A DNA stretch of 36,574 nucleotides. It comes from Escherichia coli (GTDB lineage: Bacteria; Pseudomonadota; Gammaproteobacteria; Enterobacterales; Enterobacteriaceae). Location of the stretch: assembly GCF_003334335.1 (NCBI RefSeq), contig NZ_QOWQ01000043.1, one strand, 5' to 3'. Below the pieces are notes generated by a model, which was not told the DNA's origin, made no database searches, and saw only the letters and a program-made list of their open reading frames with translations. A program made the translations under genes and the position numbers. Shown here piece after piece: positions 1-36,574 of the stretch (its first letter is position 1; the number at the start of each line of letters is the position of its first letter).

Positions 1-439
<439 letters not shown>

Positions 440-467
<28 letters not shown>

Positions 468-1606
468 ACACCACTGACCGGATCTTTTTCTGTTTTTTCC
501 ATCGGAAGCCAGGACTGTGTTAACTCACAGAAACGATCGATATTAGCTTCACTCTTAGCACTCATTTTTAAGGTCAGCGACTTTTGCTTCTGGCTATAGT
601 TCGCCTCCATTAACTGCAGTTCAGGGTGTTCCAGCAGAAGTGTTTGTAAATGATAGAGCAACGGCACAGCTTCAGGATATTGCTGAGCGAGTTGCTGCTT
701 AAAGTAAAAACGAAAATTGTGGGTGCGTTTGATCTGCGGGAAATAACGTTGCCAGGTTTCTTGCTGTTGTTGCTGAAGTTGATCTTCAATCTTAAGCGTA
801 TGCCAGAGCGCGATGCTCCGGCTGCCAACAAAAGAAAGAATGGCGAGAACGAGACAGCTTACTGCCAGGCGGGCGAGCCATTTTCCCGATTTGCTTACAG
901 TTTTCTGTTTACGAAAAATACCATGCAGCATGTCATAGCGCTGGAATGCAATATCGGCAGAATACAAACTCAGTGATGGTATTTCAGGATGCTGGATAAG
1001 TGGATTGGCCGCTGCAACGCCGTGAGGTACTACACCATAACAAAGCATATTCTCAGGCGGAAAATGGGCAGCAAGATGCTGTAACCAGTGTTCATCCAGT
1101 TCGTTGAAGGCATGTGCGGCACTGCGAATGAGCCAGCTTGTTTGCTGGTTAACCAGAGTCCAGCTATCTACTTCCCAGGGAAGATAGCAGCCATCTGGCA
1201 AAACCCGCGTCACGTTGAGTCCGGCAGTATGTAAACGCTCAAGATAGCGACTGAGTTTCTCCGACTGAATGCCTATCACCTCGACACTTTCGTTTTGTTT
1301 ATCGACAACCGTCCAGTGCCAGTCCTGGGTGTTGTCGGGTAACGTCTCCTCTGCCAGCCATTGTAATGTTTGTGCGGTGAGTTTGTATTTGGCGTTGGGC
1401 AGCGTGAGGGAACGATATAAAAGGCCCTCTGGTGGGATCAAAAGATGAACATTTCCGGCACCGGGCTGATCGGCCAGCGACTCCAGCGGAAGATCGTCCG
1501 TGAGCGTATGTACCGAAGATACGCTATCTGCGGAGAACGTCATCCATTCCCAATGCTTACGCAGCGTCGAGGAAGAACGTATGACCATCAACGATTCAGG
1601 CATCAC
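440..1606 (-). CDS. gspL: type II secretion protein GspL
   Basis: 388 aa ORF, size and operon position typical of GspL, with a central TM segment (LAVSCLVLAILSFVG). Confidence 0.85.
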
Positions 1607-1617
1607 GATCCTTATGA

Positions 1618-2601
1618 TTAGTAGAGTTGCAGCGTACGCCGATAGATTTGGGCGCTCTGCTGTTTACGGTTGAAAAAAATATGGCTTTGCCATCCCTGGG
1701 ATTGTTCGTCGCTGATACTTTCCGTACTCAGCGTAAAATAGCGGCTATAGGGAAAGAGATGCCTTTTCACCTGAGCAACCAGTGGCTTCACACCGGAGAA
1801 ATCCTGCTGCGCCCAGTAAAGAAATGCATCCGTGGTTAGCCAGCCTTCCCTCGGCCTTTTTTGCAATAAGACCCGAGCGTCAGCATCCGTGATGTTATTG
1901 AGGAATAACGCTCTGAAGAGCGGAATATCGTTCTCCGTTAGCATATTAAGATTGATGCTAAGTTCCGTGGTCGGGAGAACGCAGACATACGGGATAAGCC
2001 GCTGATAGATGTTTTCGGTTATGCCTTTTATCTGACGTAATTCGCCAGTCAGAAAAAGCATCTGATTGGCACTATGCCGGGGCGGCGTCTGGCTTTGGTA
2101 AAAGCTATCTTCTGCGCCGTGAAAGCGTGGTGAGTCATCGACATCAATATAGTCAGCGATTGATTGCACGATCTCATCGGTGTTTCCGCGATCGATACCG
2201 GCGTTAATCAGCAGCGCACTGAATACCTGGGCGGGGAAATCAGGGGAAGCCAGCGGGTCGTCAGAGATTTTTGCTAACGCATTGAGATTAAAACAGTGCT
2301 GGGCATCGCGTAACTGCCACTTCACTGTATTGCCATCTTCCAGCTGCAACTGTTGTGGCTGTGCCCAGTACTGCTGCAACGTGGTCTGTCTGTCGTTATC
2401 TTTAACGTCCTGGGTGAGGCTGGCAAGCGCAAGTTTCTCCGCCAGTTCAATATCATATTGCCGTTGCAGATGATGGTTTACCTGGCGGGTTCGCTGAAGC
2501 TGGCTGTGAAAACTGAGCGTCATGTCTGCTGCCAGAGCAGCCATGAGCGCCAGTAACATGAGTACAATGAGCAGCGCGACGCCGCGTTGTTCATTATTCA
2601 T
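1618..2601 (-). CDS. gspK: minor pseudopilin GspK
   Basis: 327 aa. N-terminal QRGVALLIVLMLLALM prepilin-like hydrophobic segment. Overlaps gspJ by 8 nt. Confidence 0.88.
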   Translation of the reverse strand: MNNEQRGVALLIVLMLLALMAALAADMTLSFHSQLQRTRQVNHHLQRQYDIELAEKLALASLTQDVKDNDRQTTLQQYWAQPQQLQLEDGNTVKWQLRDAQHCFNLNALAKISDDPLASPDFPAQVFSALLINAGIDRGNTDEIVQSIADYIDVDDSPRFHGAEDSFYQSQTPPRHSANQMLFLTGELRQIKGITENIYQRLIPYVCVLPTTELSINLNMLTENDIPLFRALFLNNITDADARVLLQKRPREGWLTTDAFLYWAQQDFSGVKPLVAQVKRHLFPYSRYFTLSTESISDEQSQGWQSHIFFNRKQQSAQIYRRTLQLY

Positions 2602-3181
2602 GGTTATTATTCCCGGCCTGCGTCTGAGCTGGCGACTCTTCTCTCGCTAACTGCTCAGGTAATGCAAAACGGCGCTGTAACCCCCCATATTGCTGAGTCT
2701 GCAGATGTAACGTGACTGAGAGAGGAAGTTCCTGGCTTTCCCCGCTGTTACTTTCCAGAAGAAAGCTCTCGACATGTTCCAGCATCGCCTGGGCGGGTTG
2801 ATCCTTCCTGCCATCCACAGAAGTACGAACAGCACGGTAGAGCGTATGATTTCGCAGATACCAGTGAACAGTGAGTAAGGTTTGTGCTTCACTGAGAGGA
2901 GCCAGCGGATCGCGACTTTGCGTGGTAAAAATAGCTTCTTCACCCAACACCATGATTTTGTCCGTACTCCGATTCCTCCGGGCGACCAGTTGCAGGAGAT
3001 CGTTATCAAGAATGGTGATGGTGCGCTGTAGCTGATTGAACTGCTGGATTTCTTTCTGTGAGCGTTGATGCAACTCGGAAGCTTGCGAAAAAATCATAAA
3101 CGCCAGCACGCTAAGCATTGAGAAAATCGCCAGCGCCGCCATGACCTCCAGCAATGTGAAACCCTGCTGGCGATTAATCAT
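2594..3181 (-). CDS. gspJ: minor pseudopilin GspJ
   Basis: 195 aa. N-terminal [16 protein letters not shown] prepilin motif (G-F cleavage site, Glu at +5). Confidence 0.9.
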
Positions 3182-3551
3182 CTTGTGCCTGCCCGGATTT
3201 ATTATCGATGCTTTGATAACGCGTAAGCGAGGTTGTCTGACCGCTGGGTAATGTCACCGTTATGGTGCGTTCCAGAAGCGTGCCGTCTTTGCTTGAGTGG
3301 ATATCGCTGCGCCAGTTCCACTCTTCGCCATTTATTAACTCTTTGCCAGAACTGGACGTGTTTTCCTCGCCGAATGAATCTTGTGACTGAAGCTGGTTAT
3401 CCGCTATCCACAATGCCAGCGTCTCGTTACGCATTCGCTCGATGGCATTTCGTTGCCCTTGCATACTGCTCATTAAAGTCAGAGCAACAGCGGTGAAAAT
3501 ACTCATCGCCAGTAAGACTTCAAGCAGTGTCATCCCTGATTGTTTGTTCAT
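3174..3551 (-). CDS. gspI: minor pseudopilin GspI
   Basis: Start chosen at internal Met ([19 protein letters not shown]) giving 125 aa and an ATGA overlap with the gspH stop. The ORF track begins 13 codons upstream at 3590. Confidence 0.85.
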
Positions 3552-4057
3552 GGGCGGGTATCTCTGGCGAGCGTTTGATCCAGGGGCCATGAGCCTGAAC
3601 AGACTAACGTCAGGAGCGGCTCACCGGTCCCGGCGTTAGCCATCAACAAAGAGAAGGGCGTGATTTGTCCGTCGGCCAGAATCACAACCTGTGGCTGGTT
3701 GCTGTCATCAGGTTTAAATGGCTGAAGATGAATTGAGAGTTCTTCATCCCAGTCATTTTGGCTCTCGTCTGCGGCATCTTCTTGTAATGGAACCCAGCGC
3801 CAGGCTGATGGTGTTTTGCCCGGTACCATAATGCGCCATGCTGAATCAGAGAAATGGATACCGACAGGCTGACCACTGAGCGTGGCGCGGTCGATGGCTA
3901 ATTCAAGTGCAGCGGTAAACCGCGCCGCTGTTTCGCGCGCACGAGTGCTGGCGACATCCTCCCGGCCATATGTGAAGAGCACCACGCTTGCCGTGATAGC
4001 GACCAGCGCCAGCACCAGCATCATCTCCAGCAGGGTAAACCCGCGTTGCTGATTCAT
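3548..4057 (-). CDS. gspH: minor pseudopilin GspH
   Basis: 169 aa. N-terminal [19 protein letters not shown] prepilin motif. Confidence 0.9.
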
Positions 4058-4064
4058 CGCTGAC

Positions 4065-4502
4065 TTACTTTTTCTTCTTGCTCAAACCCCAGTTGGTGAT
4101 GTCGTCCTCGGTTCCCATTTCACCATCGGGCCCTGCTGAAAGCAGATCGTATGCACCATGTTCACCAGGATTAACGAGGACATAATCATTGCCCCAGGGA
4201 TCGGCAGGCAGACGCTTGATATAACCTTCCTTGTTATAGTTTGCGGCCAGCGGTGGCAGTGTCGGCGCTTCTACTAAGGATTCAAGCCCCTGATTTGTGG
4301 TTGGATAGTGATGATTGTCGAGTTTGTACATATCAAGGGCGTTTTCCAGCGCCACAATATCGCTGACGGCTTTTTGCTTATCCGCCTTTTCTTTATTGCC
4401 CATTAGGTTAGGAACCACCAGGCTGGCAAGTACGCCGATAATGACGATCACCACCATAATTTCCAGTAATGTAAAACCGCGTTGCTTATCCGTTGCGCGC
4501 AT
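4065..4502 (-). CDS. gspG: major pseudopilin GspG
   Basis: 145 aa. N-terminal [21 protein letters not shown], a canonical type IV pilin-like signal. Confidence 0.93.
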   Translation of the reverse strand: MRATDKQRGFTLLEIMVVIVIIGVLASLVVPNLMGNKEKADKQKAVSDIVALENALDMYKLDNHHYPTTNQGLESLVEAPTLPPLAANYNKEGYIKRLPADPWGNDYVLVNPGEHGAYDLLSAGPDGEMGTEDDITNWGLSKKKK

Positions 4503-4511
4503 ATGCTTTCC

Positions 4512-5708
4512 TTAATTAATCATTGAGTTAAGTTGAAGAAGAGGTTGGAGTACCGACACGACAATAAACAGGACGATCAGTGCCATCGTAATAATGAGTG
4601 CTGGCTCGAAGATGGAGAGCGTTAAGGCGATCCGATTTTGTTGGAGTGTCTCCTGGTTATCTGCGGCTCTGACCATTAATGTGCCGAGCTGCCCGCTTTT
4701 TTCGCCAGAGGCCACCATGTAGAGCATCATCGGCGGGAAAATTGCGGTTTGTTCCAGCGAAAGATGAATGCTGTTACCCTGGCGAACGTTCTCTGCCGCA
4801 TTTGCCAGACGCTGGCGAATTTCGAGGTTGTTGAGGCTTTCGGTGGACAAATTCATCCCATCCAGCAGAGGGACGCCGCTGGATTGCAAAATACTTAAAG
4901 TGCGGAGATAGCGTGCGCTGTTAATGGCGCAAATCAGCGGGCCGATGAGCGCAACGCGCAGCAACATGGCATGAAAACGGTGGCGGTTATTGCCGCGTTT
5001 TAACCAGAGCCAGAAACCTACAGCGACAATAAACACTGTCGCTAATAATGTCGGGCCGGTACGTTGCAACGTGTCGCTCAGACCTAAAAGAATGCGTGTA
5101 CTCAGCGGCAGTTGCTGCTTCATATGCACGAACTGTTCGGTAATTTTGGGCACGACAGCAGTGAGGAGAATAATCACGACCCCAATCGCCACCGTAGTGA
5201 GCATACAGGGGTAGATCAGTGACTGAATGAGCTTGCTGCGGATTTTCTGCCGGTTTTCATTGTAATCAGCCAGCTTTTCCAACACCGGGGCCAGCAGCCC
5301 GCTCTTTTCGCCCGCTTTTACCAGGGTACGATAGAGCGAATCGAAAAGCGTGGGAAAATGCTGTAATGCATCGGAAAGGGGATGCCCTTCAAGGATGGCG
5401 CTGCGTACCTGATTTAACACGTCACCCAGTCGTTTATTACTGCTTTGTTGACCGATTACGGCAAGGCTCTCTTCCAGGGGTAATGCCGCTGCGCTTAAGG
5501 TTGCCAACTGCCGGGTGAAAAGCGTCAGTTCACTATGGCTGATCCTCGGGCGACGTGTTTTTACTCCCGAACTTTTTTGGGGGCGAATATCCAGCAGGAA
5601 AAGCCCTTCTTCACGCAGCCGCAGTCGTGCCTGACGTTCATCGTTAGCATCAATGATCCCTTGCAATTTTTGACCATCCTGGGTCATGGCGCGATAGCGA
5701 TAATTCAT
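4512..5708 (-). CDS. gspF: type II secretion inner-membrane platform protein GspF
   Basis: 398 aa polytopic membrane protein, size and position typical of GspF. Confidence 0.9.
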
Positions 5709-7186
5709 GCTTCGCTCTCCAGCGTGGCACTGGCGACGCGCATAACCTCATCCCAGGAGGTGTCACCGCTTATCACTTTTTGCAGGCCATTTTTGATTAA
5801 GGCCTTGTGTTGTTGCCGGACTAGTCGCTCCAGTGCTTGTTCATCCACATTTTCATGAATAGCGGCCCGTAATTCCGGCGTCACCACCATCATTTCGTGG
5901 ATCGCCATGCGCCCCTGATAGCCGGATTGATGGCAATGAGGGCAGCCTACGGGAGTGCCAATTGTTGTCACCGCGAGCTGATGATATTTAAACATCTGCG
6001 CTTGTTGGGGTGATACGGGCGTGAATTGTCGGCATTGCGGACACAGGCGACGAACCAGACGTTGCGCGATAATCCCTGCCAGGGAAGACGAAAGCAGGAA
6101 TGATTCGACGCCCATGTCGCGGAGCCGGGTCACTGCGCCTGATGCACTGTTAGTGTGGAGTGTTGAGAGTACCAGATGGCCGGTGAGCGAGGCCTGAACC
6201 GCAATCTGCGCGGTTTCTGTATCACGAATTTCCCCCACCATGACGACATCCGGGTCCTGGCGAAGTATGGCGCGCAGGCCGCGAGCGAAAGACATATCCA
6301 CACGGGTATTCACCTGCGTTTGCCCAATGCCTTCCAGCTCATATTCCACGGGATCTTCTACCGTCAGAATATTGCGGCCGGGAGTATTCAGCGCCGAAAG
6401 GATGGCGTAGAGCGTGGTGCTTTTACCGGAGCCTGTCGGCCCTGTCACCAGGATAATACCGTGCGGAAGCTGAATGAGATTTTCTAAATCCTGCTTATCC
6501 GCTGCCGTCATCCCCAGGTTGTTCAATGAAAGCTGGAGGCTGTTTTTATCCAGCAGGCGGAGTACGGCGCGTTCACCATAGATGGACGGCAGTGTGGATA
6601 CGCGGACATCTATGTTACGTCGCCCGATACGCAAACTAATTCTTCCATCCTGTGGAATACGTTTTTCGGCGATATCAAGACGAGCCATGACCTTAATTCG
6701 GGAGATAAGCAGTGCCGCCAGTTTTTTGTTTGGCTGTAAAATTGTCCGCAAAACGCCGTCGATGCGAAAACGGATCGACATTGTTTTTTCATAGGTTTCA
6801 ATGTGGATATCAGAGGCGGTTTCTTTGATGGCCTCACTCAAAATCGCATTGATCAAGCGGATAACCGGTGCCGCTGAATCTTCATTCAGGAGATCTTCAT
6901 TTGCGGGCATCTCTTCCGAAAGCGAGAGAAGATCGACGGATTGATCGATATCCTGCGCAATCTGTTGCGACTCACCGGTATTCTGATGGAATACCGCTTC
7001 CAGCCGAGCTTCAAAATCAGCCTGTGACAAGCTGGTCATGGTCTGGCACTGGCCAACCTGACGTTGAATATCGAGTAACCGCTCGAATGGCGTATCGGCG
7101 AGATAAATAATCTCGCCCTCTGAATAGAGATAACCAATTCGTTGTGCCAGCGCCCAACTGGCGGGGTACGGTGAGTGAATTCTCAT
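5705..7186 (-). CDS. gspE: type II secretion ATPase GspE
   Basis: 493 aa. Walker [11 protein letters not shown]-terminal tetracysteine motif (CPQC ... CPHC). ATGA overlap with gspF. Confidence 0.95.
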
Positions 7187-7195
7187 ATGAATGCC

Positions 7196-9127
7196 TCACC
7201 GTGACGATGGCGCAGGGGCGTGACTGTTGAACGTGTTTTCATCCAGCACCGGCAAATCTTCCGAGCCAACCAGCGCTTTTGATTTCCCGTCGATCCGCTG
7301 TTGTTGCTCCTGACGGTAACGGGTGTATTTCTCTTTTGACAGTGAGCGATAAACATCATCGTCACGGATAATCGTCGGACGGATAAATACCATCAGGTTG
7401 CGTTTAGCGCGCTCGGTGGAGGTATAGCGGAAGAGTTGCCCCACTAAAGGAATATCGCCAAGCAGAGGAACCTTTGACACTTGCTCTTTAGAAAAATCAT
7501 CCAGCAATCCGCCCAGGACCACCGTTTCACCGGTTTTGACCAGCACGGCGTTTTGAATAGTACGGGTATTAAACGTCGGGCCGAGCGTCGAGTTAGAGGA
7601 AGAGTCAACGCTGGAGACTTCCTGCTCTATTTCGAGCAACACCGCGTCGCCTTCATTGACCTGCGGAGTAACTTTGAGTTTTGTCCCCACCGTTTTGCGT
7701 TCGACGGTATTAAAGACGTTATCCCCTGAAGTGGTCTGTGACCCGGATAGCACCGGCACATCCTGCCCCACGTTGAAGGACGCGAGTTTATTATCCAGCG
7801 TTACGATGCTTGGGGTGGCGAGGATGTCATTTTTATTGTTACTGGCCAGCGCGGTAAGCAGTACTCCCCAGTCGCCATTGAAGAAGCCTGCGGCCATGCC
7901 ATTGTAGGCGCTAAACATATCCCAGGCAGGATTCGCGCTGGTGATCCCACCATTCTTTTTATAATCAGCCACACCTTGCGCAGCGTTAAAAATCGGTAAT
8001 CCGGTATTGGTAAATTGCTGTGCGCCAACGTTTTTATTCGCCCATTGCACGCCGAGGTTTAGTCCATTTCCATCCTGAACTTCAACGATGATTGCCTCAA
8101 CCAGCACCTGTGCACGGCGAATGTCCAGACGCGCAATTACCGTGGCGAGTTTTTCCTGGACGGACTGGTCAGCGGTAATGGCGACGTTATCCATCGCGCC
8201 AGAAGAGGAGGGCTTACGCGCATTCCCTTTTTCATCTTTCAGCTTTTCGGAAACACCGGTTAGCACTTCCACCAGATTCGTGGCTTTAGCATATTTCAGG
8301 TAATAAACCCGGGTATTTCCTTCCTCGCTCTCTTCGACATCAAGGCTTTTCAGTAATGAAGTGATGCGCTGGCGTGCTTTTTCCGGTCCACTGATGATAA
8401 GAGAGTTGGTTCGCTTATCCGCCACAATCTTCGCGGAGAGGAGGGCTGGCATCTGGCTTTTACCGTGGCTTTCGCTGATTAATTGATTAAGAATCTCGGC
8501 GAGATCTTCCGCTGACGCATATTCCAGATGAATAATTTGCTGCTTCTCTGTGCCGATGACATCAACGCGCTTTATGACTTCAATCAGTTTATTAATGGTG
8601 GAGGCACGACCGGTCAGAATAAGAACGTTGGAGGGTTCATAATGCACAACATTACCGACGCTACCCGCATCCATCATCTGGCGGAGCAGGGGGGCCAGGT
8701 CACGAGCAGGAACGTTCTCAAGCGGTACAATTCGGGTGACCAACTCATCACCTACGCCTGGACGAGAACTGTCAGCAATCATCCCTGGCGATGTTTTTAC
8801 ATTAGCTGAGCGAACCACTTTCAGAAAACCATTGTCCAGCGTGATCACGGAATAACCGTAAAGATCAAGAATACTTAAAAAGAACTGGTAGTACTCCTGT
8901 TGGCTAAACGTATCATTACTGCGTACGGAAATGGTTCCCTGTACCGAAGGGTCGATCAGGATCGTTTTGCCAAGATGCTGCCCCACTATTTCCACGAACT
9001 GGCGGATATCGGCGTTATTGAAGTTCGCGCCGTATTGTTCGTTCTCAGCGTGTCCTGCACAAGGCATGAGTAGTGCTGCCAGCAAGCAGCAGGTGATTTT
9101 ATTGAGTCCTTTCATGACGCAGTCCAT
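7196..9127 (-). CDS. gspD: type II secretion outer-membrane secretin GspD
   Basis: 643 aa ORF with conserved secretin C-terminal region ([14 protein letters not shown]). Signal peptide probably begins at the internal [23 protein letters not shown], so the true start may be 12 nt downstream of the ORF-track start. Confidence 0.9.
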
Positions 9128-9914
9128 TCATTCCTGTAAGTTCCCCGACGGAAACATTTATCAAGCGGGGTACGCCGTTGCGACGAATTGTAAACTGAGC
9201 ACTTTGTTGAGTTAGCAGTAAACTTAATGCCTGTGAAACCTCATCAGGGTGGGTCAGCGAAAGATTATTGATCCTGAGGGCGATATCCCCTGGTTGTAGC
9301 AAGCTGGTGGTAAATGCATTGAGGCCCTTACGAGGGTTCAATCGAAGCCCGTATATCTGTTCTCCATCACGTATAGGCGTGGCGATAATATAATCAGCGA
9401 GTACATTTTGACTTTCTGAATCAGGCTGCTTGATGATGTCAGGTAGCCCTGGATGGAGAGTTACTTTTTCGTAATGCCCGTGAGTTTCAAACACAACGCT
9501 GGTTTTATTTATTTTTCTAATAAACGTTCCCGGCGCTGACTCAAGGGCTTCGTTGAGGGAGTATCGCTTTTGTTCGCTCCCCTCATTAATTAAGACAAAA
9601 GAAGTCTCATCATTCGATGTGAGTACAATGCCATTAAGCGCTATAGAGAGCTTAGGTGTTTCCTGATTAACTGCCACGGGATTTGCATCTTTTACCCCAG
9701 CATGATTTTCGTTACGCCATAAAGCGGCAAGGCTGAAATCAGACTGAAATGCGTTTGTTGGTTGATTAATGATCTGTCCATTTTTAACTATAGTTGTATG
9801 GAAATAATTCACATTAAAAATAATCGACCCTATGCTTATAAATATAATCAATATATTGATGGCAGCATCTTTATTATGATTCGCCAGATGGAAGGGGAAA
9901 CGTAGTGTGGGCAC
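9099..9914 (-). CDS. gspC: type II secretion protein GspC
   Basis: 271 aa, N-terminal TM segment, first gene of the minus-strand operon. 3' end overlaps the gspD ORF by up to 29 nt. Confidence 0.85.
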
Positions 9915-10093
9915 GATGTATGTTCTAATAAAATAGATTGGGTGGGTTGTATATTGACGTTAGTATAAATAGTATTAATGCCGCTTGCATGAATCAAGCA
10001 AAATTTATTTATATTAGTAATATGTATTTAATTAATAAATACATACATTATTTTTATGATTAAGGATAATCAATAATTAAAACAGGAAGTTCT
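9915..10093. promoter_or_regulatory. AT-rich divergent control region between gspC and gspA
   Basis: 179-bp intergenic region that is conspicuously AT-rich by eye (runs of TATA, AATA, TTTA). The divergent start codons flank it. Known in K-12 as an H-NS-silenced bidirectional promoter region. Confidence 0.6.
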
Positions 10094-11563
10094 ATGTCTA
10101 CGAGAAGAGAAGTTATTCTTTCCTGGTTGTGTGAGAAACGTCAAACCTGGCGTCTATGCTATTTGTTGGGTGAGGCTGGAAGTGGAAAAACCTGGCTGGC
10201 GCAGCAACTGCAAAAAGATAAACATCGCCGTGTGATTACTTTAAGCCTCGTTGTTTCCTGGCAAGGTAAGGCCGCATGGATCGTTACCGACGATAACGCG
10301 GCTGAACAGGGCTGCCGTGACAGCGCCTGGACGCGAGATGAGATGGCGGGGCAATTACTGCATGCGCTTCATCGAACTGATAGTCGCTGCCCTCTTATTA
10401 TTATTGAAAATGCTCACCTGAATCACCGCCGCATACTTGATGATCTCCAACGCGCAATATCTCTTATTCCTGACGGTCAATTTTTGCTGATCGGCAGACC
10501 CGATCGAAAAGTCGAACGTGATTTTAAAAAACAGGGCATTGAACTTGTCTCGATAGGACGTCTGACGGAGCACGAACTTAAGGCAAGCATCCTTGAAGGT
10601 CAGAATATTGACCAACCCGATCTCCTTTTAACCGCCAGAGTTCTGAAACGGATAGCTTTATTATGTCGGGGCGATCGCAGAAAGCTGGCGCTTGCCGGCG
10701 AAACAATTCGCTTATTACAGCAAGCCGAGCAGACCAGCGTTTTCACAGCAAAACAATGGCGAATGATTTACCGCATATTGGGTGATAACCGCCCCCGGAA
10801 AATGCAGCTTGCCGTGGTGATGAGTGGAACCATTATCGCTCTTACCTGTGGTTGGCTACTGCTGTCCTCTTTTACAGCTACGTTACCCGTTCCTGCGTGG
10901 CTGATACCCGTAACGCCATTAGTTAAACAAGATATGACTAAGGATATTGCTCATGTGGTGATGCGCGATAGTGAGGCGCTAAGCGTGTTATACGGCGTAT
11001 GGGGGGACGAGGTCCCAGCTGATTCGGCCTGGTGCGATCAGGCAGTAAGAGCGGGGCTGGCATGTAAAAGTGGGAATGCTTCTTTACAAACATTGGTAGA
11101 TCAGAATTTGCCCTGGATCGCATCGCTTAAAGTCGGGGACAAAAAATTGCCTGTTGTGGTCGTTCGCGTCGGTGAGGCTAGCGTTGATGTCCTCGTAGGT
11201 CAGCAAACGTGGACGCTGACACATAAATGGTTTGAGTCGGTATGGACGGGTGATTATCTTCTGTTGTGGAAAATGTCGCCGGAAGGGGAGAGTACCATTA
11301 CGCGTGATAGCAGCGAGGAAGAGATTCTCTGGCTGGAAACGATGTTAAACCGCGCATTGCATATTTCGACAGAACCTTCGGCGGAGTGGCGTCCCTTGTT
11401 GGTAGAAAAAATAAAGCAATTTCAAAAAAGCCACCACTTGAAAACTGACGGTGTTGTTGGCTTTTCAACGTTAGTACATCTCTGGCAGGTGGCAGGGGAG
11501 AGTGCCTACTTATATCGGGATGAAGCAAATATTTCCCCGGAAACAACAGTGAAGGGGAAATGA
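10094..11563 (+). CDS. gspA: type II secretion accessory ATPase GspA (ExeA-like)
   Basis: 489 aa. Walker A GEAGSGKT near the N-terminus. TM segment mid-protein and a periplasmic C-terminal domain. Confidence 0.9.
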   Translation: MSTRREVILSWLCEKRQTWRLCYLLGEAGSGKTWLAQQLQKDKHRRVITLSLVVSWQGKAAWIVTDDNAAEQGCRDSAWTRDEMAGQLLHALHRTDSRCPLIIIENAHLNHRRILDDLQRAISLIPDGQFLLIGRPDRKVERDFKKQGIELVSIGRLTEHELKASILEGQNIDQPDLLLTARVLKRIALLCRGDRRKLALAGETIRLLQQAEQTSVFTAKQWRMIYRILGDNRPRKMQLAVVMSGTIIALTCGWLLLSSFTATLPVPAWLIPVTPLVKQDMTKDIAHVVMRDSEALSVLYGVWGDEVPADSAWCDQAVRAGLACKSGNASLQTLVDQNLPWIASLKVGDKKLPVVVVRVGEASVDVLVGQQTWTLTHKWFESVWTGDYLLLWKMSPEGESTITRDSSEEEILWLETMLNRALHISTEPSAEWRPLLVEKIKQFQKSHHLKTDGVVGFSTLVHLWQVAGESAYLYRDEANISPETTVKGK

Positions 11564-11564
11564 C

Positions 11565-11984
11565 ATGTTTGAATTCTATATCGCCGCGCGTGAGCAGAAA
11601 GAAACAGGTCACCCTGGTATCTTCTCCCGACAAAAACACAGCACCATAATATATGTAATTTGTTTATTACTGATTTGCCTGTGGTTTGCAGGAATGGTGC
11701 TGGTTGGTGGGTATGCCAGGCAGCTATGGGTGCTTTGGATAGTAAAAGCCGAAGTCACTGTAGAGGCTGAAACGCCCGCTTTTAAACAATCAACACAACA
11801 CTATTTCTTCAAAAAACAGCCACTCCCCGTCGTCGAATCCGTCGAGGAGGAAGATGACCCAGGCGTCGCGGTTGAGAATGCCCCCTCTTCTTCTGAAGAC
11901 GAAGAAAATACTGTGGAAGAAAGCGAAGAGAAAGCCGGTTTAAGAGAGCGTGTCAAAAATGCACTGAACGAACTTGAGAGATAA
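11565..11984 (+). CDS. gspB: type II secretion accessory protein GspB (ExeB-like)
   Basis: 139 aa. One TM segment (IIYVICLLLICLWFAGMVLVGGY) and a strongly acidic C-terminal tail. Start is 1 nt after the gspA stop (TGAcATG). Confidence 0.85.
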   Translation: MFEFYIAAREQKETGHPGIFSRQKHSTIIYVICLLLICLWFAGMVLVGGYARQLWVLWIVKAEVTVEAETPAFKQSTQHYFFKKQPLPVVESVEEEDDPGVAVENAPSSSEDEENTVEESEEKAGLRERVKNALNELER

Positions 11985-12016
11985 CCCGAAGGCTGTTTAC
12001 TTTACTAGCAATACGC

Positions 12017-12044
12017 TTGCGTTCGGTGGTTAAGTATGTATAAT
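12017..12044 (+). promoter_or_regulatory. S10 operon promoter
   Basis: TTGCGT at 12017-12022 and TATAAT at 12039-12044 with a 16-bp spacer, placed by eye. Lies about 180 nt upstream of rpsJ, consistent with the long S10 leader. Confidence 0.5.
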
Positions 12045-12533
<489 letters not shown>

Positions 12534-12553
12534 TCAGGTCATTGAGCGATTGA

Positions 12554-14949
<2,396 letters not shown>

Positions 14950-14962
14950 TTTTAGAGGATAA

Positions 14963-15244
<282 letters not shown>

Positions 15245-15249
15245 GGTAG

Positions 15250-17178
<1,929 letters not shown>

Positions 17179-17203
17179 TACAGTACACTCTCTCAATACG
17201 AAT

Positions 17204-17235
17204 AAACGGCTCAGAAATGAGCCGTTTATTTTTTC
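17204..17235 (+). terminator. intrinsic terminator at the end of the S10 operon
   Basis: Hairpin AAACGGCTCA-GAAA-TGAGCCGTTT followed by a T-run (TTATTTTTTCT) about 25 nt after the rpsQ stop. Confidence 0.8.
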
Positions 17236-17270
17236 TACCCATATCCTTGAAGCGGTGTTATAATGCCGCG
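17236..17270 (+). promoter_or_regulatory. spc operon promoter region
   Basis: Consensus TATAAT at 17259-17264 directly after the S10 terminator. The -35 element is not obvious by eye. A 7-bp inverted repeat (CCCATAT at 17238-17244 and ATATGGG at 17277-17283) brackets the -10. Confidence 0.5.

Positions 17271-36574: not shown

Follow-up and report, generated by a model that had tools for sequence, protein, structure and literature searches.

Short gene overlaps in a damaged gspC-M operon of a K-12-like Escherichia coli strain, and what they suggest about translational coupling and gene starts

The gspC-M genes analyzed here very probably form an ordinary, tightly packed operon: overlaps of 4 and 8 nt and short gaps would couple the translation of neighboring genes, gspM starts at ATG 443 and gspD at ATG 9115, the gspC/gspD overlap is uninformative about coupling, and the operon is damaged in this strain. 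The stop/start overlaps are in themselves ordinary, already annotated gene packing of the kind usual in operons for multi-protein machines.

The gsp locus and its decay in this strain

The window, by which we mean the whole 36.5-kb stretch of DNA that was analyzed, is 99.98-99.99% identical to MG1655 (blastn), as expected of a K-12-like chromosome. The genes lie on its minus strand in the order C-D-E-F-G-H-I-J-K-L-M, adjoining the divergent gspAB genes and the S10 ribosomal operon (Table 1); gspO falls beyond the window. The features annotated by RefSeq fall on intact reading frames and the junction coordinates agree with RefSeq; three divergent E. coli lineages, as annotated by PGAP, have identical junction distances. 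Following the K-12 literature, we take the gsp genes to be a single operon; the gaps between them are at most 14 nt, which leaves no room for a terminator and a promoter. Judged by its sequence, the locus is gspC-M, the cryptic type II secretion operon of the chitinase type, from a K-12-like E. coli strain. In K-12 the gsp operon is silenced by H-NS under standard conditions (PMC2649431).

Not all components of gspC-M are intact. Positions 1-76 of the window are 100% identical to the right end of IS100 (L002 13387-13462), matches to positions 1-75 are annotated as istB of IS100kyp, and homology to MG1655 begins at position 76. The truncated gspM keeps ~122 native codons and then reads 6-7 codons into IS100. 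In gspD, an in-frame deletion of 33 nt removes residues 317-327 (EQTNSLVITAD). Among the matches listed from 16 E. coli genomes, a 161-nt query spans 194 nt in 15 of 15 full-length matches, so those 15 genomes carry the 33 nt. The insertion in gspM together with the deletion in gspD indicates that the operon is decaying in this strain. Neither lesion appears in the initial annotation.

Table 1. Genes, junctions and lesions of the gsp locus, and other overlapping junctions in the window
Feature	Position	Strand	Remarks
IS100 right end (IS21-family)	1-75		last istB bases and terminal repeat; inserted into gspM
gspM, truncated	54-443	-	129 aa vs 153 aa in MG1655 (protein comparison); start ATG 443
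gspL stop / gspM start	440-443	-	ATGA; 4-nt overlap
gspL	440-1603	-	387 aa; ATG 1603; 14-nt gap after gspK contains AAGGA
gspK	1618-2601	-	327 aa
gspJ stop / gspK start	2594-2601	-	ATGAATAA; 8-nt overlap
gspJ	2594-3181	-	195 aa
gspI stop / gspJ start	3174-3181	-	ATGATTAA; 8-nt overlap
gspI	3174-3551	-	125 aa; ATG 3551
gspH stop / gspI start	3548-3551	-	ATGA; no Shine-Dalgarno upstream (-2.9 kcal/mol)
gspH	3548-4057	-	169 aa; 7 nt after gspG stop; no Shine-Dalgarno (-1.5 kcal/mol)
gspG, major pseudopilin	4065-4502	-	145 aa; separate start, AAGGA in 9-nt gap
gspF	4512-5708	-	398 aa
gspE stop / gspF start	5705-5708	-	ATGA; 4-nt overlap
gspE	5705-7186	-	493 aa; 9-nt gap after gspD
gspD, secretin	7196-9115	-	639 aa vs 650 aa in MG1655; most likely start ATG 9115 (MKGLNK...)
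gspD 33-nt in-frame deletion junction	8172-8180	-	between two short ATTACCGC(C/T)GA(T/C) direct repeats
gspC/gspD overlap	9099-9115	-	17 nt; 29 nt if ATG 9127; gspC stop 9101-9099
gspC	9099-9914	-	271 aa; GTG start without Shine-Dalgarno
rplD/rplW overlap	13808-13811	+	ATGA
rplP/rpmC	16731-16735	+	TAATG; 1-nt overlap at 16733
rpmC/rpsQ	16922-16926	+	TAATG; 1-nt overlap at 16924
aroE/yrdB	35469-35472	+	GTGA (GTG start); 4-nt overlap

Gene packing

Every gsp overlap listed in the initial annotation is found in the sequence. The spacing class of -8 to +6 nt takes in E/F, H/I and L/M (each -4) and I/J and J/K (each -8); C/D (-17) falls outside it, as do the non-overlapping junctions D/E (+9), F/G (+9), G/H (+7) and K/L (+14). 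The gspC/gspD overlap of up to 29 nt is likewise present; it lies outside positions 440-5708, the range to which that annotation had assigned the pattern. The ATGA junction at rplD/rplW and the TAATG junctions at rplP/rpmC and rpmC/rpsQ were also described correctly, but aroE/yrdB, which had been grouped with them, overlaps by 4 nt through GTGA instead. A further overlap of 29 nt, between smf and smg (33028-33056), was absent from that list. The overlapped starts of gspF, gspJ, gspM and gspK have good Shine-Dalgarno sequences of their own, and independent initiation is possible there. For gspI, an upstream in-frame ATG at 3590 was rejected: it would make a 19-residue prepilin leader, and a short leader fits the other pseudopilins of the operon.

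Overlaps are more frequent in gsp than in its surroundings: 6 of 10 gsp junctions overlap, and among the remaining co-directional neighbors in the window 5 of 41 do (Fisher p=0.0036). In the full K-12 operon, 6/11 junctions belong to the -8 to +6 class (binomial p=0.027), as against 24% of unidirectional gene pairs across the E. coli genome (PMC10666635). The commonest E. coli spacing classes are the ATGA (-4) and 8-nt (-8) overlaps and a gap near +9, and heteromeric complexes are overrepresented among gene pairs of short distance, at 30.4% versus 6.8% (PMC10666635). The enrichment in gsp is real, if modest, and it is what operons for heteromeric complexes typically show.

Conservation of the junctions

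The comparison set consisted of 80 related loci from ~30 genera, taken from the matches listed in a GspG contig scan. Escherichia is absent from those matches, and the closest comparators there are of the Enterobacter, Citrobacter and Leclercia types, with ~70-79% GspG identity. The starts in these 80 loci were called by heuristics that leave some noise: two picking rules disagree at some junctions, and the Shine-Dalgarno-based picker errs, at H/I often having taken a downstream ATG at +31 to +40. Because of these mis-calls we report both picking rules and a statistic for the presence of candidate starts instead of a single number.

Among the matches listed, 58 of 70 loci have a candidate start at -4 or -1 at J/K, and again 58 of 70 at L/M, where the -4 start is of the ATGA type; the corresponding counts are 49/72 for I/J, 42/74 for H/I and 43/69 for D/E. 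Also among the matches listed, nearly every locus (71/73) has a candidate start within -8 to +6 at E/F, while only 4/78 do so at F/G and 2/58 at C/D, and an F/G overlap is called in 0/79 by either rule. These counts suggest that orthologous operons have mostly kept the tightness of J/K, L/M, I/J, H/I, E/F and D/E, and not that of F/G and C/D.

Translational coupling

That the overlaps imply translational coupling, as the initial annotation had it, stands in part: the -4 and -8 junctions belong to a spacing class in which coupling has been measured, but an overlap alone proves none. Measurements in E. coli have demonstrated coupling at spacings of -4 and -1 and a strong dependence of coupling on distance (PMC10666635; PMC12548453). 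We consider coupling at the -4 and -8 gsp junctions a reasonable inference from the sequence. The 29-nt gspC/gspD overlap, put forward as a further sign of coupling, has to be set aside: in the passage of PMC12548453 that reports the work of Tian and Salis, coupling efficiency drops as the overlap grows and is absent at -25 nt. Coupling across an overlap of -17 to -29 would be unlikely, and this overlap, given its length and its variability, does not indicate any.

We propose that, once the operon is transcribed, ribosomes terminating on an upstream gene would begin again at the start codon that overlaps or abuts the stop; additionally or alternatively, they may open local mRNA structure for fresh ribosomes. 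The synthesis of partners would thereby be tied together, linking E to F, the minor pseudopilins H-I-J-K to one another, and L to M. The major pseudopilin gene gspG would keep its own start, with its ribosome-binding site in the gap.

Coupling might instead work through mRNA unfolding without re-initiation, so that upstream translation melts structure hiding the start and fresh ribosomes bind. Both models are regarded as live in the field (PMC12548453), and the computed cost of opening positions -15 to +6 is 18.8 kcal/mol at gspE and 12.7 kcal/mol at gspF, compared to 3.6-7.3 kcal/mol at the other annotated gsp starts. However, the gspH and gspI starts, which have no Shine-Dalgarno, have a low opening cost, so unfolding would not account for initiation there, and we regard this alternative as unlikely.

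Somewhat less likely still, in our judgment, is that the overlaps are neutral products of genome compaction and stop-start drift with no role in coupling, and that ribosomes start afresh on every gsp gene, at a ribosome-binding site embedded in the gene upstream. The anti-Shine-Dalgarno duplexes of gspF, gspJ, gspK and gspM (-4.3 to -6.5 kcal/mol, with usable spacers) are consistent with such initiation. So is the drift seen among the matches listed, where overlap length at a given junction varies by taxon (-4, -8, -14, -17, -20) and the C/D junction, which is not conserved, ranges from -80 to +134. Drift of this kind sits poorly with the finding that, among the matches listed from ~30 genera, specific junctions have remained tight, F/G and C/D excepted, and with gspH and gspI being nearly devoid of a Shine-Dalgarno yet lying 7 nt after the upstream stop or overlapping it.

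The starts of gspM and gspD

As the initial annotation had pointed out, the choice of start sets the length of the overlap: 4 nt from gspM ATG 443 or 28 nt from the in-frame ATG 467, and 17 nt from gspD ATG 9115 or 29 nt from 9127. RefSeq and PGAP already use 443 and 9115. Comparative sequence gives a good answer to both start questions even without new experiments, and it strongly favors 443 for gspM. In Enterobacter, Citrobacter, Leclercia and related genera among the matches listed, a TAA in the gspM frame directly precedes the ATGA, so that the ATG within it is the only possible gspM start in those genera. The ribosome-binding site of ATG 443, UAAGGAA, forms an anti-Shine-Dalgarno duplex of -6.1 kcal/mol with a 9-nt spacer.

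For gspD, the comparison moderately favors 9115 over 9127, and we consider 9115 the most likely start. GspD homologues among the matches listed begin directly with M-K/R-K/R, aligning to residue 1-2 of the protein that starts at 9115, and have no upstream start codon available. When E. coli lineages are compared, the changes in the stretch from ATG 9127 to ATG 9115 alter the residues read in the gspD frame (DCV to DSA) and a substitution just after 9115 is synonymous, a pattern that offers a weak hint in favor of 9115. Apart from this hint, E. coli population variation does not discriminate between the alternative starts: all four ATGs of gspM and gspD are conserved in lineages down to 97% identity. 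Neither gspD ATG has a well-placed Shine-Dalgarno; a better ribosome-binding site at 9127 was considered and rejected, since its best duplex is 14 nt away and the closer AGGA leaves a spacer of only 4 nt. Both candidate starts lie inside the predicted cleaved signal peptide (predicted cut between ...CAGHA and ENEQ), so mature GspD would be identical from either and N-terminal proteomics would be unable to settle the gspD start. The INRI-seq and TRAINSPOTTER start-site supplements contain no gsp entries.

It is very improbable that the upstream ATGs are used and the longer proteins made: although 467 and 9127 are the first in-frame ATGs of their open reading frames, are both conserved across the E. 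coli lineages examined and, in the case of 9127, have AGGA 4 nt upstream, ATG 467 has no Shine-Dalgarno (-2.8 kcal/mol) and, outside K-12, an equivalent at -28 in only one of ~70 related loci among the matches listed, many of them with a stop codon immediately in front of the ATGA start, and the MDCV extension of GspD is without counterpart in the homologues listed, puts an acidic residue into the n-region of the signal peptide and varies non-synonymously within E. coli.

Significance

The use of these results is mainly annotation hygiene, in that the RefSeq starts of gspM and gspD are now backed by comparative sequence and the cryptic gsp operon of this strain is seen to be decaying. The cross-species junction pattern also illustrates the known tie of short overlaps to heteromeric complexes, and could serve as a guide when synthetic type II secretion operons are designed.

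A broader reading is that type II secretion operons share a conserved translation architecture, in which gspG has its own ribosome-binding site and the minor pseudopilin genes overlap or abut, often with starts poor in Shine-Dalgarno (gspH especially). Among the matches listed, a duplex of -4.4 kcal/mol or stronger precedes 28% of gspH starts versus 82% of gspG starts; together with F/G at 0/79 and J/K at 58/70 this only hints at such an architecture, which we hold to be possible while leaning against it. If it were true, the output of the minor pseudopilins would stand in fixed proportion to the number of ribosomes terminating upstream, and the minor-to-major and I:J:K pseudopilin ratios would be hard-wired.

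Comparison with known systems

The closest known system is the E. coli K-12 gspC-O operon (T2SS-alpha, secretion of the chitinase ChiA; b3324-b3335), with which the window shares gene order, junction distances and annotated starts. The two differ in that gspM of the window runs only to codon ~122 before IS100 interrupts it, and its gspD is without 11 codons (EQTNSLVITAD). With the termination-reinitiation gene pairs of Huber et al. (2019, 2023), reviewed by Brown and Wade (2025), gsp shares the -4 (ATGA), -8 and ~+9 spacings and is a putative member of this group; gspC/gspD at -17 or -29 is outside the efficient range. The fimT-pilW-pilX-pilV genes of Vibrio cholerae type IV pili are a homologous minor pilin/pseudopilin set whose genes likewise partly overlap, and the authors take these overlaps as translationally coupled to fix stoichiometry, an assumption on their part (PMC13249403). 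The machine is a different one, and coupling is assumed in both.

Stop/start junctions of the gsp operon

Against K-12 MG1655 (blastn, NC_000913.3 3,425,000-3,468,000), window positions 76-8180 are 99.99% identical and positions 8172-36574 are 99.98% identical. The minus strand carries the gsp operon, and beyond it come the divergent gspAB genes, the ribosomal operons S10, spc and alpha, and the region from trkA to aroE; when RefSeq features are mapped onto the window, the reading frames of all genes but gspM are intact. The initial annotation had noted that stop and start codons overlap throughout the gsp operon and at several other junctions, an observation that is correct but for one motif. 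All of the junctions it listed are found in the sequence, with a small error at aroE/yrdB, which had been described as ATGA or TAATG and is actually GTGA with a GTG start. The overlap of gspC and gspD is also real, but falls outside the range of 440-5708 assigned to it. The window further contains a 29-nt co-directional overlap of smf (dprA) and smg (plus strand, 33028-33056), absent from the original list, and two convergent 3'-end overlaps between opposite strands, at arfA/mscL (4 nt, 27058-27061) and yrdB/yrdA (25 nt, 35702-35726).

Junctions in the window, and type II secretion loci (among those listed) with an in-frame start overlapping the upstream stop (-4/-1 candidate); negative distances are overlaps
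Junction	Position	Strand	Arrangement	Loci with -4/-1 candidate
gspC/gspD		minus	overlap of 29 nt from ATG 9127, 17 nt from ATG 9115	2/58
gspD/gspE		minus	gap, +9	43/69
gspE/gspF	5708-5705	minus	ATGA	28/73 (43 more within -8..+6)
gspF/gspG		minus	gap, +9	4/78
gspG/gspH		minus	gap, +7	34/74
gspH/gspI	3551-3548	minus	ATGA	42/74
gspI/gspJ	3181-3174	minus	8-nt overlap, ATGATTAA	49/72
gspJ/gspK	2601-2594	minus	8-nt overlap, ATGAATAA	58/70
gspK/gspL		minus	gap, +14	24/71
gspL/gspM	443-440	minus	ATGA common to stop and start; in-frame ATG 467 gives 28-nt overlap	58/70
rplD/rplW		plus	ATGA	
rplP/rpmC		plus	TAATG	
rpmC/rpsQ		plus	TAATG	
aroE/yrdB	35469-35472	plus	4-nt overlap, GTGA, GTG start	

The comparison drew on at least 80 loci with C-to-M gene order, recovered by a GspG scan with one genome per species from Enterobacter, Citrobacter, Leclercia, Klebsiella, Pectobacterium, Dickeya, Serratia, Aeromonas, Shewanella, Psychromonas and others. 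At each locus genes were placed by tblastn, stop codons found and in-frame start candidates listed, and two start-picking rules were also applied. A -4/-1 candidate is expected by chance at about 0.1, a rough inferred estimate rather than a computed null (one frame in three, then either a TGA stop whose preceding base is not C or a TG right after the stop). Under both rules, gspF/gspG was called as overlapping in 0/79 of the loci listed, and gspC/gspD spacing is not conserved among them, ranging from -80 to +134. Together, the candidate counts and the lack of gspF/gspG overlap indicate that tightness is junction-specific and has been kept over roughly 30 genera, the exceptions being the start of gspG, which encodes the major pseudopilin, and the gspC/gspD junction.

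Start sites of gspM and gspD

Two start questions had been raised, and comparative sequence returns both to the existing annotation, firmly for gspM at 443 and as the favoured reading for gspD at 9115. In K-12 both ATG 467 (-28) and ATG 443 (-4) are open for gspM. In Enterobacter, Citrobacter, Leclercia, Silvania, Lelliottia and Huaxiibacter the junction reads ...GGGAAAtaTAAATGA..., in which a gspM-frame TAA lies immediately 5' of the ATG, so that ATGA is the sole possible gspM start in these six genera. Outside K-12, a single one of the loci listed, from Brenneria, has an ATG at -28. ATG 443 is preceded by UAAGGAA with a 9-nt spacer (Shine-Dalgarno duplex energy -6.1 kcal/mol), whereas ATG 467 has nothing usable (-2.8), and RefSeq MG1655 uses the ATGA start, as does PGAP in three divergent E. 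coli lineages. Sequence evidence, within its limits, thus settles the start of gspM at 443.

For gspD, homologous secretins open with M-K/R-K/R and enter the hydrophobic core at once (e.g. MKKFPWACVALTALSL..., MKRLRRIICYLTLL...); they have no upstream start codon available, and tblastn alignment begins at residue 1-2 of the 9115 protein. Nothing in these homologues corresponds to the MDCV that a start at 9127 would add, and this extension would give the n-region an acidic residue. In the gspD frame, the stretch between the two ATGs shows two amino-acid differences among E. coli lineages (DCV to DSA), whereas a substitution just after 9115 is synonymous in gspD; with so few sites, this hints only weakly at 9115. 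A Shine-Dalgarno sequence at a suitable spacing is lacking at both ATGs; the AGGA before 9127 leaves a spacer of only 4 nt. On these grounds 9115, the start annotated by RefSeq and by PGAP in the three divergent lineages, is favoured, with 9127 the less probable start. Both starts fall within the predicted cleaved signal peptide and would yield an identical mature protein, so the N-terminal proteomics originally proposed as a check is unable to decide between them. The start-site mapping datasets searched contained no gsp entries, because the K-12 system is unexpressed under standard conditions; it is silent unless H-NS is removed (PMC2649431).

Possible translational coupling

Coupling drops sharply as distance grows (PMC10666635), its efficiency peaks between -4 and +3, and longer overlaps reduce it more than gaps of equal length (2025 review, PMC12548453); one systematic study, as far as that review quotes it, detected no coupling at -25 nt. 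Given this published distance dependence, the suggestion that the overlaps imply coupling is a reasonable inference at the -4 and -8 junctions (E/F, H/I, I/J, J/K and L/M), and may possibly extend to G/H (+7), D/E and F/G (+9), but the 17-29 nt overlap of gspC and gspD argues against efficient coupling there.

A Shine-Dalgarno sequence is essentially absent at gspH (start 4057, -1.5 kcal/mol) and gspI (start 3551, -2.9), and among the loci listed a usable one (-4.4 kcal/mol or better) precedes gspH in 28%, gspG in 82% and gspF in 87%. The poor gspH and gspI sites fit a model in which ribosomes coming off the upstream gene re-initiate. Because gspF, gspJ, gspK and gspM have usable sites, independent initiation could also occur at these genes. 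The predicted cost of opening the -15..+6 region is 18.8 kcal/mol at gspE (start 7186) and 12.7 at gspF (start 5708), relative to 3.6-7.3 at the other annotated gsp starts, and these costly regions would fit an mRNA-unfolding model. The putatively coupled groups correspond to established assemblies, namely the GspK-GspI-GspJ tip complex, the GspL-GspM pair and the GspE-GspF-GspL platform. At gspC the annotated start (9914) is a GTG within an AT-rich leader; it has no Shine-Dalgarno sequence (+0.2 kcal/mol), and no other in-frame start lies close by.

Damage to this gsp copy

Two lesions in this copy had been overlooked. Window positions 1-76 are identical to the right end of IS100 (IS21 family), which interrupts gspM after about codon 122 (junction 75/76, gspM homology beginning at base 76) and displaces gspO from the window. 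The 129/137-aa gspM reading frame looks annotated but is a truncated fusion of about 122 native codons and 6-7 IS codons, ending in ...TTAQVSTTDEK before its stop where K-12 reads ...TTAQVTYGIVIEDLQ.... IS100 is also found at or adjoining the 3' part of gspM in E. coli 536 (locus L084, 19363-19390) and several pig ETEC isolates, at another site or in another orientation, which suggests that this is a recurrent insertion spot.

Relative to MG1655, gspD lacks 33 nt in frame between two short direct repeats (8172-8180, minus strand), removing residues 317-327 (EQTNSLVITAD). In 15/15 full-length matches (16 E. coli genomes listed) the match spans 33 nt more than the query, so these genomes retain the segment and the deletion is rare or private; it would probably impair the secretin.

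Comparison with known systems

Overlaps occur at 6/10 gsp junctions and 5/41 other co-directional junctions of the window (Fisher p=0.0036), or 5/35 when the latter are limited to pairs no more than 50 nt apart (p=0.007). Across E. coli, 707 of 2,987 unidirectional pairs (24%) lie at -8 to +6 nt (Huber et al. 2023, PMC10666635), with spacings of -4 more frequent than -1, and -1 than -8, and another peak at +9 to +12. Of the 11 junctions in the full K-12 gsp operon, 6 fall between -8 and +6 (p=0.027) and 9 between -8 and +10 (p=0.0003). This enrichment is modest but real, and is in line with the heteromeric-complex pattern of the same study, in which genes for such complexes make up 30.4% of short-distance pairs versus 6.8% where the distance exceeds 20 nt (PMC10666635). 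Type IV pili have homologous minor-pilin genes that overlap too, and coupling for stoichiometry is assumed there (PMC13249403). The coupling interpretation of the gsp operon is conventional and partly justified, and nothing in these findings departs from what is known.

Follow-up and report, generated by a model that had tools for sequence, protein, structure and literature searches.

Genomic context and layout of the gspC-gspA spacer

The window, i.e. the whole stretch of 36,574 nucleotides (36.6 kb) analysed here, is E. coli K-12-type chromosome, and a 1.2-kb query taken around the spacer described below is 100% identical to MG1655. In the RefSeq gene order, chiA, bfd, bfr and the genes from gspO to gspC lie on the minus strand, followed on the plus strand by gspA-gspB and then by the S10 and spc ribosomal operons. 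Positions 9915-10093 correspond to the exact gap between the gspC and gspA open reading frames (ORFs), in agreement with the initial annotation, which had described two divergent operons separated by a 179-bp spacer. Two divergent operons, gspAB and gspC-O, are jointly controlled from this spacer; both belong to the chromosomal type II secretion system, known in K-12 as the “alpha” locus. No other type II secretion system in E. coli K-12 is complete, and this one is a textbook “cryptic” system with the spacer as its control point. The genes and translation signals that delimit the spacer are the following.

9099-9914, minus strand: gspC ORF, GTG start, annotated as GspC in RefSeq
9912-9914, minus strand: gspC start codon (GTG), a position kept as GTG or ATG in relatives
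9915-10093, no strand assigned: gspC-gspA intergenic spacer, 179 bp, GC content 22.9%, defined by ORF boundaries, annotation and composition
10084-10089, plus strand: good gspA Shine-Dalgarno sequence (AGGAAG), 4 nt from the ATG at 10094 and also kept in the sister taxon described below
10094-11563, plus strand: gspA ORF, ATG start, annotated as GspA in RefSeq

Upstream of the gspC GTG codon, sequence inspection revealed no obvious Shine-Dalgarno sequence.

The spacer is the same DNA, with no difference, as the gspA-gspC region of K-12 studied previously (Francetic, Belin, Badaut and Pugsley 2000; Shimada et al. 2014; Curran et al. 2017). Primers TC60 and TC59 (Curran et al. 2017) map to 9915-9940 and 10071-10093, the spacer's own ends, and the fragment used in the SlyA electrophoretic mobility shift assay (EMSA) of that study is identical to the 179-bp spacer. 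The AT-richness of the spacer, its silencing by H-NS, its divergent promoters and its SlyA counter-silencer are already published. We add a footprint of conserved and variable blocks, a negative test of A-tract phasing and curvature, the precise form of the palindrome and a measure of how far the AT-rich domain reaches.

The spacer is the most AT-rich part of the window

The spacer had been singled out as far more AT-rich than its flanks, and a windowed GC check bears this out, with 22.9% GC against 49.7% for the whole window; the sequence strings that had been quoted are also present. Only three of the 36,396 possible 179-bp windows, all of them overlapping, have a lower GC content, and the spacer is essentially the lowest point in 36.6 kb. 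The next distinct minimum (30.7%) corresponds to the adjacent 5' end of gspC. Composition is uneven within the spacer: the gspA-proximal part (10003-10093) contains 14% GC, and 40-bp windows give 5-15% over 10000-10080 and about 30-33% over 9920-10000. TpA steps account for 16.9% of dinucleotides in the spacer (density 0.169), compared with a window mean of 0.047, which is about 3.6 times the mean and essentially the maximum of the window.

AT-richness is not confined to the spacer. The 40-bp GC profile revealed a second lobe inside gspC.

9760-9880, no strand assigned: second AT-rich lobe, within the first ~50 codons of gspC, GC content 17-28%

The AT-rich domain consequently reaches about 150 bp into gspC, and an island of normal GC content around the gspC start separates this lobe from the spacer. 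The lobe is probably part of the H-NS-bound domain and of the “promoter island” discussed below. The flanking gsp genes have a normal GC content, and the locus as a whole is therefore not compositionally foreign.

A predicted divergent pair of sigma-70 promoters

Genomic SELEX with the sigma-70 holoenzyme yielded promoter assignments for gspA as well as for gspC, with the spacer marked “HNS” (Shimada et al. 2014, PMC3946193). We mapped these published elements, together with the SlyA site proposed by Curran et al. (2017), onto the window.

9969-9974, minus strand: predicted gspC -10 element TACTAT, from TTGATT-17-TACTAT (PMC3946193)
9992-9997, minus strand: predicted gspC -35 element TTGATT, 17 bp from the -10 element (PMC3946193)
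10009-10020, no strand assigned: proposed SlyA site TTATATTAGTAA, of the form TTA-N6-TAA (PMC5797941), between the two -35 hexamers
10032-10037, plus strand: predicted gspA -35 element TTAATA, from TTAATA-17-TATGAT (PMC3946193)
10055-10060, plus strand: predicted gspA -10 element TATGAT, from a consensus scan and PMC3946193, in conserved block R (see below)

The spacer carries a predicted divergent sigma-70 promoter pair, with hexamers at a spacing of 16-18 bp present on both strands. The gspC promoter runs leftward (9997 to 9969) and the gspA promoter rightward (10032 to 10060), so that the -35 elements of the two back-to-back promoters are 34 bp apart. Our consensus scan found the gspA promoter independently (9 of 12 consensus positions), whereas the gspC promoter matches only 8 of 12 positions and falls below the scan threshold. 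The expectation that the spacer holds both promoters agrees with published assignments in both directions and, for gspA, with the scan as well, the hexamers themselves being predictions, since a limited literature search found neither a mapped transcription start for either promoter nor an H-NS footprint. From the positions of the hexamers, transcription would start at ~9962 on the minus strand and ~10067 on the plus strand, giving leaders of roughly 48 nt for gspC and 27 nt for gspA.

The gspA/gspC region is also listed as a 392-bp “promoter island” (Panyukov et al. 2013, PMC3661553). The density of -10-like hexamers in the spacer is indeed 11 times the window mean, a likeness to the islands described by Panyukov and Ozoline (2013). 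This excess vanishes against dinucleotide shuffles, with 13 promoter-like hexamers observed against 15.9 +/- 3.4 expected, and the consensus scan counted 4 promoters against 2.5 +/- 1.7. We therefore rejected the “promoter island” as a sequence-specific property of the spacer: dinucleotide composition accounts in full for the excess of hexamers seen here. A further difference is that two specific promoter blocks are under evolutionary constraint (see below), and the region is therefore more than a diffuse island.

H-NS silencing and its partial relief by SlyA

The system is cryptic in K-12 and becomes derepressed, with secretion of ChiA, when H-NS is absent (Francetic et al. 2000, as cited in PMC5797941, PMC2649431 and PMC5435950). 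As tabulated in PMC5797941, gspCDEF is bound by H-NS in two ChIP data sets, those of Kahramanoglou and Oshima. An IPOD-HR occupancy peak falls within the spacer, and the same study stated that the precise location of H-NS binding had been unknown. The proposal that the spacer is an H-NS target, in line with the silencing of gsp in K-12, thus agrees with the published ChIP data, with the occupancy peak and with derepression without H-NS. The high-affinity H-NS motif tCGATAAATT (Lang et al. 2007) has four matches with at most two mismatches in 9780-10110, compared with 37 over all 36.6 kb. One of the four lies in the spacer proper and three in the gspC lobe; the best matches 8 of 10 positions, and this enrichment tracks composition.

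SlyA binds the exact 179-bp fragment in EMSA with an apparent Kd of about 50-100 nM, and its overproduction raised gspCDEF 2.4-fold (Curran et al. 2017, PMC5797941). The anti-silencer that the initial annotation had described as unknown is in this respect not wholly so. The authors placed the proposed site “79 bp upstream of gspA” (PMC5797941), and TTATATTAGTAA is the sole TTA-N6-TAA site of the spacer, among 8 such sites (16 strand-hits) in the whole window. The effect of SlyA is modest and was observed on overproduction.

We consider it very probable that the region is best explained as a divergent spacer silenced by H-NS, carrying two sigma-70 promoters and partly relieved by SlyA. Two back-to-back sigma-70 promoters within one spacer would serve gspAB and gspC-O. 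H-NS would bind the AT- and TpA-rich DNA around and between them, i.e. the 10000-10080 core and the 9760-9880 lobe, and the resulting nucleoprotein complex would cover both promoters and keep both operons silent under laboratory conditions. Nucleation may take place in the 10000-10080 core, followed by bridging or spreading to the gspC lobe, and the two-lobed shape of the AT-rich domain appears compatible with such a course. H-NS would recognize this DNA through AT/TpA composition and groove shape and not through static curvature. Removal of H-NS relieves silencing and so, in part, does SlyA, a MarR-family counter-silencer acting probably at or near TTATATTAGTAA between the promoters. Within this scheme, the experiments of others established silencing through H-NS, occupancy of the spacer in vivo, binding of RNA polymerase in vitro, and SlyA binding with modest activation; our analysis established the composition, located the published elements, and showed that the A-tracts are not phased and that the promoter and leader blocks are constrained. 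The feature is real and the main interpretation of the initial annotation is right; what we contribute is a refinement and not a discovery. Most of the checks proposed in the initial annotation have been carried out by others, namely H-NS ChIP, RNA polymerase binding and a counter-silencer, and start sites in hns mutants may have been mapped as well.

Conserved promoter blocks flank a fast-evolving core

GspA has very few relatives, and a search of genome contigs gave five loci. One of them, assigned to “Flavobacterium paronense”, was set aside as uninformative: its contig is a contaminant that resembles E. coli and is riddled with single-base deletions. In another (P0009/L022, 93% GspA identity), the spacer is identical to that of K-12. 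A real footprint came from a sister taxon (L010/L029), in which gspC and gspA are 77-79% identical to K-12 and the spacer has a GC content of 23.9%; its haplotype was absent from all complete E. coli genomes searched. Alignment with this taxon divides the spacer into three parts.

9915-10015, no strand assigned: conserved block L, comprising the gspC leader, the gspC core promoter and an upstream A/T stretch, 92.1% identity to the sister taxon
10016-10047, no strand assigned: fast-evolving core, 32 bp, 58-68% identity to the sister taxon, with one indel
10048-10093, no strand assigned: conserved block R, comprising the gspA -10 element, leader and ribosome-binding site, 89.1% identity to the sister taxon

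Identity at third codon positions, used for calibration, is 63% for gspC/gspA and 82% for gspD. Conservation of block L is significant against both values (P = 2e-11 and P = 3e-3, respectively), as is that of blocks L and R together against neutral expectation (P = 5e-15 at 63%; P = 1e-3 at 82%, gspD). In essence, a single sister taxon (L010 = L029) underlies the footprint, supplemented by a group that aligns loosely and has about 42% GspA identity. At 40-43% GspA identity, relatives share the synteny gspE-D-C, then gspA-B, then rpsJ. The AT-rich divergent spacer recurs in distant relatives in a less extreme form, with a GC content of 34-39%, and 28% in Trabulsiella, against about 50% for the loci. 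The gspC -10/-35 block is recognisably retained in relatives with 40-75% GspA identity, except Trabulsiella, as AATA[G/A]TATTA around the -10 element and AAGCAAG / ATCAAGC around the -35 element.

Within E. coli, 3,137 of 5,426 complete genomes contain the region, and all full-length copies are at least 97.9% identical over 291 bp. The most divergent alleles carry two singleton changes in the spacer, one in the proposed SlyA site (where one allele reads TTATATTGGTAA) and one in a palindrome arm, and the flanking coding DNA varies more. In those metagenomic E. coli contigs that differ by 3-4% in their 200-bp flanks, the spacer shows 0-1 differences; at the flank rates, the chance of zero differences in 179 bp is about P = 0.002-0.004, the contigs not being independent lineages.

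Blocks L and R are conserved and the core diverges, which indicates that selection preserves the core promoters and leaders. The proposed SlyA site, overlapped by the core, is lost in the sister taxon (TTATATTCAGTT), and the gspA -35 element, which the core contains, is not conserved there either (TTAATA to TCAATA). From these alignments, the proposed SlyA site, the palindrome described below and the gspA -35 element lie in freely changing DNA. The footprint separates these free parts of the spacer from the selected ones, and such a block map would be helpful for the design of promoter mutants or in a search for the physiological inducer.

A perfect palindrome within the core

The AT block TTAATTAATAAAT, previously described as near-palindromic, forms the centre of a longer inverted repeat; its palindromy was confirmed, while the qualifier “near” has to be dropped, the repeat being perfect.

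10021-10045, no strand assigned: perfect inverted repeat TATGTATTTA-ATTAA-TAAATACATA (10-5-10, 25 bp), overlapping the gspA -35 element

A dedicated dimeric repressor or activator bound to this palindrome over the gspA -35 element could be the real signal-responsive switch of the locus, with H-NS as a backdrop. The position of the repeat, over the -35 element and next to the SlyA site, would suit such a regulator, and the palindrome is almost invariant within E. coli; a metagenome scan for further haplotypes of the core returned the two known types only. In the sister taxon, a change of GTAT to GCAT in one arm is mirrored by ATAC to ATGC in the other. Against this, the sister-taxon version is imperfect, with a best perfect arm of 6, and is shifted by an indel; no part of the spacer is less conserved than the 32 bp that hold the repeat; and one arm is broken in one E. 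coli allele. Arms of 10 or more occur in 2.15% of dinucleotide shuffles, which makes the repeat moderately unusual for its composition, but P of about 0.02 is weak given the many features examined. None of the regulator consensus sequences compared (TyrR, ArgR, Fur, LexA, LacI-type, NagC/Mlc, FNR and IHF), fits the palindrome. We therefore regard a palindrome-bound switch as unlikely, and it is equally doubtful that the fast-evolving core with its palindrome is the operator of a lineage-specific dimeric regulator. If it were, this regulator would supply the missing physiological signal, e.g. a chitin- or GlcNAc-linked or a host-linked one, and turnover of the core between sister taxa would reflect regulatory rewiring and not neutrality.

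Iron control and other regulatory links

Two sequences resembling a Fur box were found in the AT-rich domain.

9837-9855, plus strand: best Fur-box-like match inside gspC, 14/19, candidate for the intragenic site shifted by Fur
10059-10077, plus strand: Fur-box-like match, 13/19, over the gspA -10 element and start region, weak and speculative

Fur bound at both would couple gsp to iron, which would fit the neighbouring bfd-bfr genes. In vitro evidence exists for an oligonucleotide with a predicted intragenic gspC site, which Fur shifted in a gel (Chen et al. 2007, PMC2189734); 9837-9855 is probably this site. The same authors, however, give the function of intragenic sites as unknown, and we found no report of Fur-dependent gsp expression in the literature. 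Moreover, about 12 comparable matches to 19-bp GATAATGATAATCATTATC-like Fur boxes occur across the window, and a resemblance to the Fur box is common to all AT-rich DNA. Control of gsp by iron thus seems quite improbable, even with one match overlapping the gspA -10 element. A link between gsp and BglJ-RcsB, the activator of the co-silenced substrate gene chiA, was also considered and rejected; no gsp gene is named in the BglJ-RcsB paper.

Predicted lack of intrinsic curvature in the spacer

H-NS is classically associated with curved DNA. The spacer had been described as containing phased A/T tracts, and in a curvature-driven version of silencing such helically phased tracts would bend it statically, the bend recruiting H-NS. 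A few A-tracts are present, but the spacings between their centres are irregular. At 10-11.5 bp, the Fourier power of AA/TT steps amounts to 0.17, whereas dinucleotide shuffles give 0.54 +/- 0.31 and 95% of them score higher. The curvature check that had been suggested gave a mean of 9.6 degrees for the spacer in a wedge model, against a window mean of 9.7; the profile from this model is treated as a cross-check only. Tract spacing, Fourier power against shuffles and the wedge model thus predicted no intrinsic curvature of the spacer, and the claim of phasing was not borne out. Flexible TpA steps dominate instead, and coherent curvature is improbable at H-NS sites rich in TpA (Lang et al. 2007). 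In agreement with that study, H-NS recognition at the spacer is unlikely to depend on static curvature, and its targeting cannot be attributed to phased A-tract curvature. The chance that a static bend recruits H-NS here is accordingly very small.

AT-richness as a by-product, and encoded products

The AT-richness could also be a passive by-product of horizontal acquisition or of a mutational bias in non-coding DNA, with no role beyond that of ordinary promoters. The restriction of the gsp locus to about 58% of complete E. coli genomes, the scarcity of GspA relatives and the fact that composition explains the promoter-like hexamer counts would be in keeping with such an origin. Three observations speak against it and make it highly improbable: blocks of the spacer are more conserved than flanking coding DNA, both between and within species; protein occupancy in vivo and dependence on H-NS are published; and the flanking gsp genes have a normal GC content.

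That the spacer encodes a small RNA, a leader structure or terminator, or a small protein can be practically dismissed, even though a scan flagged a terminator-like hairpin with a T-rich tail (GCTTG-7-CAAGC, 9983-9999) and short ORFs of 21-49 aa overlap the spacer: the best Rfam match, an animal miRNA family, reaches 21.7 bits against a gathering score of 74, so that no Rfam match to a structured RNA comes near threshold, and the short ORFs begin with TTG and translate low-complexity A/T sequence. The hairpin was rejected as an intrinsic terminator on account of its stem of 5 bp, the lack of a co-oriented (plus-strand) gene upstream and its disruption without compensation in the sister taxon. 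Among the short ORFs examined in the spacer, none was credible.

Comparison with other H-NS-silenced loci

The divergent H-NS-silenced spacer resembles bgl and proU (Lang et al. 2007; Bouffartigues et al. 2007) in its TpA-containing AT-rich DNA, with tCGATAAATT matches among AT-rich sequence of lower affinity, and in the presence of an AT-rich lobe downstream of a start codon. It differs from them in that the gsp matches are no better than 8/10 and in that both directions are silenced from one spacer. Parallels are also found in the AT-rich spacers shared by the divergent units hlyE-C0299, slyA-ydhIJK and ssuE-elfA of E. coli K-12, which are silenced by H-NS, counter-silenced by SlyA, and likewise show H-NS in ChIP, SlyA binding at 50-100 nM and a TTA-N6-TAA-like site. 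Compared with these, the effect of SlyA on gsp is small (2.4-fold), and the sister taxon does not share the proposed site.

The control region of T2SS-beta in ETEC is reportedly that of yghJ-pppA-yghG-gspC-M. This type II secretion cluster is likewise repressed by H-NS (Yang et al. 2007, as cited). It is, however, another locus, with a paralogous gene set that has no divergent gspAB partner.

Divergence between haplotypes and translation start of gspC

Window positions 6441-13753 were compared with the contig L029, which carries the same sister-taxon haplotype as L010. Divergence between the sister taxon and K-12 was sharply centred on gspC-gspA-gspB, where identity was 72-79% overall and about 63% at third codon positions. 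By comparison, gspD and gspE were 91-93% identical (82% at third positions), and identity was 97-99.8% both in the gspB-rpsJ spacer and across the ribosomal genes that directly follow gspB. The sister-taxon haplotype was absent among 5,426 complete E. coli genomes. The divergence of gspC-gspA-gspB suggests a deep second haplotype or a recombination import, or else that GspA, GspB and GspC evolve unusually fast.

The following leader precedes gspC:
9915-9962, minus strand: gspC leader

The start codon of gspC is GTG, and the RNA just upstream reads ...CCCACCCAAUCUAUUUUAUUAGAACAUACAUC-GUG, with no recognisable Shine-Dalgarno sequence ahead of the GTG in this leader. Despite this absence, the sister taxon shares a 26-nt stretch of the leader (9935-9960) without a single change. 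Weak translation initiation of gspC may be an added cause of gsp crypticity.

IS1 insertions and deletions at the gsp locus

Independent IS1 events were observed at the gsp locus of at least three strains:
window about 9640: IS1 within gspC, about 270 bp in, strain PSS-13 (L002)
gspL to gspA: deletion with IS1 alongside, strain MRE162 (L003)
window 9926: IS1 upstream of gspC, 12 bp from its start, strain PK8217 (L009)

PK8217 also lacks the remainder of the spacer, and the deletion takes in the 5' end of gspA. IS1 favours AT-rich DNA, and these events are consistent both with this preference and with a silent locus in decay.

Candidate sites inside gspC and gspA

A perfect palindrome lies in the coding region:
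9846-9860, inside gspC: 14-bp palindrome ATCAATATATTGAT

It is overlapped by an exact match, AATCAATATATTG at 9846-9858, to the IHF consensus (WATCAANNNNTTR), by two H-NS-motif matches (each 8/10) and by the best Fur-like match in gspC. Genomic SELEX placed sigma-38 and sigma-28 holoenzyme peaks within gspC and gspA, at published coordinates 3453834, 3454168 and 3452166 (PMC5493296). These peaks hint that the AT-rich 5' lobe of gspC (9760-9880) contains promoters of an intragenic or antisense kind.

Anti-silencing of gsp and chiA

The gene of the gsp substrate, chiA, is located upstream of the window start region; it is co-silenced by H-NS and activated by BglJ-RcsB (PMC3950696). Because gsp is not mentioned in the BglJ-RcsB paper and SlyA is the sole counter-silencer reported for gspC, different anti-silencers may act on the secretion machine and on its cargo.

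Other sequences

The 12-kb contig NZ_JAUFQN010000012.1 (L017) is labelled Flavobacterium paronense CECT 8460. It carries E. coli K-12-like gspC-gspA DNA with many single-base deletions. Almost certainly, this contig is a contaminant of the CECT 8460 assembly, made of uncorrected long reads, rather than Flavobacterium DNA.

Beyond the gsp junction, the next lowest GC contents in the window were found at 36242-36420 (33.5%) and 27496-27674 (34.1%). Predicted curvature for the whole window, from a wedge model, peaked at about 36395.

What the first reader, a model, noticed from the sequence alone, without database searches (positions are those of the whole stretch)
10094..11984. gspA-gspB accessory pair: AAA+ Walker-A protein plus small membrane protein with a polyacidic tail
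GspA carries a Walker A box (GEAGSGKT) in its first 30 residues, a mid-protein TM segment and a large C-terminal domain. GspB is a single-pass membrane protein ending in an extremely acidic tail (ESVEEEDDPGVAVENAPSSSEDEENTVEESEEKA). The two are separated by one nucleotide (TGAcATG), suggesting coupled translation. The ExeA/ExeB paradigm implicates such pairs in peptidoglycan-linked secretin assembly. The function of the polyacidic tail is not obvious from sequence.
Basis: partly seen in the sequence, partly recalled or inferred. Interest (0 to 1): 0.35.

Follow-up and report, generated by a model that had tools for sequence, protein, structure and literature searches.

The report
E. coli gspA-gspB secretin-assembly accessory genes
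This is the already annotated gspA-gspB pair of the silent E. coli K-12 type II secretion locus: GspA is a real ExeA-type peptidoglycan-binding membrane protein with a degenerate ATPase site, and "GspB" is a small acidic membrane protein that shows no detectable relation to the ExeB/OutB proteins it is named after.

Summary
The region has gspA (10094-11563, 489 aa) and gspB (11565-11984, 139 aa), 99.9% identical to E. coli K-12 MG1655. They sit between the divergent gspC-O operon and rpsJ.

**GspA.** GspA is therefore an ExeA/EpsA-family protein.

**Corrections.**
- GspB has no T2SSB/HR domain. A profile-profile comparison with 20 canonical GspB proteins gives probability 1.4%. Zhang et al. 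2022 (mBio) already noted this for K-12.
- GspB does not end in the acidic tract. Residues 89-125 form a disordered linker that varies in sequence but is always polyanionic. It lies between a conserved juxtamembrane motif and a strongly conserved C-terminal amphipathic helix.
- In E. coli GspA and its whole syntenic enterobacterial clade, the catalytic Walker B glutamate (canonical hhhhDEAQ) is replaced, mostly by Asn (LIIIENAH). The sensor-2 arginine is not conserved either. The module probably binds nucleotide without efficient hydrolysis.

**Verdict.** This is a known, annotated locus. GspB's mechanism is untested, so interest is modest.

The parts
9915..10093 (.). 179-bp AT-rich divergent control region between gspC and gspA
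   Evidence: GC is 22.9% against 49.7% for the window. Weak sigma-70-like matches occur on both strands, no more than expected by chance. In the literature this intergenic fragment is H-NS-silenced and bound by SlyA (PMC5797941).
10094..11563 (+). gspA, 489 aa, ExeA/EpsA-family T2SS accessory protein
   Evidence: ORF found. It is 99.9% identical to MG1655 gspA. Pfam domains. It aligns end to end with a canonical GspA.
10148..10504 (+). Cytoplasmic AAA_22 / AAA+ core (residues 19-137)
   Evidence: Pfam PF13401, E 4.7e-7. The AF2 model matches RFC/ORC-type AAA+ structures with E about 1e-6.
10169..10192 (+). Walker A GEAGSGKT (residues 26-33)
   Evidence: The Lys is kept in 20 of the first 21 alignment rows, which approximate the E. 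coli-like clade.
10394..10417 (+). Degenerate Walker B LIIIENAH (residues 101-108); Asn106 occupies the catalytic Glu position
   Evidence: It aligns to LVIIDEAQ of a canonical GspA. No row with the E. coli-like motif has Glu at this position, while all 16 rows with the canonical GEVGTGKT/DEAQ motifs do.
10802..10870 (+). GspA transmembrane segment (residues 237-259)
   Evidence: Kyte-Doolittle 19-residue maximum of 2.13. Helix 233-255 in the AF2 model.
10988..11269 (+). Periplasmic GspA_C39-like domain (residues 299-392)
   Evidence: Pfam PF21327, E 1e-13. Matches 4G54 by sequence and by fold. dN/dS 0.06.
11315..11479 (+). Periplasmic PG_binding_1 domain (residues 408-462)
   Evidence: Pfam PF01471, E 5e-9. 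F443, Q444, D452, G453, G456 and T459 are (near-)invariant across 42 homologues. dN/dS 0.04 for residues 393-489.
11552..11567 (+). gspA-gspB junction: Shine-Dalgarno-like AAGGGG, TGA stop, one base, ATG
   Evidence: Spacing of 16 nt or less, or a 4-nt overlap, in all ten orthologous loci.
11565..11984 (+). gspB (old synonym pioO), 139 aa, small bitopic acidic protein
   Evidence: ORF found. NCBIfam NF007250, 287 bits against a cut-off of 180. No Pfam match. The pioO synonym comes from PMC10652928.
11565..11642 (+). GspB cytoplasmic N-terminus (residues 1-26) with conserved MF.F..AA..Q..G
   Evidence: Alignment A2. Short helix 3-14 in AF2. The positive-inside rule supports an N-in topology.
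11643..11711 (+). GspB transmembrane segment (residues 27-49)
   Evidence: Kyte-Doolittle maximum 2.86. AF2 helix 25-66 with pLDDT above 90.
11775..11828 (+). Conserved periplasmic motif PAFKQSTQHYFFKKQPLP (residues 71-88)
   Evidence: S76, Y80 and L87 are invariant; K83, P86 and P88 are nearly invariant over 11 orthologues. dN/dS 0.15 for residues 50-88. pLDDT for residues 72-81 is 86 in the GspA-linker-GspB model, against 58 for residues 71-80 when GspB is modelled alone.
11829..11939 (+). Polyanionic disordered linker (residues 89-125)
   Evidence: 15 D/E and 1 K/R in 37 residues. In 11 orthologues it is 33-54 residues long, net charge -8 to -16, with almost no conserved positions. pLDDT below 50.
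11940..11981 (+). Conserved C-terminal amphipathic helix LRERVKNALNELER (residues 126-139)
   Evidence: L126 and A133 are invariant and V130 nearly so. dN/dS 0.05, the lowest in the gene. Helix 119-138 with pLDDT 74-81. Hydrophobic moment 0.38-0.50.

Best explanation
This is the gspAB accessory operon of the cryptic, H-NS-silenced T2SS-alpha (Gsp) locus of E. coli K-12.

**GspA.** It is an inner-membrane ExeA/EpsA-family protein. It has a cytoplasmic AAA+ module, one TM helix, and a periplasmic C39-like domain plus a PG_binding_1 domain. By analogy with ExeA/EpsAB, it most likely binds peptidoglycan and marks or loosens a site where the pilotin-less GspD-alpha secretin can cross the wall and assemble in the outer membrane.

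In E. coli and its syntenic enterobacterial clade the AAA+ module keeps Walker A but has lost the Walker B catalytic Glu and, in most members, the sensor-2 Arg. It probably works as a nucleotide-binding scaffold or switch rather than a hydrolysing motor.

**GspB.** It is co-translated with GspA, but it is not an ExeB/OutB homologue. It is an N-in single-pass protein. Its TM helix and juxtamembrane motif (FKQSTQHYFFKKQPLP) probably dock on GspA. A 33-54-residue polyanionic disordered linker then holds a conserved amphipathic C-terminal helix out in the periplasm. That helix could take over the partner-binding role (secretin, GspC or GspA) that the missing HR domain has in ExeB/OutB.

**Shown here:** gene identity, domains, topology signals, conservation pattern, loss of catalytic residues, and absence of the HR domain.

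**Inferred:** peptidoglycan binding, the role in GspD assembly, loss of hydrolysis, GspA-GspB docking, and the function of the linker and helix.
For: **Identity and context.**
- 99.9% identical to MG1655 gspA-gspB, flanked by gspC/gspD and rpsJ.

**GspA domains.**
- Pfam AAA_22, GspA_C39-like and PG_binding_1.
- Sequence match to 4G54, E 5.6e-11; fold match, E 9e-11, TM-score 0.65.
- AAA+ fold matches to RFC/ORC structures.
- End-to-end alignment with a canonical GspA.

**Degenerate active site.**
- Canonical homologues have GEVGTGKT plus hhhhDEAQ. The E. coli-like clade has [DE]-N-A-H, or DD/ED/DQ.
- The GIPR arginine is present in all 17 canonical-motif rows, but in only 9 of the first 21 alignment rows, which approximate the E. 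coli-like clade.
- The cytoplasmic domain evolves faster (dN/dS 0.25) than the periplasmic domains (0.04-0.06).

**GspB.**
- No Pfam hit. 0 of 53 family members carry PF16537, against 52 of 52 canonical GspB.
- hhalign probability 1.4%; no PDB hit.
- The same architecture is found in 11 orthologues, always directly downstream of gspA.
- The linker is always acidic but not conserved in sequence.
- dN/dS is lowest in the C-terminal helix.
- N-in topology by the positive-inside rule: mean 3.8 K/R in the N-terminal flank against 1.3 in the C-terminal flank.
- AF2 gives TM helix, disorder, then C-terminal helix. The motif gains confidence when GspA is present.

**Literature.**
- The ExeAB/EpsAB roles in PG-dependent secretin assembly (PMC4098917, PMC6532946).
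- K-12 GspD-alpha stays on the inner-membrane side of the wall unless PG cross-linking is reduced, and the authors name GspAB as candidate helpers (PMC10329019).
- K-12 GspB is noted as small and without an HR domain (PMC9239104).
Against: - No experiment on E. coli GspA or GspB turned up in the searches run here. Every functional step is by analogy.
- The protein that contacts the secretin in the paradigm (ExeB/OutB HR domain) is the part missing here, so the analogy is weakest exactly where the finding is most unusual.
- The AF2 hint for GspA-GspB docking rests only on a pLDDT rise (58 to 86) in an artificial fusion with 10 paired sequences. No contact map could be inspected.
- Loss of hydrolysis is inferred from motifs alone. 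Some AAA+ proteins tolerate non-canonical Walker B residues.
- The locus is silent in K-12, absent from 42% of complete E. coli genomes, hit by IS1 in some strains, and deleted in a viable reduced-genome strain.
Confidence: 0.62

Rival explanations
1. GspB is a true but strongly reduced ExeB/OutB homologue that still recruits the secretin the canonical way, by binding the N0/N1 domains. The ExeA/ExeB paradigm would then apply unchanged.
For: - Same gene order, and the same bitopic N-in layout after gspA.
- A loose resemblance exists between the N-termini (MFEFYIAAREQKE against MSYILDALKKSEQ) and between STQHYFF and the FSSHIYS first strand of the HR domain.
Against: - No PF16537 hit even at E <= 10.
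- hhalign probability 1.4% with one aligned column.
- BLASTP finds nothing.
- The roughly 90 periplasmic residues are mostly disordered, leaving no room for an HR beta-sandwich.
- Net charge is opposite to that of ExeB (PMC4098917).
- The authors of the GspB phylogeny state that it has no HR domain (PMC9239104).
Confidence: 0.1
2. The acidic stretch is the functional element itself. It would be a periplasmic cation-binding (Ca2+/Mg2+) or peptidoglycan-associated polyelectrolyte, comparable to the peptidoglycan-cross-linkable C-terminal extension of OutB. It would anchor or space the GspAB complex relative to the wall.
For: - The acidic character is conserved in all 11 orthologues although the sequence is not.
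- From my own recollection, not verifiable here: the old name PioO/PinO came from a report of a calcium-binding protein.
Against: - The linker is polyanionic (15 acidic, 1 basic), not polyampholytic like the OutB extension.
- GspA already carries a dedicated PG-binding domain, so a second anchor is not obviously needed.
- Selection is stronger on the flanking motif and helix than on the linker.
Confidence: 0.18
3. In E. coli, and especially in this strain, the pair is an evolutionary remnant with little or no present function: a silenced accessory operon that is slowly decaying.
For: - Transcription of the locus is H-NS-silenced (PMC5797941).
- The locus is absent from 2257 of 5426 complete genomes.
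- IS1 insertion or deletion occurs in some strains.
- A viable strain lacks the whole region.
- The ATPase motifs are degenerate.
- This window carries two private non-synonymous changes in gspA, including Y305D in the conserved WGY motif, and an 11-aa in-frame deletion in gspD.
Against: - dN/dS is 0.17 and 0.21, with very strong constraint on the periplasmic domains and the GspB helix.
- Synteny and architecture are kept across distant enterobacterial lineages.
- The gsp-alpha/chiA genes are enriched in mastitis strains and in the strains fittest in mouse mammary glands (PMC11390585).
Confidence: 0.1

Closest known systems
ExeA (Aeromonas hydrophila) / EpsA and the EpsAB fusion (Vibrio; PDB 4G54)
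   Same: - Domain order: AAA+ (AAA_22), TM, C39-like, PG_binding_1.
- Walker A motif and PG-binding signature residues.
- Operon with a downstream small bitopic partner.
- Linkage to a T2SS whose secretin has no dedicated pilotin.
   Different: - About 25 N-terminal residues shorter: Walker A sits at residue 26 instead of 50.
- Walker B is IIIEN instead of IIDE.
- The sensor-2 GIPR motif is not conserved in the clade.
- Only about 20% identical overall.
- The locus is silent in K-12.
ExeB / EpsB / OutB / PulB (Pfam T2SSB, PF16537)
   Same: Position directly after gspA, the N-in single-pass topology, and the gene name.
   Different: - No HR domain and no MSYILDALKK N-terminus.
- No detectable sequence or profile similarity.
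- Acidic rather than basic.
- The periplasmic part is a disordered polyanion plus one helix.
C-terminal polyampholyte extension of OutB (Dickeya dadantii)
   Same: A low-complexity, charged periplasmic segment in a T2SS accessory protein. Zhang et al. 2022 put the K-12 GspB stretch in the same descriptive class.
   Different: - The OutB extension follows an HR domain and occurs in systems without GspA.
- The E. coli segment is almost purely acidic and is followed by a conserved helix.
- Peptidoglycan cross-linking has been shown only for OutB.

Membership tests
GspA / ExeA family (T2SS accessory AAA+ peptidoglycan-binding protein) | N-terminal cytoplasmic AAA+ (AAA_22) domain with Walker A | tested here: met
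   Pfam PF13401 at residues 19-137, E 4.7e-7. GEAGSGKT at residues 26-33. AAA+ fold matches.
GspA / ExeA family (T2SS accessory AAA+ peptidoglycan-binding protein) | Canonical Walker B hhhhDE with catalytic Glu (an active ATPase) | tested here: not met
   LIIIENAH aligns with LVIIDEAQ. Glu is absent from every row with the E. coli-like motif and present in all 16 canonical-motif rows. Enzyme activity itself was not testable.
GspA / ExeA family (T2SS accessory AAA+ peptidoglycan-binding protein) | Single TM segment followed by a periplasmic C39-like domain | tested here: met
   TM at residues 237-259. PF21327, E 1e-13. Matches to 4G54.
GspA / ExeA family (T2SS accessory AAA+ peptidoglycan-binding protein) | C-terminal PG_binding_1 (PF01471) domain | tested here: met
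   PF01471 at residues 408-462, E 5e-9. Signature residues are near-invariant.
GspA / ExeA family (T2SS accessory AAA+ peptidoglycan-binding protein) | Encoded next to T2SS core genes | tested here: met
   Divergent from gspC-gspD-gspE in the window and in all related loci.
GspA / ExeA family (T2SS accessory AAA+ peptidoglycan-binding protein) | Binds peptidoglycan and is required for secretin multimer assembly | not testable with these tools
   Shown for ExeA/EpsAB in the literature (PMC4098917, PMC6532946). No E. coli data were found.
GspB / ExeB / OutB family (Pfam T2SSB PF16537) | Periplasmic HR (homology region) domain, PF16537 | tested here: not met
   No Pfam hit at E <= 10. 0 of 53 relatives carry PF16537, against 52 of 52 canonical GspB. 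hhalign probability 1.4%.
GspB / ExeB / OutB family (Pfam T2SSB PF16537) | Invariant N-terminal MSYILDALKK motif | tested here: not met
   The motif is invariant in 20 of 20 canonical proteins. E. coli has MFEFYIAARE.
GspB / ExeB / OutB family (Pfam T2SSB PF16537) | Bitopic N-in membrane protein encoded immediately downstream of gspA | tested here: met
   TM at residues 27-49, positive-inside bias, and a 1-nt gap after gspA.
GspB / ExeB / OutB family (Pfam T2SSB PF16537) | Direct binding to secretin N0/N1 domains | not testable with these tools
   Needs interaction assays or a multimer prediction with an inspectable interface.
Enterobacterial small GspB (NCBIfam NF007250, 'putative general secretion pathway protein GspB') | Full-length match above the curated cut-off | tested here: met
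   287.3 bits against a cut-off of 180, covering residues 1-139 of 139.
OutB-type peptidoglycan-associated polyampholyte extension | Mixed-charge low-complexity periplasmic segment that cross-links to peptidoglycan | tested here: inconclusive
   The segment is low-complexity and periplasmic but almost purely anionic (15 D/E, 1 K/R). Cross-linking is not testable here.

The most novel reading that the evidence does not exclude
In Escherichia and the enterobacterial lineages that keep gsp next to the S10 operon, the secretin-assembly accessory complex has been rebuilt. GspA has become a non-hydrolysing, nucleotide-binding peptidoglycan anchor. The HR-domain GspB has been replaced by an unrelated micro-protein. 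Its polyanionic disordered tether and terminal helix would give a new way of handing a pilotin-less secretin through the cell wall, for example by electrostatic spacing or cation-dependent extension across the periplasm.
Probability: 0.25. Interest if true: 0.45.

Novelty: already known. Interest (0 to 1): 0.25.

Why it matters
The locus is textbook E. coli K-12, and the oddity of its GspB has been noted in print, so nothing categorically new is claimed.

It still bears on an open, testable point: how the K-12-type secretin GspD-alpha gets through the peptidoglycan, given that it has no pilotin. Cryo-ET work shows it piles up on the inner-membrane side unless the wall is loosened, and names GspAB as the likely missing helpers.

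This analysis adds three things:
- The E. coli pair cannot work exactly like ExeAB. It has no HR domain, and its ATPase site has probably lost efficient hydrolysis.
- Three short, conserved GspB elements are identified for mutagenesis: the juxtamembrane motif, the acidic tether and the C-terminal helix.
- Annotation by gene name ('GspB') hides a protein with no detectable homology to the family it is named after.

Tried and rejected
- **Genome scan.** The scan of genome contigs with the GspA alignment returned only 5 loci. One was an E. coli contaminant in a Flavobacterium assembly. Taxonomic breadth had to be pieced together from the look-up of encoding contigs, and most of those loci are unnamed metagenome contigs.
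- **False divergent homologues.** Several apparently divergent GspB 'homologues' from the first protein search (P0007, P0010, P0013, P0029, P0051, P0052) are frameshifted copies from poor assemblies. They were dropped.
- **Vestigial homology.** I looked for vestigial homology between the small GspB and canonical GspB at the N-terminus (MFEFYIAAREQ against MSYILDALKK) and at STQHYFF against FSSHIYS. hhalign and BLASTP give no support, so it stays a visual resemblance only.
- **PDB.** A profile search with the small-GspB alignment found nothing meaningful.
- **Rfam.** No RNA family was found in 9800-12400.
- **Promoter/terminator scan.** No more sites than chance, and no terminator after gspB.
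- **Papers not held.** The primary papers on K-12 gsp (Francetic & Pugsley 1996; Francetic et al. 2000) and on GspAB in Vibrio/Aeromonas (Strozen 2011) are not in the library.
- **PinO/PioO.** The search for the old PinO/PioO calcium-binding work returned only noise, plus one gene list confirming the synonym.
- **PioO as a cytosolic replication factor.** This old annotation is rejected as a rival. The acidic part is predicted to be periplasmic, the gene is always paired with gspA, and the region is dispensable.
Full report
**1. Checking the observation**

The details are as follows.
- The Walker A box GEAGSGKT occupies GspA residues 26-33.
- GspA has a single strongly hydrophobic segment at 237-259. 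GspB has one at 27-49.
- The quoted acidic string is exact. It spans GspB residues 91-124, with 15 of 34 residues D or E.
- The junction reads AAGGGGAAATGACATG: a Shine-Dalgarno-like run, the TGA stop at 11561-11563, one base, then the ATG at 11565.

Two small corrections apply. The Walker A box straddles residue 30 rather than lying within the first 30 residues. The protein also does not end in the acidic stretch, because 15 further residues (GLRERVKNALNELER) follow.

**2. Identity and context**

The 1891 bases are 99.9% identical to E. coli K-12 MG1655, where they are annotated gspA and gspB. On one side lie the divergent gspC (9099-9914, -) and gspD. On the other lies rpsJ, the first gene of the S10 ribosomal-protein operon.

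The 179-bp gspC-gspA spacer has 22.9% G+C. In the literature it is an H-NS-silenced region bound by SlyA (PMC5797941).

The pair is found in 3169 of 5426 complete E. coli genomes. 'pioO' is an old synonym of gspB, and the whole chiA-gsp-pioO block is deleted in the viable reduced-genome strain DGF-298 (PMC10652928).

**3. GspA**

- AAA_22 at residues 19-137 (E 4.7e-7);
- GspA_C39-like at residues 299-392 (E 1e-13);
- PG_binding_1 at residues 408-462 (E 5e-9).

Other evidence agrees.
- Residues 291-466 match the solved periplasmic domain of the Vibrio vulnificus EpsAB fusion, 4G54, by sequence (E 5.6e-11).
- An AlphaFold2 model (mean pLDDT 83.5) matches 4G54 by fold (E 9e-11, TM-score 0.65). 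Its cytoplasmic part matches RFC/ORC-type AAA+ proteins (E about 1e-6).
- GspA aligns end to end with a canonical GspA from a marine gammaproteobacterium (20% identity, E 3e-9).

The 'would refute' condition of the finding is therefore not met. GspA is an ExeA/EpsA-family protein.

**4. A qualification: the ATPase site is degenerate**

In that pairwise alignment, E. coli LIIIENAH pairs with canonical LVIIDEAQ. I tabulated 83 full-length homologues from an exhaustive search of 1.84 billion representative proteins. I then checked the result on a 42-row alignment.

| Feature | Canonical proteins | E. coli-like clade (about 25 sequences, 28-46% identical) |
|---|---|---|
| Walker A | GEVGTGKT at residue ~50 | kept (Lys in 20 of the first 21 alignment rows) |
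| Walker B catalytic position | hhhhDEAQ (Glu in all 16 canonical-motif rows) | never Glu: mostly Asn, sometimes Asp, Gln or Ser |
| Sensor-2 arginine (GIPR motif) | present in all 17 canonical-motif rows | present in only 9 of the first 21 alignment rows |

A few members of the E. coli-like clade have lost Walker A altogether.

Consistent with this, the cytoplasmic domain evolves faster (dN/dS 0.25) than the C39-like (0.06) and PG-binding (0.04) domains, measured against a 76% identical orthologue. E. coli GspA also lacks about 25 N-terminal residues found in canonical proteins.

My inference is that the module binds nucleotide but is unlikely to hydrolyse it efficiently. This is a prediction from motifs, not a measurement. 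I found no mention of it in the papers I could search.

**5. GspB**

GspB has no Pfam match at all. It matches only its own NCBIfam model, NF007250.

Its family is tiny. There were 53 hits among 5.8 billion clusters, nearly all from Escherichia, and none carries PF16537. Several 'divergent' hits are merely frameshifted copies.

Real orthologues were recovered by walking from GspA homologues to their contigs, down to 21% identity. They include:
- an Escherichia-like lineage;
- Enterobacteriaceae bacterium UBA5654;
- Trabulsiella guamensis;
- several metagenome contigs.

In every case the locus reads gspC-divergent, gspA, a 132-161-aa ORF without a Pfam domain, then rpsJ where the contig extends that far. 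The gspA-gspB gap ranges from a 4-nt overlap to 16 nt.

By contrast, the gene after a canonical gspA is a T2SSB protein. 52 of 52 relatives of one such protein carry PF16537, and 20 of 20 begin with the invariant MSYILDALKK.

A profile-profile comparison of 11 small GspBs against 20 canonical GspBs gives probability 1.4% with a single aligned column. BLASTP and a PDB profile search are also empty.

The name 'GspB' is therefore positional. As far as these tools can see, the protein is not a member of the ExeB/OutB family. Zhang et al. [quoted passage not shown]

**6. Anatomy of the small GspB**

| Element | Residues | Evidence |
|---|---|---|
| Cytoplasmic N-terminus, conserved MF.F..AA..Q..G | 1-26 | short predicted helix |
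| TM helix | 27-49 | pLDDT above 90 |
| Periplasmic motif centred on S.Q.YFFKK.PLP | 71-88 | S76, Y80, L87 invariant; dN/dS 0.15 for residues 50-88 |
| Linker | 89-125 | unconserved sequence; 33-54 residues in orthologues, 24-41% D+E, at most 3 K/R, net -8 to -16; pLDDT below 50 |
| Amphipathic helix L-R-E-R-V-x-x-A-h-x-x-L | 126-139 | dN/dS 0.05, the lowest in the gene |

The K/R count in the 15 residues before the TM helix averages 3.8, against 1.3 after it, across the 11 orthologues. This supports an N-in, C-out topology, so the acidic linker and the helix are periplasmic.

In E. coli the linker is polyanionic (15 acidic residues, 1 basic) rather than polyampholytic.

**7. A hint of a GspA-GspB contact**

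I modelled GspB alone, and also a GspA-(G4S)6-GspB fusion. The fusion alignment had 10 paired orthologues plus 32 GspA-only rows.
- The conserved motif rose in pLDDT: 58 for residues 71-80 when GspB was modelled alone, against 86 for residues 72-81 in the fusion. It also acquired a short beta strand at residues 73-75.
- The linker stayed disordered.
- The C-terminal helix was unchanged at about 80.

This is compatible with the motif docking on GspA while the helix waits for another partner. It is weak evidence, because no coordinates or PAE could be inspected.

**8. Mechanism**

In the literature, ExeA binds peptidoglycan and multimerises. ExeB binds the secretin N0/N1 domains through its periplasmic domain. 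Without ExeAB the secretin stays at the inner membrane (PMC4098917, PMC6532946).

For K-12 specifically, cryo-ET shows GspD-alpha multimers trapped on the inner-membrane side of the wall. They reach the outer membrane when D-methionine loosens the peptidoglycan, and the authors suggest GspAB as the natural helpers (PMC10329019).

The best-supported reading is that GspA is the peptidoglycan-binding organiser of a secretin crossing site. GspB would be its co-translated adaptor: anchored by its TM helix and motif, with an acidic tether presenting a conserved helix to a partner. Which partner that is, and what the charge is for, remain open.

Rival readings are scored in the report sections:
- a reduced true ExeB homologue;
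- a cation- or peptidoglycan-binding polyelectrolyte, like the OutB extension;
- a decaying remnant.

**9. Novelty and score**

The locus, the gene names, the GspA domain set and the absence of an HR domain in K-12 GspB are all already known.

This analysis adds:
- the clade-wide loss of the Walker B glutamate and sensor-2 arginine;
- the delineation of three conserved GspB elements;
- the demonstration that the acidic stretch is a charge-conserved internal linker rather than a tail.

These are useful for designing experiments, but a specialist would not find them surprising. Interest is 0.25.

**10. Side observations**

The window is not identical to MG1655.
- Its gspD lacks 33 bp (11 aa, EQTNSLVITAD) between two CATTACCGC repeats. 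None of 14 sampled genomes shares this deletion.
- Its gspA has two private non-synonymous changes, V276L and Y305D. The second lies in the conserved WGY motif.
- IS1 has inserted into, or deleted part of, the locus in other strains.

Noticed in passing
window 8168-8180 (gspD, minus strand; gspD ORF 7196-9127): gspD has a 33-bp in-frame deletion relative to MG1655. It removes 11 aa (EQTNSLVITAD, after residue 316 of the 650-aa protein) and lies between two CATTACCGC direct repeats. All 14 sampled E. coli genomes, out of 1990 with a match, carry the longer allele. The lost segment contains a TNSL-type strand of a secretin N-domain, so the secretin of this strain may be defective.
   Followed up: partly
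window 10919 and 11006 (gspA codons 276 and 305): gspA has two private non-synonymous differences from MG1655, V276L and Y305D. There are no synonymous differences in 2.3 kb. Y305 belongs to the WGY motif conserved from E. coli to Vibrio (4G54), and every E. coli cluster representative has Y. This could be a strain-specific lesion or a sequencing error.
   Followed up: partly
E. coli genomes NZ_CP047594.1 (H1) and NZ_CP178707.1 (L020:2248-3231): IS1 is active at this locus in other strains. One strain has IS1A inserted in gspA. Another has an IS1-bounded deletion that removes the gspD 5' end, gspC, gspA and the first two thirds of gspB, leaving a 231-bp gspB remnant upstream of rpsJ.
   Followed up: partly
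L011 (NZ_JAUFQN010000012.1, 'Flavobacterium paronense CECT 8460'): A 12-kb contig in a Flavobacterium assembly carries K-12-like gspA-gspB with frameshifts. It is almost certainly E. coli contamination in a long-read assembly.
   Followed up: partly
window 11985-12221: No terminator-like structure follows gspB. The S10 operon promoter and leader begin within about 240 bp, so any gspAB transcript would read towards rpsJ. Rfam reports no family in this stretch at gathering thresholds.
   Followed up: no
window 10094-11984 against all complete E. coli genomes: The gspAB pair is present in only 3169 of 5426 complete genomes (58%). It is an accessory element of the species, not a core one. A published pan-genome study links gsp-alpha/chiA to mastitis strains and to fitness in mouse mammary glands (PMC11390585).
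   Followed up: partly
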